Origin: Acidimicrobiia bacterium
Lineage (GTDB): Bacteria > Actinomycetota > Acidimicrobiia > Spongiisociales > ZC4RG35
Assembly (NCBI GenBank): GCA_965216495.1
Contig: OZ244163.1
Location: 1,597,672-1,661,671 of the forward strand
DNA: 64,000 nt
Direction of reading: 5' to 3'
Below the pieces are notes generated by a model that ran no database searches, was not told the origin of the DNA, and saw only the letters and a program-made list of their open reading frames with translations. The position numbers and the translations under genes are program-made. Below, in pieces: positions 1 through 64,000 of this stretch (position 1 is its first letter; the number at the start of each line of letters is the position of its first letter).

Positions 1-644
1 AGAAGGATGACTATGAAACCTGGGCTGTCCCGTATCTACCTATCGACCCGATGCATGTTGGCCGAACCTATGAGGCAGTAATCCGCGTCAACTCTCAGTC
101 GGGCAAGGGTGGTGTGGCCTACGTCATGAAGGAAGAACATGGCTTTGATCTGCCACGCAGACTCCAGATTGAGTTCTCAAAAGCAATCCAGGCGATCACT
201 GAGGACACCGGGACGGAGATCACGCCAGCCTCGATGTGGAATGCATTTCAGAACGAGTACTTCGCTCCCGACCCTGTTGTGGCCCTGCGTAGCCACGAGC
301 TGCACACTGAAACTACTGAGGAGGCGGGTCACACCAAGGTTTCGGCTCAGCTGCTGGTTCGTGGCCAGCCAATGACTATCCAAGGCGAGGGCGACGGTCC
401 TGTCGAAGCGTTAGTCAGCGCGATAAGAGCCCAAGGGGATCACAGCTTCGACGTTGTGGATTATGCCGAGCACGCCATCGGTCGCGGGGCTGCGGCGCGC
501 GCGGTCGCATATGTCGAGACCGTGTCCGACGAGGGCGTGAATCGATGGGGCATTGGGATTGACTCCAACATCACCACGGCATCGCTGAAGGCGGTGGTTG
601 CGGCGTTCGGTCGACACGAACAGGCCCGTCAGCGCCTTGGCTAG
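1..644 (+). CDS. leuA: 2-isopropylmalate synthase, C-terminal part (5' truncated by window edge)
   Basis: WAVPYLPIDP...GRTYEAVIRVNSQSGKGG motif and C-terminal regulatory domain (GxGPVEA, YAEHA, WGIG..NITTASLKA). The frame is open from the window start. Confidence 0.95.
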   Translation, partial: KDDYETWAVPYLPIDPMHVGRTYEAVIRVNSQSGKGGVAYVMKEEHGFDLPRRLQIEFSKAIQAITEDTGTEITPASMWNAFQNEYFAPDPVVALRSHELHTETTEEAGHTKVSAQLLVRGQPMTIQGEGDGPVEALVSAIRAQGDHSFDVVDYAEHAIGRGAAARAVAYVETVSDEGVNRWGIGIDSNITTASLKAVVAAFGRHEQARQRLG

Positions 645-718
645 GAACTCCTGAGACTCGGCCCGGCAAGGGAGTTGCTTGCATCGAGCCGAAACCGAAC
701 GCCACTAGCCTACCCACG

Positions 719-1576
719 ATGCCCAATCATGATCAGGACGAGAAAGACTTAGTCCTAGACGAGGTCAGCGAGAAGTTTGAGGCGTTCCAGGCACTGCGAA
801 AAGCCGATAATGCGGCTGCGGATCAGATACTTAACAGCTTGGGTGCTCAGGATGACGTCGACCGCGACATCATTCTGGAGGTCTCCTCTCCCAGAGCCAT
901 CGGTCACCCAAAACGATTCCCGGAAGCTCACCGATTAGCGGTCCGAGCCCTAGAGGTTCTCGACCGGAACGGAGGACGTGCAGTGACCGTTTCAGGTCTC
1001 GGACCTTTGAGTCCGATCGCTGGTTTCCTGGCCCAGCAAGTAGCCCAACTGATAATCCGCATGCATCAGTCCAACCTGGCCGATCACATCCTTCATCTGT
1101 ATGAGAGGCGCGAAGCCAACATGGACGACGATGATCCGCATCGCTTGATGGTGACCCGTGCCAGGATCCAAATGAAGCGGATCGCACCTGGCTTCAAAAG
1201 AAATGCCCTTGAAGTACCGCTCTTTGTCGTCGCGGGCGCCGGGGCATCCACAGCCCTGAGGCTCGTTTCCGATGCGGTGCTCGCTGCATTCAGCAGTCTC
1301 GTAGGCAAAGTGATTGCGGTGGTGGTGATTGGTTTGGTCGTGGCTGGCCTGGCTTGGGTTGTCTTGCGGGGTGCCGCGGTCGCACGGCGTCGCATAACTC
1401 TCACTACCGACGGTCCAATGCAAGCTCTATGGGAGACAGTTGGTCGCGCAGGATTGCCTCCTCAAGATCCGTCGCGGGTATTCGCTTTGATCGCGCTGAT
1501 CTTTGCCCTGCTCCCTTGGGTGCTGATTCCTCTCGGTATCGCTGTGTCTTGGCTTACCGACCTGGCCGCTACCTAG
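719..1576 (+). CDS. Hypothetical membrane protein
   Basis: 285-aa ORF with about 3 hydrophobic C-terminal segments and a TAGCCT -10-like hexamer 7 nt before the ATG. Confidence 0.75.
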   Translation: MPNHDQDEKDLVLDEVSEKFEAFQALRKADNAAADQILNSLGAQDDVDRDIILEVSSPRAIGHPKRFPEAHRLAVRALEVLDRNGGRAVTVSGLGPLSPIAGFLAQQVAQLIIRMHQSNLADHILHLYERREANMDDDDPHRLMVTRARIQMKRIAPGFKRNALEVPLFVVAGAGASTALRLVSDAVLAAFSSLVGKVIAVVVIGLVVAGLAWVVLRGAAVARRRITLTTDGPMQALWETVGRAGLPPQDPSRVFALIALIFALLPWVLIPLGIAVSWLTDLAAT

Positions 1577-3438
1577 GCTCCCGAGGCATGGGTTCCGGGC
1601 AGTTGGATGATCTCGGCGCCACCTTCCTCTACTCGAGTAGCGGTGAGCGGGAGTGGCAACTCCAGGGTGAACTCCGTCCAATCACCGTTGCGAGCGTATA
1701 TCAGATCACCAGTCATCAAGCGGGCCAGTCTGCGAGCGACTGTTAAGCCGAGGCCTACCGAGGCCGGCTCCGTCGACGAATGGTGGGCACGCTCGTAGCG
1801 CTCGAAGATCACGTCAACGAGTTCTTCTGCGACACCGTCCCCGTTATCAGCCACCACGATCTTTACCGAGCTGTCCGTTTGCTCAGCGAAGATGCGTATG
1901 CGACTACCTCCGTATCGACGTGCGTTGACAACCAGATTCCGGATGATTTGCCTGACACGACCGGGATCTGCCCGGACGGTCAGGTCGTGAACATCAATGT
2001 CGACCTCGTCAAACCACTCCATCAGCCCGGAGCGTTCGATCGATTCAACCGCCGCGGCAACTCGAACATCTGCCATGGATATTGCGAGGTCCTCGTTGTC
2101 CATCCGGGCAGCGACCAATAGATCCGCCACGATGTCGGCCACGTCGTTGGCCTGTTCGGCGATTACCCGGATGAGGTCGGCCTGCTCTTCGCTTCGGAAG
2201 TCGGAGCCGCGGTCGCGGAGTTCCGCCGAGAGTCCTACGACCGAGGCCAGTGGGGTCCGTAACTCATGGCTGACCGAGGCAATGAAGTCGTCCTTTGAGG
2301 CAAGGAGCACTTCGAGACGCTCAAAGGCTTGGCGCCGCGTGACGAATCCGCCAATCATGTGGCCAGCAGCATGGAGCAAACTGCGGTCCGCCTCAGACCA
2401 AACGCCTCGCTCCTGGGCATTGGTTAGACCGATGACACCCCACCATTTGCCTTCCACGAAGATCGGGATGTTCAGCTCGGACACGATCTGTCGTTGCCTG
2501 AAGGTGGTCGTTTCCCAATCAGTCATGACCTCTTGCGTAATCGAGAAGACCCGGCCGGATTCGAGCTCCGCCCTACCGCTCTTCTTGGCCCAAGGAATCG
2601 GGTCCCAGTCGACGTAGGTCTCATTCTCCGACATCGGGTCCTGGCCTACCTCGGAGATCACGTCCGCACACAATCCAAGGGTGGGGTGTTGGATGTTCCG
2701 GCTTACAAACAATGACGCGCCGTCCGTCGCCTCGAGGAGTTGGGATAGCGCTTGTTCGAGCCCTCGTCCATCCCAGTCGTTCAGGAGCATGTCCGAGGCG
2801 TTGGCAAGTGCTTCTTGGAGTCTGAGGCGCTGCACGGTTCTCATCCGGTCTCGGTTCATGACCTTCACCAGCGTCATCAGGACCCCCAAGAATGCACCAA
2901 CGAACAGCAAGCCAGCGATCGACCCTACGACAGCTGCCCGTGTCTGCGACAGGGTCGGCCCTTCGAGAACACGAACGATCGCCACGAACCACAGGCCTGC
3001 GTAGGCTGAGGCTGCGAGTGCCCACCTGGCTGTCAGCTGGAGCATCGCGTTGAGGATGATGTAGCCCAACGGCAATCCGAGCGCCGAGTCCGGTACGCCA
3101 GCGACGTGCATTCCGAAGTAGATGACAGTTATGTCGATGAAGACAGAGACTGTCGGTTGAGAAGAATCGTTGCGGGCCAGGCGGATCGCTGCGTCAGTAG
3201 CGGTGACGGCTGCCAGCACGGCCACCGAATACCCCTCTGGCCAACTCCATGTGACTGCGAGCACCAGTGAGGCGAAGATGAAGAGCAGCCCAGCCGCGAG
3301 TCGGGAGGTCTGCAGTACTCGTGTGAATCGCTCTTGTTGTCCAACCGGCGCGGACACGCCGATCCGTTGCCACCGATCGAGGCCTTCGAACGTCTCCCTG
3401 AGCGGGTTGGCGCTCGGATTGAATCCCGTTAACCCCAC
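1573..3438 (-). CDS. Membrane sensor histidine kinase with GAF-like domain
   Basis: N-terminal TM helices, GAF-like segment (NIPIFVEGKWWGVIGL), H-box SHELRTPL, N-box RNLVVNA, G boxes DNGDG/GLGL. Confidence 0.9.
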   Translation of the reverse strand: MGLTGFNPSANPLRETFEGLDRWQRIGVSAPVGQQERFTRVLQTSRLAAGLLFIFASLVLAVTWSWPEGYSVAVLAAVTATDAAIRLARNDSSQPTVSVFIDITVIYFGMHVAGVPDSALGLPLGYIILNAMLQLTARWALAASAYAGLWFVAIVRVLEGPTLSQTRAAVVGSIAGLLFVGAFLGVLMTLVKVMNRDRMRTVQRLRLQEALANASDMLLNDWDGRGLEQALSQLLEATDGASLFVSRNIQHPTLGLCADVISEVGQDPMSENETYVDWDPIPWAKKSGRAELESGRVFSITQEVMTDWETTTFRQRQIVSELNIPIFVEGKWWGVIGLTNAQERGVWSEADRSLLHAAGHMIGGFVTRRQAFERLEVLLASKDDFIASVSHELRTPLASVVGLSAELRDRGSDFRSEEQADLIRVIAEQANDVADIVADLLVAARMDNEDLAISMADVRVAAAVESIERSGLMEWFDEVDIDVHDLTVRADPGRVRQIIRNLVVNARRYGGSRIRIFAEQTDSSVKIVVADNGDGVAEELVDVIFERYERAHHSSTEPASVGLGLTVARRLARLMTGDLIYARNGDWTEFTLELPLPLTATRVEEGGAEIIQLPGTHASGA

Positions 3439-3445
3439 CTGGATG

Positions 3446-3473
3446 TTATCGGCGGATTCGCCCTAATCCTTGA
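3446..3473 (-). promoter_or_regulatory. Sigma-28 (FliA/WhiG)-like promoter
   Basis: Minus strand reads TCAAG-N15-GCCGATAA just upstream of the kinase start. Confidence 0.6.
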
Positions 3474-3501
3474 TGTCCCCGAGGTAGGTCGGGAGGCCTG
3501 C

Positions 3502-4362
3502 TCAGTATCGCTGTGTGACGAACGTTTGCTCGTCGATTGGCGTCCGAACGTAGGGGAAATCGTCACGGTCGGGCAGCGTCACGGGATCGGGGACGATGTC
3601 CTCGTATTCGAACTGATCGAGAATGTGGCTTATGCAGTTCAAGCGGGCACGGCGTTTGTCGTCGGACGGCACCACAAACCAAGGAGCCTGTTTGATGTCC
3701 GTGTACTGGAACGTCATGTCCTTAGCCTGGGAGTACTTGACGTACAACTGATGCTCGGCAAGATCCATTTCGGAGAGCTTCCACCGCTTCAACGGCTCCT
3801 CGTTGCGTGATTCGAATCGGCGGCGCTGCTCTTCCCAGCTCACAGAGAACCAATACTTGAGAACCTTGATCCCTGAGCGAACGAGCATCCTCTCAAACTC
3901 GGGACAGCTACGCAGAAACTCCTGATGTTCCTCAGGTGTGCAGAAACCCATCACCCACTCCACATTCGAGCGGTTGTACCAACTGCGATCAAACAGAACG
4001 ATCTCGCCGGCCGCGGGAAGATGGGCCACATAACGCTGGAAATACCATTGGGTTTGCTCTCGATCCGTTGGCTTCGGCAGAGCCACGACTCGCACCTGTC
4101 TAGGGCTGGTTCGCTCGGTAATCCTCTTGATTACGCCGCCTTTGCCTGCCGAACCACGACCTTCGAAGATGATGAGAACTTTCATGTTTCGGTGCTGGAC
4201 CCAGAACTGGAGTTTCACCAACTCCTCTTGCATCCGCGCTAACTCAGCCTCGTAGAAGTCTTTACGTAGACGTCCCGTGGCGGTGTAGTTCTCCACCCCA
4301 GCCGGAGTACCGGCCTGTACGGGGTCGTTAGCGCCGGCGGGGATCTGCGATGTTCGTGTCAC
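3502..4362 (-). CDS. ppk2: Polyphosphate kinase 2
   Basis: FEGRGSAGKGG Walker A, QWYFQRY, FDRSWYNR and DDKRRARLN motifs. GTG start at 4362 chosen because TAGGCT lies just upstream. Confidence 0.95.
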   Translation of the reverse strand: MTRTSQIPAGANDPVQAGTPAGVENYTATGRLRKDFYEAELARMQEELVKLQFWVQHRNMKVLIIFEGRGSAGKGGVIKRITERTSPRQVRVVALPKPTDREQTQWYFQRYVAHLPAAGEIVLFDRSWYNRSNVEWVMGFCTPEEHQEFLRSCPEFERMLVRSGIKVLKYWFSVSWEEQRRRFESRNEEPLKRWKLSEMDLAEHQLYVKYSQAKDMTFQYTDIKQAPWFVVPSDDKRRARLNCISHILDQFEYEDIVPDPVTLPDRDDFPYVRTPIDEQTFVTQRY

Positions 4363-4437
4363 GAGACTCAGCCTAGAGCGCCGCTGCCGACCGTGGGCGA
4401 ATGAGTATGATCGGCCCAACTCAACGAAGGGGTATCG

Positions 4438-5109
4438 GTGGACGACGTCGTACAAGATCTATTGAAAGCTCTGCCATTGGGGCAGATCGCCAGCCAAGTG
4501 GACGCGCAGCAAAGCGAGGTGGAAAGCGCGATTGCAATGGCCGCACCCGCACTTCTTAGCGGGATGAACGCCAATGCTCAGTCCTCCGGCGAAGGTCTGA
4601 TGTCGTTGGTCAATGCCCTCGCATCAGACCACGACGGTTCGCTTCTCGAAGCCCACGATCCTTTCGGACTGCTTGACCTGGCTGACGGAGCCAAGATCGT
4701 CGATCACGTGTTTGGCGATAACAAAGAAGCCGTTGCTACGAGGTTGGGTGGAGCTGGCCAACAGTCCCTCTTCTCGAAGCTGCTCCCGATCATCGCCCCG
4801 TTTGTGATGGCCTGGCTGTCCAAGAAGATGGGTGGCGCTCTCCAGCCGCAGACCGCAGAACGTTCCGGCGGCGGTCTTGGTGACATTTTGGGAGGCATGC
4901 TCGGCGGTGGTTCCGGCGGTGGATTGGGCGATCTCCTCGGCGGCATGCTCGGCGGTGGTTCGCGTGATTCATCCGCACAAGGTCCCGATTTGGGTGGGAT
5001 CCTTGACATCCTCGGAGGGTTGGCTGGCGGTCAGTCCGGAGGACAGAGTGGCGCGAATATGCCTCCTGGAATGCCTGACCTTTCTGACCTGCTCGGTGGG
5101 GGTCGCTGA
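4438..5109 (+). CDS. DUF937-family protein
   Basis: Characteristic HDGS...DGAKIVDHVFG...LLPIIAPFVMAWL core and Gly-rich GLGDILGG repeats. Confidence 0.75.
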   Translation: MDDVVQDLLKALPLGQIASQVDAQQSEVESAIAMAAPALLSGMNANAQSSGEGLMSLVNALASDHDGSLLEAHDPFGLLDLADGAKIVDHVFGDNKEAVATRLGGAGQQSLFSKLLPIIAPFVMAWLSKKMGGALQPQTAERSGGGLGDILGGMLGGGSGGGLGDLLGGMLGGGSRDSSAQGPDLGGILDILGGLAGGQSGGQSGANMPPGMPDLSDLLGGGR

Positions 5110-5113
5110 GAGA

Positions 5114-5452
5114 TCAATCCAGAGACAAGGAGCGGCAGTCACCCCTAGCCTGAATATCGACTAGAACGCCTGCCGGTCTCACCCCAATGTCGGCCATCGC
5201 GTCAAGGAGTAGGCGGGTGCCGGTCACTGAGCACCTACCGGCTTTCATCGATGTGATGATATCGGGGCATTTGAGCAGCCCGAGGAGGCTGCATTCCTCG
5301 ATCAAAGCCCACTCGACCTCACCGTTCCACTGGTCGTCATCGAAGGTGAGCCCGATAGATTGAACTGTGGTCGATACATGCACATCTGTCGTGGTGTTGG
5401 GGGCGCACCCCGTCAACAGAAGCAACACGACCAAGGCGCGACTAAGCGACAT
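5114..5452 (-). CDS. Hypothetical lipoprotein
   Basis: MSLSRALVVLLLLTGC lipobox-like signal. ATG at 5452 is in frame with the tracked ORF. Confidence 0.55.
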   Translation of the reverse strand: MSLSRALVVLLLLTGCAPNTTTDVHVSTTVQSIGLTFDDDQWNGEVEWALIEECSLLGLLKCPDIITSMKAGRCSVTGTRLLLDAMADIGVRPAGVLVDIQARGDCRSLSLD

Positions 5453-5547
5453 GTGACTCACGTTAAGGGGGCGAGGTTTTTTGAACGTTAAGCCTCGAAT
5501 TGACTTCCAGTGGACTTGAGGTTCTACGGTGGAACCGAAGATGAGCA

Positions 5548-7368
5548 TTGATGGTTAGCGGACAAAAGACCGACCCGCGGGCAGGCCTTGGAGAGGGTCG
5601 ACACCTGATTGCGCGCCAGCTACGGCGTGCGCCGAAGGAGTTCACGTTTGGTGGTGCTGGGGCGGTTCTTTACGCCGCGATGACGATTCTGTCGTCTTTC
5701 GTTGTGGGTTGGATCACCGATGATGTCCTATTGCCAGCCGTGGAGGCCGGCAACGTTCAACTAACAACGCTCGCGGCGGCGGCTGGTGCAGTGTTTGGTG
5801 TTGCAGCTGCTCGAGGCCTTGGAATAACAGTGCGGCGAATGGGTGCCTATTACGCCCAGCACCGCCTTCAGTATCGAGACAGAATTGAGGTAACAGGGAA
5901 GTATCTCGATCTGCCCTTCGAGTGGCATCGTCGTCACCCGACAGGTCAATTGTTGGCCAATGCGAACGAGGACGTCGAGGCTGCCTCGTTCATCGCCGCT
6001 CCCCTACCGATGGCATTCGGAGTGGTGCTCATGTTGATCGTCACTGCCGCCCTCTTGATTGTGACAGACCCATACCTTGCCGTGGTCGGCTTTCTCGTTG
6101 GTCCATCTCTGATGGCTGTCAATTACACCTATCAGCGTCGCATGCGGCGGGTGGCAGCGGCAGCACAAACCCTCCGGGCGGAGGTGGCGGACATTGCGCA
6201 CGAGTCGTTTGATGCGGCTCTAGTTGTGAAGACACTTGGTCGAGAGGACGACGAGGTTGGCCGGTTCGGCCAATCCTCGGATGCTCTTCGCGATCGCATG
6301 GTCGAGGTAGGGAAAATCAGGGCCCTCTTTGATCCGATCATCGAGTCGTTGCCAACGATCGGGATTCTGGCTGTACTCGTGGTCGGAGCGTGGCGAGTTG
6401 ACCGCGGGCTGCTGGCACCTGGCACCCTGGTCACGTTCGCATACCTCTTTCGTCTTGTCGCATTGCCGATGCGCGTTTTTGGATGGCTACTTGGGGAGTT
6501 GCCTAGGTCAGTGGTGGGACTCAGCCGCGTCGAATCAGTGCTATCTACTTCTGAGACCGTCGAATACGGTGACCGCACCCTGCTGGCGGCCGGAGGGGCG
6601 AGCGCGACCGTTGAGAATCTCTCCTACTCGTACCCGACGGTAGATGTCGTCGATCTTGGAGTTGAGGACCAAGGGAGGGTGTCGGCTAGTTCTCAAGGCA
6701 TCGATGCGGTCACGCTGGAGGTATCCCCGGGCCGGACTGTCGCGCTCGTAGGGCCAACAGGGTCTGGCAAGTCCACGATCGCTCATCTGATGGTCCGTCT
6801 CTTCGATCCTGACACCGGTGAGGTGAGCCTTGATGGCCACACCTTGGATGATCTCGAACGGACGACTCTTGCCTCTTCGGTTGCCATAGTCTTCCAAGAG
6901 ACGTTTCTGTTCAACGATTCGATCTTCAACAACATCTCGCTAGACGAGGACTACTCACTCGATGAGGTGCGGACCGCAGCCCAGCTGGCGAGAGCCGACG
7001 ATTTCATAATGAGCCTCGAAAAGGGATATTCGACTGTTGTGGGAGAGCGAGGTGCCACATTGTCGGGTGGTCAGCGTCAGCGGGTCGCAATCGCGAGGGC
7101 CCTGGTTCGGAGTCCAAAGCTGCTGGTCCTCGACGACGCCACCTCGGCCGTGGACCCATCGATCGAAGCCGAGATCCTCGAAGGTCTGCGAGACCTGGAT
7201 ACGACCGTTGTTCTGGTTGCCTACCGCCGTTCCTCCATCCTTCTGGCGGATGAAGTGGTCTATATCGAGGACGGGCGAGTTGTGGCCCGTGGCAAACACC
7301 AAAGCCTCTACGGCGGGGTTACCGGGTATCGACAGTTGATTGATGCTTACGAGAAGGACGCATCGTGA
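5548..7368 (+). CDS. ABC exporter, fused permease/ATPase subunit 1
   Basis: TM domain plus GPTGSGKS, LSGGQ and LVLDD (degenerate Walker B). Confidence 0.95.
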   Translation: MMVSGQKTDPRAGLGEGRHLIARQLRRAPKEFTFGGAGAVLYAAMTILSSFVVGWITDDVLLPAVEAGNVQLTTLAAAAGAVFGVAAARGLGITVRRMGAYYAQHRLQYRDRIEVTGKYLDLPFEWHRRHPTGQLLANANEDVEAASFIAAPLPMAFGVVLMLIVTAALLIVTDPYLAVVGFLVGPSLMAVNYTYQRRMRRVAAAAQTLRAEVADIAHESFDAALVVKTLGREDDEVGRFGQSSDALRDRMVEVGKIRALFDPIIESLPTIGILAVLVVGAWRVDRGLLAPGTLVTFAYLFRLVALPMRVFGWLLGELPRSVVGLSRVESVLSTSETVEYGDRTLLAAGGASATVENLSYSYPTVDVVDLGVEDQGRVSASSQGIDAVTLEVSPGRTVALVGPTGSGKSTIAHLMVRLFDPDTGEVSLDGHTLDDLERTTLASSVAIVFQETFLFNDSIFNNISLDEDYSLDEVRTAAQLARADDFIMSLEKGYSTVVGERGATLSGGQRQRVAIARALVRSPKLLVLDDATSAVDPSIEAEILEGLRDLDTTVVLVAYRRSSILLADEVVYIEDGRVVARGKHQSLYGGVTGYRQLIDAYEKDAS

Positions 7369-9191
7369 GATCCAATCGCGGTGCGCTTGACACGATCCGG
7401 GAAGGGCTTCGTCTCTCCCCGGAGTTGAAGCGTGGTCTCCTCGGAACCGTTCTCATTGCGTGTATTGCTACAGCGGGTCGCGTGGTTGTGCCTATTGCTG
7501 TTCAACAAGTGATCGATAGAGGCTTGCTCGGCGGAGATGTCGATATGGACTTCGTCATCCGAATGGGGCTTTTTGCCCTGGCTGCCGTGGTGGTGACGGG
7601 GGCGGCCACAGCGTTTATGCACCTCCGACTCGCGGAGATCTCGGAGACAGCTCTGTCTGGTATTCGCATCAGGGCATTTCGACACATCCACAATCTGTCG
7701 ATGCTTCACCAGGCATCTGAGCAGCGTGGGGTTCTCGTAGCTCGCGTCACCTCCGATGTCGACCAGATCAGCAGATTCATGCAGTGGGCTGGTCTCATGC
7801 TCCTGGTGAATGGGCTGCAGGCGGCTATTGCATTGAGCGTTATGTTCACGCTCTCCTGGCGACTCGCCTTGATCGTTGCGTTGGCCGTGCCCTTTATCGC
7901 ACTAGTGATTCGCTTCTTTCAGTCGAGGTTGAGAGTTGCCTTCCTCACCGTGCGTGAGCGTGTGGGCCTCATGCTGGCGTTGATCGCCGAGACCGTGGTC
8001 GGATCCCCGGTGATCCGGGCTTACGGAACCGAGCGTCGAACAAGGGAACGTCTCCACGAAGCAATCGAATCTCATAGGGTGTCGGCCACTCGGGCCGGAC
8101 GGCTGTCGGCCACGTTTTCGGGCGTAGGTGAGCTGATGTCTGCCGTTGTTGTGGCTGCAGTGATCGCTGTGGGAACGATTTTGGCAGCGTCCGGCATAAC
8201 CAGTGTCGGGACGGTTGTGGCCTTTCTTTTCCTTGTCCAGCTGTTTGTTCAGCCGGTGCAATTCATGGGAGAGGCTGTCAACGAGGCTCAGACGGCGGTC
8301 GCCGGATGGAGTCGGGTGCTCGATATCCTTGCTATCGCTCCAGATGTGAAGGATCCAGGAGTCGCAGGCGTTGACCTCCCTTCGGGCGAGTTGGGCGTGG
8401 AGTTCAACTCGGTGCACTTCAGGTACCCCCGGCCCGGACAGACGGCTGCAGAGGCCGATACACCCGCGGTGCTGCAAGACATCAATGTAGATATTCCGGC
8501 TCGGCAGTCCGTTGCGATTGTTGGTGAGACCGGTTCAGGAAAGACCACGTTCGCCAAGCTGCTGACCCGACTGATGGATCCCTCGAGCGGCTCAGTTCGG
8601 GTCGGTAGGGCGGATTTGAAGCGAGTCCGTTTCGACTCGCTGAGGGAGAGGGTCGTCATGGTGCCGCAGGAAGGGGTGCTGTTCCGAGGCACGATCGGTG
8701 ACAATGTGAGAATGGGCCGTCCGGGCGCCAGCAAGCGTGAGATCGAACTGGTGTTTCAAGAGCTTGGGCTCGAAGGTTGGCTGACAGAAACCGCAAACGG
8801 AATTGACACCCAAGTTGGAGAGAGGGGCGACTCTCTGTCGGTCGGCGAAAGGCAGCTCGTCACCCTGGCGCGCGCTGCGATAGCTGACCCGGATCTTCTT
8901 GTCTTGGACGAGGCGACCTCGTCGGTAGATCCGGCCACGGAGGCTCGAATCGCAGTTGCTTTGTCCCAGTTGAGTCGGGGGCGCACCGTCGTGACGATTG
9001 CTCACCGGTTGTCATCTGCTGAGACGGCTGATCGCGTACTCGTTTTTGACCAAGGTCGAATCGTCCAGGATGGTCCCCATCACGAACTGGCCGCCAAGCC
9101 CGGGATTTACCGGGGGCTCTTTGAGTCTTGGCGCAAGGGGACTTCGAGTCAGGGCAGTTCCACCTCGACCATGGCCCCGCCCCACCCATAG
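7365..9191 (+). CDS. ABC exporter, fused permease/ATPase subunit 2
   Basis: TM domain plus GETGSGKT, LSVGERQ, LVLDEATS and AHRL. GTGA overlap with the upstream gene indicates a heterodimeric exporter pair. Confidence 0.95.
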   Translation: MRSNRGALDTIREGLRLSPELKRGLLGTVLIACIATAGRVVVPIAVQQVIDRGLLGGDVDMDFVIRMGLFALAAVVVTGAATAFMHLRLAEISETALSGIRIRAFRHIHNLSMLHQASEQRGVLVARVTSDVDQISRFMQWAGLMLLVNGLQAAIALSVMFTLSWRLALIVALAVPFIALVIRFFQSRLRVAFLTVRERVGLMLALIAETVVGSPVIRAYGTERRTRERLHEAIESHRVSATRAGRLSATFSGVGELMSAVVVAAVIAVGTILAASGITSVGTVVAFLFLVQLFVQPVQFMGEAVNEAQTAVAGWSRVLDILAIAPDVKDPGVAGVDLPSGELGVEFNSVHFRYPRPGQTAAEADTPAVLQDINVDIPARQSVAIVGETGSGKTTFAKLLTRLMDPSSGSVRVGRADLKRVRFDSLRERVVMVPQEGVLFRGTIGDNVRMGRPGASKREIELVFQELGLEGWLTETANGIDTQVGERGDSLSVGERQLVTLARAAIADPDLLVLDEATSSVDPATEARIAVALSQLSRGRTVVTIAHRLSSAETADRVLVFDQGRIVQDGPHHELAAKPGIYRGLFESWRKGTSSQGSSTSTMAPPHP

Positions 9192-10438
9192 ACCTGATCT
9201 CTGGCTTCGACGTAGACGGTCGTGATTCCCTCCGGGATCTCCACACCAGTGAGCGATCGCGTAAACGGTTGTTCTGTTGCGTGGTCGTGCAACAAGATGC
9301 GCTCGCCGTAAACGACACCATCGAACCCGATCACGCGCCAGGCGTCGGCGTAGCGCTCGGCAGAGTCGTACGGCGAGCTGATTGTCACATCGAACCGGTA
9401 GCTTGCCGTGCTTTCGGGGATCACCTCGACGGCTAGCACTTTTGGGTACAGCGCCGCTTGAAGCTCGGGTTCTACGCACCGGTCTTTACCTACTCCCCTG
9501 TTGGGGTTGAACACTCGACCCTCCACGAATCCCGCACCGGGTTCGGCCGTCGTCAGAAATCGCTCTATACCGTTGGCCACCGCTGTTGCAGCTTCGCGTT
9601 GGTATTCGATACTGGCGAACAGTTCGGCCTCGGCCCGGTTGGCCAGGTACCCGAGTTCTACCAGGACGGAAACCATCTCAGGCAGCCGCACCATCCCATA
9701 GGCATCGTCGCCGTCGGTATTGAGAACAGTCATGACCCCTGCGTCTGGAGCACGGTCCCAATCGATGTCGAATTGCGACAGGGCCTTCATGGTCTCTTCG
9801 AATATCAGCCCTCCTAGTCTTTCCGATTCATTCGAGTCGTGCTGTCGGAATATCTCAACACCGGGGATACCCGAACTTGGTGCGACCGGAGCGTTGTGGT
9901 GCAAAGAGACGAGGACTTTGGCGCCCATGAGTTCGGCATAGTCGGATCGGGTTCGAATTGGGATTGGGTAGTCGCCGGTTCGAGTAAGGACGGTGGCTAT
10001 CCCACGCTCATTCAGGATCTCCGCTACAACGAGGCTGACCCTCAGATTCAGCTCCTTTTCGGGGAGGCCGGTGGGCGCAACTGCACCAGTGTCGACAGGA
10101 CCACCGTGGCCTGGATCTATCAGCACCTCAACGTCGTAAACAGGTTCTCCGGCTTCCAAGACAGCGGGATCGCCGCACGGTGTCATCACTTCTATCAGGT
10201 CGCCGTTTGCCCCCGTCACGGCGACGATGACTCCACTTGGCGCGATCCACCCAACCGGTGGGCTCTGTTCGACCGTCGTCGTCGTTGGGGCAATTGTCAC
10301 TGGGATGGTGGAAGAGGTCGTCGTGGGCACAACGCTGGAGCCGGTGGTCGATGTCGGTTGTGCCGTACCTGTGCATGAGGAAACAGCGAGAGCGACTGCT
10401 GCCACGGCACCGACGATCCGACTGACGCTTCTGTTCAC
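9149..10438 (-). CDS. N-acetylmuramoyl-L-alanine amidase (Amidase_3) lipoprotein with extra C-terminal domain
   Basis: Lipobox-like VSSC, Thr-rich linker, IDPGHGG, EKELNL, VSLHHNA and LVELGYL. Confidence 0.9.
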   Translation of the reverse strand: MNRSVSRIVGAVAAVALAVSSCTGTAQPTSTTGSSVVPTTTSSTIPVTIAPTTTTVEQSPPVGWIAPSGVIVAVTGANGDLIEVMTPCGDPAVLEAGEPVYDVEVLIDPGHGGPVDTGAVAPTGLPEKELNLRVSLVVAEILNERGIATVLTRTGDYPIPIRTRSDYAELMGAKVLVSLHHNAPVAPSSGIPGVEIFRQHDSNESERLGGLIFEETMKALSQFDIDWDRAPDAGVMTVLNTDGDDAYGMVRLPEMVSVLVELGYLANRAEAELFASIEYQREAATAVANGIERFLTTAEPGAGFVEGRVFNPNRGVGKDRCVEPELQAALYPKVLAVEVIPESTASYRFDVTISSPYDSAERYADAWRVIGFDGVVYGERILLHDHATEQPFTRSLTGVEIPEGITTVYVEARDQVYGWGGAMVEVELP

Positions 10439-10444
10439 TGGCTG

Positions 10445-12133
10445 TCAGACGCCCATCAAGTCGGCCAAATCCTGTCCGACCTCTGCTGCCCGACGGAGCT
10501 GAGTCCTTCGCTCATTCTCGAGGTCGTCGGTTCTATGGGAGACCAGGTCGACATATATCTTCATCTTTGGCTCTGTGCCGCTCGGACGGACCAAAACGCG
10601 GCCTCCGTCGATATCCAATTGGATCAGATCTTGCTCGCCAAGCCAAGGCGGGCGTTCCTGTCCTCCGGTCCGGTAATCAGTGACCGACAAGACATCATGT
10701 CCTCCAACCGAAGCTGGCGGGCTAGCGGCGAGGTTTGCAATGGCGTCCCGGATCGCGGTAGCTCCCTCGGTGTCGTCCCTCTTGACCGACACTTGCGCGC
10801 TCGTCCACAGACCGTGGGCGTCAGCAAGCTCGTCGAGTCGCTCCTGAAGGCTTGATCCCGTCCGCTTTAGATGAGCCGCCAAGTCCAATATCACGACTGC
10901 GGCACTCAAGCCATCTTTGTCTCTGACCGTACGGCCCACCGAGTAGCCCAGCGCCTCCTCGTATCCGAAAACAAACTCGCCGCGGCCGTCCTCTTCGAGT
11001 GCCAGCGCTGCCGCCATGATCCACTTGAATCCAGTGAGGGTCGTTGCCCGCAGTGCCCCGTGAGTCCTGGCCACCAAATCAAGCATCGGGGAAGACACGA
11101 TCGAACTCGCGACGATCGGGTGTCGTGTGGCTGAACCGCCGAGGAGGTAATCCGCAAGTAGTGCGCCGATTTCGTTCCCCGTCAGGACCCGCCATCCGTC
11201 TCCATCCGGGACAGCCACGGCGAGTCGATCGGCGTCAGGGTCGTTGGCGATTATCAACTCGGCACCCTCTCGAGTTGCCGTGTCGATTGCAAGGTCCAAG
11301 GCACCAGGCTCTTCGGGGTTGGGAAAATCGACAGTTGGGAACTCGCCGTCCGGCGAGAACTGGGCTTCGACCGGAACGACCCGGCGGTGGCCGGCCCGTT
11401 GCATGAGTTCGAGCAGCGGTGCTCCTCCTACACCGTGTAGCGGTGTGTAAACAGTGACTAGGTCGGAACCGTCGCGGTGGATTCGGGTTCGGTCTATCTC
11501 GCTCCAGTATTCATCAAAGACCTCTTCTGGTATCGGCCTCACATTGGTGTCCGTTCCTGAGAAGGTGCCCTCAACCCGAGGGATCAGATTGGCGGCAGGG
11601 GCGCCAGTGATGTGTTCCTGGATAGTCTCGTCGGTCGGGGGCACAATCTGGGCAGCGTTCGTCCCGTAGACCTTGTATCCGTTGTCTCGCGGTGGATTGT
11701 GCGACGCAGTGACTACGACGGCGGCCAACGCTCCAACTTTTTTGGCGGCAAATGCGGCGACGGGCGTGGGTGTGACCTCCGGAAAGTATCGGACGTCGAA
11801 ACCGTGCGCTGCGAGCACACCAGATGCGTCCTCGGCGAACTGACGACTGCTGGGCCGGGCGTCAAAGGCAACAATCACCGGACCGTCTGCATCAATCTCT
11901 TCCAGGAACCGGGCAAGGCCGTACGTCGTGCGAATCACCACGGCCCGGTTCATGCGTGAGCTTCCTGCCGCTACTTCACCACGGATACCGGCAGTCCCAA
12001 AAGTGAGGCTCTCGCCAAACCGATCAGTCAATTCGTCCTCGTCCTGTGCTGCAATCAGCTCCAGAATCTCTTGTTGGGTCTCGGGGTCTGGATCGGCTTC
12101 TGCCCAGGCGCGGGCAACGGAGAAAACATCCAT
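10445..12133 (-). CDS. Phosphomannomutase / phospho-sugar mutase
   Basis: FGTAGIRG, TASHNP, DPDADR, GYEEALG and RPSGTEPK motifs. Start moved to ATG 12133 (MDVFS). Confidence 0.95.
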   Translation of the reverse strand: MDVFSVARAWAEADPDPETQQEILELIAAQDEDELTDRFGESLTFGTAGIRGEVAAGSSRMNRAVVIRTTYGLARFLEEIDADGPVIVAFDARPSSRQFAEDASGVLAAHGFDVRYFPEVTPTPVAAFAAKKVGALAAVVVTASHNPPRDNGYKVYGTNAAQIVPPTDETIQEHITGAPAANLIPRVEGTFSGTDTNVRPIPEEVFDEYWSEIDRTRIHRDGSDLVTVYTPLHGVGGAPLLELMQRAGHRRVVPVEAQFSPDGEFPTVDFPNPEEPGALDLAIDTATREGAELIIANDPDADRLAVAVPDGDGWRVLTGNEIGALLADYLLGGSATRHPIVASSIVSSPMLDLVARTHGALRATTLTGFKWIMAAALALEEDGRGEFVFGYEEALGYSVGRTVRDKDGLSAAVVILDLAAHLKRTGSSLQERLDELADAHGLWTSAQVSVKRDDTEGATAIRDAIANLAASPPASVGGHDVLSVTDYRTGGQERPPWLGEQDLIQLDIDGGRVLVRPSGTEPKMKIYVDLVSHRTDDLENERRTQLRRAAEVGQDLADLMGV

Positions 12134-12155
12134 GTTCAATAAACCGTACCTGGGG

Positions 12156-13154
12156 TCAGAGCGAACGCTGCTGCCACTGCCATGAGTCGGTACACATGTC
12201 GGCCAGCGACTTTTTCGCCTGCCAGCCGAGGACGTCGCGAGCCTTGGCGACATCGGCGTAAGACACTGCGATATCGCCAGCGCGCCTCTCCTCGATTTCG
12301 TACGGCACAGGTTTTCCACTTGCCATCTCGTAGGTATTGATCAGCTCCAAAACCGAGTGGCCTCGACCGGTCCCAAGGTTGAATGTATGGACCCCTGGTC
12401 TGCCGGCCAGGTGTTCCAACGCCGCCAGATGACCTTCAGCAAGATCCACCACGTGGATGTAGTCCCTCACTCCAGTTCCGTCCGGCGTCGGATAGTCGTT
12501 CCCGTAGACGGGGACTTTCGCAAGCTGACCTGCCGCCACCCGTGCCACGTAGGGCATTAGATTGCTCGGCACGCCGGAGGGATCCTCTCCGATCGATCCC
12601 GATGGGTGTGCCCCAACGGGATTGAAGTATCTGAGGAGCGCGATCTCCCACCGAGGATCAGCTCGGTGTAAGTCCTTGAAGACCCCTTCCATGATGATCT
12701 TGGTTTGACCGTATGGATTTGTGGCAACGCCGACTGGTGTGTCCTCCGTCATAGGCAGCTGATCAGGGGTGCCATATACCGTGGCGGAGGAACTGAAGAC
12801 AACGCGATGGACTCCAGCGTTGCCGAGGGCCTCCAGCAACGAAATGGTTCCATGAACGTTGTTGTCGTAGTACTTGAGTGGTTGCTCGACCGACTCCCCA
12901 ACTGCTTTGAGAGCAGCAAAGTGGATACATGCGTCGAAGCCTCTCGTCGCAAGTGTCGTGAGAGCAGCGGTGTCACGAATGTCGACTTCGTGAAACTCCG
13001 GGATGCTTCCGGTGATCTCGCCGATACGAGTTAGGACCGATGGATGAGCGTTGGAGAGGTTGTCGACAACAACGGGTTCATGGCCAGCTTCTTGCAAACT
13101 GACAACTGTATGGCTCCCGATGAAACCGGCGCCTCCCGTGACAAGAATCCTCAT
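12156..13154 (-). CDS. galE: UDP-glucose 4-epimerase
   Basis: TGGAGFIGSH, HFAALKAVGES, YGQTK and LRYFNPVGAH motifs. Confidence 0.97.
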   Translation of the reverse strand: MRILVTGGAGFIGSHTVVSLQEAGHEPVVVDNLSNAHPSVLTRIGEITGSIPEFHEVDIRDTAALTTLATRGFDACIHFAALKAVGESVEQPLKYYDNNVHGTISLLEALGNAGVHRVVFSSSATVYGTPDQLPMTEDTPVGVATNPYGQTKIIMEGVFKDLHRADPRWEIALLRYFNPVGAHPSGSIGEDPSGVPSNLMPYVARVAAGQLAKVPVYGNDYPTPDGTGVRDYIHVVDLAEGHLAALEHLAGRPGVHTFNLGTGRGHSVLELINTYEMASGKPVPYEIEERRAGDIAVSYADVAKARDVLGWQAKKSLADMCTDSWQWQQRSL

Positions 13155-14170
13155 TGTTGCTCCCCCTTCGGAAGTGTCAGTGTGAAACACGAGTAGTCGC
13201 CATCGTGATCGTATTGGAGGGTGCCACCCATGGCCAAGGCTAGGTCATGTGCGACCGACAGGCCGAGGCCCACAGAACGCGGATTGGCGGGCCCAGGACC
13301 TGTTTGGAATGGCTGGAAGATCTTGGTCCGATCATCTTCGGACAGTGGCTCTCCGTCATCGCAAACGCTTATCGCGACTGAAGGGCCTCGCATCGACGTA
13401 ACCACCTTCACGCTTGTACCGCCATATCGGATTGCGTTGCTCAGCAGATTTCGCACTATCTGACGGGTCCTCCTCGGGTCAGCTCTCGCAACGACCCCTT
13501 CTGTGAACTCGGTGGCAATCTGCCTTGCCTCGCCCTCCAATACACGCCGAACTTCGGGTTCCACCTCAAATGATTCTGGCGTCAAGCTCACCGTGTGAGC
13601 GCCGCTGCGATGAGACACGAGGAGGTCTTCGATAATCCAGGCTGCGTCTTCAGCCTGAGAAGCCACCACCCGAATCATCTCCGTGATTTCCTCATCAGAA
13701 AGCCGATCGGGTTCCTTCGCCATCAGCTGTGACATGCCAAGAACCACCGCAATTGGGTTCCTCAGTTCGTGAGACACAGTAGCGATGAAGAGGTCCCGGG
13801 CCTTTTTCGCCGCGACGGTGTCGGTCATGTCAATGATCGCTCCTTCGGCCCACTGAGCGCCCCCCGCCTGAACCGTCTTCACGCAATGGCGAACATGAAC
13901 TGATGTCCCGTCCGATTGGATCAGTTGTGTATCGAACTCCGCGGGTGACACGGACTCTGAGATGGCTCTGAGCCATTTTGATTGCTCGGAGTCATCAGCG
14001 AATGAGAGCAGCAGACAGTCTGGTCGATCGAGCAACTCGACTTCCGAGCCAAAACCAAGAAGCCTGGCCAACGCGGAGTTGCCGTCCTCGAGTAGACCGT
14101 CACTTGACGCCCTGTAGAGCGCGATCGGTGCACGAATCCACTTGCTGTCGGTGTCCGGACCTGGGCTCAC
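13151..14170 (-). CDS. Cytoplasmic PAS-domain sensor histidine kinase
   Basis: PAS-like N terminus, SHELRNP, RNLLSNA, DDG and GLGL. Its stop overlaps the galE ATG (ATGA). Confidence 0.9.
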   Translation of the reverse strand: MSPGPDTDSKWIRAPIALYRASSDGLLEDGNSALARLLGFGSEVELLDRPDCLLLSFADDSEQSKWLRAISESVSPAEFDTQLIQSDGTSVHVRHCVKTVQAGGAQWAEGAIIDMTDTVAAKKARDLFIATVSHELRNPIAVVLGMSQLMAKEPDRLSDEEITEMIRVVASQAEDAAWIIEDLLVSHRSGAHTVSLTPESFEVEPEVRRVLEGEARQIATEFTEGVVARADPRRTRQIVRNLLSNAIRYGGTSVKVVTSMRGPSVAISVCDDGEPLSEDDRTKIFQPFQTGPGPANPRSVGLGLSVAHDLALAMGGTLQYDHDGDYSCFTLTLPKGEQQ

Positions 14171-14177
14171 ATTCTGA

Positions 14178-14204
14178 TTATCGACGTTTCGGTGATTTCA
14201 CTGG
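14178..14204 (-). promoter_or_regulatory. Sigma-28-like promoter
   Basis: Minus strand CCAG-N15-GTCGATAA ending 7 nt before the GTG start. Confidence 0.45.
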
Positions 14205-14264
14205 ATACACGAGCGGTGTTCAGTGGACGCCCACTCAGTTGTGGCGACCGTCCGTGGGCCGGCT

Positions 14265-14969
14265 TCATCCGGCCATGTCCAAGTCGAGGGTCATTTGCGG
14301 CTCCGGTCTGAAATACCGACTCACTCCGTTCCACATCAGGTGATCCATATACACCCACGATTGGCGATGAACAGTGCTGGGTCCCATCGCCTGGAGGTGT
14401 GCCTTGTGAACTGGACATGGATATCCCTTGTTCGCCTCGAAGTTGTATCCAGGGTGGGTGGTAGCCAATTCGATCATCATTCGATCGCGTGAGACCTTGG
14501 CCAATATCGAAGCTGCCGCGATTGACAGGGATGTTCGATCACCACCGACCAGCTTTCGAGCACCTCCAATGAAATCCCAGTTGCCGTCGACCAAATGCTC
14601 GTCTGGATCCAAGGTGAGGTCGTCTAGAGCCCGACGGGCTGCCAACCGCTGAGCATCTGACATGCCGAGTTCGTCGCACTCGGCGGGCGTCGCATGACCG
14701 ACAGCCCAGTCGTCACACCAACCGGCGATCCGATCGAATAGAGCCTCTCTTTCTCGTGCGGTGAGCATCTTCGAATCCCGGATCTTGTAGAGCCGCTTGT
14801 CCTTGGGCACGATCGCGACTCCGACCGTCAGCGGCCCGGCCCAGGCGCCGCGGCCGACCTCATCAATGCCGACCACGATCTGAGAACCCGAGTCCCAAAG
14901 CTCCCTCTCGATAGCCAGGCCAGGGGCGCTCTTCTTGAGGCTCGGCCGAAGTCGAGGGACAGAAGACAT
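14265..14969 (-). CDS. rnhB: Ribonuclease HII
   Basis: GIDEVGRGAWAGP, RDSK, VDGN, SIAAASILAKVSRD and NKGY motifs. Confidence 0.95.
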   Translation of the reverse strand: MSSVPRLRPSLKKSAPGLAIERELWDSGSQIVVGIDEVGRGAWAGPLTVGVAIVPKDKRLYKIRDSKMLTAREREALFDRIAGWCDDWAVGHATPAECDELGMSDAQRLAARRALDDLTLDPDEHLVDGNWDFIGGARKLVGGDRTSLSIAAASILAKVSRDRMMIELATTHPGYNFEANKGYPCPVHKAHLQAMGPSTVHRQSWVYMDHLMWNGVSRYFRPEPQMTLDLDMAG

Positions 14970-15006
14970 GGATCGTCAGGGTAACTCAAGGCCCGTTCAG
15001 GATCTG

Positions 15007-15525
15007 CTAGTTGAGCGAGGGATCCTCAGCGTAAGTGGAGACGACCGAAAGTGGACCGCTCTGGCGCCGGAGCACAAGTCTCCAAAGATCGGGGTCGTCA
15101 CTGAATGCGTCACTGCTAGTTGCAGGAACCAAAAACCACGCTCCGTCGTCGATCTCGTCTTCGAGCTGGCCGGCAGTCCAGCCGGCGTAACCGGAGAACA
15201 CCTTGACGTCTGTGACTTCGGACGACGGGGCCGCGAGATCAACCATTGAAACCCCCGAGGGCTCGAGATCGGTGACGTGACTCTGACGGCCAAGCCCAAT
15301 GGCCATGTCCGGCTCGACAGGACCGCCGAAATGGACCACTGCACTCACGGCGAGTTCAGCCCATTCGGGAAGGTGGTCGGCGACGCTCACCGTGGTTGGA
15401 CGGTTGAGCACCAGACCAAGAGCGCCGTCTTGGTCGTGGCTCACGATCAAGACCACTGTTCGATAGAAGTTCGGGTCTATGAGATTTGGTGTGGCGACCA
15501 GGAGTTGACCCGACAAGTCTGTCAT
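15007..15525 (-). CDS. YqgE/AlgH (DUF179) family protein
   Basis: LLVATP..DPNFYRTV, GLVLNRP, GGPVE, GYAGW..GQLE.E and terminal PSLN. Confidence 0.92.
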   Translation of the reverse strand: MTDLSGQLLVATPNLIDPNFYRTVVLIVSHDQDGALGLVLNRPTTVSVADHLPEWAELAVSAVVHFGGPVEPDMAIGLGRQSHVTDLEPSGVSMVDLAAPSSEVTDVKVFSGYAGWTAGQLEDEIDDGAWFLVPATSSDAFSDDPDLWRLVLRRQSGPLSVVSTYAEDPSLN

Positions 15526-15577
15526 GGCGGTTCATGCTGGCACCTCTCAGCGATCTCTGCATCACTACCGTGGCCCC

Positions 15578-16609
15578 GTGAGAGCTTTGGTCAAGTATCC
15601 CAACGAACTCGGGTTGAGGCTCGAAGACACCCCACAACCTCAACCAGGCCCCGACGAGGTGCTCATTCGGGTACACACGACAGGCATTTGCGGCACCGAT
15701 CTACACATCTACGACTGGGATCCCTGGGCTGCAGCCAACGTGCCAGCACCGATGGTTGTAGGTCACGAGTTTTCAGGTCATATCGCGGGTATGGGGGTCA
15801 ACGTTTCTGGATTTGTCGAAGGTGAGCTCGTGAGCGCGGAGGGCCACGTGGTTTGCGGGTCTTGTCGAAACTGCCTTGCTGGTCGCCGTCATCTCTGCCA
15901 TCAGCCGAGAGGGCTGGGGGTCAACATCCCAGGAGCATTTGCAGACTATGTCGTCGTCCCAAAGACCAACGTCTGGCGTCATACCGAGGAGACCACGCCA
16001 GAGATTGGGGCGTTGTTCGATCCATTTGGGAACGCTGTCCACACCGCACTGAAGTTCCCGGTACTGGGGGAAGATGTCCTGATCACCGGAGCAGGGCCAA
16101 TTGGTCTAATGGCAACCGCCATCGTCAAACACGCTGGAGCGAGAAACGTAGTCGTCACTGACCTAAACGAGTTCCGGCGCGACTTGGCCGTGATGATGGG
16201 AGCAACGCGGACCCTTGACCCAACCGCTGGTGATCTGCGTCAAGTGCAAAACGAGTTGGGTATGGAGGAAGGGTTCGATGTTGCCTTGGAGATGTCAGGG
16301 AGCAGTGCTGCGATGAGTGACATACTCAACAACACGATTCACGGAGCCAATATCGCCCTGCTGGGGATCCCTGGCGAACCGTATGCGATCGATTGGTCAA
16401 CAGTCATCTTCAACATGCTGAACATCAAAGGCATCTTCGGGCGAGAAATGTACGACACCTGGTACAAGATGAACGTTCTGATCACGAGTGGTCTCGACAT
16501 ATCACCCGTGGTTACTCACCGATACAAGGCTGAGAGTTATGAAGAGGCGTTCGAGGCCATCCGTGACGAGCGATCCGGCAAGGTCTTGATGTCCTGGGCC
16601 TCCAGCTAG
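15578..16609 (+). CDS. tdh: L-threonine 3-dehydrogenase
   Basis: GICGTDLHIYDWD, GHEFSG, EGH..CGSCRNC....HLC, DPFGNAVHTAL and GREMYDTW. GTG start at 15578. Confidence 0.95.
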   Translation: MRALVKYPNELGLRLEDTPQPQPGPDEVLIRVHTTGICGTDLHIYDWDPWAAANVPAPMVVGHEFSGHIAGMGVNVSGFVEGELVSAEGHVVCGSCRNCLAGRRHLCHQPRGLGVNIPGAFADYVVVPKTNVWRHTEETTPEIGALFDPFGNAVHTALKFPVLGEDVLITGAGPIGLMATAIVKHAGARNVVVTDLNEFRRDLAVMMGATRTLDPTAGDLRQVQNELGMEEGFDVALEMSGSSAAMSDILNNTIHGANIALLGIPGEPYAIDWSTVIFNMLNIKGIFGREMYDTWYKMNVLITSGLDISPVVTHRYKAESYEEAFEAIRDERSGKVLMSWASS

Positions 16610-17418
16610 GGAAGATTCTCCTCAATCCAGCTGACAATGTCGGCGACCACTTCAGGTCCTTCTGGCTCGTTCATGGTTTCATGACGTAGACCGTCTAACA
16701 GCTGCCGTTCGACATTGGGCAGCTCCCCAAGACCTTCGCTGCTCGCGGGGGGCACGATTGTGTCCTCGCCTCCGTGGATCAAATAGGTAGGTAGGTCAAG
16801 GGCCTCCAAGTTGGCGTTTAGGTCGTCGATCGCTTCGAAGATTTTGCTGCCTAACCGTGCTGTTGACTTGATCACCACCAGGGGGTCAGCAAAGTATCGC
16901 TCTGCGACGGCTGGATCTCGACTCAACTGGTCGCCGTCGAGGCCGTTCGGGATAGCCAAGGTGGGAAGGAAGCGTCCCACGACTGGCGCCAATGCTCGCT
17001 GCCATGCTTCACCGCCGGCCAGGGCAGGTGCGGATAGCACGAGAAGATCGGGTGATTCGTATTCACCTAGGGCGTACCCGAGGGAGAGGTTGCCGCCCAG
17101 AGAATGTCCCATCAGAACGACAGGCCCACCTTCCGAGAGCGCCCACTGGACGTGCCGCTCGATCTGGCGGTGATAATCTGACCAGTCTTCGATGTCCCAC
17201 CGTCGGCCGCCACTTCCGCCGGCGCCTATCAGGTCGAAGGCGCGGACATGCAGACCGCTAGTAGCCATCTGCTCACCCACGGCGTGATATCGCCCAGAAT
17301 GCTCCGCCAAACCGTGAACCAGGACAACGAAGGCTTTCGGCTTGCTGTCTGGCGACCAGTCTCGAACCAATTCGGTTCCAGCGAGATCATGCGGTTGGGC
17401 GTGTGTGGTAGCTGCCAT
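16606..17418 (-). CDS. Alpha/beta hydrolase, lysophospholipase family
   Basis: VHGLAEHSGRY, GHSLGG, D..V and RHE..NE motifs. Confidence 0.9.
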   Translation of the reverse strand: MAATTHAQPHDLAGTELVRDWSPDSKPKAFVVLVHGLAEHSGRYHAVGEQMATSGLHVRAFDLIGAGGSGGRRWDIEDWSDYHRQIERHVQWALSEGGPVVLMGHSLGGNLSLGYALGEYESPDLLVLSAPALAGGEAWQRALAPVVGRFLPTLAIPNGLDGDQLSRDPAVAERYFADPLVVIKSTARLGSKIFEAIDDLNANLEALDLPTYLIHGGEDTIVPPASSEGLGELPNVERQLLDGLRHETMNEPEGPEVVADIVSWIEENLP

Positions 17419-17435
17419 GGGGCCGATCTTATGAG

Positions 17436-18485
17436 TCAGCCGGAAACGTGAAAAGGTGGCCGCGCTGTCGTGCCCGAAAACTGACGGCCGCGGATCTCCA
17501 CCTCAACCGGGGTTCCTGTGGGCTGGGGCGGGGCCATGTATGCCAGTGCAATCCCTTGTCCAAGGATCGGACTCATATTTCCGGACGTCACGATCCCAGT
17601 TGCACCATTGGCTGCCGTGACACTGCAACCGGATCGAGGTACTCCCCGCTCATTCAGGACGATCCCCGCCATGGCCCGCTCCAAGCCTTGCTCTCGTTGC
17701 TTCAACAGAGCACTACGCCCGGTGAACTCGTGATCAAAAGAGACCGCGAAGTTGAGGCCAGCCTCCAGAGGAGTGAAGGATTCGTTGAGATCCGAACCCC
17801 ACAATGGGAATCCTGCTTCGAGCCTCAGGGTGTCGCGGGCCCCGAGTCCGCACGGTTGCGCTCCCGCGTCCAAAAGTGCGGAGAGCACTTGACCGGCGAC
17901 GCCGGATGGCATACATAGCTCCGCTCCTGGCTCCCCGGTGTACCCAGTGCCAGCGGCCGCCATGGTTGTGCCGTCCTTCCAAGAGAGCGAGAGGTTGCGA
18001 AACCGTCCCGGATGCCTTCCGAAGACTCGGTCCAGAGTCTCCTGCGCCGAAGGCCCCTGTACCGCCAGAAACACCGTTGAACCCTGCAAGTCTGCCACCT
18101 TGGTTTGGGCGTGTCTCGCAAACGATTCCATAACGCGAGCCTGATTGACAGCGTTGGGCATAACCCAAAACTCGTCGTCGCCAAGCCACCAAACAATGAT
18201 GTCGTCGATTACTCCACCATCTTCGTTCAGCATCATTGTGTATTGACACTTACCGGGTTCGATGCGGTCTATGTCGTTGCACAACAGCGCGCTGATGGCC
18301 TGGTGCGCTCCCTTCCCGGTGAGTGAGAAGCGGCCCAGGTGTGTAACGTCAAAGACACCAACCGTCTCCCGCACGGACTGGTGCTCCGAGATAACCGAGC
18401 CAAATCTCAGGGGCATTTCCCACCCTCCGAAATCGGTGAATCGCGCTCCGAGGCTTTCGTTGACGCTGTGGAGGGGTGACCTCAT
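17436..18485 (-). CDS. gcvT: Glycine cleavage system aminomethyltransferase T
   Basis: FGGWEMP, GVFDVTHLG, TGYTGE and GLGARDTLRLEAG motifs. Confidence 0.95.
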   Translation of the reverse strand: MRSPLHSVNESLGARFTDFGGWEMPLRFGSVISEHQSVRETVGVFDVTHLGRFSLTGKGAHQAISALLCNDIDRIEPGKCQYTMMLNEDGGVIDDIIVWWLGDDEFWVMPNAVNQARVMESFARHAQTKVADLQGSTVFLAVQGPSAQETLDRVFGRHPGRFRNLSLSWKDGTTMAAAGTGYTGEPGAELCMPSGVAGQVLSALLDAGAQPCGLGARDTLRLEAGFPLWGSDLNESFTPLEAGLNFAVSFDHEFTGRSALLKQREQGLERAMAGIVLNERGVPRSGCSVTAANGATGIVTSGNMSPILGQGIALAYMAPPQPTGTPVEVEIRGRQFSGTTARPPFHVSG

Positions 18486-18916
18486 CCGGTCAGGCGCTCT
18501 CCTCGATCCGCCAGTCGAACGATCGACGGCTCTCCTGGAATGCGCGTCGGCGCAAGGGCATCAACCATGTTTTCAGGCTCCTCGAGGCCGTACTTGACCA
18601 CGAGATGGAGATAGTCCCGCTGGTAGAAGATCTTGCAGTTGATATCCGGATGGTATTTCTTCAGTTCCCGGATCTTCTTGTTTTTCTTAGTAACAAGCTT
18701 TTGATTCATAGTGGTGATCTCAATAAAGAGATCATCACGTGGCAGATAGAAGTCCGGCGTGAAGAACTTCGCCGGTTCACCGTCTTCCCAACCGATTGGG
18801 AAGCTCCTCGGTTCGTAATGCCACGGAATCTCATAGAAGTCGAGGAGTAGAGCGAACTGTCGCTCACTGTTATGGGCGAAATCGACTTCGGAAGCGGTCA
18901 GCTGCTTGGTGGTCAG
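18482..18916 (-). CDS. Conserved hypothetical protein with PD-(D/E)xK-like motif and probable CTG start
   Basis: The frame stays open upstream of the tracked ATG (FAHNSERQFALLLDFYEIPWHYEP...FTPDFYLP...FIEITT). CTG at 18916 overlaps the MerR stop (CTGA). Confidence 0.75.
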   Translation of the reverse strand: MTTKQLTASEVDFAHNSERQFALLLDFYEIPWHYEPRSFPIGWEDGEPAKFFTPDFYLPRDDLFIEITTMNQKLVTKKNKKIRELKKYHPDINCKIFYQRDYLHLVVKYGLEEPENMVDALAPTRIPGEPSIVRLADRGERLTG

Positions 18917-19380
18917 GGCGCCCCTACCTCTGCGGCGGGTGAGAGTTCGAAATCTGGAAACAACTGATGGATGGCCCCTTCGACCTGATCCTGGACAGGC
19001 CCGATGGCGATGCTGAAAACGCCCTGGCCACGCCTGAGCACGTCGACGACTTCCTGGTCCGAGTGAGCTGCATAAATCGTTTGCCCATCGCTGAGAAGCG
19101 TCACGTCGGCCAGGGGTTGGTCGGAGTCCATCTCGGCCCGGAGAATCTCAACGGCCGATCGAATCTTCTTGAGGCTCATGCCAGCGTCTAGAAGATTCTT
19201 GATGACCTTTAGCTGGACGACATCGGTGAAAGAATACAGACGCTGCGATCCGGATCCATGTGCCTGTTGCAGCGTTGGTGTGATCAGATTGGTGCGAGCC
19301 CAATAGTCGAGTTGCCTGTAGGTGATGCCTACGAGCTTGCATACTTGTGGAGCGCGGTATCCGCCCGCCTCGGTGTTCAT
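18913..19380 (-). CDS. MerR-family regulator (Rv1830-like)
   Basis: GITYRQLDYWART...GSGSQRLYSF.D...SDG....EVVD...GQGVF, typical of this actinobacterial family and in the usual gene context. Confidence 0.92.
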   Translation of the reverse strand: MNTEAGGYRAPQVCKLVGITYRQLDYWARTNLITPTLQQAHGSGSQRLYSFTDVVQLKVIKNLLDAGMSLKKIRSAVEILRAEMDSDQPLADVTLLSDGQTIYAAHSDQEVVDVLRRGQGVFSIAIGPVQDQVEGAIHQLFPDFELSPAAEVGAP

Positions 19381-19391
19381 GTGACCTCCGG

Positions 19392-19449
19392 GTTACATCA
19401 GTGTAACTCCGCCGCGGGCAAGCTAACCGATCGGCTGTAGAGGTGTCAA
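19392..19449 (-). promoter_or_regulatory. Housekeeping-sigma promoter plus palindromic operator
   Basis: TTGACA (19449-19444), 18 bp, TAGCTT (19425-19420), then GTTACA-N4-TGTAAC at 19392-19407. Confidence 0.65.
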
Positions 19450-19466
19450 TGAAATCTGTGGAAAAC

Positions 19467-20465
19467 TCACTTGACGGGTTTCAGGAGGGCAGCTGCCTTC
19501 TCCACTTGATCCTTGGTACCGACCACAACCAGGCGCTCTCCTGGATTGAGGGGGACATCGGGCCCAGGGTTCACCCGGATGGTGTCCGTCCCTCCCTCCA
19601 CGGCAAGAACGGTCGCTCCTGACCTTTGCCTGATCTTTGACTTGGCAAGGGTCTTGCCCGCCACCGAGCATCCCGGCTCCACGTCCAGTTCCTCCACACG
19701 GAACTCGATTGGGCTACCGCTGACGACGACGTCGAAGATCTGAGCCAGTTCCGGCTGTAGGGCCATCATTGCAAGCCTCTCGGCTCCCACGGCCTGAGGT
19801 GCGACTACCGCGTCGGCACCCGCAAGAAGCAACTTGCGCTCCGACTCGATCTCAGCCGCCCGACAAATCACTCTCACCTCGGGGTGCATCGATTTGGCCG
19901 AGAGCGCAATCACGAGGTTGTTCGAATCCTCCTCCACACAAGCGATGATTGCTTGGGCGTGTTCGATACCGGCCAACTCCAGCACGTCGTTGTGCGTCGC
20001 ATCCCCCTGGATGGCCAATGCACCGGCGCTACGTGCCGCCTCCACCCGGTCGGTGTGATCGTCTACCACGAGCACATCCGTTCCGTGCGCGCTCAAGACG
20101 CGAAAGACCCCGCGTCCCACTCGGCCATAGCCACAAAGAATGATGTGGTTACGTAGCTTCGAAACGTCCTTGTTCATTTTCCTGTTCCGTCTGACCTCAC
20201 TCAGGTCGATCAGGTATTCGATCGATGCCGCAGCAGTGTAGAGAGCTGCTCCGATACCTAGAACGATGACGAGGACTGTCCATATTCTCCCCCCTGTCGA
20301 GAGGGGAAAATTCTCCTGAAAACCGACCGTCGTGACCGTGATCGCGACCATATAGAACGCATCGAACAGGCTTACGTCCTCGATCAGGAGATACCCGATC
20401 GTCCCGACGAGCATCACGGTGGCGCTCAGAGCCACCCCAAAGAGAATCTGTCGACGAGGGCTCAT
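19467..20465 (-). CDS. Potassium channel protein (2-TM pore + RCK/TrkA-N + TrkA-C)
   Basis: TVTTVGF selectivity-filter-like motif, CGYGRVG Rossmann motif, GDAT and C-terminal TrkA-C. Confidence 0.92.
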   Translation of the reverse strand: MSPRRQILFGVALSATVMLVGTIGYLLIEDVSLFDAFYMVAITVTTVGFQENFPLSTGGRIWTVLVIVLGIGAALYTAAASIEYLIDLSEVRRNRKMNKDVSKLRNHIILCGYGRVGRGVFRVLSAHGTDVLVVDDHTDRVEAARSAGALAIQGDATHNDVLELAGIEHAQAIIACVEEDSNNLVIALSAKSMHPEVRVICRAAEIESERKLLLAGADAVVAPQAVGAERLAMMALQPELAQIFDVVVSGSPIEFRVEELDVEPGCSVAGKTLAKSKIRQRSGATVLAVEGGTDTIRVNPGPDVPLNPGERLVVVGTKDQVEKAAALLKPVK

Positions 20466-20968
20466 TCAGTGTGTGGCGACTCGAAATCCTCGACGGTGAC
20501 TTCCTCGAGGAACTGTCGAAATCGCTCGACCTCCTCTTCAGCGTCTTCTTCCTCGAAATGCACTCCTGCCTCGTCAAGAACACTCGGAGCGACGAACACG
20601 GGTGTGCCGGTCCGAACAGCGAGGGCTATTGCATCTGACGGACGTGACGAGATTGAGACTTCCTCCCCGGCAACATCGAGGGTCAGATCAGCAAAAAAGA
20701 TCGCATCGCGCATTTCGGTGATCGTGACCTTGGTCGCCAAAGCTCCGACCGAGTCGAGAACCGAACGCATGAGATCATGAGTCAAAGGTCTTGGCGGGGT
20801 GACACCCTCCATGGCGGTAGCGATGGCCGTCGCCTCACTAGCCCCTATCCAGATGGGCAGGTATCTCACCCCAGTGGATTCCTTCAAGAGCACGATGGGC
20901 TGGTTGGAAGGCAGCTCAATGCGGACGCCAACCACCTCGAGGGGAATCGGTGCTACGTCGTCCGCCAT
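20462..20968 (-). CDS. Bifunctional nuclease family protein (DUF151)
   Basis: PIVLL, LPIWIG..EA.AI, RPLTHDL and RPSDAIALA motifs. Confidence 0.93.
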   Translation of the reverse strand: MADDVAPIPLEVVGVRIELPSNQPIVLLKESTGVRYLPIWIGASEATAIATAMEGVTPPRPLTHDLMRSVLDSVGALATKVTITEMRDAIFFADLTLDVAGEEVSISSRPSDAIALAVRTGTPVFVAPSVLDEAGVHFEEEDAEEEVERFRQFLEEVTVEDFESPHTE

Positions 20969-21006
20969 GTTTGGAGGTTATCACCCGGATAGGCATCGTC
21001 GGTTTC

Positions 21007-21576
21007 CTAGAGCCACCCGAGCTCGTTGGCGAACCGTCTGTGGTCCTCGACGAAGGACTCCATATCAAACACTGCCCAAACCCCGTTCAGGTTCCGATAC
21101 AGGCCCAGCCAATCCAGCCCGTACCCCAAAAGGAACTCATCGCCCACCTCAAACCCTCGGTACTCGACTGGAACCTCGGCAACGCGCCGCCGAGTCTTGT
21201 CGAGGAGGGCCACCGTCGACACCGATGCTGCTCCCCTATCCAGAATCATCCGACGTAGGACAGAGAGGGTCATCCCCGTGTCGACGATGTCCTCGACAAG
21301 GATGACGTTTCGATCGAGCAAAGGTTCGGTTGAGTCCAGGGTGATGCCGATTCGCCCCCCTTCGCCAAACCGATTGACGCTGATGAAGTCCACCTCCGAC
21401 GGGGTGTCGACGTGACGTACTAGGTCTGCAGCGAAGGGAACAGACCCGACCAGTCGCACGACGAACATAGGCTCGCGTCCGGCGTAGTCGTGGGTGATTG
21501 CCGCTCCCAGCTCCGCCACCCGCGAGCGGATTTCCTCCTGCGGCAGTACGAGGCGGGCCGAGTCCGTGGCGTTCAT
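21007..21576 (-). CDS. Hypoxanthine phosphoribosyltransferase-like protein (divergent)
   Basis: VILVEDIVDTGMTL PRPP-binding motif, LLDK and FLLGYGLD...YRNL. The usual SSY loop is missing. Confidence 0.85.
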   Translation of the reverse strand: MNATDSARLVLPQEEIRSRVAELGAAITHDYAGREPMFVVRLVGSVPFAADLVRHVDTPSEVDFISVNRFGEGGRIGITLDSTEPLLDRNVILVEDIVDTGMTLSVLRRMILDRGAASVSTVALLDKTRRRVAEVPVEYRGFEVGDEFLLGYGLDWLGLYRNLNGVWAVFDMESFVEDHRRFANELGWL

Positions 21577-22640
21577 CTGAACGCCTTGGCTGTCAGGCTT
21601 ATCCAATAGGTGAGCGTGTCTAGCCACGTCGGCTCGACGATTGACCTCCGAACAATGGTGACCGTCGGTACTGGGTTTTGGTCGACCTCCTCAGATTCCA
21701 CTGGGACCACCGACTCTGGCTCGTTCGCTACTTCGAGAGAGTCGCCGAGGGATTCGGCAGACTCCTCCCCCACCGCGACCGCCATCTGCACTCGAGCGAA
21801 ACCCCAGTCGAATAGCCGGACAGCGTCTACAAGGTGTCCCCGGGTGCCTGCGGACCCAAACACGACGACGAAGAGCCGGTGGCCGAATCTCTCTGCGCTA
21901 CCCACATAAGTGAGGCCCGCACGTGGTGTCTGACCCGTCTTGACTCCCGTGAGGCCCTCGTAGCCGTTGAGGATGCGATTCGTGTTTGTGGCTGAGCGTT
22001 GAGACCCATCAGGGGCGTCGGGAAAGACCAGGGCTTTCGCCCTTGCGATCTCTGCGAACGCCGGCAGCGACATCGCCTTGACTGCCAACCTCAGCATGTC
22101 GCGCGGTGTTGAATAGTGACCTTCGGTATCCAGCCCATGAGGATTGGCGAATCGCGTGTTCTCCATACCGAGTTCGGCGGCCCGGGCATTCATCACCCCC
22201 ACGAAACCTTCAATGGAACCCGAGATGTGTTCGGCAATGGCGGCAGCCGAATCGTTTCCGGACCGGATCAGGGCCGCCCGCTCCAAGGCACCAAGGCTCA
22301 CTGATTCTCCTGCTACGAGCCCGATCTCCTGACCAATGGTGGACGCGGCCTCATCAGACACAGTGACACGATCGGCAGGGTCGCCCTGCTCGACACCGAG
22401 CATCACTGTCATGATTTTGGTGATCGAAGCCATCGGTCTTGGCGTGTCGGCATCCCACGATGCCAAGATCTCGTCTGAAGTTTCGTCGTAGACGATCCAA
22501 CTCTGGGCTGACACTGTTGGTAGCCCCGGCAAAGGGAATCCCTGGCCGGGTGGCGTTTCGAAGGTCAGAGGTGCTGCGGATGCAGGCAGCACTCCAGTGA
22601 GGAGCAATGCCACCGCAAACGCGATGGGCAGGAGTTTCAC
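21573..22640 (-). CDS. D-alanyl-D-alanine carboxypeptidase (peptidase S11)
   Basis: Signal peptide, ASITK (SxxK), SGND, NPHGLD and KTG motifs. Confidence 0.93.
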   Translation of the reverse strand: MKLLPIAFAVALLLTGVLPASAAPLTFETPPGQGFPLPGLPTVSAQSWIVYDETSDEILASWDADTPRPMASITKIMTVMLGVEQGDPADRVTVSDEAASTIGQEIGLVAGESVSLGALERAALIRSGNDSAAAIAEHISGSIEGFVGVMNARAAELGMENTRFANPHGLDTEGHYSTPRDMLRLAVKAMSLPAFAEIARAKALVFPDAPDGSQRSATNTNRILNGYEGLTGVKTGQTPRAGLTYVGSAERFGHRLFVVVFGSAGTRGHLVDAVRLFDWGFARVQMAVAVGEESAESLGDSLEVANEPESVVPVESEEVDQNPVPTVTIVRRSIVEPTWLDTLTYWISLTAKAFR

Positions 22641-23308
22641 GGGCTCAGCTGTTCCCTCAGGTGGATAGTGAGCTGCGCCCGGTGAATCGCGGCAACAGAT
22701 TCAGCCGCGTTGGCCATCACATCGCGTGCCTGCGATCGAGCCTCCGGATTGGAGGCCCGTAGTAAGGGGGCCACAAGCTGTGTCAAAAGGTCGGATTCAC
22801 GCTGAGCGGCAAGCTGGACTGTTCTCAGATGCCGAGGTTCCAGCCCCAAATCGATCAGCCGTTTCGCTTCAGTGGCGATGATGGCAGCCTCCGCAGGGAA
22901 GACCCCCGTGTCCCCGACCGCTGAGATCAGACCGAAACTCTGAAGCGCATCTAATTCGTCATCGCGGAGTCTCGATCGTTTCAACAGGTCCGATCGTTCG
23001 ATGGGCTCTCCGACCTCGTTCAGATCAGTTTCGGTCGTATCCGATGTTTCCTGGCTCTCGCCACGCTCCCAGAGGGTGAGCTTGGACTTGATGACCTTCA
23101 GAGGAAGAAAGTGGTCCCGCTGCTGTTGGAGTATGAATCGAAGCCGAGCCACATCATGGGTGCTGAACTGTCGATAGCCAGAGTTGGTTCGATCTGGGTC
23201 GATGAGACCTTGACTCTCGAGAAAACGAATCTTGGAGACCGAGACATCCGGGAAATCATCCCGGAGAAGGTTTATTACCTCTCCGATGCTCAGGGCATCC
23301 TCAGGCAT
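22637..23308 (-). CDS. MerR-family regulator (FtsR/Rv1828-like)
   Basis: SIGEV..LL..DFPDVSVSKIRFLE..GL, QRDHFLPLKVIK and GLEPRHLR, located after the FHA gene. Confidence 0.9.
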   Translation of the reverse strand: MPEDALSIGEVINLLRDDFPDVSVSKIRFLESQGLIDPDRTNSGYRQFSTHDVARLRFILQQQRDHFLPLKVIKSKLTLWERGESQETSDTTETDLNEVGEPIERSDLLKRSRLRDDELDALQSFGLISAVGDTGVFPAEAAIIATEAKRLIDLGLEPRHLRTVQLAAQRESDLLTQLVAPLLRASNPEARSQARDVMANAAESVAAIHRAQLTIHLREQLSP

Positions 23309-23732
23309 CACCGTGAGCCACTACAAACTGGAACCGACCAATCAACACTTCGTCTCCGGCTGACAGAACCGCTGAGTCGACACGCTCATCGTTCACGTAG
23401 GTTCCATTGGTTGAGCCGCTGTCCTCGATCGACAACTCGAGTCCTGTCGCCATGAACCTGCAGTGATGTCGGGACACCGTGACGTCATTGAGAAAGATGT
23501 CTGAATCTGGGTGGCGTCCGACGGTCGTGTTGCCGTCCCTTAGCAAGTAAGAAAGCCCCTTCCGCGGCCCCTTCTCCACGACCAAAGCAAACCCCGAAAG
23601 GCCCTGGACGTGAGCTGCTTCCTCGCGGGTAAGCGGGTGGTCCGAGCGGTCCTCGATCGGAACGTAAACGACTGTTGGGTCGATCTCGACGTCTACTTGA
23701 GGTTGGCCTTGTTCTTCGCCCTTAGCTTCCAT
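23301..23732 (-). CDS. FHA domain protein (GarA/OdhI-like)
   Basis: GRHPDSDIFLNDVTVSRHH...DSGSTNGTYVN, located between gcvH and the MerR gene. Confidence 0.9.
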   Translation of the reverse strand: MEAKGEEQGQPQVDVEIDPTVVYVPIEDRSDHPLTREEAAHVQGLSGFALVVEKGPRKGLSYLLRDGNTTVGRHPDSDIFLNDVTVSRHHCRFMATGLELSIEDSGSTNGTYVNDERVDSAVLSAGDEVLIGRFQFVVAHGDA

Positions 23733-23775
23733 GCTCGACCTGATGATAGGCGGTGTTGCCGCCCATTACCTCGGG

Positions 23776-24156
23776 CTACTCGGTCAGATCCTTGTAGCCA
23801 TCGGCATCGAGAAGTCCACCGTCGTGGATCTGACCCCTGACTTCGAGTTCCACAAGCCAACCGTCTGAGTAAGGGTCGGAGTTGACGAGTTCAGGATGCT
23901 CCACGACGGCATCATTTACAGCTACTACTTCGCCATCGAACGGGGCATAGACCTCACCAACCGATTTGGTCGATTCAATCTCGGCAATCAGGTCCTCCTT
24001 GGAGACCTCCCGGCCGACCTCTGGCAACTCAACGTAAACCACGTCTCCGAGCTGGTCCTGGGCGTAGTCAGTGATGCCGAGCCGAACACGGCTGTCGGTC
24101 AACTTGTCGATCCACTCGTGTTCCTCGGTGTATCGCAGATTGCCCGGCGTCTCCAT
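23776..24156 (-). CDS. gcvH: Glycine cleavage system H protein
   Basis: HEW, GITDYAQDQLGDVVYV, IESTK (lipoyl Lys) and NSDPY..GW. Confidence 0.97.
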   Translation of the reverse strand: METPGNLRYTEEHEWIDKLTDSRVRLGITDYAQDQLGDVVYVELPEVGREVSKEDLIAEIESTKSVGEVYAPFDGEVVAVNDAVVEHPELVNSDPYSDGWLVELEVRGQIHDGGLLDADGYKDLTE

Positions 24157-24752
24157 CAAGTCTCCTCTTCCTGGGTGGCCGACTCTACTTCCCTCATCAC
24201 TCTTCGAGCATCACCGGTGTACTGAATCGCGGTGATCCAGTAGAGGACGAGGCCGGCTGCAGCCGACACCCAGGCCAGTGGAAGGAAGATGGCGCGGGCG
24301 AAGGGCACTGCCGCGATGTAGAAGGACTGGATCGCGCCATAGATCAAGAAGGTGGCGACCTTGCCCAAGTATCGGACCTCCAGAGTGCCCTGACGTCGCC
24401 GAACCAGCCCAAACGTAAGCAACGCCATATACGCCTCGCGAAGGAGCAGCGGGTATCCCACCCACGCAGGGATGATGCCTGAAATCAAGCCAGCGAGTAC
24501 CGCCGACGCGATCATCAAGCGATCAGCTATCGGGTCTAACGACTTTCCCAGCTTGGTGACTTGATCCAGCCGTCTCGCGAGATAGCCGTCCACCCAGTCC
24601 GTCCACGACACGACGATGAGCAACACCGTGGCAATTCCGATCTCCTCCGCCGACAGCACCAGCCACCAGAACACCGGAACCATCGCGAGACGGACGAATG
24701 AGATTGCGTTCGGGATTGTGAGGATGCGGTCGGTTACCGGTGATTCGTCCAC
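24156..24752 (-). CDS. CDP-alcohol phosphatidyltransferase
   Basis: TIPNAIS..R and DWVDGYLARR.....G..LDPIAD motif. Confidence 0.93.
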   Translation of the reverse strand: MDESPVTDRILTIPNAISFVRLAMVPVFWWLVLSAEEIGIATVLLIVVSWTDWVDGYLARRLDQVTKLGKSLDPIADRLMIASAVLAGLISGIIPAWVGYPLLLREAYMALLTFGLVRRRQGTLEVRYLGKVATFLIYGAIQSFYIAAVPFARAIFLPLAWVSAAAGLVLYWITAIQYTGDARRVMREVESATQEEET

Positions 24753-24767
24753 TCGGTGAGCGTAGCG

Positions 24768-26603
24768 TCAACCTGCTGGGACGACCTCGCCGATCGCACC
24801 GAGTCGGGCCTGAAGACCCCCGAGTGACTGCTCGAAAGCGAACGTCACTGCTTCCTGCCGGTATACCTCCGTTATCGGCGCCCGATACAACGGGAGGTAG
24901 GGAAGGTCTTTCGCCAGGATCAGCTCCATTTCGGCAATCGCAGTAAGGGCACTCGTCATGTCGTAGGCGCTTTCGAACTCTTCCAGGGCAGCCTCGAACT
25001 CGGGGCTGTCGTAGCCCGTGTTGTTGAGCTGGCCATCCGTCGAGAACAGGGGTCCGTAGTAGGTGGGCAATGAGGGGTTTCCCAGGGTCCAGCCCAGAAC
25101 GAACATGTCATATCCGTAGGCTCCCTGATCGTCCTCGGTGAACGCCAAATCGATGACCGTGTCGAGATCGGTGACCACTGGGCGCGCGTCGAATCCGAGA
25201 GTCCTGAGTAGGTCTGCTATCGCTTCAACATACTCGGGCCGCGCAGGTTCGTAGGAGTCTCCAGCCGTCAGGATCGTAAGTGGTTGTGGGGCCAGCCCGT
25301 TGATCCTCAGCCCTGATCCGGCATCAATTCCCTCGCCTGACGCCTTCGGGCGCTCCTCCCATGAATACCCTTCCCCTTCGAGGGCCTCAATGGCGGCATC
25401 CAGCCGGTCACTAAGGGTGCCCTCGTAGAGTTCTCGGCTTGTGTCAGCGATATCGGAAGCGAGCCACTGATCATTTGTCTCCGGGGTGAAGGTCCAAGCA
25501 GCCGTCCCATCTCCTAGGATGTCCTCGGCCATTTCCTCTCTATCTAAGAGCAGGGCAATTGACCTGCGGAACGCCGATGAAGACATCGGCTCCCGGGCAA
25601 GGTTGAACCCCAGATAGCGAACGGAGTTCGTTTGGTTGACCACGAGGGAGAGACTCGCACCTCGTGCCGCAGCCGTTTGGTCTGGAGTCAAGCCCTTGGG
25701 GGTCAAGAAGACATCGATCTGACCGTCAGCCATCGCTTCGATGGCGGATGCCTCATCAGCGAGGACATGATATTGCACGCGGTCGGCCTCGACCTTGGCC
25801 TTGTGCCCTCGGTTGGCCCGGCTGACGACGAGGTTCTCAGACCAGGCTGTCAGTGTGAGGGGTCCGCCCGAAGCATCGTGACTGCCGCTCAGTTCATAGA
25901 TTTCGGCCGCCTTCTTGCCGTCGGCAGTTTCCGACCAGGCGTGGGCCGGCATGATCGGAGCAAAACCAACCGCATAGGGCCAGACCGCCAGGGTTGGCCG
26001 CTCAGCGAAGATCAGTCGAAGTCGGCGTTGGTCGTCTAGCTCGACTTTGCTCAGCTCCTCGGGAAACGACTCAGCCCAACCGCCACCCATGTCGGTTCGT
26101 CTCACTGTCTCGAATGTGAAGACAAAGTCCTCGGCTGTAATGGGCGCGCCATCGCTCCAGTACATCTCGTCGAACTCGATGATGACTTCCCACCCATCGG
26201 ATCCTTGAGTTGGTGTCGCCATCTCGGTTGCCAGTTCGGGTTGGATCGCACCATCGCCGGCGTCGACCGTGAACAGCGCAGGCTTTGTTGGGCCGAGGAT
26301 GTAGGAGTTCCAGACCGAAGGCTGTTCCCCGTAGTAGGCCCAGTAGTTGTCCGTCGAAATCCCCGAGAGAACGCCGATTCTGTAGACAAAAGGCGACTCG
26401 GTCTCCTCTGCTGCCAGTGTCTGGAGGTTCGCCGAACCGTTTTCATCGACTTCCAGCGGCTCGGACCTCGTTGGCTCGACTGTGAGATCAGGCATAGGCT
26501 GGGAGTCGTCAGAGCCGGTTACCTGAAGAAAGCCGGCAACGGCTACTCCGGCCAAGACCAGAGTGGCTCCAATAGATCGGGCGGTATTGCTTCCCAACTT
26601 CAT
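24768..26603 (-). CDS. ABC transporter substrate-binding protein, family 5 (peptide/nickel-like)
   Basis: N-terminal hydrophobic anchor, PELA, WSDG.PITAEDFVFTF, YLGFNL and LPYLPLY. Confidence 0.88.
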   Translation of the reverse strand: MKLGSNTARSIGATLVLAGVAVAGFLQVTGSDDSQPMPDLTVEPTRSEPLEVDENGSANLQTLAAEETESPFVYRIGVLSGISTDNYWAYYGEQPSVWNSYILGPTKPALFTVDAGDGAIQPELATEMATPTQGSDGWEVIIEFDEMYWSDGAPITAEDFVFTFETVRRTDMGGGWAESFPEELSKVELDDQRRLRLIFAERPTLAVWPYAVGFAPIMPAHAWSETADGKKAAEIYELSGSHDASGGPLTLTAWSENLVVSRANRGHKAKVEADRVQYHVLADEASAIEAMADGQIDVFLTPKGLTPDQTAAARGASLSLVVNQTNSVRYLGFNLAREPMSSSAFRRSIALLLDREEMAEDILGDGTAAWTFTPETNDQWLASDIADTSRELYEGTLSDRLDAAIEALEGEGYSWEERPKASGEGIDAGSGLRINGLAPQPLTILTAGDSYEPARPEYVEAIADLLRTLGFDARPVVTDLDTVIDLAFTEDDQGAYGYDMFVLGWTLGNPSLPTYYGPLFSTDGQLNNTGYDSPEFEAALEEFESAYDMTSALTAIAEMELILAKDLPYLPLYRAPITEVYRQEAVTFAFEQSLGGLQARLGAIGEVVPAG

Positions 26604-26686
26604 ATCCCGCCATTGGGATCGGCAGGTTCGTGGGTGGTCTTGACAATGATGTGTGATGAACCGGGCGAGTTAACATCGTCGCCACA

Positions 26687-26763
26687 CGGGCCGTGGCGCA
26701 GCTTGGTAGCGCGCTTGACTGGGGGTCAAGAGGTCGTGGGTTCAAATCCCGCCGGCCCGACCA
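26687..26763 (+). tRNA. tRNA-Pro(GGG)
   Basis: CGGGCCG acceptor stem, anticodon arm CTTGA-CTGGGGG-TCAAG, T-loop TTCAAAT and encoded CCA. Confidence 0.97.
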
Positions 26764-26867
26764 ACTCAATGTCAACCCTCTGACCCTGCCGTCAGACGTC
26801 CTCTTTGCTGGCAGCCGAATCCAGGCCAGCAAAAGCTCGTCAAAATCCTGCACGAACCTCTTGTATC

Positions 26868-26891
26868 TGTCGGTGGGCGAACGTATGTTCG
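26868..26891 (+). promoter_or_regulatory. RecA-NDp/PafBC-type promoter overlapped by a LexA SOS box
   Basis: TGTCGGTG-N8-TATGTT (26868-26889) and CGAAC-GTAT-GTTCG (26878-26891). The ATG is 6 nt after the -10. Confidence 0.75.
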
Positions 26892-26895
26892 GCCT

Positions 26896-27984
26896 ATGGA
26901 ATGGAAAGAGGAATCCAACGACACTCTCGAGCAGGTGTTAGACCACTTTGCCGGGTTGTCGACTGCGGCTTTGGCGAGGGTTTGTGCCGTGATCCGTGAG
27001 GTTGATGCTCGCCAGTCTTGGATGGCTGATGGAGCACGCAATCTGACAGATTGGGCTGCGGCCAGACTCCGAATACGCCACAATTCGGCTTCCCAGTTGG
27101 TGCGGGTGGCTCTCAGACTCGGTGATCTGCCCGTCCTATCGGAACGATTCGCGAATGGTGATCTCTCGATTGACCAGGTCGACGCCCTTTCTCGCATGGC
27201 CACGCCTGAGACGGAGGACGGGTTGATCGCTGAGGCTTTGGGATGGTCGCAGGCTGCTTTGGATCGTGTTGCACGCAAGAGACGTCACGTTGAGCTCGAC
27301 CGCGCTGAGTCCGATAGATATCTCTATCGGCAGTGGAATCTCGACGAGTCGGCTCTCAGATTCCGAGGGAAGCTCGGCGGACATGCCGGCCGCGTGTTCG
27401 ACGCAGCAATCGACGCCGGGGTGGACGCAGCCGGCCCCAATGCTGACACTGGCCTATTTGATCCGGCACCCATCAGGGCGGCTGACGCCCTTGTCGATCT
27501 TGCCGGCGGCGCCGGTGTCGCCACTCATCTGACCGTGTTTATTGACGACGACGGCGCCGAGTTGGACAACACCGCCCCTCTCGGCAGTCAGGCAGTTCGG
27601 CAGTTGGCTTGCGACGCCGCGGTACGGCCGGTTGTGACCAATGACGGCCAGCCGGTCGGTGTGGGGCGAAAGAGTCGCCAGGTCCCTGAGTGGCTCAAGG
27701 AGCTGGTTCACTTCCGCGACGGCTCGAGATGTCAGCATCCCGGGTGTCGGAACACTCGTTGGCTTCAGATTCACCACATCCGACATTGGGCCGATGGCGG
27801 GCCGACGGACTTGGACAATCTCATTCTACTTTGTGGTGCCCACCACCGATTCCTTCACCGCCACAATTGGCATGTGACCCGGACCAAGGACGGGTGGGTG
27901 TTCCGAAAAGCAGATTGGATGCCCTTCCCCCGTCCACGAGTCCCGACTGACACAAGACTCCTCGAGCTAGTTCGAAGTCCCTAG
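26896..27984 (+). CDS. DUF222 + HNH endonuclease (13E12-repeat-like family)
   Basis: N-terminal W..DGAR....W...R, LACDA, VGRKSR, RDG.RCQHPGC, HHIRHWADGG.TDLDNLILLCGAHH. Confidence 0.9.
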   Translation: MEWKEESNDTLEQVLDHFAGLSTAALARVCAVIREVDARQSWMADGARNLTDWAAARLRIRHNSASQLVRVALRLGDLPVLSERFANGDLSIDQVDALSRMATPETEDGLIAEALGWSQAALDRVARKRRHVELDRAESDRYLYRQWNLDESALRFRGKLGGHAGRVFDAAIDAGVDAAGPNADTGLFDPAPIRAADALVDLAGGAGVATHLTVFIDDDGAELDNTAPLGSQAVRQLACDAAVRPVVTNDGQPVGVGRKSRQVPEWLKELVHFRDGSRCQHPGCRNTRWLQIHHIRHWADGGPTDLDNLILLCGAHHRFLHRHNWHVTRTKDGWVFRKADWMPFPRPRVPTDTRLLELVRSP

Positions 27985-28059
27985 GGCCCTAGGCCCCACC
28001 AGCTTCCGAGCCCAACAAGACCACGAGCCCAGAATCCGTCACGAACTCGCGTGCTTGAG

Positions 28060-28191
28060 TCAGAAGATGGCGTGCCAGACCCAGACGAGGCCCTCTACTA
28101 AGCGCCATCCCAGATAGAGAATCACCAGCACGACCATAAGCTTGAAGTGCCAGGGCGCGGGAACTTGGCCGTCGGTTCGTTCCTCGTTCAT
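28060..28191 (-). CDS. Small membrane protein (43 aa)
   Basis: MNEERTDGQVPAPWHFKLMVVLVILYLGWRLVEGLVWVWHAIF. Its ATG overlaps the der stop (ATGA). Not in the ORF track. Confidence 0.7.
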   Translation of the reverse strand: MNEERTDGQVPAPWHFKLMVVLVILYLGWRLVEGLVWVWHAIF

Positions 28192-29501
28192 CGGTCGGCT
28201 CGGTTGCGAGTGACGAAGTGAATCGGATTCCCCGTGAAGTCATGAGCACGGCGGAGGTTGTTCTCGATAAAGCGGAAATAGTCATCTCCGAGCTCACCTC
28301 CTGAGACAAACACAACGAAGGTGGGAGGCTCGGTGCCGGCCTGGACCACGTAGTGAAGCTTTGGCCTACGACCCTTGCGCACGGGAGGTGGGTGGGAAGC
28401 CGTCCACGAACGGAACTCTCGATTGAGACGGCCCGTTGGAATGCGATTCTGGCGGGCTTCCTCGACAGCTTCTAGCGCCGCTCCGAGCCGGCCCACCCGG
28501 GCGCCGGTCTTGGCGGACATTCGCAGGAGTGGAGCCCAACCCATAAAGCCCAAGCGCTCAGGAATCGATCTCTCGGTCCATTCCTTTTGTTCGTCGTCGA
28601 GGGCGTCCCACTTGTTCATCACGATGACAACGCCGGCGCCAGCGTCGATGATTTCCTTTGCAATCCGCTGATCCTGATGGGTCACACCCTCGGTTGAATC
28701 GACCATCAGGATGGCGATGTCCGACCGAGCCAGTGCTTCACGTGCACGTAGGACTGCGTAAAAGTCTGCGTCTTCATTGATCTTGGGATTGCGACGAATC
28801 CCTGCGGTGTCCACCAACGTGTACGGGCGATCATCGATCTCCACCTCGACATCAATCGGGTCACGTGTTGTTCCAGGCGTGTCCGAGACGATGACCCGAT
28901 TGTCACCGACCAGCCGATTCAAGAGCGTGGACTTCCCAGTGTTTGGCCTACCCACGATGGCAACACTCGGATGCGCCGTGTGCTCATCTTCTTCTTCGGT
29001 TTCGGGGATCAGTGCAACGACACGATCGAGAAGATCCCCGACACCCCTTCCGTGATAAGCGCTGACGGGTTGGGGATCCCCAAATCCAAGCTTCCAGAAT
29101 CGGTCGATCTCCCATTCTTGGGCCTCTGTGTCCATCTTGTTGACGGCGACAACCGCCGGAACGCCTGAGGCTCGCAACAGAGAAACCACTCCAGTGTCAT
29201 CGTCGGTCAGTTCGGCAGTGCCGTCCACCACCAGCACGACCACGTCGGCCCCCGACAATGCGCCTTCAGCCTGTTCTCGAATTGAGGTGTTTAGGCCGCC
29301 ATCTGGCTTGACCTCCCAACCTCCTGTGTCCACAAGTACAAATGGGCGTCCGTTCCAGTCGGCATCGAAATGACGTCGATCGCGGGTGACCCCAGCCATC
29401 TCCTCTACCACCGCCGCTCGTCGACCGAGGATGCGATTGACGAGGGTCGATTTTCCGACGTTCGGTCGGCCGACAATGGCTACAACAGGAAGTCTCGCCA
29501 T
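28188..29501 (-). CDS. der: Ribosome biogenesis GTPase Der
   Basis: Two GTPase domains (GRPNVGKS/DTGG/NKMD and GRPNTGKS/DTAG/NKWD) plus a KH-like C terminus. Confidence 0.97.
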   Translation of the reverse strand: MARLPVVAIVGRPNVGKSTLVNRILGRRAAVVEEMAGVTRDRRHFDADWNGRPFVLVDTGGWEVKPDGGLNTSIREQAEGALSGADVVVLVVDGTAELTDDDTGVVSLLRASGVPAVVAVNKMDTEAQEWEIDRFWKLGFGDPQPVSAYHGRGVGDLLDRVVALIPETEEEDEHTAHPSVAIVGRPNTGKSTLLNRLVGDNRVIVSDTPGTTRDPIDVEVEIDDRPYTLVDTAGIRRNPKINEDADFYAVLRAREALARSDIAILMVDSTEGVTHQDQRIAKEIIDAGAGVVIVMNKWDALDDEQKEWTERSIPERLGFMGWAPLLRMSAKTGARVGRLGAALEAVEEARQNRIPTGRLNREFRSWTASHPPPVRKGRRPKLHYVVQAGTEPPTFVVFVSGGELGDDYFRFIENNLRRAHDFTGNPIHFVTRNRADR

Positions 29502-29505
29502 TGGG

Positions 29506-30564
29506 TCAGCCCGAGATCAGGTCGAGAGCTTCTGTTGCCGTCCAGTCCCGGTCTCGTTCGAGCCAGCCGTCGCCTTTACTGCCCGTGGCCGTCACACCGG
29601 CTTCCACAAGCGCCACCAGGGTCGACACGAAGGATCTCAATTGTGGAGGTAGAGGGAAATACTCGCCCTCTTCGGTTGCCTGCCACAGTTCGACTCCGGA
29701 TGCCGGTTCCAGACGAGCAACCACCTCTTGGACCAGGTGATCCGGAGCTGAGGCCCCGGCAGTCACGCCCACCGTCTTCGCCTTGGCCAGCCACTCATCC
29801 TGGATCTCCGCCGCCGAGTCGATGCGGTATCCCGCGATCCCCTTCTCATGGGCCACCCGCACCAAAGCCTGAGTGTTCGATGAGTTGTGCGACCCGACTA
29901 CGAGAATCAGGTCACAAACCTCGGCGAGTTGCTTGACGACTTCCTGACGATTGGTGGTTGCATAACAAAGGTCTGATTTCCGAGCGGTTTTCAAAGATGG
30001 GTAACGCTTTGATGCCTCGCCCAAGACGTCCTCCCACTCGTAGACGCCAAGAGTCGTTTGGGCCACCAGCGCCACACGCTCTTCATCAGTTGGCGAGAAC
30101 TCTTTCAATCCGATCTCTGGCTCGACGAGGGTGATCGCCTCGGGAGCTTCGGCGATTGTCCCGACAGCTTCGTCGTGGCCCTCGTGGCCGATGTAGATGA
30201 TGTCGTAACCCTTGCGGGCCATCAGTTTCACTTCGTGATGAACCTTGGTCACCAAAGGGCAAACCGCATCTATCACGACAGCGGCTCGTTCCGACGCCGC
30301 GGCGACCACCTCTGGCGCAGAACCGTGAGCTGACAGCATTACAGGAGCGCCGGGTGGGACCTCACTGATGTCGTCAACGAAAACAACTCCGACCCGCTCG
30401 AAAGCCTCCACTACCCATTCGTTGTGAACTATTTCGTGATAGCAGTAGACGGTGCCGTCGAAGATTCGAGTCATCCAGGTCAAAGCCTTGATTGCCATCT
30501 CTACACCGGCACAAAAGCCTCGGGGCTCAGCAAGGAGGACGCGGTCGATCGGCATCGTCGTCAT
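29506..30564 (-). CDS. ispH: 4-hydroxy-3-methylbut-2-enyl diphosphate reductase
   Basis: PRGFCAGV, HEIVHN, SAHG, DAVCPLVTKVH, CYATTNRQ, SSNT and TAGASAP. The start may be ATG 30555. Confidence 0.96.
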   Translation of the reverse strand: MTTMPIDRVLLAEPRGFCAGVEMAIKALTWMTRIFDGTVYCYHEIVHNEWVVEAFERVGVVFVDDISEVPPGAPVMLSAHGSAPEVVAAASERAAVVIDAVCPLVTKVHHEVKLMARKGYDIIYIGHEGHDEAVGTIAEAPEAITLVEPEIGLKEFSPTDEERVALVAQTTLGVYEWEDVLGEASKRYPSLKTARKSDLCYATTNRQEVVKQLAEVCDLILVVGSHNSSNTQALVRVAHEKGIAGYRIDSAAEIQDEWLAKAKTVGVTAGASAPDHLVQEVVARLEPASGVELWQATEEGEYFPLPPQLRSFVSTLVALVEAGVTATGSKGDGWLERDRDWTATEALDLISG

Positions 30565-30581
30565 GGTATATCCAGGCAGCG

Positions 30582-31223
30582 TTATGAATACTTCGAGATG
30601 ACGAGGTCGGTTAGACCGCTCACCACCTGATCGAAGTCCTGATCTGACGTGTCGTACACAATGGCACCGGACGGTATCTGCAGCGGAGACGCAGCCCGCG
30701 ACGAGTCAATGGCGTCCCGACGGTTTATGTCGGCTAGAACGTCCTGAAGTGATTCTCCAGTCTGTAAGGCTCGCCGCTTGGCTCGGACCTCCGGTCGTGC
30801 GTCGAGAAAGATTTTGACGTCCGCCTCGGGAAACACCACTGAGCCGATGTCACGCCCTTCGACCACACCGGCTCCACCGTTGGCCTCGATCCACGCTCTT
30901 TGAAGTGTCACGAGCCTTTCCCGCACCGCGGGGATCGCTGATACCGCCGATACGGCCTTGGTCACGGCTTCCGATCGGATCTCCTCAGACACATCCTGTC
31001 CGTTTACGAACGTGCGCCCTTCCGCCTGTTGCAGACTGAGAGAGGCGATTTCGCTGAGTATTCCCGCGTGGTCATCAAGGTCGACACCCGACTGGAGAAC
31101 GGCGAACGTAGCGGCGCGGTAGAAGGCGCCGGTGTCGAGATGAGGTAGTCCAAGTTTGTAGGCGAGGACGCGGCTAACGGTGCTCTTACCGGTACCGGCC
31201 GGGCCATCGAGGGTGACGATCAT
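30582..31223 (-). CDS. cmk: Cytidylate kinase
   Basis: DGPAGTGKST, LDTGAFYRA, EGRDIGSVVFP and RD..DS.R. ATG at 31223. Confidence 0.95.
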   Translation of the reverse strand: MIVTLDGPAGTGKSTVSRVLAYKLGLPHLDTGAFYRAATFAVLQSGVDLDDHAGILSEIASLSLQQAEGRTFVNGQDVSEEIRSEAVTKAVSAVSAIPAVRERLVTLQRAWIEANGGAGVVEGRDIGSVVFPEADVKIFLDARPEVRAKRRALQTGESLQDVLADINRRDAIDSSRAASPLQIPSGAIVYDTSDQDFDQVVSGLTDLVISKYS

Positions 31224-31245
31224 TTCGCAGTCCCGTTCGGAATAG

Positions 31246-31340
31246 AAAAAGGAGGGTGGCTCCGGGTTCCCGAGGGGTTGTCCGACTTTGGGGGAAACTC
31301 GGACTTTTGGGGGCGAAGTCGGAACCCGGGGCCGCCCTCT
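31246..31340 (-). ncRNA. Candidate C-rich-loop (6C-like) small RNA
   Basis: Long closing stem GAGGGCGGCCCCGGGTTCC/GGAACCCGGAGCCACCCTC enclosing two CCCCC-loop hairpins and a CCCC run, followed by TTTTT. TAGGTT -10 at 31353-31348. Confidence 0.6.
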
Positions 31341-31380
31341 AGCCCTAAACCTAGCGTGATTGAACGCGGAGTGTGGCAAA

Positions 31381-32109
31381 TCATGAGGGTGAGTCGCCGG
31401 GGTCGAGAAGATCTTTGATCTCCCGAGCCGAGAGACGCCTCCACTCCCCTGGCTTCAATCCGGGATCACGCAGGCTCCCGATGCCAGTGCGGACCAGACG
31501 AGTCACTGGATGACCAACTGCGTCCAGCATTCGGCGCACCTCGCGATTGCGCCCCTCGGTCATGATGACCTCGACCAGCGCGGCTCCCCCGGAAGAATCG
31601 ACCAGCCGGCAGGACACGGCCTTGGCCGGACCGTCTTCGAGCGTCACACCCGTCCGTAGGCGTCGGAGGGACTTGGGTGCCGGTGTTCCCTCGACACGAG
31701 CCAGGTAAGTCTTTCTCACCCCGTAACGCGGATGTGTTACTCGCTCAGTCAAGACACCATCGTTGCTTACGAGGAGAAGTCCTTCCGAGTCAGCATCGAG
31801 GCGTCCTACCGGGTAGATGCGTGCCTCGGTATCGATCAGATCGACAACTGTTGGGCGGCCATGGGTGTCATGGGCGGTGCTGATTACCCCCTTGGGCTTG
31901 AAGATGAGATAGGTCTCGAGATCTTCTGCAAGTGGAATAGGCACGCCATCGAGCGTGACGATGTCGACGTCGGTCTCACAGCGGTCACCAAGGACCACGG
32001 GCTGCCCGTTGAGCCGTACACGTCCGGCAACCATCGCATCTTCAGCGGCGCGTCTCGACATCAGTCCTGCATTGGCGATTGCCTTCTGAATGCGGACCCG
32101 CTCCGCCAC
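31381..32109 (-). CDS. rRNA pseudouridine synthase (RluB-like)
   Basis: S4 domain (SRRAAE), KPKGV, PVGRLDADSEGLL and EGRNREVRRM. Confidence 0.93.
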   Translation of the reverse strand: MAERVRIQKAIANAGLMSRRAAEDAMVAGRVRLNGQPVVLGDRCETDVDIVTLDGVPIPLAEDLETYLIFKPKGVISTAHDTHGRPTVVDLIDTEARIYPVGRLDADSEGLLLVSNDGVLTERVTHPRYGVRKTYLARVEGTPAPKSLRRLRTGVTLEDGPAKAVSCRLVDSSGGAALVEVIMTEGRNREVRRMLDAVGHPVTRLVRTGIGSLRDPGLKPGEWRRLSAREIKDLLDPGDSPS

Positions 32110-32112
32110 CTT

Positions 32113-32673
32113 TCAGTCGGGTCCCGGGCGGAGAGTCTCTTCGAGGCTCGTCATGATCTCGGCTGGTGGCACATGATCGCCTAGCGGCGGAAGCTCATCG
32201 ACCGAATCGAGGCCCATCTTCTCCAAGAAGAGGTCCGACGTCCGATACACCGCAGGATTGCCCGGAATATCGAGACGCTCCTTCTCCTCGATGAGCCCGA
32301 ATCTCTCAAGCGTTCGGATCGGGGAGTCAGAATCGACTCCCCTTATCTCTGAAACCTGCGACCGCGTGACCGGTTGGCGGTAGGCAACCACGGCAAGCGT
32401 CTCCATCGCGGCACCGGATATCCGTCGTGCCGTCGCCGACTTGGAGAATCGTTCGAGATAGGGGTAAGCATCGGGGTGGCTGTAAAGCCGCCAGCCTCCA
32501 CCAGCTTTGCGGAGCACGAGTCCAGACTCCCTCTCTTTGAGTCCTTCAGACAGTTCGTTGAGCAGTTCACTCACCTGGCCGGGGGGCACTTCCAGAACCT
32601 CGGCGAGTTCTCGCTTAGGAATAGGAGCCTCCGTCACGAAGAGGATTGCTTCAAGGGCGGCGAGATTCTTCAT
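32113..32673 (-). CDS. scpB: SMC-Scp complex subunit ScpB
   Basis: LEAILF, AGGW, ETLAVVAYRQPVTR...IRGV and FLEKMGL....LPPL. Confidence 0.95.
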   Translation of the reverse strand: MKNLAALEAILFVTEAPIPKRELAEVLEVPPGQVSELLNELSEGLKERESGLVLRKAGGGWRLYSHPDAYPYLERFSKSATARRISGAAMETLAVVAYRQPVTRSQVSEIRGVDSDSPIRTLERFGLIEEKERLDIPGNPAVYRTSDLFLEKMGLDSVDELPPLGDHVPPAEIMTSLEETLRPGPD

Positions 32674-33428
32674 TTTGCCCACTCTGACGTGAGGTCCATC
32701 TCGGCGTCAGGCCGCGCCCGCACTTCGATCGGTGAGAGCCAGTCTTCTTGGGACACTTCAAGCAGTCCCCATCGCGCCATTTCGAGCAGAGCCAAGAAGT
32801 AGGCGGCGATTTCGACCGGACGTTGACAATGTTCTGTCAGGTCGCCGAAGGACGAGATGGTTGTTAGCGCCAGCCTCTCCTGGAGGTCCTCGATGGCCAT
32901 CTCGACGCTGGGCAGATCCAAGTCGAGATGATCGAGGTCCGGTTCTTCTAGCTGGCGGGCAAACACCCGCTGGGCAACCTCGGCGAACGAGACGCCATCT
33001 GGAAGCTCCACGCGCGGAGGAGGCGCAGATATCACCTGGTCGAGTCCTGAGGTTCGCGGCACATAGCGGTTCCCTTCCTGGAGTCGCACCCTGAGCACGG
33101 CCGCAACATCCTTGAACGTGACTGAGGCCAGCAGACGAGCCAACAGCCGGTCTCGCTCCTCGACCAAGGCCAGTTCCTCGTCGATATCGATCCCGATCCG
33201 CGCCGGCAGCAGCGAGTGCGCTTTGAGTCGAACCAAAGTCGCAGCAATGAGCACGAACTCAGAAGTCACGTCCAGATCCAAGTCCTGCATCTCATCGATC
33301 ACTGCCAGGTAGTCATTGACGACTTGTGTCAAACCAACAGCAGTGATCTCGACTTGATGCTTTGTGATCAATTGCAGCAGCAAATCGAGGGGGCCCTCGA
33401 AGACAGCTGTCTGGACGTGAAATGTCAT
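32670..33428 (-). CDS. scpA: Segregation/condensation protein ScpA
   Basis: FEGPLDLLLQLI, EFVLIAATL..LK...LLP and FLALLEM. ATG at 33428. Confidence 0.93.
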   Translation of the reverse strand: MTFHVQTAVFEGPLDLLLQLITKHQVEITAVGLTQVVNDYLAVIDEMQDLDLDVTSEFVLIAATLVRLKAHSLLPARIGIDIDEELALVEERDRLLARLLASVTFKDVAAVLRVRLQEGNRYVPRTSGLDQVISAPPPRVELPDGVSFAEVAQRVFARQLEEPDLDHLDLDLPSVEMAIEDLQERLALTTISSFGDLTEHCQRPVEIAAYFLALLEMARWGLLEVSQEDWLSPIEVRARPDAEMDLTSEWAK

Positions 33429-33456
33429 TCGGTCGGAAGGATATTCGGCTGCTTTG

Positions 33457-33951
33457 CTATCGCCACGGCTTTGGCGGCTCATCAGCGGCCGACAAGACCT
33501 CCCAGTCTGATCGGCCAATCGTGGCGGGTCGGCTCCCATGATGATGAGCGGCGAACTCCACTGTGATGTTGGACGCCCCACAGCGAGCCAACTCTCGGGC
33601 TCCGATGGTCCCGTGATCTCGATATAGCTCCATGTTGCGAGGCAGTGGAGCACCCATAGCAATCAAGACGGACGCCAGAGATCTTCCCCAGATTCCGAGA
33701 TCCGCATGCCGCTTACCAACATCATGAAGTAGAGCGGCCTCCACTAAGGACTCGTTGCCTGGTCGGCGAAGCGAGACAACCGTACCGGCGTGAAACCCAT
33801 GTCTCTGGTCAGGGAAGGATTGAGAGAAGAAGAGCTCAGCCAACTCGACACTGAGTTGGAGCTTCACTGCCTGCACTTCATCTGCATTCAGTGGTTTGGC
33901 GAGGGCGAAGTCGAAGAACCGTCGAACTAGATGGATAGGAGATCCGGGCAA
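33457..33951 (-). CDS. HD-domain protein
   Basis: DQRH, AALLHDVGK, H...GA and HHH....AAD motifs. Confidence 0.8.
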   Translation of the reverse strand: MPGSPIHLVRRFFDFALAKPLNADEVQAVKLQLSVELAELFFSQSFPDQRHGFHAGTVVSLRRPGNESLVEAALLHDVGKRHADLGIWGRSLASVLIAMGAPLPRNMELYRDHGTIGARELARCGASNITVEFAAHHHGSRPATIGRSDWEVLSAADEPPKPWR

Positions 33952-33952
33952 G

Positions 33953-34303
33953 TCAAGAATTTGCTTTCTTCTTGCACTCGACGCACAGAACCGATGCTGG
34001 CCTGAACTCCATCCGGGCAGAGCCGATCTCCTTGCCGCACTTGTCGCACGTGCCGTAAGTCCCGGCTTCGATGTGGGCTAGGGCTTTATCCACATCGTCC
34101 AACTGATGCTTGAGCGAGTCGATTAGGCCGAGAACCTCCGTTCGCTCAGCGGTCACGGCAGCGGCATCGGCAAAGCTGCCGCCAAAATCGACATCAGATC
34201 GCAGATCGCCGCTTTCGGCAGCACCAAGTTCGTCCAACTGATGCACCAAATGGGCGCGTTCTTCTACTAAGGCTTTCTTCGCACTAGCGATATCAAGACC
34301 CAT
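33953..34303 (-). CDS. TraR/DksA C4-type zinc finger protein
   Basis: Coiled coil with FADAA tip and GTYGTCDKCG.EI...R.E.RP...LCVEC. Confidence 0.92.
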   Translation of the reverse strand: MGLDIASAKKALVEERAHLVHQLDELGAAESGDLRSDVDFGGSFADAAAVTAERTEVLGLIDSLKHQLDDVDKALAHIEAGTYGTCDKCGKEIGSARMEFRPASVLCVECKKKANS

Positions 34304-35195
34304 TACCTACTCCTTGGGTGCGCCTCGACGTAAATCTCCATCACGTGGGCGGGGCTAACACGGGTGTAGACCTGTGTGGTACTTATCGTAGCGTGTCCCA
34401 GCATCTCTTGAACAGTCCGGAGATCGGCTCCGGCCTCGACCATGTGGGTTGCGGCGGAGTGGCGAAGGACGTGTGGAGATACTCGGGACGGCGCGATTCC
34501 AGTTCGTTCAGCGTGCTTTTTGACGATGTCAAACACGGCCTGGCGTGTTAGCCGTCTACCTCGGAGGTTCAAGAACAGAGGGTCTCCGGGTGTCTTGCTG
34601 TCCAAAAGCTCCAGACGGTCGGGCAACCAGCGTCCGATTGCCTCAATGGCCGACCTTCCGAGAGGCACGAAGCGTTGCTTGGAGCCCTTGCCTGTCACCA
34701 GCACGCTCCTGCCATCGAGATCAACGTGGGTGAGGTCAACATTGATGGTCTCCGACACCCTGGCTCCCGTTGCGTAAAGGAACTCCAGCAACGCACTGTC
34801 GCGCCGTGACCCAACCGTCTCGTAGCTTGGCGACTCGACGAGGGACACGACTTCGTGAACCGTCAGTGCTTTGGGAAATGGATCTGGCCGTGAGGGCGAA
34901 TCAACCAAGAGGGTTGGATCTGTTGACATCAGCCCTTCAGAGCTGAGGAATCGGTGAAGCCCTTTGATGGCGGCGATCTTGCGCGCGATGGTGGCCGTCG
35001 CGTTACCTGCTTCGACTAGATGAGCCACGAACTCCTCGACCAAATGGGGCAGGGGTTCGCGACCATCGAGAAAGGCCAGATATTGCGCGATGTCGGCTTC
35101 GTAGGCGGCAATGGAGTTGGGAGACAGCCCTCGCTCGACTCGGAGCGAAACGAAGTACTCGTCGATACCGCCCCGAAACGAATCCGAGGCGCTGG

Positions 35196-35199
<4 letters not shown>
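34303..35199 (-). CDS. xerD: Tyrosine recombinase XerD
   Basis: ERGLS.NS..AY, YATGARVSE, GKGSKQR, PHVLRHS.ATH, LGHA.ISTTQVY and housekeeping context. Confidence 0.92.
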
Positions 35200-38041
<2,842 letters not shown>

Positions 38042-39637
38042 TCATCTTTTCTGTCCCAACTCGAGCATCTCTTCGGCTGCGAGGCGCCCGGCTTCGCTAT
38101 CTGGCAGTGCTCCGATCATCCTGGACAGTTCGGCAGTTCGCGCGTCGCCGTCAACCTGACGCACAAGTGCGACGTCGCCTTCTCTGTCTATCACGTAATG
38201 GGTGTCGGCTCGCGACGCCACTTGAGGAAGGTGAGTCACGCAAAGCAACTGGGTGTTCTGTGCCAGTTCACCGAGCTTGTCGCCCATTGCCGATGCCGTG
38301 CGGCCCCCAATCCCTGTGTCGATCTCATCGAAAACGAGTGTCGCCGTGTCGTCTTGTCGTGCTGCGAGGCGCAGGGCAAGAACCAAACGCGATAGCTCGC
38401 CTCCAGATGCCCCATTGCGGACCGACGTGAGCTGGGATGCCCCGGAGGCCGAGAAGAGCAGATCGCACGAGTCAGCTCCACCAGCTCTCGGTTCGGTCGT
38501 TCTGAACGAGAATTCCAAACGCGCCTCAGGCATAGCGAGATCCCGAAGATGCAACAACGCCTCCTCGGTCAACTCAGCACCGTGGTGCTTCCGACTCTGG
38601 CTCAACTGAATGGCGGCGTCGTCTACGCGCACCTGAGCACCCTTGAGTGCCTTCTCGACCTGGCCCGCCCTGACGATCGCCGACTCGATCTCATCGGCAC
38701 GAGAGCGTGCTGCTTTGCCGAAGGCCAGGACCGCTTCCACACTCCCCCCGTACTTTCGCTTCAGATCGCCAATCCTGGTGAGCTGGCCGCCCACTTCGTC
38801 GGCGCGACCCTCGTCATAGACAAGCGAATCGGTGTAGCGAGCGAGGTCCATCAGGAGTTCCTGAGTCGTGGCGCCCACTCCCTCCAGTGCTTCTAGAACC
38901 GGACCGATCGTCGGGTCCAACACCGCCAAGTCTCTATACCGAGCCAACGAGATCCCAGCCGCTCTGTCCGCGTCGCGTAATGCTCCGTCCAGCTCGCCCA
39001 CCAGTTCCTTGATCCGGGCCCAAGCATTGAGTCGATCGAACTCAGCTTGGAGATCAGCGTCGAGGCCCACGCTCAGGTTGGCGGCCTCGATTTCGTCCGC
39101 CTGAAATCGGTTGAGGTCCAAATCGCGGAGAAGGCTCGAAACGTCACCTCCCATTTCCTCAGCCTCGACCTGCAGTGACCGCATACTGGTCCAGGCCTGT
39201 TCGTAGTGCTCAAGCACTTCAGAGTCTCTTTCCTTGATGCGTTGATCCACCATCCGCAGCAGCGCCTGTTGACTCTGCAAGCTGGTCTGATCGTGCTGGC
39301 CGATCACCTCCACCCGTCCACCGAGATGTTCTTGGAGAAGGCCTGCGGAGGTGAGTATGCCGTCGAGGTAGGCGCGGGACCGGCCCTCCCGCTTGAGGAC
39401 CCGAGACACAGCAAGTTCGTCGTCCTCATCAGAAAACAGCCCCTCGACTACGGCCTCCTCGCCGACAGGTCCGGGAGCAATCGAAGGCCGCAATCCAAGA
39501 AGGAGCCTGATACCTCCAAGCAGCAGAGTTTTGCCAGCACCAGTTTCGCCGGTGATGACTGTGAAGCCATCTGAGGGTTCGATCTCACAATGCTTTAGAA
39601 CGCCGAGGTTCCTTACTTGGAGGTGGCTGAGCCTCAC
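38042..39637 (-). CDS. recN: DNA repair protein RecN
   Basis: TGETGAGKT, ASGGELSR, FDEIDTGIGG and VTHLPQVA motifs. Confidence 0.95.
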   Translation of the reverse strand: MRLSHLQVRNLGVLKHCEIEPSDGFTVITGETGAGKTLLLGGIRLLLGLRPSIAPGPVGEEAVVEGLFSDEDDELAVSRVLKREGRSRAYLDGILTSAGLLQEHLGGRVEVIGQHDQTSLQSQQALLRMVDQRIKERDSEVLEHYEQAWTSMRSLQVEAEEMGGDVSSLLRDLDLNRFQADEIEAANLSVGLDADLQAEFDRLNAWARIKELVGELDGALRDADRAAGISLARYRDLAVLDPTIGPVLEALEGVGATTQELLMDLARYTDSLVYDEGRADEVGGQLTRIGDLKRKYGGSVEAVLAFGKAARSRADEIESAIVRAGQVEKALKGAQVRVDDAAIQLSQSRKHHGAELTEEALLHLRDLAMPEARLEFSFRTTEPRAGGADSCDLLFSASGASQLTSVRNGASGGELSRLVLALRLAARQDDTATLVFDEIDTGIGGRTASAMGDKLGELAQNTQLLCVTHLPQVASRADTHYVIDREGDVALVRQVDGDARTAELSRMIGALPDSEAGRLAAEEMLELGQKR

Positions 39638-40407
39638 TCGAGATCGAACTTCTCGCGGAGCAGACGAGGGTAAGGAAGGCCGTTGAAAGTAATGAATCTG
39701 GCCTTCTGCGGCCCGGCGCTCACCAGCACCTGGTCGCCTTCGCCCAGTTCTCCAAGTGAATTCTTGTCGACATGCACCCGAACCGCTCGATCCCTCACAA
39801 CGGTGATTTCTATCTGCACACCTTCCGGTAAGACGATCGGACGATCGAAAAGGGAGTGGCTAGCGACGGGCGTGAGCACCAAGGCCCCCACTTGTGGTGA
39901 GACGATCGGCCCTCCTGCTGAAAAGGAGTACGCAGTCGATCCCGTCGGAGTCGCCACGATTAAGCCATCCGCCCGATAGGTGGTGAACAGTTCCCCGTCG
40001 ATGACAACCCGCAAGCTGACCAAACGGGTCGTGTCGACTTTCTCCACCACAACGTCGTTGATGCCCACCTCAGTACGGTTGTTGATAGATGCTGAGACCG
40101 TCAACCGTTCTTGTATTGAGTAGTCACCCTCCACGAGCCGGTCCACAACAGATCTCATCTGGCCGGGTTCGGCTTCAGTCAAGAAACCCAGAGTTCCCAT
40201 GTTGAATCCCAGCACTGGCACATCCCATCGGATGGCATCGTTGACAGCTGCGAGCATCGTCCCATCACCGCCGACAGCAACCACAAGATCCGGCAGATCA
40301 TCGTCCTTCGCTATCGAACCGCCCGCTGAGTGGATCTCGTCGATCAGTTTCTGTGTGAACGAGACGACCTCCGGGCGGCCCTCTCTGACTCGAAGGGCTG
40401 CCCTCAA
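39634..40407 (-). CDS. nadK: NAD kinase
   Basis: GGDGT, GTLGFL, ND and DG....TPTGSTAYSFSAGGP motifs. Confidence 0.95.
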   Translation of the reverse strand: MRAALRVREGRPEVVSFTQKLIDEIHSAGGSIAKDDDLPDLVVAVGGDGTMLAAVNDAIRWDVPVLGFNMGTLGFLTEAEPGQMRSVVDRLVEGDYSIQERLTVSASINNRTEVGINDVVVEKVDTTRLVSLRVVIDGELFTTYRADGLIVATPTGSTAYSFSAGGPIVSPQVGALVLTPVASHSLFDRPIVLPEGVQIEITVVRDRAVRVHVDKNSLGELGEGDQVLVSAGPQKARFITFNGLPYPRLLREKFDLE

Positions 40408-40550
40408 TCGGATTCCTCCGAGTCGTTCAGAAGCGAGCTAAGGAGATCAACAAGTCGGGAGGCCGGCTCGGGTAGATCCGCTGGATCGAGCGTCTCGAGT
40501 TTGTCCAGTTCGACTTCGATCTGCTCGATGATCTCTGGGTTGAATTCCAT
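40404..40550 (-). CDS. Small acidic hypothetical protein (48 aa)
   Basis: MEFNPEIIEQIEVELDKLETLDPADLPEPASRLVDLLSSLLNDSEESD fills the gap, and its stop overlaps the nadK TTG start. Confidence 0.65.
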   Translation of the reverse strand: MEFNPEIIEQIEVELDKLETLDPADLPEPASRLVDLLSSLLNDSEESD

Positions 40551-40561
40551 CGCCTTGATTA

Positions 40562-41332
40562 TTACCGCTCTTCAGAGGCGATTACGAGATCGACAGCCGC
40601 CACAAGATCGTCACGCACGAAGTCGGCCTCCTCCACCCCAGCGGATTCGACGTTCGAGACACCACTCAGAACGAGAATCGACTTCCAGTCGTTTTGGTTT
40701 TCGGCGAGGGCAATGTCGGTGTCCAGGCGATCGCCAATCACCCAGGCCACACCAACGTCATGACCGCGTATGAGGTCGACCATGTTGGCACTTGGCTTCC
40801 CTGCGACCTCGGCAACTCGTTCAGTCGCCGCCTCGATCGCGGCGACAATCGCACCAGAGCCGGGGAGTAATCCGTTCTCGCTTGGATAAGTCGGGTCGCG
40901 ATTGGTTGCGATAAATCTGGCCCCGCTCGAGATCGCCACGAAGGCATCCCGCAATCTGTCGTAGTCGAAGCTCTTTGTCAGACCGACCAGAACAGCGTCG
41001 GCCGATTTGGGTCCAGAGCTGACCTGTCGCCCTGAATCGATAACTGCAGTCCGAACGCCTTCTTCACCGATAACGAGGACGGTGGACTCGGTATCGTCGA
41101 GCATGGCCACGGCGGCCATCGCCGACGTCACCACGCGCTCAGGCGCGGCCTCCACCCCTGCCACTTTCTTGAGCTTCGCCACCACAGAAGCCTGGGTCCT
41201 AGTCGAGTTGTTCGTGACGAATAGGGGCCGGATCCCGTGATCCTCTAGCCGGCGAATACTCGCGGCCGAGCCGGGAATCGCAGACGTGCCGCGATAGACG
41301 ACGCCATCGAGGTCGATAAGGGCGTGGGTCAA
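40562..41332 (-). CDS. HAD-IIA family hydrolase (NagD-like)
   Basis: DLDGVVY, VTNNS, TN.D, GKP and IGDRLDTD motifs. Confidence 0.93.
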   Translation of the reverse strand: MTHALIDLDGVVYRGTSAIPGSAASIRRLEDHGIRPLFVTNNSTRTQASVVAKLKKVAGVEAAPERVVTSAMAAVAMLDDTESTVLVIGEEGVRTAVIDSGRQVSSGPKSADAVLVGLTKSFDYDRLRDAFVAISSGARFIATNRDPTYPSENGLLPGSGAIVAAIEAATERVAEVAGKPSANMVDLIRGHDVGVAWVIGDRLDTDIALAENQNDWKSILVLSGVSNVESAGVEEADFVRDDLVAAVDLVIASEER

Positions 41333-42651
41333 GGTGCGAGGAACCGATCGAGGATCTCGGTATAGAGCGATGTCGTCCGGTGAAGTGATTCCACAGAGAC
41401 TCGTTCGTCGTGGCCGTGAAACAAGGCAAGCATCTCTGAGAAGCTCATCCGATCGTCATACAGGCCAACGCCGTACCCCACCGTCCCTTTGGCTCGCCAA
41501 AACCGGGCGTCAGTTCCGACGGTCATAATCGTTGGAAGAAGGTTGCGGTGCCCTTCTAAAGCCTCGACGCTGTCAGCGATCACTTCCCATAACTCAGTAT
41601 TTGTGTTGCTCGCTGTCGCTTCCATGTCCATGACCGGCTCCATATCGACGTGATCGCGAGCACCGCCCATAGCTTTTCGCAAGTGCGAGTCGACAAAACC
41701 ACGATCCATTCCAGGAAGAGCCCGGACATCCACACTCCCGACCGCTTTATCAGCGATAACGTTGGCCTTACTTCCGGCCTCGACGACGTTCGGCGAGATA
41801 GTCATGTGGGTCACGGCGTGGACATATTTGGCGAACAATGGATCGCTTATCGCGAGCCGGTCGATGGCGGCATCCACCCGGTCCGGATCGGTCAGGTCTG
41901 CGGCGATCTCTGGGTCGAGATCCAGCGTGGCTACCAGTTCCCGCCACTCGGTGGTGATAGCGACCGGCATCTCTTCCTCCACGATGCCGCCGATGGCCTG
42001 GATCATCTTCACAAGGGCATTGTCAGCTTGATACGGCGTCGAACCGTGGCCCGGAGTTCCTTTGGCCCGCAGAATCGTCCAGAACGTACCCTTCTCCCCG
42101 GTAGCAACAGGTATGTAGCGGTCGTTGGCATACGAAATCGGGGGGTATGCGACCTCCGTGAGCATGAAGTCAGCCCTGGCTAGATCCCATCTTTCGTTCA
42201 CGAGGGCGTGCGCCCCGAACTTCCCGCCGGCTTCTTCATCCGCCAACGCAACGAAAAGCAAGTCGCGCCGTGTTTCCTTCTCGCCGGTGACGTAAGGCCT
42301 AACGGCGTTCGCCATGGCTGACGTCACGTTGAGCATGTCGAGAGCGCCGCGTCCATAGACAAACCCATCAATGACCTCAGCGCCAAAAGGATCAACACTC
42401 CACCCGTCAGGATCCACCGGAACGACGTCCAGATGAGGTGCCAACGCGAGGCTGGCTGCCTCCGGATCTGTCCCGGGAATGCGATAGATGAGTGACTGCC
42501 TTCCAGGAGCTGGCTCGAAGATCTCACCTGGAACACCAAAGAATTCGAGAAGCGACTCTACAGAACGGTGCTCGTGGCCGCTTTCGGGGGTTCCCGTGTT
42601 TACACACTGGTTTCGGATCAGCGTCTGCAGGAGTTCGAGAACTTCACTCAT
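41329..42651 (-). CDS. M20 family metallo-hydrolase
   Basis: HLDVVP, GRGALDM, DEEAGG and HGHDER motifs. Confidence 0.92.
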   Translation of the reverse strand: MSEVLELLQTLIRNQCVNTGTPESGHEHRSVESLLEFFGVPGEIFEPAPGRQSLIYRIPGTDPEAASLALAPHLDVVPVDPDGWSVDPFGAEVIDGFVYGRGALDMLNVTSAMANAVRPYVTGEKETRRDLLFVALADEEAGGKFGAHALVNERWDLARADFMLTEVAYPPISYANDRYIPVATGEKGTFWTILRAKGTPGHGSTPYQADNALVKMIQAIGGIVEEEMPVAITTEWRELVATLDLDPEIAADLTDPDRVDAAIDRLAISDPLFAKYVHAVTHMTISPNVVEAGSKANVIADKAVGSVDVRALPGMDRGFVDSHLRKAMGGARDHVDMEPVMDMEATASNTNTELWEVIADSVEALEGHRNLLPTIMTVGTDARFWRAKGTVGYGVGLYDDRMSFSEMLALFHGHDERVSVESLHRTTSLYTEILDRFLAP

Positions 42652-43046
42652 CCCAACAGCGTATCGATCAGTGAACCCATCGTCTTTGTCAGGTCGTAGT
42701 TGGACAGGTCATCAAAAGCGATCCACCGTGCTTCGGCAGCGTCGTCACCGTGTGCGAGGGCCCCGCCGGTGACGTGACCCAGAAAGTCAATGAGCACGAT
42801 GTGGTGGTGTTCTCCTATGTCCTCCCCTACCCAAACAACCCGACCTAGGTCGATATCGAGTCCGGTTTCTTCTTTGACCTCCCTAACGGCAGCCTGTTCC
42901 AGACTCTCTCCTTTACGAACTTTGCCTCCAGGCACAGCCCACTGGCCCTTGTGAGGTTCACGGCCGCGCCTTATGAGAAGAATCCTGCTGTCATCGACGA
43001 CGGCAACGCCCACGCCAACGAGAGGACGATCATTCTCGTTCGTCAT
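42648..43046 (-). CDS. NUDIX hydrolase
   Basis: PGGKV..GESL..AA.REVKEETGL Nudix box. Start set at ATG 43046. Confidence 0.92.
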   Translation of the reverse strand: MTNENDRPLVGVGVAVVDDSRILLIRRGREPHKGQWAVPGGKVRKGESLEQAAVREVKEETGLDIDLGRVVWVGEDIGEHHHIVLIDFLGHVTGGALAHGDDAAEARWIAFDDLSNYDLTKTMGSLIDTLLG

Positions 43047-43509
43047 CGTGATGCATGATGATGGATCTTGCCGAGAACCCACCAGACTCGAAGAAGTTCT
43101 TAGCCAGTCGATGACCAGGGAGAACATGAGCGTCGAACTTGGTGATCCCGCGCTGTCGTAATACGTCGAGCACGTGGTCTCGCATGGCCTCCCCGACAGC
43201 GACTTCGCGCGCCTCCTGATCGACAAAAATCAGCCTGATCGACCCAACCTGCTCGCCGTTTGCCTGAGCCAGTAGGGGTTCGACCCTGGCGAGAAGGAAA
43301 CCGAATGGATAACCATCAATGTCCCCGATGACGAGTTCGACGTTGGGGTCTTCTATCGCAGCTTCGAAACCTTCACTCACTGGTTCGTCGAGGCCGTCGG
43401 CGATTGTCCACATCCTGTGCAGGCCAATCATCTCGGTTTCGAGCAGCCGGTAGAGATGCTCGAGGGTCGGGATGTCTGAGATGTCGGCTGGTCTCACTCC
43501 AATATTCAT
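43030..43509 (-). CDS. GNAT-family acetyltransferase-like protein
   Basis: VRPA...D, IFVD..AR..AVG and KNFFE..GF pattern. Confidence 0.75.
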   Translation of the reverse strand: MNIGVRPADISDIPTLEHLYRLLETEMIGLHRMWTIADGLDEPVSEGFEAAIEDPNVELVIGDIDGYPFGFLLARVEPLLAQANGEQVGSIRLIFVDQEAREVAVGEAMRDHVLDVLRQRGITKFDAHVLPGHRLAKNFFESGGFSARSIIMHHDDERE

Positions 43510-44237
43510 CCTCGACCTCTCCATGGGTTCAATAGCCGTTGCGCTCCCCACATCGTGACGAGCTTCATGGCCTCCAGAACTATGCCGAGCCCCATCTTCG
43601 ATGTTCCCCTAGTTCGATCACGAAATGTGATGGGCACCTCAACGATCGACAATCCCGCGCTGTGCGCTCTCCAGGCCATCTCGACTTGGAATCCGTATCC
43701 GGAAGCCTCTGCTTCTGAGAAGGGAAGCTCGCGAAGAGCTTCTGAGCGAAAGGCTCTAAAGCCTGCGGTAGCGTCTTTGACCGGGAGTCCAAGCAAAACC
43801 CCTGCGTACACATTTCCACCGCGTGAGATGAAGCGCCGGAGGAAGGGCCAGTCAGGTGTCCCACCCCCAGGCACGTACCTAGAACCGATTGCCATGTCTG
43901 CGCCGGCTCGTACCGCCTCAACGAGTTTGGGGAGGTCTCCAGGATCGTGTGAGAAGTCGGCATCCATCTCAACGATGATGTCTGCGCCCTGATCGAGGAG
44001 CTGATTGAAGGCTGCGGCGTAGGCCGGCCCAAGACCGCTCTTCGTGGTGCGATGCAACACAGAAACCCTTGGATTGGCGGCGGCGATGTCATCTGCCAGA
44101 GCTCCCGTGCCGTCTGGCGAGTTGTCATCAACCACGAGCACATCCAAACCTTGCTCCACGATCGCAGCGACGATGTCTGCGAGGTTTTCGGCTTCGTTGT
44201 AGGTAGGTAGGGCTACAACGACCTGTTCAGGCGACAC
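43506..44237 (-). CDS. Polyprenol monophosphomannose synthase (GT2)
   Basis: PTYNE..N, VDDNSPDGTG, MDADFSH, GSRYVPGG and GY.FQVE motifs. Confidence 0.93.
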   Translation of the reverse strand: MSPEQVVVALPTYNEAENLADIVAAIVEQGLDVLVVDDNSPDGTGALADDIAAANPRVSVLHRTTKSGLGPAYAAAFNQLLDQGADIIVEMDADFSHDPGDLPKLVEAVRAGADMAIGSRYVPGGGTPDWPFLRRFISRGGNVYAGVLLGLPVKDATAGFRAFRSEALRELPFSEAEASGYGFQVEMAWRAHSAGLSIVEVPITFRDRTRGTSKMGLGIVLEAMKLVTMWGAQRLLNPWRGRG

Positions 44238-44694
44238 AGTCTGAACAGATCATCTTGCGTCTGTTGGCAAGTTGGCTTGTCCTCTTGACCATGAAGCAAG
44301 ACTGGCAGACGAACTCGTCATCCTTCTGACTTTGTGCGTCGACATTCATCGTTAGCTCTTCACGGCGCATGGCACGTAGCACGGCTACCTCATCGACAAG
44401 CATCGCCTCGTTGGCCTCCTCGTCCAGAAGCTGGAGCTCCTGGCTCTCCAGCTCTTCTAGGGCCTCGACCGTCTCTTCGTCATGATCGTCGTTGTCTTCG
44501 TCGGAATCATCTGCGTCATCATCAGAGTCAAAGTCGTCCTCATCGGACTCGTCTTCGACATCATCGAGATCTAGTTCGTCGTCGTCCAGATCATCAAGGT
44601 CGTCGTCCTCGATGTCTGCCTCGTCGATATCGTCGTTGAGTTCTTCCAACTCATCGACATTCTCGGGTTCTTCGTTTGTCTTCTTGGTGGCCAT
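44227..44694 (-). CDS. DUF4193-like protein with acidic N terminus
   Basis: Long D/E tract and C-terminal EFVCQSCFMVK..SQL......CSDC. Confidence 0.8.
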   Translation of the reverse strand: MATKKTNEEPENVDELEELNDDIDEADIEDDDLDDLDDDELDLDDVEDESDEDDFDSDDDADDSDEDNDDHDEETVEALEELESQELQLLDEEANEAMLVDEVAVLRAMRREELTMNVDAQSQKDDEFVCQSCFMVKRTSQLANRRKMICSDCVA

Positions 44695-44736
44695 TTATGA
44701 AACCTTCTGCGTTGACTCGGCGGCGGGGAGTATATG

Positions 44737-45615
44737 TCAGATCTTCAGTTGTATCGCGGCGGGCACAACACGGCCGCTGACCGGCGTATTCCCGACATAG
44801 TCACCGTCGACCTCAATTGGCCATGGGACGCCTGTTTCTATCACGAAATTACCCGCAGAAAAGCGCCGGACAGCCGGGTCACGCAAGTGAGTTCCCTTAA
44901 TGATCTTCGGCACCAAAGCAGGTGCATTTCGCTTGCGTGCATTGATTATCTGCATGTCAGCCACGCCGTCGATCAACGTGGCCTTTGGAGCCACGTTCCA
45001 ACCTCCTGCGAAAAACTGGGCATTGGCGAAGATCACCGCTAGGGCCTCAGACTCGTAGACCCTCTTCTCCGTGGTCACCTTCACCGATGTGGCAGGAAAG
45101 CGTGGCAGCCTTGCACCAAAAGCGATTGGGTATCTAATGGGTCCCAACCGTCGGGGTATACGTGGTGCAGTTTCTGCAGCTGCAGCTCCTGCCCCTGTCT
45201 GGCCGACGTTGATGAAGTATCGAGTGCCCCACTCCCCTTCCAACTTCACGACATCGACGGGATAGGTGTCATCGGACAGCAAATGATCTGCGGCACCGGC
45301 GATGTCTTGAGGGATCCCAAATGTTCTGATCAAATCGCAACCGGTGCCTGAGGGAAGAACGGCGATTGTCGGACGTGGGGACTGGGGAGACGTGAGTACG
45401 GCATTTACAGCGAGATTGACAGTTCCGTCACCGCCAACGATGCAAATCCTTTCCCCACCGTCGGCAGCCACGTGTTGGATCAGGTCGAAGGCTTCCTGTG
45501 CGGTACCCGGAGCGTGGAGCCTCAACTCGAGGCCTTTGCTCTTTAGGAGGGCCCCAACAGCAGTTGGATCGATCGAGCGCCTTCCTGCCGCTCGGTTCAC
45601 CACAACGTCCCACAT
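44737..45615 (-). CDS. Diacylglycerol/lipid kinase family protein
   Basis: GGDGT, PSGTGCD, N...F.GG and VDGD motifs. Confidence 0.88.
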   Translation of the reverse strand: MWDVVVNRAAGRRSIDPTAVGALLKSKGLELRLHAPGTAQEAFDLIQHVAADGGERICIVGGDGTVNLAVNAVLTSPQSPRPTIAVLPSGTGCDLIRTFGIPQDIAGAADHLLSDDTYPVDVVKLEGEWGTRYFINVGQTGAGAAAAETAPRIPRRLGPIRYPIAFGARLPRFPATSVKVTTEKRVYESEALAVIFANAQFFAGGWNVAPKATLIDGVADMQIINARKRNAPALVPKIIKGTHLRDPAVRRFSAGNFVIETGVPWPIEVDGDYVGNTPVSGRVVPAAIQLKI

Positions 45616-45617
45616 CC

Positions 45618-48161
45618 TTACCAGCCTCCTTGAGCAGCGACCACGCCCCGATCTACCGCAGCAATCGCCTCCGCCGCAGTTGAGCGCAACTCGGAAACAC
45701 CGTCGCGAATCTGTCGCAAGATATCAACGAGCTGACGACTCACTCGCACAAAATCCCCCGGAGCGAGAGGCACGTCAGTCAGGTCCTCGAAGGCAACGCC
45801 AGCTGTCCAGGCGTACGCCACATGTCCGAATCCGGGATCGGGCTGTCGCATCGGCACCAGCCGGTGCTCGGCCTCGAGGTGGGCGATTTTGTCAGCAAGG
45901 TCCTCGACATCCGTCCATCGTTGAGAAAGCTCGTCCGAAGGCCACCGAGGAGGTGACTTCTGATCGGATCGTGGGTCGAACACGAACACAGACAGGATCG
46001 CGGCCAGCTCAGCAGGATCGAGGTCGTAGAAGATGCCTCTCTCAACGGCCTCAACCAGAATCAGATCGGACTCGTTGTACACCCGTCTCAGGCGTTCTCC
46101 CCTGGAGGTGAGGGACCATCCTTCGAGGTAGCCGAGATCAGTCAATACCGATCGAGTTGCCGCAAACTCCCCTGCAAGGCCAGGAGCCGTCCGCCGTCGA
46201 CCGGCAACCTCACGATCCAGTTGAACACGAATGCGGCGAGCCCGCCTCAATGCAGCGAGGTGCCGACTCGCGTCGGGGCACCCCGCGACCGGATGCTCAA
46301 TATGCTCATTCTCTTTTGGCTTGCTCATGCGCTTGGTGCGCGGTGGAACTCTGCGTAGTTCTCTCAAGGCTCCTTGGACGAATCTACGGTCGCGTGGGCG
46401 GAACGGCCGGGGAAGCTCCACTCTCGCTACGACACCACTGGCCTGAGGAATCTGCTTGTAGCCAAGAGTCGAAACCCGGCCCGAAGTGCCCAGGACCAGA
46501 TATCGACTGCCTCCGTTCTTCGAGGACAACCGCTTCAGAACCAAGTATCTGCCATCGCGACTTCCACCGTTGACGTCAAGCACGGCTCCAGGTCCGAGCA
46601 GCGCAGAGATGCCGTCGCGTCGATGTGAGGGGGGAGCCGCCTCAATCGTTGCCATATAATCCCCGATGTCCCCCCGCTCACACTCTGCAAGGGCCATCTG
46701 TTCACCTAGCTGCTCCTCCAAGGCATCGATCCTCATCCCCGTCTCCTGTCGGGTCTCGCTCCTCTGGAACGCGGCAAACGAGGCACGAATCAGCTTCTCT
46801 GCCTGTTCCTCCTCGTATTTGGCCACCAAGTTGGCGGTCATGTTGTAGGTGGGTCGGAAACTAGATGTCAGCTCGTGGGCACCTTGCGCGGCGATCTCGG
46901 TGGCCTGCCGCAAGCTCACAAATGGAGAGTGGAGAACCACGCCGTATCCAACTTTGTCTATTCCACGGCGGCCGGCGCGTCCGGTGAGCTGGGTGTAATC
47001 GCCAGCCTTCAACAACTCGTGGGAGTCGCCATTGAACTTGCTGAGGTTCTCGATGACCACGCTCCGTGCCGGCATGTTGATCCCTAAGGCCAGCGTCTCA
47101 GTGGCGAACACGACCTTGATCAATCCCCTCTCGAACAACGACTCAACCGTCTCTTTGAACGCCGGGACCAAACCCGCGTGGTGGGCGGCTACTCCTGACT
47201 CCAACGTCTGCAGCCACGATCCGTATCCCAGAACTGCCAGGTCCTCATCACTCAAATGTGCTGTGCCCGCTTCAGCGGTAGCTCGAATCTCCTCTCGATC
47301 CTCAGGAGAGGTGAGGCCTAGCCCTGCGCTACTCAAAGACGATGAAGCAGCATCGCACCCCGCTCTCGAGAAGATGAAGTAGATAGCGGGAAGCATCCCC
47401 TCACCGGCCAAGGTCTCCACAACGTCGAAACGCGAAGGGGTTCGATACTTGCGACGCCGACCCTTCTCGAGGCCGAGCGCGTGCTCAAGGCGGGGATTGG
47501 TGCGGCGACGGCCGTCACGCTCGACGAATGTCTCCATCAGAATGGTTCTTCGCCCACCCGACTTCTCCTTGAGCAGGTACATCGGTTCAAGCGGTACCGG
47601 CCGTTCGTCGGTGGTTATAAGGCGGGTTGGGCCGCGACGCTCCTCGATCCAATCGGTGAACTGCTCTTTGTTGGAGATTGTGGCTGAGAGACAAACAAAC
47701 TGGATGTGTTGCGGGCAGTGAATGATCACCTCCTCCCATGCGGCACCCCGGTGGCGGTCCTGGAGATAGTGCGCTTCGTCCAAGACGACCACGGCCACAT
47801 CGTCGAGATTCGCAGGATCTGCATAGATCATGTTTCTCAGGACTTCGAGCGTCGCCACGATGACAGGAGCCTCCGGATTGATCACGTTGTCCCCTGTCAG
47901 AAGTCCGACCTCACTAGCACCCAGATCTGCGGCCATGTCAGCAAACTTCTGGTTGCTCAGAGCCTTGATGGGCGTCGTGTAGAACACGCGCCTTCCTTGC
48001 CTACGTGCCAGATGGGTCGCGGCTTCGGCAATGAGAGTCTTGCCGGCTCCTGTGGGAGCTGTGACGACTACCGAATGACCGCCGGCGATCGCTTCGGCAG
48101 CCTCGAGCTGAAACCTGTCGGGCTCGAACGAATACTCGGCCCAGAACTCGGTGAGGCTCAC
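45618..48161 (-). CDS. helY: Ski2-like DEAD/DEAH helicase (HelY-like)
   Basis: APTGAGKT, PIKALSNQK, DEAH, SAT, ATETLALGINMPA and GRAGRRG. The GTG start overlaps the tatC stop. Confidence 0.92.
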   Translation of the reverse strand: MSLTEFWAEYSFEPDRFQLEAAEAIAGGHSVVVTAPTGAGKTLIAEAATHLARRQGRRVFYTTPIKALSNQKFADMAADLGASEVGLLTGDNVINPEAPVIVATLEVLRNMIYADPANLDDVAVVVLDEAHYLQDRHRGAAWEEVIIHCPQHIQFVCLSATISNKEQFTDWIEERRGPTRLITTDERPVPLEPMYLLKEKSGGRRTILMETFVERDGRRRTNPRLEHALGLEKGRRRKYRTPSRFDVVETLAGEGMLPAIYFIFSRAGCDAASSSLSSAGLGLTSPEDREEIRATAEAGTAHLSDEDLAVLGYGSWLQTLESGVAAHHAGLVPAFKETVESLFERGLIKVVFATETLALGINMPARSVVIENLSKFNGDSHELLKAGDYTQLTGRAGRRGIDKVGYGVVLHSPFVSLRQATEIAAQGAHELTSSFRPTYNMTANLVAKYEEEQAEKLIRASFAAFQRSETRQETGMRIDALEEQLGEQMALAECERGDIGDYMATIEAAPPSHRRDGISALLGPGAVLDVNGGSRDGRYLVLKRLSSKNGGSRYLVLGTSGRVSTLGYKQIPQASGVVARVELPRPFRPRDRRFVQGALRELRRVPPRTKRMSKPKENEHIEHPVAGCPDASRHLAALRRARRIRVQLDREVAGRRRTAPGLAGEFAATRSVLTDLGYLEGWSLTSRGERLRRVYNESDLILVEAVERGIFYDLDPAELAAILSVFVFDPRSDQKSPPRWPSDELSQRWTDVEDLADKIAHLEAEHRLVPMRQPDPGFGHVAYAWTAGVAFEDLTDVPLAPGDFVRVSRQLVDILRQIRDGVSELRSTAAEAIAAVDRGVVAAQGGW

Positions 48162-48868
48162 TTTCGTAAGACCAGCCTGACCAACCAATAGGTGATCTCG
48201 TACATCAGATAAAGGGGAATCGACAGCACAGCCAGCGTGAGAATGTCCCCGGTCGGGGTGATTGCAGCTGATCCGACCACGACGAGCAGCACCGCCCACC
48301 GTCGCCCACTGGCCAGTTGGCGAGAACTCACCAGGCCGGCAGCGGCGGCCGCAAACAGGAACACCGGATAGAGGAAGGCGACGCCGAAAGCGAGAAGAAA
48401 CCTCAGTACAAAGGAGTAGTACTCACCAATCAGGAGGTCGTTGTCGACGTTCTCGAAGATGTTGAGAAGAAACTCGAGCCCCCTTGGTAGGACGCTGTAT
48501 CCGAAGAAGACACCGCCGACGAACAAAACCACCAGAGCCGACACGATCGGAATTGCCCAGCGCCGCTCGCGTCCCGTGAGGGCCGGGTTGACGAAGGCCC
48601 AAACCTGATAGAGGACCACGGGGCTAGCGATAACAACTCCGCCAAATAGAGCAATACGCATCAGAACGCTCCATTCCTCACCCACCTTGAGCGCCTGGAA
48701 CTGCCGATCCGGAACCGCTGCATAGAAAGGCGATTCGAGGATGTCCCTCAGGGCTTCTGCGAAAAGGAACGCCACGATCGAACCGGCCAAAACCGCCAGT
48801 CCGGATTTGAGCAGACGCCAGCGCAGTTCATCGAGATGATCAAGAATGGATTGCGGCGAGTCACTCAT
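48158..48868 (-). CDS. tatC: Twin-arginine translocase subunit TatC
   Basis: HLDELR.RL, YQVWAFVNPAL...ERR, AAITPTGD and LYLMYE. Confidence 0.95.
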   Translation of the reverse strand: MSDSPQSILDHLDELRWRLLKSGLAVLAGSIVAFLFAEALRDILESPFYAAVPDRQFQALKVGEEWSVLMRIALFGGVVIASPVVLYQVWAFVNPALTGRERRWAIPIVSALVVLFVGGVFFGYSVLPRGLEFLLNIFENVDNDLLIGEYYSFVLRFLLAFGVAFLYPVFLFAAAAAGLVSSRQLASGRRWAVLLVVVGSAAITPTGDILTLAVLSIPLYLMYEITYWLVRLVLRK

Positions 48869-49217
48869 CCTCGGGACTCTCCATGGCCTCGTTGATTTCA
48901 TCGAGGTCTCTCATAGCGTCCTCAGGGGTAGGGCCTGAGAGGGGTTTTGGGCCTGTCCAGGCGCGACCTGCCTGGTCCAACTCCTCAGTCACCTCGCCTA
49001 GAGGTTTCTTGATCTCGTCTAGGGGAGCCCTGATATCGCGCCCCACCTCGCGGAGGTCCTTGACCTCGGCCTCGAGACCTTGAGTTATTTCTCGAGCAGC
49101 GGCACGCAACTCGCTCACCCAACCTCCGACCTTGCGGGCCATCTCGGGCAAGCGCTGCGGACCCAGGACGACAAGGGCCAGCAGGAGGATTATGAGCATC
49201 TCGCCGCTCTGGATCAT
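48861..49217 (-). CDS. tatB: Twin-arginine translocase TatB-like subunit
   Basis: EMLII...ALVVLGPQRLP..AR followed by an amphipathic helix. Confidence 0.8.
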   Translation of the reverse strand: MIQSGEMLIILLLALVVLGPQRLPEMARKVGGWVSELRAAAREITQGLEAEVKDLREVGRDIRAPLDEIKKPLGEVTEELDQAGRAWTGPKPLSGPTPEDAMRDLDEINEAMESPEDE

Positions 49218-49324
49218 GGCGGCGATGGTAGAGGCTCGGCGATACAGAAACTGTGAAGGTGGCGACCGCCCGATCGCCACCTTCTAGCGGAGCACTGTCC
49301 CCTTGTGCTCGACCTTGCTTTCTG

Positions 49325-49615
49325 TCAGCGGGCCAGGAGACGAAGCGGATCCGGCTCGGTCTCTAGGGCGATGATGAAAGCTTCGATTTCCAGCTCGGTG
49401 ATTGGATTCGGATTGATGACCTCGAATTGGACACCCGTTGCGAGCAGCACACTGACGACTCTTGGGTTCGCCGGGCGGCGCTGTTGCGACGTGCAACTCG
49501 GGCAGGTGAAGCAGTAGTCACCCTCGCGTCCACCGGGACGCAGCTCCAAAGCTACATCGCCTGGGGTGAGATGGATGTCTCCGCAACCTGAGCAAGTTGT
49601 CTTGATGGTGGTCAT
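49325..49615 (-). CDS. Hypothetical zinc-ribbon protein
   Basis: CSGCG...FTCPSC Cys pairs and an RBS-like GGAGA upstream. Confidence 0.75.
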   Translation of the reverse strand: MTTIKTTCSGCGDIHLTPGDVALELRPGGREGDYCFTCPSCTSQQRRPANPRVVSVLLATGVQFEVINPNPITELEIEAFIIALETEPDPLRLLAR

Positions 49616-49655
49616 TTCTAGGTCTCCGCTCTCCACTCTCCGTGTGTGTACGAAC

Positions 49656-49682
49656 AGATCGGCAGGCCGCCCATCAAACTGA
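49656..49682 (-). promoter_or_regulatory. Sigma-28-like promoter
   Basis: Minus strand TCAG-N15-GCCGATCT upstream of the zinc-ribbon gene. Confidence 0.45.
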
Positions 49683-49707
49683 AGCGAGACCTCTAGGTCG
49701 GGAGGCC

Positions 49708-50637
49708 CTATCGATAGAGATCGCGGATGGACTCGCCCATTTCTAGGCGGCGCTGAGCCACCTCGGGGCCCTCAACGAGGGTCGCCTCCTCGCCCAGCCG
49801 GAGCAAGAGAGCAGCAGCAATGGACGCGTCGGGAGAGTGGAACTTGACCCGGATCTTGCGACTCGATTCCGACACAACGTCGACTGGGTAGTACTCGAGA
49901 ACCCATCGAGCCGACGGGCGCAGGTCGATGACACACTTCACGTCCTCGGGGCGCGGTGCATAGCCCACAGCCACTTCCGGCACTTCGGCCGGTGGTTCGA
50001 AGCTTTCACCAGTAGCTGAGGCTGCCCTTATACGGTCCACCCGAAAGGTTCGCTGCTCACTCGAGAGCCGATCGTGCCCAGTCACATACCACCGGCCCAA
50101 GGTTGTGAAGATGCTCCAAGGCTCGATCTCCCTAGTGGTTACCTCGTCGCGTCCCACAGACCAGTACTCGATTTCGACCACCCGTGCGCGGCGAGCTGCT
50201 TCCTCCAACTTGGGGAGGACCGGGGACGGTGGTCCCACCTCGATATCGACAGTTCGGTCCACCTCGGGCATCAAGTGCGCGCTCAGCTTCTGGACGGCGG
50301 TCTCCAGGTCTGGACTGTCGACTCCCATGGCCAGAGCTGTCATCCCTGACGCCAGAAGGGTCAGACCTTCAGCTGCAGTGAGGCGCGGCGGTCTCGCAAA
50401 GAAGTCGGCCGCATCAATCACAACATCCTGGTCGTCGATGTATGCCTCCATGAGGTCCCCGGGGCCATAGCCCGGCAAGCCACACACGAAAATGGTGTTT
50501 ATGTCCCGAGCTAGCTGCGCCTCGGTGTATCCGAAGCGAGACATGATCTCGTCACGGTCTACCGAGCCGCTCTCGAGAACGAAAGGAATGAGAGCAAGGA
50601 TCCTCGAGATGCGGTCGACTGTGCGCGCACTGGTCAT
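49708..50637 (-). CDS. pafC: WYL-domain regulator PafC
   Basis: RILALIPF, CGLPGYGPGDL, WYV and FRVDRI, located after pafB. Confidence 0.9.
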   Translation of the reverse strand: MTSARTVDRISRILALIPFVLESGSVDRDEIMSRFGYTEAQLARDINTIFVCGLPGYGPGDLMEAYIDDQDVVIDAADFFARPPRLTAAEGLTLLASGMTALAMGVDSPDLETAVQKLSAHLMPEVDRTVDIEVGPPSPVLPKLEEAARRARVVEIEYWSVGRDEVTTREIEPWSIFTTLGRWYVTGHDRLSSEQRTFRVDRIRAASATGESFEPPAEVPEVAVGYAPRPEDVKCVIDLRPSARWVLEYYPVDVVSESSRKIRVKFHSPDASIAAALLLRLGEEATLVEGPEVAQRRLEMGESIRDLYR

Positions 50638-51542
50638 GGCATCGCTCCATCCAACCGAGCCAGAAGAGCCTCGATGACTTCTTGCGGCCCGACGACTCGG
50701 GCCCTGTCGCCAAAACTGATAATCCAACTCACGAATGCATCCAGATTCGCCACGCTGACATCAGATGTGAACGACCTTGTTTGCTCGGGGAGTCCCAAGG
50801 TCCGCGCTGCCCACCAAGCAACCTCGTCGTTGAATTCCACACTCGCCACAACCCCGGAATCTCCCCCCACCTCCCATGGATTGCGAATATCGATGGACCT
50901 CGCATCAAATCCGGCCGGGCGCGAGAACACGCCAGCCTCAACACCGGCCTCAACATCGGACATACGGTCCACCCGATACATCCGATCCCCCTTATCCGTC
51001 TGACCCACCATGTACCAATGCCCCCGTCGATGAGCTACCCCGTACGGCGCCAGAGTGCGCGGTGTCCCGCGGTAGTCGAACGAAATCCTTCTTCGCTCGC
51101 CAATGGCGTCAAAGATCCTCCCAAGCTTGTCCGCATCGTCTCCGAGATTGGCCGCCAGTGGTTCGAGACCCGCCGACACATCCAAGCCCCCCAGCTTCAT
51201 CAGGCCGCTCGCGCTCTCGGTGTCGCCAAGCCGAACCATGCGTGCCGAAACAGATAGAGCCGCCATCTCCGAGGGTGTGAGACCTGGATCCGAGACCGCG
51301 TACTCCTCGGGACTAACCGTGTATCCGAAGTCGATCTCCCATGCGTCCAAGGCTTCCCGCTTTATGGGGACCCCGAGACGCCGAAGCACATCCTTGTCAC
51401 GCTCGAACATGCGTGAAAAGGCCTCATCACTCTGGTCCTCATAGCCAGCAACCGTCCTTCGAACATCGCCGGCGGTAACGGGCCGCGGGGAGTCCAGAAG
51501 GTAGATGAGTAGGTTGAGAACCCTCTCTACGACTGCTTGCAC
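50634..51542 (-). CDS. pafB: WYL-domain regulator PafB
   Basis: ERVLNL, RMFERDK..LR.LGVP, WYM and YRVDRM, located after pafA. Confidence 0.9.
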   Translation of the reverse strand: MQAVVERVLNLLIYLLDSPRPVTAGDVRRTVAGYEDQSDEAFSRMFERDKDVLRRLGVPIKREALDAWEIDFGYTVSPEEYAVSDPGLTPSEMAALSVSARMVRLGDTESASGLMKLGGLDVSAGLEPLAANLGDDADKLGRIFDAIGERRRISFDYRGTPRTLAPYGVAHRRGHWYMVGQTDKGDRMYRVDRMSDVEAGVEAGVFSRPAGFDARSIDIRNPWEVGGDSGVVASVEFNDEVAWWAARTLGLPEQTRSFTSDVSVANLDAFVSWIISFGDRARVVGPQEVIEALLARLDGAMP

Positions 51543-51572
51543 GTTCTTCTCGTCCGTATCGCTGGATGGAAG

Positions 51573-52928
51573 TCAGAGACTGGCAATTAGCTTGTCCACC
51601 CGATCGTCAAATGCTTTGAACGGGTCCTTGCACATGACCGTACGTTGGGCCTGGTCGTTCAGTTTGAGGTGTACCCAATCGACAGTGAAGTCCCTCTTGC
51701 GAGCTTTGGCTGCCTTGATGAACTCTCCTCTCAGACGAGCTCTTGTCGTTTGAGGTGGGCGTACGACAGCATCAGCGATCGTCTCGTCGTCCACGATGCG
51801 ATCAACCAGCCCTGCTGCTTCCATCAGGTAATACAGCCCGCGCGACCGGTCAACATCGTGATAGGCCAGATCCATCATTGACATCCGCGGGTCGGACAAT
51901 GGGATGTCTCGCTTGGTCGAGTAGCGGTCGAGGAGCTTGTACTTCATCACCCAGTCGACCTCACGATCCAGCGTCATCGGATCCTTCTCAAGACCGGTGA
52001 GGAGATGCTCCCACCGATCTACCGCAGCCTGCACCTGAGGCGGAAAACCGGGGCTACGGGCAAACCGCATCGCCCGGTCGAGGTACTCCCATTGGATGTC
52101 GAGTGCACTCAACTCGCGACCGTTGGCGAGCCGAAGCCTTCGGGTGCAGTCGAAGTCGTGCGCAACTTCTCGAATCGCTCGAATCGGGTTCTCTAGCGTT
52201 AGATCTCGGAAGACCACATCGCGCTCGATCATCTGAAGGAGAGCAACCATCGTCCCGACCTTCACGAATGTCGCGTACTCGCTCATGTTCGAGTCCCCCG
52301 CTATGACGTGCAGTCGTCGGTAGCGCTCGGCGTCCGCGTGAGGCTCGTCCCTTGTGTTGATGATGGGCCTTGATCGCGTCGTCGCCGAGGACACTCCTTC
52401 CCAAATATGGTCGGCCCGCTGGGCAATCGAATAACCAGTCCCACGAGGTGTCTGAGTCAGCTTTCCCGCGCCAACAAATATCTGCCGGGTGACGAGGAAG
52501 GGAATCAGAACGTCGACGGTGCGATGGAAGTCTTTGTGCCTACTGACGAGATAGTTTTCATGGCAGCCGTACGAGTTTCCGGCACTGTCCGTGTTGTTTT
52601 TGAAGACGTATATCTGACCTCGGATCCCCTCCTCCTTGAGGCGATCTTCGGCACCGCCGACAAGGCCTTCGAGGATGCGCTCACCCGCCTTGTCGTGGGC
52701 GACAACCTCGGTCAGGTCGTCACATTCGGGCGTCGCGTACTCAGGATGGGACCCCACGTCGAGGTATAGACGAGCTCCGTTCTCGAGGAAGACATTCGAA
52801 GACCGACCCCACGAAACGACCCGGCGGAACAGATACCGAGCTACCTCGTCGGGACTCAGGCGCCGCTGGCCGCGAAGAGTGCAGGTGACTCCATACTCGT
52901 TTTCGATCCCGAAGATCCTGCGCTCCAT
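51573..52928 (-). CDS. pafA: Pup-protein ligase
   Basis: [30 protein letters not shown] and FTVDWVHLK. Confidence 0.97.
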
Positions 52929-52971
52929 GCAATCAGGCTAAACGCATCGGGCGACGATGTGTCGAAGTGGT

Positions 52972-53634
52972 TCAGTGGAGCCTTTCGGGGTCGATCCTGG
53001 CGAAGGCTCGCCGACCATTCCCTGTGTCGAGCACGGCCGCTTCCCAGCCATCTGAGTCACGCCCTTCCGCTGTTCGGAATGCGTCTACTCCAAGGGCAAA
53101 AGCCTCTTGCAACGTCAATCCTTCCCGCCATGAGTCATGGAGCGCTTCAAGTAGGGCATCAGCCTTGCCACCGATTGCAACGAAATTGCGTTCGTCGAAG
53201 AGCGTTCCGTCATACGTGATGCGGAACAAGCGATGTTCGCTCCCGTCTTCGGACACCTCAGCCATGAGGATCTCAACTTCATAGGGCTTTGGTTCACGGG
53301 TGAAGATCATTCCCAGAGTTTGAGAAAAGGCCGTGGCCAGACCCTGGGCCGTGACATCGTCCCTGGAGTACAGGTATCCCATCAGATCTGCCTGTCGAAT
53401 CCCTGCCTTACGGAGTGTCTCGAACTCGTTGTATCGACCGACGCCAGCGAAGGCTATGCGGTCATAGACCTCTGAGATCTTGTGAAGGGCGGTCGACGGA
53501 TTCTCGGCAAGTAGCAACACACCATCGGCGTAGTCCACAGCCAGGATGGAGCGGCCACGGGCGATTCCCTTGCGGGCAAACTCGGCCTTGTCTCGAACTA
53601 GCTGTTCGGGGGCGACATAGAAGGGAATGCTCAT
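52972..53634 (-). CDS. prcA: 20S proteasome alpha subunit
   Basis: PFYVAPEQ..RDKAEFARKGIARGRS and HKISEVYDRI. Confidence 0.96.
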   Translation of the reverse strand: MSIPFYVAPEQLVRDKAEFARKGIARGRSILAVDYADGVLLLAENPSTALHKISEVYDRIAFAGVGRYNEFETLRKAGIRQADLMGYLYSRDDVTAQGLATAFSQTLGMIFTREPKPYEVEILMAEVSEDGSEHRLFRITYDGTLFDERNFVAIGGKADALLEALHDSWREGLTLQEAFALGVDAFRTAEGRDSDGWEAAVLDTGNGRRAFARIDPERLH

Positions 53635-54425
53635 CGGATGTTGTCCAGCGCGTATTCGGCCAGCGGCCTCAAGCGGTCGTCGTCTACCTCAACCAAGCCG
53701 TCAGCGTCGATTGTGACGACGTTGGGGAGAATGCCGCGACGCAGATCCGGCCCGCCGGTTGCGGTGTCCTCCGAAGAAGCAGACACCAGAGCGTTGACCG
53801 CCACTGTCACGGCTTGTTCCATGGGGAGGTCATCCTCGTACTGAGTCCGTAGGTAGGCCTTGGCAAGCCGTGATCCGGAACCGGTGGAACCGAACTCGGA
53901 CTCCTCGTAGCGCCCGCCGACCACGTCGAATGTATAGACCCTGCCCTGGTTCAGCTTTTCGTCGTAGCCAGCGAACAGAGGGACTACGACAAGACCTTGC
54001 AGCGCCATTGGAAGCTGCTCTCGGACGAGCCTGGCGAGGAATGATGCCTTGCCGTCCAGGCTGAGTCGCACTCCTTCGATCTTCTCGTAATGCTCGAGCT
54101 CAACCTGAAACAGGCGGACCATGTCCATGGCGAGACCTGCTGTACCGGCAATTGCTACGGCCGAGAACCGGTCAGCCGGGAACACTTTGCGAATCCTTCG
54201 GTGCGCCACGAGATGACCCTCGGTGGCACGCCGGTCTCCGGCCATCACCACTCCCCCGTCGTACCGCAATGAGAGAACGGTGGTTCCATGGGGAACAGAC
54301 AGTCCGGCTCCGCCTTCAGGCAGGTTGATCTTGGGGCGCGCTCCTACAGAGTCGAGCAGATCGCTGAACGAAGCACCCGGTGCCGGCGAATCGAGAGGCA
54401 GAGGGCCGGTCGCTCCGGGGATCAC
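53631..54425 (-). CDS. prcB: 20S proteasome beta subunit
   Basis: Propeptide then HG|TTV..., AGDRRAT, GSGS and DTATGGPD. Confidence 0.96.
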   Translation of the reverse strand: MIPGATGPLPLDSPAPGASFSDLLDSVGARPKINLPEGGAGLSVPHGTTVLSLRYDGGVVMAGDRRATEGHLVAHRRIRKVFPADRFSAVAIAGTAGLAMDMVRLFQVELEHYEKIEGVRLSLDGKASFLARLVREQLPMALQGLVVVPLFAGYDEKLNQGRVYTFDVVGGRYEESEFGSTGSGSRLAKAYLRTQYEDDLPMEQAVTVAVNALVSASSEDTATGGPDLRRGILPNVVTIDADGLVEVDDDRLRPLAEYALDNIR

Positions 54426-54604
54426 TCGCCGCCCTTCTGGACGTAGTTCTTAACAAACTCTTCCGCATTCTCTTCGAGCACTTCATCGATCTCGTCGAGT
54501 AGGTCGTCCAGTGCTTCGAGGTCGGACTCAGACTCGGCGGCCTCAACGGCTTCATCCGATTCCACTTCGCGTTTGTGTTTCTTTGCGCGTTCCCTGTCAG
54601 ACAT
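54422..54604 (-). CDS. pup: Prokaryotic ubiquitin-like protein Pup
   Basis: DDLLDEIDEVLEENAEEFV.NYVQKGGE. Confidence 0.97.
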   Translation of the reverse strand: MSDRERAKKHKREVESDEAVEAAESESDLEALDDLLDEIDEVLEENAEEFVKNYVQKGGE

Positions 54605-54608
54605 CAGT

Positions 54609-56078
54609 TCATCCTTCCAGCCGACTCAGCAGTTCGGCAGCGTCCTCAACCTCTTCGAGCAAGTCACCCACCAATTCGGCGCTGCCTCGGAGCGGTTCCA
54701 TCATAGGAACCCTTTTCAGATGTGATTCGCCTACGTCGAAGACCAGCGAATCCCAGTTCGCGGCCACCAACGATCGGGAGAATCTCCTCACACATTCGCC
54801 CCGAAAGAAGGCGCGGGTCTGGCGAGGTGGGTCCGTTACGGCTGATTCGATCTCCTCATCCGAAAACATTCGTCGCATCGCTCCACGTTGCGCCAGCTTG
54901 TAATACAGCCCTCGTGTCGGATCGACATCGTGGTACTGGAGGTCGAGGGCTCTGATCTTGGCGGCTTCCCAAGTGAGACCTTCGCGCTCGACGAAGCCTT
55001 CGATCAGCCTCTTCTTGGCGACCCAATCCAAGGTGTCAGCGAGCTTATCCGGAGACGCTTCTAGTAGACCCAGCGTCCGCTCCCACTCATCTACCACCAG
55101 TGTCCACACGGGGTCATCGAGTTCTTTCTCGACATACTTCGTCAACCATTCCAAATACCGACTCTGGATCTCCAGAGCCGTCGCTCCCCCGCCACCTTCG
55201 AGTTCGAGTGGGCGGGTGAGTGACAAGTCGTGACTGACCTGCCAACAGGCCTCGACTGGGTCGAACAGGTCGATAGCGTCAGGAATGGCACCGTCCTCGA
55301 TCGCGGCGAGCATCAGAGAGGTGGCGCCGAGCTTCAAGAAGTTCTGGTACTCCGACAGGTTCGCATCACCAAGGATGACGTGCAGGCGGCGATACTTAGA
55401 AGGATCTCCGTGCGGCTCGTCGCGGGTATTGATGAGTGGTCGCTTGAGCGTGGTCTCCAACCCAACCTCTTCCTCGAAAAAGTCAGCGCGTTGGGTGATC
55501 TGATAGTCCACGGGATCACGATCGTTCTCCTTACCCACCTTGCCAGCACCCGTGAAAATCTGGCGGGTCACCATGAAGGTGGTAGCGAATCTGATCACAT
55601 CCCCGAAAGGAGTCTCGCGTGATAGGAGATAGTTCTCGTGGGCGCCGTAAGAGTTGCCCTTGCCGTCGGAGTTGTTCTTGTACAGCCCGAGCTGGCGGCC
55701 CGCAGCCTCGGACGCCGCCGATCCGGCGAGATGCATGACCCTCTCGCCTGCCTTGTCGTAGAGAGCGGCTTCGCGTGGATCAATAGATTCAGGACCTGAA
55801 TATTCCGGGTGAGCGTGGTCGACGTAGAGCCTTGCACCGTTGGACAAAACGGAGTTGATGACAGCGCCCTCGGGATCGACGAGACCAAAACCGTCATGCC
55901 CGAACCCTCGGGCGTCTCGACCGGGACTCTCCTCTTCATAGGACCATTGCACTTTGACCCGCGCCCCGGGATAGCTGTTAACGACCAGTGAGGAAGCAAC
56001 CGCAGGGTTGAATGCCGGATCGCCCCTGACCACGATTCCGTACTCGGTCTCGGTGCCAAGGACTTTGTGCAAGGCCAT
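54609..56078 (-). CDS. dop: Pup deamidase/depupylase
   Basis: GTETEYG, NGARLYVDHAHPEYS, GAHENY, AANWDS and EPLRG motifs. Confidence 0.96.
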   Translation of the reverse strand: MALHKVLGTETEYGIVVRGDPAFNPAVASSLVVNSYPGARVKVQWSYEEESPGRDARGFGHDGFGLVDPEGAVINSVLSNGARLYVDHAHPEYSGPESIDPREAALYDKAGERVMHLAGSAASEAAGRQLGLYKNNSDGKGNSYGAHENYLLSRETPFGDVIRFATTFMVTRQIFTGAGKVGKENDRDPVDYQITQRADFFEEEVGLETTLKRPLINTRDEPHGDPSKYRRLHVILGDANLSEYQNFLKLGATSLMLAAIEDGAIPDAIDLFDPVEACWQVSHDLSLTRPLELEGGGGATALEIQSRYLEWLTKYVEKELDDPVWTLVVDEWERTLGLLEASPDKLADTLDWVAKKRLIEGFVEREGLTWEAAKIRALDLQYHDVDPTRGLYYKLAQRGAMRRMFSDEEIESAVTDPPRQTRAFFRGECVRRFSRSLVAANWDSLVFDVGESHLKRVPMMEPLRGSAELVGDLLEEVEDAAELLSRLEG

Positions 56079-57799
56079 CAGAGGTACTGGCCGCCCGACA
56101 CCCTCTCGATCAAGCGACTCTCTTCATCGCCACCGACCAGGGTGCGGACATAGACAATCCGTTCCCCTTTCTTGCCGGAGATCTTGGCCCAGTCATCGGG
56201 GTTCGTCGTGTTGGGCAAGTCCTCGTGTTCACGGAACTCCTGCTTGATCGCTGCGATCAGGTCAGAGGTCTTGACCCCGCCCGGTTCGCCGGCGATCTGA
56301 CGCTTGATGGCGTCTTTCTTTGCTCGCCTGACGATGTTTTCGATCATGGCTCCACTAGCGAAGTCCTTGAAGTACAGAGTCTCGCGATCACCGTTGGCAT
56401 AGGTGACTTCGAGGAACTCATTCTGCGGACCGTCTGAATACATGTCCTCGACCGTTGTCTCGATCATTCGCGCAATGACGTCCGCTGGAGCGTCATCGCC
56501 GGCCTCATTGGGATCCAACGGGGTTTCGTCGCCTAGATATATCCTGAAGATCTCACGTGCAGCCTCCGGATTGGGCCGGTTGATCTTGATCTTCACATCA
56601 AGTCGTCCAGGCCGAAGGATGGCCGGGTCGATCAGATCTTCTCTGTTCGACGCTCCTATGACCACGACGTTCTTGAGGCTTTCGACACCGTCCAACTCAG
56701 AAAGGAGCTGAGGGACGATCGTGGATTCGACATCCGACGAAATGCCAGTGCCGCGTGTTCGAAAGAGTGAATCCATCTCGTCAAAGAAGACGATGACAGG
56801 TACACCTTGGTCGGACTTCTCCTTGGCTCGTTGGAAGATGAGCCGAATCTGGCGTTCGGTCTCGCCGACCCACTTGTTCAGCAGTTCGGGTCCCTTGATG
56901 TTGAGAAAGAAGGATCGGACGTCGGGATCGCCAGTTCTTTCGGATACCTTTTTGGCAAGACTGTTGGCCACAGCTTTGGCGATCAGCGTCTTGCCACATC
57001 CGGGGGGCCCGTAGAGAAGAATCCCCTTCGGCGGCTCGAGTTGATACTCGGTGAATAGGTCACGGTGGAGATAGGGCAGCTCGACAGTGTCTTTGATCTG
57101 CTCAATCTGGTCGGCAAGGCCGCCAACTTCGGAATACGTGATGTCAGGAACTTCTTCGAGAACGAGCTCCTCGACCTCAGGACGTTCCAGCTTCTCGAGA
57201 ATCAGTCCTGTCTTGACGTCGACACGGACGTAGTCTCCCGCTCGAAGATATACGTCCATCATCGCATCGGACCGTTTAAGGACCCGCTCCTCGTCGGCAT
57301 GGGCTATTACGACGATCCGTCCGTCCGTCATAACTTCTCGAACCCTGAGAACGTCTCCGGCGGGCTCGAAATGTCGGACGTCGATGATGTTGAAAGCTTC
57401 GTTCAGAAGTACTTCCTGGCCGATCTGTAGCTTCTTGACTTCGACCGAAGGCTGAGCGGATACGCGGAGTTTCCTGTTGCCTGTCAAGACGTCGACCGTC
57501 CCATCGTCGCCGACCCCAAGTACCGTTCCAAAGTTGTTTGGCGGCTGGGTTAGCTTTTCGACTTCCTCGCGAAGGACTCCAAGTTGCTCGCGCGCTTCCT
57601 CGAGAAGAGCCGACAGTTTGTCATTCTGTGTAACTGCTCGTTCAAGCCGTCCACGCACGGCGTTCAGCTCGTTTTCGAGTTCGGTAGCTCGTGTGGGGCC
57701 TTCCCTCAGGCGTCGCTGAAGAAACGAAACCTCCTCTTCGAGAGAAGAGACCACAGCTTTCAGCTTCTCAGCGTCATCCCGAAATTGTTCTTGCTCCAC
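56078..57799 (-). CDS. arc: Proteasome ATPase (ARC/Mpa)
   Basis: N-terminal coiled coil, [14 protein letters not shown] and terminal GQYL. Confidence 0.97.
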
Positions 57800-57850
57800 G
57801 GCTACCTCCTGGCTCGGGTGGCCTGTTGTTCAGTATACGAAGGCCGCTGT

Positions 57851-58654
57851 TTACTTCTCAGGGTTACTTTTCCCAGGTTTATCGGCAGTCTTCCTCATAA
57901 AAATGAGGAAGCCCGTATGGCCCACCATTCTCTGCTCTGGACGAACTGAGCGCCCATCGATGTTCCAGTCTCGGATCAGGATCTCCTTGACTTCGGGATT
58001 GGTGAAGACTCCCGCCGCACGCGCAGCCTCCACGGTTTGCTGTACCTGGGGAATAGTTGGCACATACGCGGCAATCAAGAGGCCCGCGGCTTGTGAAGAG
58101 GCCGCAGCACCGATCGGATGCCACGGCTCGGGAAGGTCGAGCACCAGTCGGTCGACTACTTCGCTCTCGAGAACCTGAGTCACATCTCCGGTCCGGAGGT
58201 CCAACTGGGGGGGCACCTGGCCAAACCAACGCCGAATGGTCTTGGTGGCGTGCTCGGCGTGGTCCTCACGTCGCTCGACACTGATCACCCGCCCGGTGTC
58301 CCCGACGGCCCTGGTGAGGGCGATAGTCAGGGCGCCTGAACCGGTTCCGGCTTCCAAGATGGTTTGCCCTGGCGCAATGTCGGCGTACACGAAGATTGGT
58401 CCAACGTCTTTCGGATACACGACCTGGGCACCGCGCTTCATGCGGATAACGAAGTCGGAAAGTCGGGGTCGAATCAGCAGCATTGAGGCACCCCCGCTGG
58501 AGTCGATCCATGTGCCATCCGGCTGACCGATCAAGTCGTCGTGAGGAACGGTGCCACGATGGAACTGGAACGTTCGACCCGCCTCGAGTTTCAGGAGGAA
58601 CTCCCGACCCTTCGAGTCGATGAGGATGGCCGGATCGCCCTCGACAAAGGGCAT
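57851..58654 (-). CDS. trmI: tRNA (adenine-58-N1)-methyltransferase
   Basis: RGAQVVYPKD, EAGTGSGAL, LDLPEPW and HTGFL motifs. Confidence 0.93.
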   Translation of the reverse strand: MPFVEGDPAILIDSKGREFLLKLEAGRTFQFHRGTVPHDDLIGQPDGTWIDSSGGASMLLIRPRLSDFVIRMKRGAQVVYPKDVGPIFVYADIAPGQTILEAGTGSGALTIALTRAVGDTGRVISVERREDHAEHATKTIRRWFGQVPPQLDLRTGDVTQVLESEVVDRLVLDLPEPWHPIGAAASSQAAGLLIAAYVPTIPQVQQTVEAARAAGVFTNPEVKEILIRDWNIDGRSVRPEQRMVGHTGFLIFMRKTADKPGKSNPEK

Positions 58655-58746
58655 CAGAATAGGGAAAGGGCGGCCACTGCCAGGCTCAGGACCATTCCAA
58701 TGACTACTACCCAGATGATGATTTGAACCAGTTTCTTGTTTTGCAT
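58654..58746 (-). CDS. 30-aa single-TM miniprotein, Prli42/DUF4044-like
   Basis: MQNKKLVQIIIWVVVIGMVLSLAVAALSLF. Its stop overlaps the trmI ATG (TGATG). Confidence 0.65.
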   Translation of the reverse strand: MQNKKLVQIIIWVVVIGMVLSLAVAALSLF

Positions 58747-58787
58747 GATGTGTTGGATCGAGTTGACTGGTTGATCACGGTAGACCA

Positions 58788-59060
58788 ATGAAACGCATCG
58801 CCAAGTTCATCATCAACAAGGCCTTCGGACCCGATCCGACCGATTCTGGGTTTGAGAGGATCATGGGAGGGGTGCGTCGCGGGGATCGTCGAGAACTCTT
58901 GATCGGGTTCGCCCTTGCTGGAATGTCCTACATGAAGCGGACCAAGCCGACCAAGGAGCTGATCTACCGCAAGAGCGTTCCTGAAGGTTCGGCTGTGGTG
59001 GTGCATCACAAGAAGCGTGGTAACCCTCACATCGAGGTCATCAAACCATCTGATTCGTAA
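58788..59060 (+). CDS. Hypothetical protein (90 aa)
   Basis: ATG ORF with GC-rich third positions, divergent from the miniprotein, and no recognised motif. Confidence 0.65.
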   Translation: MKRIAKFIINKAFGPDPTDSGFERIMGGVRRGDRRELLIGFALAGMSYMKRTKPTKELIYRKSVPEGSAVVVHHKKRGNPHIEVIKPSDS

Positions 59061-59069
59061 CCTTCCATT

Positions 59070-59121
59070 CCGTTCTGTGAGGGTTTGCGCGGCTTGAGGC
59101 CCGATCAACCCTCACAAAACG
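59070..59121. repeat. REP-like imperfect palindrome, left copy
   Basis: CGTTCTGTGAGGGTT-N21-AACCCTCACAAAACG (14/15 complementary). Confidence 0.85.
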
Positions 59122-59168
59122 AGAGCAAGGGGGTTGAAACGACACGATCTCTCCGGCACGGTCGATGG

Positions 59169-60086
59169 GTGGATCGAGAGAGGGTTCTCAAGGGAACCGC
59201 GTCTGGTCAATACGGATTGATCACGCGTCAGCAAGCACTGTTCAATGGCTACCCCGACGACGAGATTGGGCGACGGATCTCGGCCGGACGGTTGACGTCT
59301 CTGCACCCGGGTGTGTATTACACGGACTCGGTACCCCCAACCTGGCGGACAGACGTGCTTGCAGCGGTTCTCGCTGCAGGGCCATTGGCCGTTGCCTCCC
59401 ACCGGACCGCGGCGGTCTTGTACCAAATGGACGCAATCTGGGGGCGGATGGTCGAAATGACCGTCCCCTACCTCAAATCCCCGGAACCCGAAGGGGTGGT
59501 TCTTCATCGCACCAGGCGTGAGAATGACACGCCCGTTCTTGAAGGCATCCCGATCACAACTCCCGCCAAAACCCTGCTCGACGTTGCTTCGACTCTGCCG
59601 TACACGACTCTCGCGAAAGCTACCCGGTCGGCGCTCCACCTCGGCCTTGTCACGACAGATGCTCTGCTCGACACGGTCGTCAAGTTTGGCGGGCGAGGAG
59701 TGCGCGGAACCAGGAAGTACCGCCGGGTGATCGGCTGGGTTGCTGCAGACAAGTCTGGCAGCCCGGCTGAGATCGACATGGCTGAAATCATCGCCGACTC
59801 GCAGGTCCCCACCCCCGTTCAGCAGTTGAAGCTCCTGCTACCAACTGGAGACAACGCATATCCTGACTTCGCCTGGCCCGACCGCAACCGCATCATCTAG
59901 GTGGACGGGTTTGGGGTTCATGGAGACCCGGAGGTGTTTAAGCGCGACCTCGCGAGACAGAACCTATTGATGGATCTCGGTTGGGAAATCAGAAGATTCC
60001 CCGCACAACGGATCCGCGATCACCCAGACGAGGTCCGCCGAGAGGTGGTTGCCTTCGTCAACGCACCCTTCTCAACCGTTCTGTGA
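59169..60086 (+). pseudogene. AbiEi-like N-terminal + DUF559 (Vsr-like) endonuclease with an in-frame amber stop
   Basis: Q.GLITR.Q, LHPGVY, ASHRTAA, TTPAKTLLD, SGSPAE and YPDFAWP..RII*VDG..H...RD..RQN.L...GW...R. TAG at 59898-59900 and the frame continues to TGA at 60086. Confidence 0.85.
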
Positions 60087-60129
60087 GGGTTTGTCAGGCC
60101 TGGGAGCGGAAAGGCCCTCACAGAAGGGT
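60075..60129. repeat. REP-like imperfect palindrome, right copy
   Basis: ACCGTTCTGTGAGGGTTT...AGGCCCTCACAGAAGGGT. It shares the 18-mer CCGTTCTGTGAGGGTTTG with the left copy. Confidence 0.85.
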
Positions 60130-60136
60130 GAAGGAT

Positions 60137-60331
60137 TCAGACTTTATAGACCTCGACGACGGTCTTGTTGCGAGAACCGCGTCGACGGCCGAGAACGAAG
60201 GCAGCGACGATCGCCAGCGCGACAGCTCCCGCGCCGACCACCGCGGCATCTTTGGCCGACTCCTTGGTCTCGTCGACTGCTCCTGCCAACTGCAATGCCT
60301 TGGCTTCGATGTCTTCTCTACTGATCGTCAA
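60137..60331 (-). CDS. Small membrane-anchored hypothetical protein
   Basis: ISREDIEAK..., one TM segment and GRRRG...TVVEV, overlapping the upstream gene. Confidence 0.75.
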   Translation of the reverse strand: MTISREDIEAKALQLAGAVDETKESAKDAAVVGAGAVALAIVAAFVLGRRRGSRNKTVVEVYKV

Positions 60332-60620
60332 CTTGCATCCTCCATGCCACGAGTCCCACCCCGATCACCGCCACCAGGAACGCCAGGGTGCGCGAGAGGA
60401 CGACCCACCACGCGCCTTCGGGCAACAGGATTTGGAATAGATAATACGAGCCCCAGACGGCGCAGACAGCGCCGATCGCCATGAGGAGTCCGCCTCCGAC
60501 CCCTAGGCCTGCATGTTTCCCCAGCTTCTTGGCTGGCTCTACGGTCTCCTGCCGCAGGTATTCCCGCGACATGTCCACCAACTCGGTGACGATTCCCGGG
60601 ATCTCTTGCGGTTTGGCCAT
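60318..60620 (-). CDS. Two-TM protein, actinobacterial holin-X (phage holin family)-like
   Basis: ELVD...YLRQETVEP.K.LG followed by two TM helices. Confidence 0.7.
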   Translation of the reverse strand: MAKPQEIPGIVTELVDMSREYLRQETVEPAKKLGKHAGLGVGGGLLMAIGAVCAVWGSYYLFQILLPEGAWWVVLSRTLAFLVAVIGVGLVAWRMQVDDQ

Positions 60621-60684
60621 GTGGTTAAGAATCTAACAAGGCCTGGCAGTGTTCAAGAACTGAAATTATCGTGAACGGACAGAA

Positions 60685-61962
60685 GTGAACCCAATTCAGT
60701 CAATGCGGTCGATGGGCCCAAGGTATTTTGCCCTCTGGGTCGGTCAGACGATCAGCCAGTTCGGCACCTATATCGCACTTCTGACGATCCCGTTGCTCGT
60801 TCTCCACATCCAGGAGGCGGCCGGCGATGAGAACACGCTGGACTTCGCTCTCGCCTACGCGGCGGAAACTGCTCCAGCCCTGCTGATCGGCTTGACCGGC
60901 GGCTTGCTGCTCGATCGGCTCCACCTTCGCCCGGTGATGATTGCCACCGATCTCCTGAGGGCATGCGCCTTCTTCTATCTTGCAGGGTCGTTCGGCTCCT
61001 ATGGCGTCGTGACGGTGTTTGTCGTTGCATTCCTCGTGGGTTCCATGACGACGTTTTTTGACAGTGCCCTGTATGCGATGATCCCTGCCCTGGTTCCCGA
61101 GAATCGGCTTTCGGACGCGAACTCCTTCGTTACCGCATCGATCCAGGCCAACTTCGCTCTCGGCCCGCTGGTGGCTGGCGTCATGGCGGCGGTGTTCGCT
61201 GGGCCCGCGGTCGGCCTCTATCTCAATGGCCTGACCTTTGTGCTCTCGGCCGTCAGCTTGCTTTGGGTGGGTCGCGTCGCCCACCACAGAGACGCCACCC
61301 AAGCAACGGGGAGCTTTTGGAGCGAGTTCTCGGCCGGGATACGTCGCATTTGGAACGAACCACGGCTGAGGGTCTCAACGATTGCCTCAGCGGTCCCCAA
61401 CTTTGTCATGGGCTGGCTGGAGGCCACCTTCGTGGTCTTGGCAATGGTGGTACTCAAGACTGAGTCTGAAACCCAGATTGGAGTGCTCTTCTTCTTCATG
61501 GGAATTGGTGGACTCGTAGGAGCCCTCGTTGCGCCGAGAGTTATCCGGGCACTCGGCCTCGGGAGAACCATGACAGTTGGTCTGGGCATTTCTGGCCTCA
61601 CCCTCTTCGCCTTCATGTTCACGACCTATGGGCCGGTGGCGATGCTCCTGCTCGCCGTCTACATGTTCTTCATCTCGGTCCTGAACATCCCGCTAGCCAC
61701 CATCCGACAGACTTGGGCCGGCGAGTCGATGTTGGGACGAGTGGTGTCCGCGGCGCGTGCGATCGGGTGGGCCACTCTTCCGATCGGTGCTCTGGTCGGG
61801 GGTTTCCTCGGGAACACCGAATCAACCTATCTGGTCGTGGCCCGACTCTTCCCGCTCATTCTCGTCGTTTCAGCCTTCTGGCTAATGACGACTGTGATTT
61901 GGAAGGACACCTTCGGTGCCGAGTACGAAACTGCTGACGTGCCCGCCGAGTCAGCTTCCTAA
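60685..61962 (+). CDS. MFS transporter (macrolide-efflux/H+ antiporter-like)
   Basis: About 12 hydrophobic segments, LW.GQ.IS.FG, G.L.DR....VMI..DLLR and LGRV. Confidence 0.9.
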   Translation: MNPIQSMRSMGPRYFALWVGQTISQFGTYIALLTIPLLVLHIQEAAGDENTLDFALAYAAETAPALLIGLTGGLLLDRLHLRPVMIATDLLRACAFFYLAGSFGSYGVVTVFVVAFLVGSMTTFFDSALYAMIPALVPENRLSDANSFVTASIQANFALGPLVAGVMAAVFAGPAVGLYLNGLTFVLSAVSLLWVGRVAHHRDATQATGSFWSEFSAGIRRIWNEPRLRVSTIASAVPNFVMGWLEATFVVLAMVVLKTESETQIGVLFFFMGIGGLVGALVAPRVIRALGLGRTMTVGLGISGLTLFAFMFTTYGPVAMLLLAVYMFFISVLNIPLATIRQTWAGESMLGRVVSAARAIGWATLPIGALVGGFLGNTESTYLVVARLFPLILVVSAFWLMTTVIWKDTFGAEYETADVPAESAS

Positions 61963-62093
61963 GCGACGATCCGCGCCGCGATACTCAACCGGAAACCAGC
62001 TCCCCTCATTGCGCTGCAAAGCGTCAGGCTGTGACTGACCTCACGCAGCGCGGTCGAGTCGCGGCCAGGCTGAGGGACAATCGAGTAATACGG

Positions 62094-62180
62094 TGTCGGA
62101 GAGAGGACTCGAACCTCCACGGGGCTATAAACCCCACCAGATCCTTAGTCTGGCGCGTCTTCCAATTCCGCCACTCCGAC
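62094..62180 (-). tRNA. tRNA-Leu(AAG)
   Basis: GTCGGAG/CTCCGAC acceptor stem with discriminator A, anticodon arm CCAGA-CTAAGGA-TCTGG, long variable arm and TTCGAGT T-loop. CCA is not encoded (CCG follows). Confidence 0.93.
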
Positions 62181-62208
62181 AGTGTGGCTGAGCGATCTTA
62201 TCGCTGAC

Positions 62209-62448
62209 TCAGCTCAGGATAAATGTCAGCGCAAATGTGCTGATGCCAAACAAGATGCCTACCACGACAGTGAGCCGGTCGAGGTTGCGTTCAACAACCG
62301 TGGATCCGGTCAGATTCGAGGTCGACATTCCCCCACCGAACACATCAGACAATCCCCCACCTTTACCTGAGTGCAGAAGAACCAGCACCACGATGGCAAG
62401 AGAGAGAATGACATGTACGACGATGGCTAGGGCAGTGAGAAATTCCAT
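62209..62448 (-). CDS. secG: Preprotein translocase subunit SecG
   Basis: LLHSGKGGGLSDVFGGG...ERNLDRLT. Confidence 0.95.
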   Translation of the reverse strand: MEFLTALAIVVHVILSLAIVVLVLLHSGKGGGLSDVFGGGMSTSNLTGSTVVERNLDRLTVVVGILFGISTFALTFILS

Positions 62449-62520
62449 GTTGATAAAGAGAGAGTGTCGCTAAACGGACCCGGCAAGGTTACCACTGGCT
62501 CGGGCGCTTACCTACTCCAA

Positions 62521-63258
62521 TCAGCCGGCCTGTTTGCCCACGGCCTCTGCTGCGGCCTTCGCTGCCTCAGGATCGCCTAGATACGAACTCTCCAACGGTT
62601 GAAGCGCGTCGTCGAGTCGATAGACGAGCGGTATTCCAGTGGGGATGTTCAAACCCACGATCTCTTCGTCGGCAACGTCGTCGAGGTGCTTCACCAAAGC
62701 ACGAAGGGAGTTTCCGTGTGCAGCCACGAGAACCGTCCCGCCACTGTTCAGATCGGGAGCAATTCGATCTCGCCAATATGGAACCATCCGCTCGACGACA
62801 TCCTTGAGGCATTCGGTTCCCGGCGGGTCGTCCAGATTGTCATACCGCGGATCGTTGATGGGGTGACGCGGATCGGCAGGATCGAGAGCGGGCGGTCTCA
62901 CGTCATAAGCACGTCGCCAGGCAAGCACTCGGTCGCCGCCGCAGTCCTCTGCCATTTGCTTCTTGTTCAGCCCTTGAAGCGCCCCGTAGTGCCGTTCGTT
63001 GAGGCGCCAATCCCTGGTCACCGGAATGCTCCCCCAGCCTGCGGAATCGAGTGCCAGGTCTGCGGTGTCGATTGCCCGTCTCAGAACTGACGTGTGAACC
63101 ACATCGGGCCGTAACCCTGCTTCAGCCATCAATTGCCCTGCGTTTCGAGCTTCGTCACGGCCTTGAGAACTCAGATCGACGTCGGTCCAGCCAGTGAAGA
63201 GGTTGGCCGCATTCCAGATCGATTGACCATGTCTCAGAAGTACAAGGGTTCGGGTCAT
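62521..63258 (-). CDS. gpmA: 2,3-bisphosphoglycerate-dependent phosphoglycerate mutase
   Basis: [31 protein letters not shown] and IPTG motifs. Confidence 0.96.
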
Positions 63259-64000
63259 ACTCGGTACCTCACAATCGCCGCGAACTTGTCCGGATCGAGT
63301 GATGCCCCTCCCACTAGGGCCCCATCGACGTGTCGCTTGGCCATGATGTCCTTGACGTTTCCAGCGTTCACCGACCCGCCGTACAGGATTCTGATGACCT
63401 CGGCGGCTCCAGATCCGCCAAGATCTCTTAGGCTCGATCGGATTACTTCCGCCATAGAGCCAGCATCGTCAGCAGATGCGGTCCTCCCGGTTCCGATAGC
63501 CCACACTGGTTCATACGCGACAACGATTTGGGTCAGTTCGTCGGGGCTCAGCCCACGCACAGATCCGGCCAACTGAGAAAGGACCACCGCTTCAGCATCG
63601 CCGCTCTCGCGCTGGTCAAGCGACTCCCCTACACAAACGACCGGCGTCATGTCGGCTGCGACCACCGCCTTGGCTTTCTTGGCAACAACCTCATCGGTCT
63701 CGTCCATGTGCTGGCGACGCTCCGAGTGCCCAACGATGATGTGAGTGGCCCCAAGGCGCCTCAACATGGCGGGAGAAATCTCCCCGGTATAAGCACCGGA
63801 CTCCGCCCAGTGGCAGTTCTGAGCACCAAGACCGATCGGGATGTGATCCTGCTCGAGAACGATCTGAACCGACCTCATCGCCGTGAAAGGGGGCGCCACG
63901 ACTACCTCTACTTGGTCGTAGTCGTCCTGATCTAGCCGATACGAAAGCTTCTGGATCATCTGGATGGCTTCGAGATGATTGGCATTCATTTTCCAGTTGC
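63255..64000 (-). CDS. tpiA: Triosephosphate isomerase (5' end beyond the window)
   Basis: NWKM at the window edge, [30 protein letters not shown] and GALVGGASL. Confidence 0.97.

Follow-up and report, generated by a model that had tools for sequence, protein, structure and literature searches.

Organization of the locus

Towards the end of the window (the whole 64-kb stretch of DNA that was analysed, 64 000 nt), a 1.07-kb unit fills the gap between the stop codon of a 90-aa gene on the + strand (TAA 59058-60) and that of a 64-aa gene on the − strand (60137). The features are as follows.

58788..59060, + strand: upstream flanking gene, 90 aa, no Pfam family.
59069..59123 (core 59073-59119), no strand assigned: left palindrome copy, with an extension of the ACCG/CGGT type; inner stem degraded.
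59127..59139, + strand: AAGGGGGTTGAAA, a short motif directly after the left palindrome (reading of the left junctions L020-L028 by eye).
59169..60086, + strand: pseudogene of an AbiEi-like (wHTH and C-domain) and Vsr/DUF559 nuclease fusion; GTG start at 59169, in-frame TAG at 59898-59900, TGA at 60084-60086.
60075..60129 (core 60079-60125), no strand assigned: right palindrome copy, including the last codons and the stop codon of the nuclease ORF.
60137..60331, − strand: downstream flanking gene, 64 aa, convergent with the cassette, no Pfam family.
60318-60620: holin-X-like gene, beyond the 64-aa gene.

The TAA of the 90-aa gene lies 9 nt ahead of the palindrome arm, and the order within the cassette is a 47-nt hairpin, a leader of about 50 nt, one gene, and the same hairpin overlapping the stop codon. 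A preliminary description had placed the unit between two convergent genes, without a transposase and without an adjacent AbiEii toxin. Both points were borne out by ORF and Pfam checks: a single ORF lies between the two palindromes of the window, a Pfam search of this ORF gave no transposase domain, and the neighbours are the 90-aa and 64-aa proteins without a Pfam family. No recombinase was found inside or adjoining the cassette among the ORFs and Pfam matches of the locus, and neither AbiEii nor another partner gene was found there; relatives share the same layout. NCBIfam searches with four proteins returned no family over the cut-off, and a scan of 58700-60400 for sigma-70-type promoters returned no match. 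The motif AAGGGGGTTGAAA reads, again by eye, as a conserved GGGGTTG in the six orthologous cassettes displayed; its assignment as a putative expression signal is a guess.

The palindromes of the window

The 47-nt palindromes at 59073-59119 and 60079-60125 read TTCTGTGAGGG-N25-CCCTCACAAAA and TTCTGTGAGGG-N25-CCCTCACAGAA, respectively, with the consensus TTCTGTGAGGG-N25-CCCTCACA(A/G)AA. The 18-mer CCGTTCTGTGAGGGTTTG, which they had been said to share, occurs exactly twice in the 64-kb window (59070-59087 and 60076-60093); the expectation with up to three mismatches is 0.06, and two matches were obtained in 0 of 100 shuffles. In both copies the arms are 15 nt long and 93% complementary. The two cores are identical at 34 of 47 positions, and together the left and right copies make up a 64-nt direct repeat with 70% identity and a spacing of 1006 nt. 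Their outer arms had been described as terminal inverted repeats: these arms are indeed paired, but the description is incomplete, since the copies are also direct repeats of each other. The outermost pair CCTTC/GAAGG is likewise present, but it is merely a 5-mer and is not conserved in relatives, where ACCG...CGGT is found. The stop codon of the nuclease ORF, TGA 60084-60086, does fall within the right palindrome as claimed, inside its left arm.

Folded as single-stranded DNA, the left copy reached −15.8 kcal/mol (z = −4.6) and the right copy −14.8 kcal/mol (z = −4.2), values that none of 200 shuffles equalled; both are weak hairpins, however, compared with −35.6 kcal/mol for a perfect solo copy in the same family (G000:C1:576800-576854). 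No terminator-like site was found at either palindrome; there is no T-run, and CGGT and similar sequences come after the hairpins. The Rfam 15 covariance models gave 0 matches in 58700-60400 at E values up to 1.

The nuclease gene and its inactivation

Pfam searches gave a weak AbiEi_4 match at the N-terminus of the ORF and DUF559/MTES_1575 at the C-terminus. The DUF559 score of the window fragment was 18.6 bits alone and 20.8 bits when read through (cut-off 20.6), as against 32.5 in orthologs; among relatives, DUF559/MTES_1575 was found in 27/27 and AbiEi_4 in 23/27, with no other family. AbiEi profiles of PADLOC matched residues 6-174 (E = 1.5e-30), and the profile match to 3hrl had an E value of 8.5e-10. 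An AlphaFold model of an intact ortholog (mean pLDDT 90.8) was searched with Foldseek. The first ~200 residues matched the whole two-domain AbiEi antitoxin 6y8q (E = 7.7e-7, target TM 0.64) and Rv2827c (1zel), and the last ~100 residues matched the homing endonuclease I-Bth0305I (3r3p, target TM 0.76), the DUF559 protein 3hrl and Vsr (1cw0). On these profiles and this model, the gene product is predicted to be an AbiEi-like DNA-binding module fused to a Vsr/DUF559 PD-(D/E)xK nuclease.

A protein alignment of 28 sequences was prepared from the window ORF (with X at the break), 24 genus homologs and 3 paralogs of the same genome. The X, that is, TAG 59898-59900, aligned with E244, the Glu of the E-x-D-G...H...D...R motif, which all 27 other sequences retain, in agreement with the earlier reading of the TAG as standing in place of the motif Glu. 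The codon has changed from GAG to TAG, and the family motif D...E-x-D...H...D...R is not intact in the window copy. Because the stop stands at a Glu that is invariant in the 27 others, the window gene is classed as a pseudogene of the nuclease family and not as a working member; the predicted truncated product has 243 residues and would retain the AbiEi-like module. The TAG was checked in contigs from two samples of one study, which were identical over 58700-60400 and could be the source of the assembly itself, and in a 151-nt contig from another study, which spans 59818-59968 including the TAG and showed zero differences. The in-frame TAG is real and not an assembly slip.

GTG 59169 aligned to the ATG of the orthologs. 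Loss of an ancestral ATG through a 2-nt insertion had been considered and was dropped, since the GTG sits at the position of that ATG. The window copy is a decay stage, in which the catalytic Glu codon is a stop and both flanking hairpins are short of most of the inner stem; the active system is therefore to be studied in relatives.

Flanking palindromes across the genus

Homologs of the intact ortholog number 2-8 per genome in 21 of the 22 genus genomes. Twenty-six loci, the window locus included, were examined from two related orthogroups (41-100% identity to the query). The presence of flanking palindromes at homologs, on which the preliminary description depended, was seen at all of them: the palindrome TTCTGTG-N33-CACAGAA accompanies 26/26 loci, and it stands on each side in the 24/24 loci with both flanks on the contig (start-to-start 987-1026 nt). 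The upstream copy ends 50-100 nt ahead of the start codon, and the conserved outer flanks of the relatives' palindromes read ACCG...CGGT. The outer arms are near-invariant, and the inner stem is locus-specific yet paired, at a fixed length. Pairing was found in 82.9% of cells versus 62.9% in shuffles, double changes affecting both sides were found in 21 of 26 pairs, and the covariation score was 0.502 versus 0.154, with 0 of 500 shuffles as high. This covariation shows selection for hairpin pairing.

Within a locus, the left and right copies form direct repeats, alike even in the asymmetric inner sequence. They are 80% identical on average, as compared with 54% between loci, and the pair in the window (38/55) is the second lowest of 20. 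Two cassettes within one genome have unlike palindromes. Distances between proteins and between palindromes were correlated (Mantel r = 0.38, 0 of 5000 permutations as high), as a common phylogeny of protein and repeat, suggested at the outset, would have it.

Palindrome copies number 0-35 per genome (controls at most 1), and the dispersed copies (10-35 per genome) lie after stop codons between genes, not at promoters. Copies were listed for genomes G012 and G020 with a pattern that demanded CACAGAAC on one side, so that a subset of copies is covered. Among those listed for G012, 14/34 are of the TCAG type and match the copy beside the second nuclease gene, and 19/20 non-TCAG copies carry the inner word CTACCA, the same as both flanks of the first nuclease gene; CTACCA occurs in 0/20 listed copies of G020. 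Such shared inner words show that flanking and dispersed copies evolve in concert within a genome. Where an intact related gene is present (15 genomes) the median copy number was 24, and where there is none (7 genomes) it was 10 (one-sided Mann-Whitney p = 0.06, kin not being independent), so that copy number and intact gene are loosely tied, as a trend only. Two genomes are exceptions to it: G013 has 24 copies and no related nuclease was found in it, and G002 has 35 copies and a broken gene only. Cassettes sit at conserved sites, one for each orthogroup in a genome; since a lineage has only a single cassette per genome, frequent homing inside one genome is excluded.

Paralogs and repeat families in the genome of the window

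In the genome of the window (2.33 Mb), the window palindrome has 7 copies by the strict pattern and ~10 with looser arms, as against 0-1 for the reversed pattern. Family searches and tblastn gave exactly four genes of this kind, with a mutual identity of 24-32%, and each of the three intact paralogs is abutted by a different palindrome of its own. Palindromic families were defined by de novo clustering of 15-mers with at least 4 occurrences, which gave clean families; 11-mer and 13-mer repeat profiles were swamped by words from coding sequence. Six interspersed palindromic families (A-F) were obtained. Set against these six families, the four genes gave a strictly diagonal matrix, with one family within 250 nt of each gene and the other five absent, where chance would give at most 0.011 copies per gene-family pair.

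631-kb gene: family A only, on both sides.
1393-kb gene: family B only, 3 and 2 copies.
35-kb gene: family D only, at its stop codon.
Window gene: family F only.

For three of these four genes, the first arm of the downstream palindrome encloses the stop codon. No nuclease gene neighbours families C and E in this genome. Family F is small, with ~10 copies, several of them half-degraded. Both solo copies elsewhere in the genome and paralogs with palindrome families of their own, as foreseen in the preliminary description, thus exist.

Allelic states of the site

The neighbours of the site are syntenic throughout the genus (trmI, the 90-aa gene, the 64-aa gene and the holin-like gene), the 90-aa gene keeping its place in relatives at 40-58% amino acid identity. 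The full cassette is present at the site in 13/22 genus genomes (among them G000, with the TAG, and G014, with the gene split over two frames), a single palindrome in 3/22 (G017, G002 and G021, the last with a longer variant), and no palindrome in 5/22 (G013, G007, G018, G005 and G006), a tally that leaves G003 unassigned to a state. The single hairpin that recombination between the copies had been expected to leave is thus found in three relatives, beside palindrome-free alleles in five. In G013, G007 and G018 the stop codons of the two neighbours are 2-13 nt apart, and in G005 and G006 they are separated by unrelated spacers, 58 and 107 nt long. There is no palindrome at the site in G022, which belongs to another genus.

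The genomes G019 and G013 are 96.8% identical in the flanks, and they differ by exactly the palindrome, gene and palindrome, with a 2-nt overlap. The junctions, marked by slashes, read TGAACCGT/TCTGTG...CACAGAACG/GTGGTCAG in G019, and G013 reads TGAACCGTGGTCAG; the boundaries of the cassette fall 1-3 nt beyond the conserved arms. At a second site, beside a uricase-like gene, 11/13 cassettes of the sister orthogroup share one place; there the genome of the window has neither gene and has kept a solo palindrome (C1:440315-440361). Compared in this way, the alleles show gene and palindromes coming and going as one unit, and a site with three interconvertible states: empty, solo hairpin and hairpin-gene-hairpin.

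G013, 4% apart from G019, shares two of the solo copies of G019 by position, one of them with 7/47 changes that improve its pairing; of these two sites in G010 (10% divergence), one has a palindrome belonging to a different subtype and the other a decayed palindrome. Solo copies show little mobility and change more slowly than the cassettes. At the DNA level, cassette interiors share 54-65% identity irrespective of how alike their flanks are (72-91%; Spearman r = 0.22). In the closest pair, G010/G019, dS is 2.2 for the nuclease and 0.10-0.44 for the flanking genes. Over six pairs of nuclease genes dS was 1.65-2.2; the protein is kept under purifying selection, because dN/dS was 0.13-0.31 in these pairs. 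By the same estimates, the alleles at one site are far older than the divergence of their host genomes, and either they have been replaced from outside or they are maintained as an ancient polymorphism; saturated nuclease dS beside low-dS flanks points to cassette replacement. Contigs of four runs, which drop rare forms, gave no excision or deletion joints at the palindromes.

Occurrence beyond the genus

The family profile was found in 56/151 sampled genomes of the phylum at E values up to 1e-20, often in several copies (50/145 without the unpublished genomes). The best locus per genome was taken from 29 genomes. In 9 of them a repeat common to the upstream and the downstream flank outscored all 168 mismatched pairs, and in most of these distant loci it is positioned as here, with one copy ~40-110 nt ahead of the start codon and the other spanning the stop codon. 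No flank repeat above this null was found in the other 20/29, which include L081, L084, L086, L088 and L089 (unpublished genomes). The association with palindromes is thus common, and not universal, for this protein family. A separate observation concerns E. coli ycjD, where GC-rich inverted repeats occur in the 3' flank together with a 39-nt second copy of the gene's own 3' coding end.

Discussion

The locus is probably a decaying, palindrome-bounded nuclease cassette, in which each nuclease lineage is tied to its own dispersed hairpin family in the style of RAYT-REP/REPIN systems. That gene and palindrome family are partners is nearly certain from the comparative data, and that the nuclease acts on the hairpins is rather more probable than not. 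The proposal of a REP-nuclease system analogous to RAYT/REP and built on a Vsr-like nuclease, with which the preliminary description closed, is supported by the private families and by the solo and empty alleles; the enzymatic link in it is inferred.

The closest known systems are REP/REPIN repeats with their RAYT genes (TnpA-REP, HUH Y1), also known as REPtrons (PMC3116915, PMC3337134, PMC5581495 and bioRxiv 10.1101/2021.07.10.451892), to which neither the enzyme nor the repeat of the cassettes is related; as far as these papers outline it, RAYTs are mostly vertically inherited. The cassettes resemble such systems in a single-copy enzyme gene per lineage standing between copies of a dispersed extragenic palindrome private to it, in several enzyme lineages with private repeat families in one genome, in repeats lying between genes, and in a repeat family that appears to shrink where the enzyme is lost. 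They differ in that the enzyme is an AbiEi-like and Vsr-like PD-(D/E)xK nuclease and not a HUH Y1 transposase, in that the flanking copies are direct repeats and the families small (8-35 copies), and in that cassette alleles appear to have been exchanged at sites that stay fixed, their dS being saturated where the flanks are young. Covalent strand transfer would be impossible for the cassette enzyme, because it is not a HUH tyrosine transposase.

With homing endonuclease genes, represented by the Vsr-like I-Bth0305I (3r3p; same nuclease-domain fold, Foldseek target TM 0.76), the cassettes share occupied and precisely empty alleles (G019/G013), divergent alleles at one site, and a cycle of gain, decay (the TAG here, the split frames in G014) and loss. 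Unlike such genes, they are intergenic between convergent genes and not placed in an intron, intein or host gene, they are bounded by hairpin repeats that also occur solitarily at many places, and there is one copy per genome despite many potential targets. In integron attC cassettes and in IS200/IS605 elements with subterminal hairpins, the sites are hairpins defined by structure, with conserved outer boxes, a variable inner stem and both hairpins on the same strand; here there is neither a tyrosine recombinase nor a HUH transposase. The C-terminal domain is homologous to that of DUF559 proteins (E. coli YcjD, N. gonorrhoeae NGO0050, 3hrl) and to Vsr, but YcjD, NGO0050 and Vsr are proteins of about 100-150 residues with the nuclease domain only, and Vsr repairs T:G mismatches. 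In relation to the AbiE type IV toxin-antitoxin system (6y8q, 1zel; as far as it is set out in PMC3985639 and PMC7319586), the first ~200 residues match a whole two-domain AbiEi, but there is no AbiEii (DUF1814) nucleotidyltransferase partner, a nuclease domain being fused instead, and the inverted repeats stand on both sides of the gene and are dispersed through the genome.

Three other explanations were weighed. That the hairpins are generic terminators which merely end convergent genes, their likeness being coincidental, has next to no probability: both do come directly after the stop codons of convergent genes, but unlike intrinsic terminators they have no T-run following, their common 18-mer is not expected by chance, the family extends through the genome and the genus with controls of at most 1, and the hairpins are gained and lost along with the gene. 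It is refuted by the 18-mer statistics, the genus-wide family, the 24/24 two-sided loci and the G019/G013 allele pair. More can be said for an autoregulated defence or toxin-antitoxin-like gene, with the upstream palindrome as operator, the downstream one ending transcription, dispersed copies as scars or decoys and turnover as an arms race with phage. AbiEi proteins autoregulate through inverted repeats in promoters, according to the relevant passages of PMC7319586 and PMC3985639; the gene strongly matches the AbiEi profiles of a defence library (PADLOC), its presence or absence and allele turnover are typical of defence genes, and the upstream palindrome ends 50-100 nt ahead of the start codon. 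An operator and its scars fit poorly, however, with 10-35 dispersed copies per genome that lie after stop codons and not at promoters; the ~18 near-identical dispersed copies of G012 match the cassette flanks and as scars would need many recent insertions, the inner stem is kept paired by double changes that a duplex operator would not need, the palindromes have no T-tail, and AbiEii or another partner is absent. We regard this explanation as very unlikely.

A Campbell-type cassette of the integron/attC kind is also considered unlikely, if less markedly so. Here a circle of the gene and one hairpin would recombine with a chromosomal solo hairpin to give the direct hairpin-gene-hairpin order, excision between the left and right copies would restore the solo hairpin, and the nuclease would only initiate the process or a host recombinase would carry it out. 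Several observations suit it: the two flanking copies, being direct repeats, agree in their asymmetric inner sequence, solo and cassette alleles share the window site and a second site, cassette length is constant, very different cassette sequences occupy the same site, and conserved outer boxes with a variable, paired inner stem of fixed length are found as in attC sites. But the cassette has no internal or adjoining recombinase, no circle or excision joint was seen in the contigs, the precise palindrome-free allele of G013 needs a second step, and dispersed copies far outnumbering the cassettes are not accounted for.

Under the favoured reading of a nuclease tied to its own hairpin family, the AbiEi-like module would recognize the conserved hairpin base (CCGTTCTGTG/CACAGAACGG), probably in extruded or single-stranded DNA; AbiEi antitoxins bind inverted repeats, as described in part of PMC7319586. 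The Vsr-like domain would then nick or cut at the base, and host repair would copy from another palindrome or from a palindrome-flanked cassette, by which the repeat family would be homogenized. If a solo hairpin were broken and then repaired with a hairpin-gene-hairpin unit as template, exactly the direct-repeat layout observed would result, and recombination between the direct flanking copies would remove the gene and leave one hairpin. This homing-like step, by which the gene is copied into a solo hairpin, is put forward tentatively and is somewhat doubtful. A hydrolytic PD-(D/E)xK nuclease alone cannot join DNA, and spread must for this reason lean on host repair or replication. In the genome of the window, the change of GAG to TAG has killed the nuclease, the flanking hairpins are degraded, and ~10 family copies remain.

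In the literature searched, subscription journals lying outside it, no description of a link between DUF559 nucleases and palindromes was found and no function was found published for DUF559, a large family of proteins with a nuclease fold. The joint gain and loss of gene and palindromes points to an undescribed partnership of a nuclease with a repeated hairpin. AbiEi-DUF559 nucleases, and perhaps DUF559 proteins generally, might be the missing enzymes behind the REP-like hairpin repeats of Actinomycetota, a second and independent invention of a nuclease-palindrome pairing in which a hydrolytic Vsr-like nuclease would nick an extruded hairpin at its base and host repair would copy hairpins and gene from site to site; we hold this wider proposal to be almost an even matter, inclining slightly against it. 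The genus is a natural experiment for it, with four nuclease lineages and four private repeat families in one genome, and across its members one site can be found with the cassette intact, freshly lost or decayed. If the proposal is true, DUF559 would gain a function, small hairpin repeat families outside the proteobacteria would be explained, and mobile or domesticated elements would gain a new class, whose sites can be empty, solo or cassette. If confirmed, the cassettes would bring a new enzyme class into the biology of intragenomic repeats, and with it sequence-programmable nucleases that recognize hairpins.

Palindrome families of the genome

Three intact nuclease paralogues lie outside the window on the same contig (C1) of the source genome, G000 (loci L009-L011), and each of the three was found to have a private palindrome family.

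G000:C1:35193-36134, intact nuclease paralogue
G000:C1:631713-632630, intact nuclease paralogue
G000:C1:1392952-1393869, intact nuclease paralogue

Of these private families, family A was present at approximately 32 loci, family B at about 19-26 and family D, with a palindrome length of 48 nt, at 17; tandem arrays of family B with a 71-nt period were located on both sides of its nuclease gene. G000 has two more interspersed palindromic families, C and E, and no nuclease gene adjoined any copy of either. Three small palindromes together make up the family C repeat, which spans about 65 nt and was found at 19-24 loci.

G000:C1 172709, 1887400 and 2221769, examples of family C copies
G000:C1 209958 and 1134461, examples of family E copies

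At the position of one of the G000 family C copies, the related genome G003 carries a nuclease cassette.

A further short repeat of about 55-60 nt was recorded in relatives, two of which each gave over 50 matches, and its presence varies between genomes that are 96% identical.

L061:11179-11240 (G019:C15), further short repeat, also on many contigs of G013 and G010

Genes and words around the window unit

The genes neighbouring the window cassette are ordinary actinobacterial genes. From the look of their sequences, those at 56078-57799, 57851-58654 and 60685-61962 probably code for a proteasome-associated AAA ATPase, a TrmI-like methyltransferase and an MFS-type transporter. The product of the gene at 60318-60620, a holin-X-like membrane protein, gave a match to PF07332 in Pfam.

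56078-57799 (-), neighbour gene
57851-58654 (-), neighbour gene
60318-60620 (-), holin-X-like membrane protein gene
60685-61962 (+), neighbour gene

The right-arm word of the palindrome, AACCCTCACA, was also found at 59022-59031, in the terminal part of the 90-aa gene that precedes the unit and 44 nt upstream of the left palindrome, and this extra occurrence may be due to chance.

Repeats at E. coli ycjD

In E. coli K-12, the start of the DUF559 gene ycjD is overlapped by a perfect 17-nt inverted repeat. The 3' flank contains GC-rich inverted repeats with 25-nt arms (80% complementary), together with a 39-nt duplication (90% identical) of the 3' coding end of the gene.

L103:11217-11465, 3' flank of ycjD

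Solo palindrome at a second cassette site

A palindrome standing without a nuclease gene in G000 marks a site that in 11 relatives is occupied by a uricase-like gene and a nuclease cassette.

G000:C1:440296-440370, solo palindrome, outside the window

Its left inner half, AATTCCGG, resembles the stem of the family associated with the sister nuclease lineage and its right half resembles the palindrome type of G000 itself; because of this mixed composition, the solo palindrome may, judged by sequence, be a chimera produced by conversion between subfamilies.

Follow-up and report, generated by a model that had tools for sequence, protein, structure and literature searches.

The leucine tRNA encoded after secG in this Acidimicrobiia genome carries the anticodon AAG in place of GAG, and this tRNA-Leu(AAG) is a functional, conserved and central member of the tRNA set, being the only tRNA of the genome with an anticodon fitting CUU and CUC. 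We infer, with good confidence, that TadA deaminates its A34 to inosine.

tRNA-Leu(AAG) downstream of secG

Two tRNAs were called by ARAGORN in the window (the whole 64,000-nucleotide stretch of DNA that was analysed), one of them, on the minus strand at 62092-62180, being a tRNA-Leu(aag). The Rfam tRNA model RF00005 matched 62094-62180 (minus strand) over the full model (positions 1-71) with 52.9 bits, the gathering score being 29 (E = 1.8e-10). The gene and its surroundings consist of the following features:

62094..62180, minus strand: tRNA-Leu(AAG), class II, 87 nt (ARAGORN, Rfam RF00005, sequence, genome-wide tRNA sets)
62142..62148, minus strand: anticodon loop, positions 32-38, C32 U33 A34 A35 G36 G37 A38 (sequence)
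62209..62448, minus strand: secG, 79 aa (PF03840 SecG, 67.9 bits)
62521..63258, minus strand: histidine-phosphatase-family gene, between tpiA and secG (PF00300, 119.1 bits)
63255..63989, minus strand: tpiA, triosephosphate isomerase (PF00121, 285.5 bits)
60685-61962, plus strand: MFS transporter gene, next after tRNA-Leu(AAG)

Read on the minus strand, the tRNA has the anticodon stem CCAGA/TCTGG, the loop CTAAGGA and the long variable arm of class II tRNAs, with the anticodon AAG at 62144-62146 and A34 at window base 62146 (T on the plus strand). ARAGORN, Rfam and the sequence thus agree with the preliminary description, which had given an intact class II tRNA-Leu with the loop CT-AAG-GA, and the minus strand is added here. 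The discriminator is followed by CCG (window 62092-62094), so CCA is not encoded; at the same place ACCA is encoded in several relatives' loci (L003, L007, L009 and others). The order on the minus strand is tpiA, the histidine-phosphatase-family gene, secG and tRNA-Leu(AAG), with the stop codon of secG 28 nt upstream of the tRNA and on the same strand. The histidine-phosphatase-family gene overlaps the stop of tpiA by 4 bases. A promoter scan around the tRNA found no sigma-70-like site nearby.

At the corresponding loci in other families of the same order (L022-L025, L030) the tRNA is Leu(GAG), and in six public loci (L034-L036, L041, L044, L057) Leu(GAG) stands directly after secG. The Leu(GAG) tRNAs of the other families of the order, obtained with the same query, are 77-87% identical to tRNA-Leu(AAG), with which they share the acceptor and T arms and the long variable arm. 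Because Leu(GAG) follows secG in other families and in other Acidimicrobiia, the AAG gene is the orthologue of this tRNA with a G34-to-A34 switch. The expectation that the tRNA after secG is commonly Leu(GAG) therefore holds at these loci from elsewhere in the order and the class.

When the tRNA was used as a query, all 41 genomes searched gave matches at E <= 0.001, many of them via other leucine isoacceptors. A close match was present in 19 of the 21 same-genus genomes searched and in neither G013 nor G014. All 20 relatives' loci matching the tRNA at 94-100% identity (19 same-genus species and one sister genus) carry AAG, and GAG was not seen among these close matches. Within the AAG clade the 31:39 pair alternates between A-U (CCAGA/TCTGG) and G-C (CCAGG/CCTGG); the change is compensatory and points to a functional tRNA. 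With AAG at the loci of all close relatives and GAG in other families, the housekeeping G34-to-A34 switch proposed for this lineage is borne out; it is fixed in the lineage, a clade of several genera, and is no private mutation.

tRNA set and codon usage of the genome

The genome has 2,325,429 bases in 2 contigs, a G+C content of 59.7% and a completeness of 99.69%. ARAGORN identified 67 tRNAs genome-wide, among which the leucine tRNAs are CAG, TAA, AAG, CAA and TAG; CAG occurs once more within a tRNA array. Infernal gave 66 tRNA hits, two of which lie beyond the ARAGORN list; these two, a Met(CAT)-like gene and, within the array, a tRNA-like sequence of 73 nt, are not class II. tRNA-Leu(GAG) is absent from this 99.7%-complete genome by ARAGORN, by Infernal and by pattern search (0 hits in G000, the handle of this genome), and hence the separate Leu(GAG) gene that the preliminary description had considered as an alternative does not exist elsewhere in it. 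tRNA-Leu(UAG) is retained. The other four-fold codon boxes are served by G34, C34 and U34 tRNAs; A34 replaces G34 only in leucine and arginine, and Arg(ACG) is the only other core A34 tRNA of the genome.

The tRNA array is dense (G000:C1:2166278-2168981, minus strand), with 21 ARAGORN tRNAs and the Infernal tRNA-like hit at 2167609-2167681. It holds anticodons missing from the core set, namely Thr(AGT), Arg(GCG) and Arg(TCG), and looks like a mobile or phage-type array. The loop of its Thr(AGT), UUAGUAA, does not fit the TadA motif. A selenocysteine tRNA lies at G000:C1:93363-93458, and ARAGORN with default settings missed a Met(CAT)-like tRNA, the fourth of its kind and a weak one (29.7 bits), at G000:C1:2273266-2273340.

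Codon usage was calculated from 1984 greedily chosen open reading frames of the genome. CTC leads the leucine codons with a share of 32.8% (31.9 per 1000 codons), in keeping with the abundance of CTC remarked on earlier, followed by CTG (30.0%), TTG (16.9%), CTT (13.6%), CTA (5.3%) and TTA (1.3%). In tuf and the S10/spc ribosomal-protein cluster, CTC accounts for 69 of 220 leucine codons, and CTT/(CTT+CTC) is 0.27 (25/94) as against 0.29 genome-wide. With CTC commonest and no shift towards CTT in highly expressed genes, the A34 tRNA must support a heavy CUC load. The corresponding value for arginine, CGT/(CGT+CGC), is 0.59 in tuf and ribosomal-protein genes versus 0.40 genome-wide. Two full-length EF-Tu genes with equal scores are present (G000:C1:124158-125339 and 210453-211634, both on the minus strand), and the duplication was also found in the relatives G018, G160, G109, G079 and G056.

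In the tuf and ribosomal-protein clusters of genomes from the same family, the T-ending share of CTY was 0.23 in four AAG genomes versus 0.18 in four GAG genomes. A similar T-ending shift between the AAG and GAG genomes was found in six of the seven other four-fold boxes, the serine TCY box going the opposite way (a small sample of 8 genomes). Because most other four-fold boxes shift likewise, no leucine-specific codon adaptation is seen, and no leucine-specific CTT shift was found in the highly expressed genes of these four AAG and four GAG genomes.

Distribution of tRNA-Leu(AAG) among Acidimicrobiia

Pattern searches for Leu(AAG) and Leu(GAG) were performed on 401 sampled Acidimicrobiia genomes. 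Leu(AAG) was found in 93 of the 401 genomes (94 matches), in 14 of 178 genera and at least 8 families, and Leu(GAG) in 218 genomes (223 matches); the patterns anchor on the conserved end of the D arm and on the T arm, so that tRNAs differing there are missed. No genome had AAG and GAG together. By family, AAG was present in 15/47 genomes of the window's own family (f1; genera g1, g19, g24, g26 and g30), 3/6 genomes of f14, 60/65 of the Actinomarina-like f16, whose genomes are about 1 Mb, 3/21 of f21, 7/7 of f25, 1/6 of f31, one genome of f42 (G412) and two genomes of f53 (G370 and G421). Genus g67 of f14 is mixed, with three AAG species and three GAG species. These tallies take in six unpublished genomes (G027, G038, G240, G276, G300 and G410), none of which is AAG-positive and three of which (G240, G276 and G410) are GAG-positive.

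A tree of 8 proteins (2609 columns, 8 genomes) placed the AAG genomes on one side, with a support of only 57 for the deciding split, which would be compatible with a single origin of AAG within f1. For the class as a whole, we see an even chance that G34 was replaced by A34 independently in at least 8 families, most of which would then have acquired A38 (sometimes also C32) together with loss of the arginine at the R152 site of TadA or a change from Phe148 to Tyr, both sites lying in the C-terminal helix. Leu(TAG) is kept in both Actinomarina-like genomes examined (G120 and G045), so these two do not show the loss of Leu(UAG) that would force an I:A reading of CUA.

These distributions bear on the reading that AAG is a sequencing or assembly error, a private mutation or a silent pseudogene. 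Nothing was found in favour of it. The only DNA run covering the whole stretch, X1, has a contig that spans 61900-62500 with 0 differences but possibly is the assembly's own source, so the relatives serve as the independent check. AAG is found at the loci of 20 close relatives and in 93 of the 401 genomes of the class, which come from independent assemblies, and AAG and GAG never share a genome. The compensatory change in the anticodon stem and the want of any other cognate CUY reader in the genome both speak against this reading as well. The probability left to an error, a private mutation or a pseudogene is negligible, and we consider all three excluded by the presence of AAG in relatives and the mutual exclusion of AAG and GAG.

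Remodelling of the anticodon loop

The loop of tRNA-Leu(AAG), CUAAGGA, differs from that of the genome's own tRNA-Arg(ACG), CUACGGA, only at position 35, and the A31-U39 closing pair is common to both tRNAs. The GAG tRNAs have the loop UUGAGGG or, in a minority, UUGAGGU. A38 occurs in 86 of the 94 AAG tRNAs and in none of the 223 GAG tRNAs, in which position 38 is G (210) or U (13). A CUGAGGA loop (C32, G34, A38) is present in none of the 223 GAG tRNAs. The AAG tRNAs without A38, which keep U38 or G38, belong to f25 (7 genomes) and to G412. U32 is found in all 150 GAG loops listed (of the 223 matches), and among the loops listed C32 occurs only in AAG tRNAs, namely those of f1, G103 (f31) and genus g91 (f21).

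Streptococcus pyogenes TadA edits both Arg(ACG) and Leu(AAG), its targets following the consensus YUAMGRA, while E. coli TadA targets follow YUACGAA (bioRxiv 10.1101/2023.09.19.555891). The loop CUAAGGA fits YUAMGRA, and an ancestral GAG-type loop with G38 would miss it.

Variation of TadA

One clear TadA was identified in the genome (G000:C1:553053-553493, minus strand, 153 aa), adjoining tRNA-Ser(GGA). Its best matches in the PDB are 7cph, 2b3j and 1z3a (E = 1e-32 to 1e-34; TadA of B. subtilis, S. aureus and E. coli), and it scores 139.8 bits against NCBIfam NF008113, just below the equivalog cut-off of 150. The cytidine-deaminase fold is otherwise represented in the genome by RibD, by a cytidine deaminase and by a nucleoside-deaminase-like protein of 150 aa. 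Class-wide, TadA was found in 366 of 401 genomes.

In E. coli TadA, R26 and R152 narrow the pocket for C35, bases other than C at position 35 are not accepted, F148 stabilises G36 and R153 reads G36; in S. aureus TadA, C35 has only a backbone contact, at G22, which corresponds to E. coli R26 (PMC10586758). By alignment to the E. coli enzyme, the TadA of this genome has G25 at the R26 site, F148, K152 and R153. The inspection of TadA suggested in the preliminary description gives one clear enzyme, in which Gly and Lys occupy the sites of R26 and R152, and a lower-scoring TadA-like frame of 150 aa. An alignment with S. pyogenes TadA (2nx8) ends before the R152-equivalent site, and loop-contact terms looked for in PMC8216470 had 0 occurrences.

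The two sites were compared in an alignment of 84 fetched TadAs, of which 30 belong to AAG genomes, 49 to GAG genomes and 5 to genomes of unassigned state; the genome's own was added, which brings the AAG total to 31. Position 148 is Phe in 49/49 GAG genomes and Tyr in 7/31 AAG genomes. At position 152, the 49 GAG genomes have Arg (41), Lys (4) or Gln (3), with no residue assigned in 1, and 23 of the 31 AAG genomes have a residue other than Arg. Taken together, non-Arg152 and/or Tyr148 was found in 28/31 TadAs of AAG genomes versus 7/48 of GAG genomes, and Phe148 with Arg152 in 41/48 GAG-genome TadAs and in three AAG genomes (G185, G135 and G077), although such raw counts for TadA and the tRNA overstate the support because the genomes are related.

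Repeated contrasts between sister lineages are the stronger argument. In the window's AAG clade, position 152 is non-Arg in 11/11 TadAs (Lys in 8, and Gln, Ala and His), while the nearest GAG genera, g21 and g31, have Arg in 9/9. Within genus g67, position 148 is Tyr in 3/3 AAG species and Phe in 3/3 GAG species. Tyr148 and Leu152 are found in the AAG genome G103, against Phe and Arg in the three GAG members of its family, and G412 (AAG) has Leu152, its two GAG relatives having Arg. Beyond position 152, residues specific to the TadA of the window's clade are weak candidates only (own positions 20, 70 and 141). In the TadAs of four Actinomarina-like genomes (L198-L201, from G086, G097, G101 and G194), the sequence LEPD(A/P)MC stands where every other aligned TadA has LEPCxMC, Asp replacing the first Cys of the zinc-binding PCxxC.

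Decoding of CUU and CUC

In the mechanism we propose, A34 has replaced the G34 of the post-secG tRNA-Leu(GAG) orthologue, and a single TadA would turn A34 into inosine by deamination in tRNA-Arg(ACG) as well as in tRNA-Leu(AAG). I34 would pair with U and C (and A), tRNA-Leu(IAG) would read CUU as well as CUC, and the abundant CUC would be read by an I:C pair, as CGC is in the arginine box. The Arg(ACG)-like loop, the loss from TadA of the arginine that presumably restricts position 35 and the high CUC demand favour this reading. The preliminary description had posed a broadened TadA or an unmodified A34 as the two ways of reading CUC; the comparative evidence favours TadA and inosine over unmodified A34 and does not demonstrate them.

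Several observations count against inosine. The leucine and arginine boxes behave differently, since the CGT share rises in highly expressed genes and the CTT share does not. A38 is lacking in f25 and G412, the ancestral TadA residues are retained in G185, G135 and G077, and the genome's own TadA falls just under the equivalog cut-off of NF008113. In vitro, S. pyogenes tRNA-Leu(AAG) was left unedited by E. coli TadA (bioRxiv 10.1101/2023.09.19.555891), so the presence of TadA alone is no proof of editing. If A34 were unmodified, CUU would be read by the standard pair, and CUC either poorly by A:C wobble or largely via tRNA-Leu(UAG), a reading we hold to be unlikely while granting it some weight. 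It has a precedent in Mycoplasma tRNA-Thr(AGU), whose A34 is unmodified, and E. coli can tolerate A34 tRNAs of four-fold boxes (bioRxiv 10.64898/2026.05.15.725136). tRNA-Leu(UAG) is kept here and in two Actinomarina-like genomes, so that nothing forces the A34 tRNA to read CUA, and some AAG lineages are without A38. Contigs of three metatranscriptome libraries over the tRNA (X10, X18 and X21; depth 2-3) match it without differences and so also have A, not G, at position 34; they come from relatives, because their flanks are unlike the window, they possibly represent DNA or unprocessed precursor, and contigs hide minority variants, which makes them weak evidence against editing. On the other hand, CUC tops the leucine codons of the whole genome and of the ribosomal-protein genes, and a shift to CUU is not seen, which would be hard for a weak A:C reader, and an unmodified A34 would leave A38 (86/94 vs 0/223), C32 and the changes at TadA positions 148 and 152 unexplained.

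If A34 is edited, the enzyme might also be a deaminase other than TadA, for example the second CDA-fold protein at G000:C1:1354789-1355175. The existence of this second TadA-like open frame, of 150 aa and with 67.9 bits against the TadA model, gives this some footing, but it scores far below TadA and matches profile positions 11-116 only, so that the helix region at the C terminus, by which the RNA loop is bound, is missing from it. The AAG-linked changes fall in the true TadA, and editing of tRNA-Leu(AAG) in S. pyogenes depends on TadA alone (bioRxiv 10.1101/2023.09.19.555891). We regard another deaminase as improbable, and TadA is the preferred enzyme.

Comparison with known A34 systems

Bacterial tRNA-Leu(AAG) has been placed in Lactobacillales, Mycoplasma and Prochlorococcus (PMC13249217; bioRxiv 10.64898/2026.05.15.725136; PMC8007984), which largely accords with the earlier statement that it is known mainly from some lactic-acid Firmicutes and cyanobacteria. 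As described for Lactobacillales (Oenococcus oeni, Streptococcus pyogenes and S. mutans), Leu(AAG) replaces Leu(GAG) and the two never occur together, TadA is single, tRNA-Leu(UAG) is retained and the loop fits YUAMGRA, all of which is also the case here. The present case differs in belonging to Actinomycetota (Acidimicrobiia), with the switch in at least 8 families of one class, and in its GC-rich background (59.7%) with CUC as the top codon and no leucine-specific rise of CUU, whereas in the AT-rich Lactobacillales UUA is the top codon. Position 35 alone distinguishes the leucine loop from the arginine loop here, while positions 35 and 37 do so in S. pyogenes, as reported. Editing by TadA is established in Lactobacillales, and here it is proposed from sequence comparison.

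Set beside the canonical tRNA-Arg(ACG)/TadA pair, tRNA-Leu(AAG) shares the enzyme family, the loop C32 U33 A34 N35 G36 G37 A38 and the A31-U39 pair, but has A instead of C at position 35. In the accounts of Mollicutes with unmodified A34 tRNAs (e.g. tRNA-Thr(AGU)), A34 likewise replaces G34 in a four-fold box, and some Mollicutes lineages are without TadA and tRNA-Arg(ICG) (bioRxiv 10.1101/2023.09.19.555891); in contrast, TadA and Arg(ACG) are both retained in this genome, whose leucine loop resembles a TadA substrate. An I34 tRNA-Leu with A34 in place of G34, as proposed here, is found with eukaryotic ADAT2/ADAT3 (PMC8007984). The ADAT2/3 heterodimer requires the entire tRNA and is relaxed in its specificity for the loop, whereas one TadA-type gene with an apparently loop-based fit would serve here.

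Novelty and implications

Outside tRNA-Arg, inosine at the wobble position is a eukaryotic hallmark, and to our knowledge it has been shown in bacteria only in a few Lactobacillales. Expansion of bacterial wobble inosine to tRNA-Leu is thus already known; the phylum and the GC-rich setting are new, as is the recurrent AAG switch across the class with matching changes in the tRNA loop and TadA. No report of tRNA-Leu(AAG) in Actinomycetota was found in the main texts of the literature searched. The main texts of PMC13249217, bioRxiv 10.64898/2026.05.15.725136 and PMC8007984 contain no actinobacterial case of it, and in the first two Actinobacteria and Acidimicrobiia are unmentioned. The main text of a recent Actinomarina genome preprint mentions none of AAG, inosine, TadA and wobble, and a search for literature on tRNA inosine in Acidimicrobiia or on A34 in Actinobacteria found nothing relevant.

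When these bacteria, abundant in soil, sludge and the sea, are annotated or their codon use is modelled, tRNA-Leu(AAG) should not be dismissed as erroneous. The decoding of CUC in AAG-carrying Acidimicrobiia probably depends on TadA, and tRNA-Leu wobble inosine, if present as proposed, would extend to GC-rich Actinomycetota, where its main job would be the reading of CUC. A two-residue switch would then let a bacterial TadA accept A at position 35. How TadA gained a second substrate has been stated as an open question (bioRxiv 10.1101/2023.09.19.555891), and the recurrent switches with their matching loop and TadA changes make this question directly testable. The state varies between sister lineages and even among the species of a single genus, which provides matched pairs for testing which changes in the tRNA and in TadA are required; if the proposed reading is true, the class would represent natural replicates of enzyme-substrate co-evolution.
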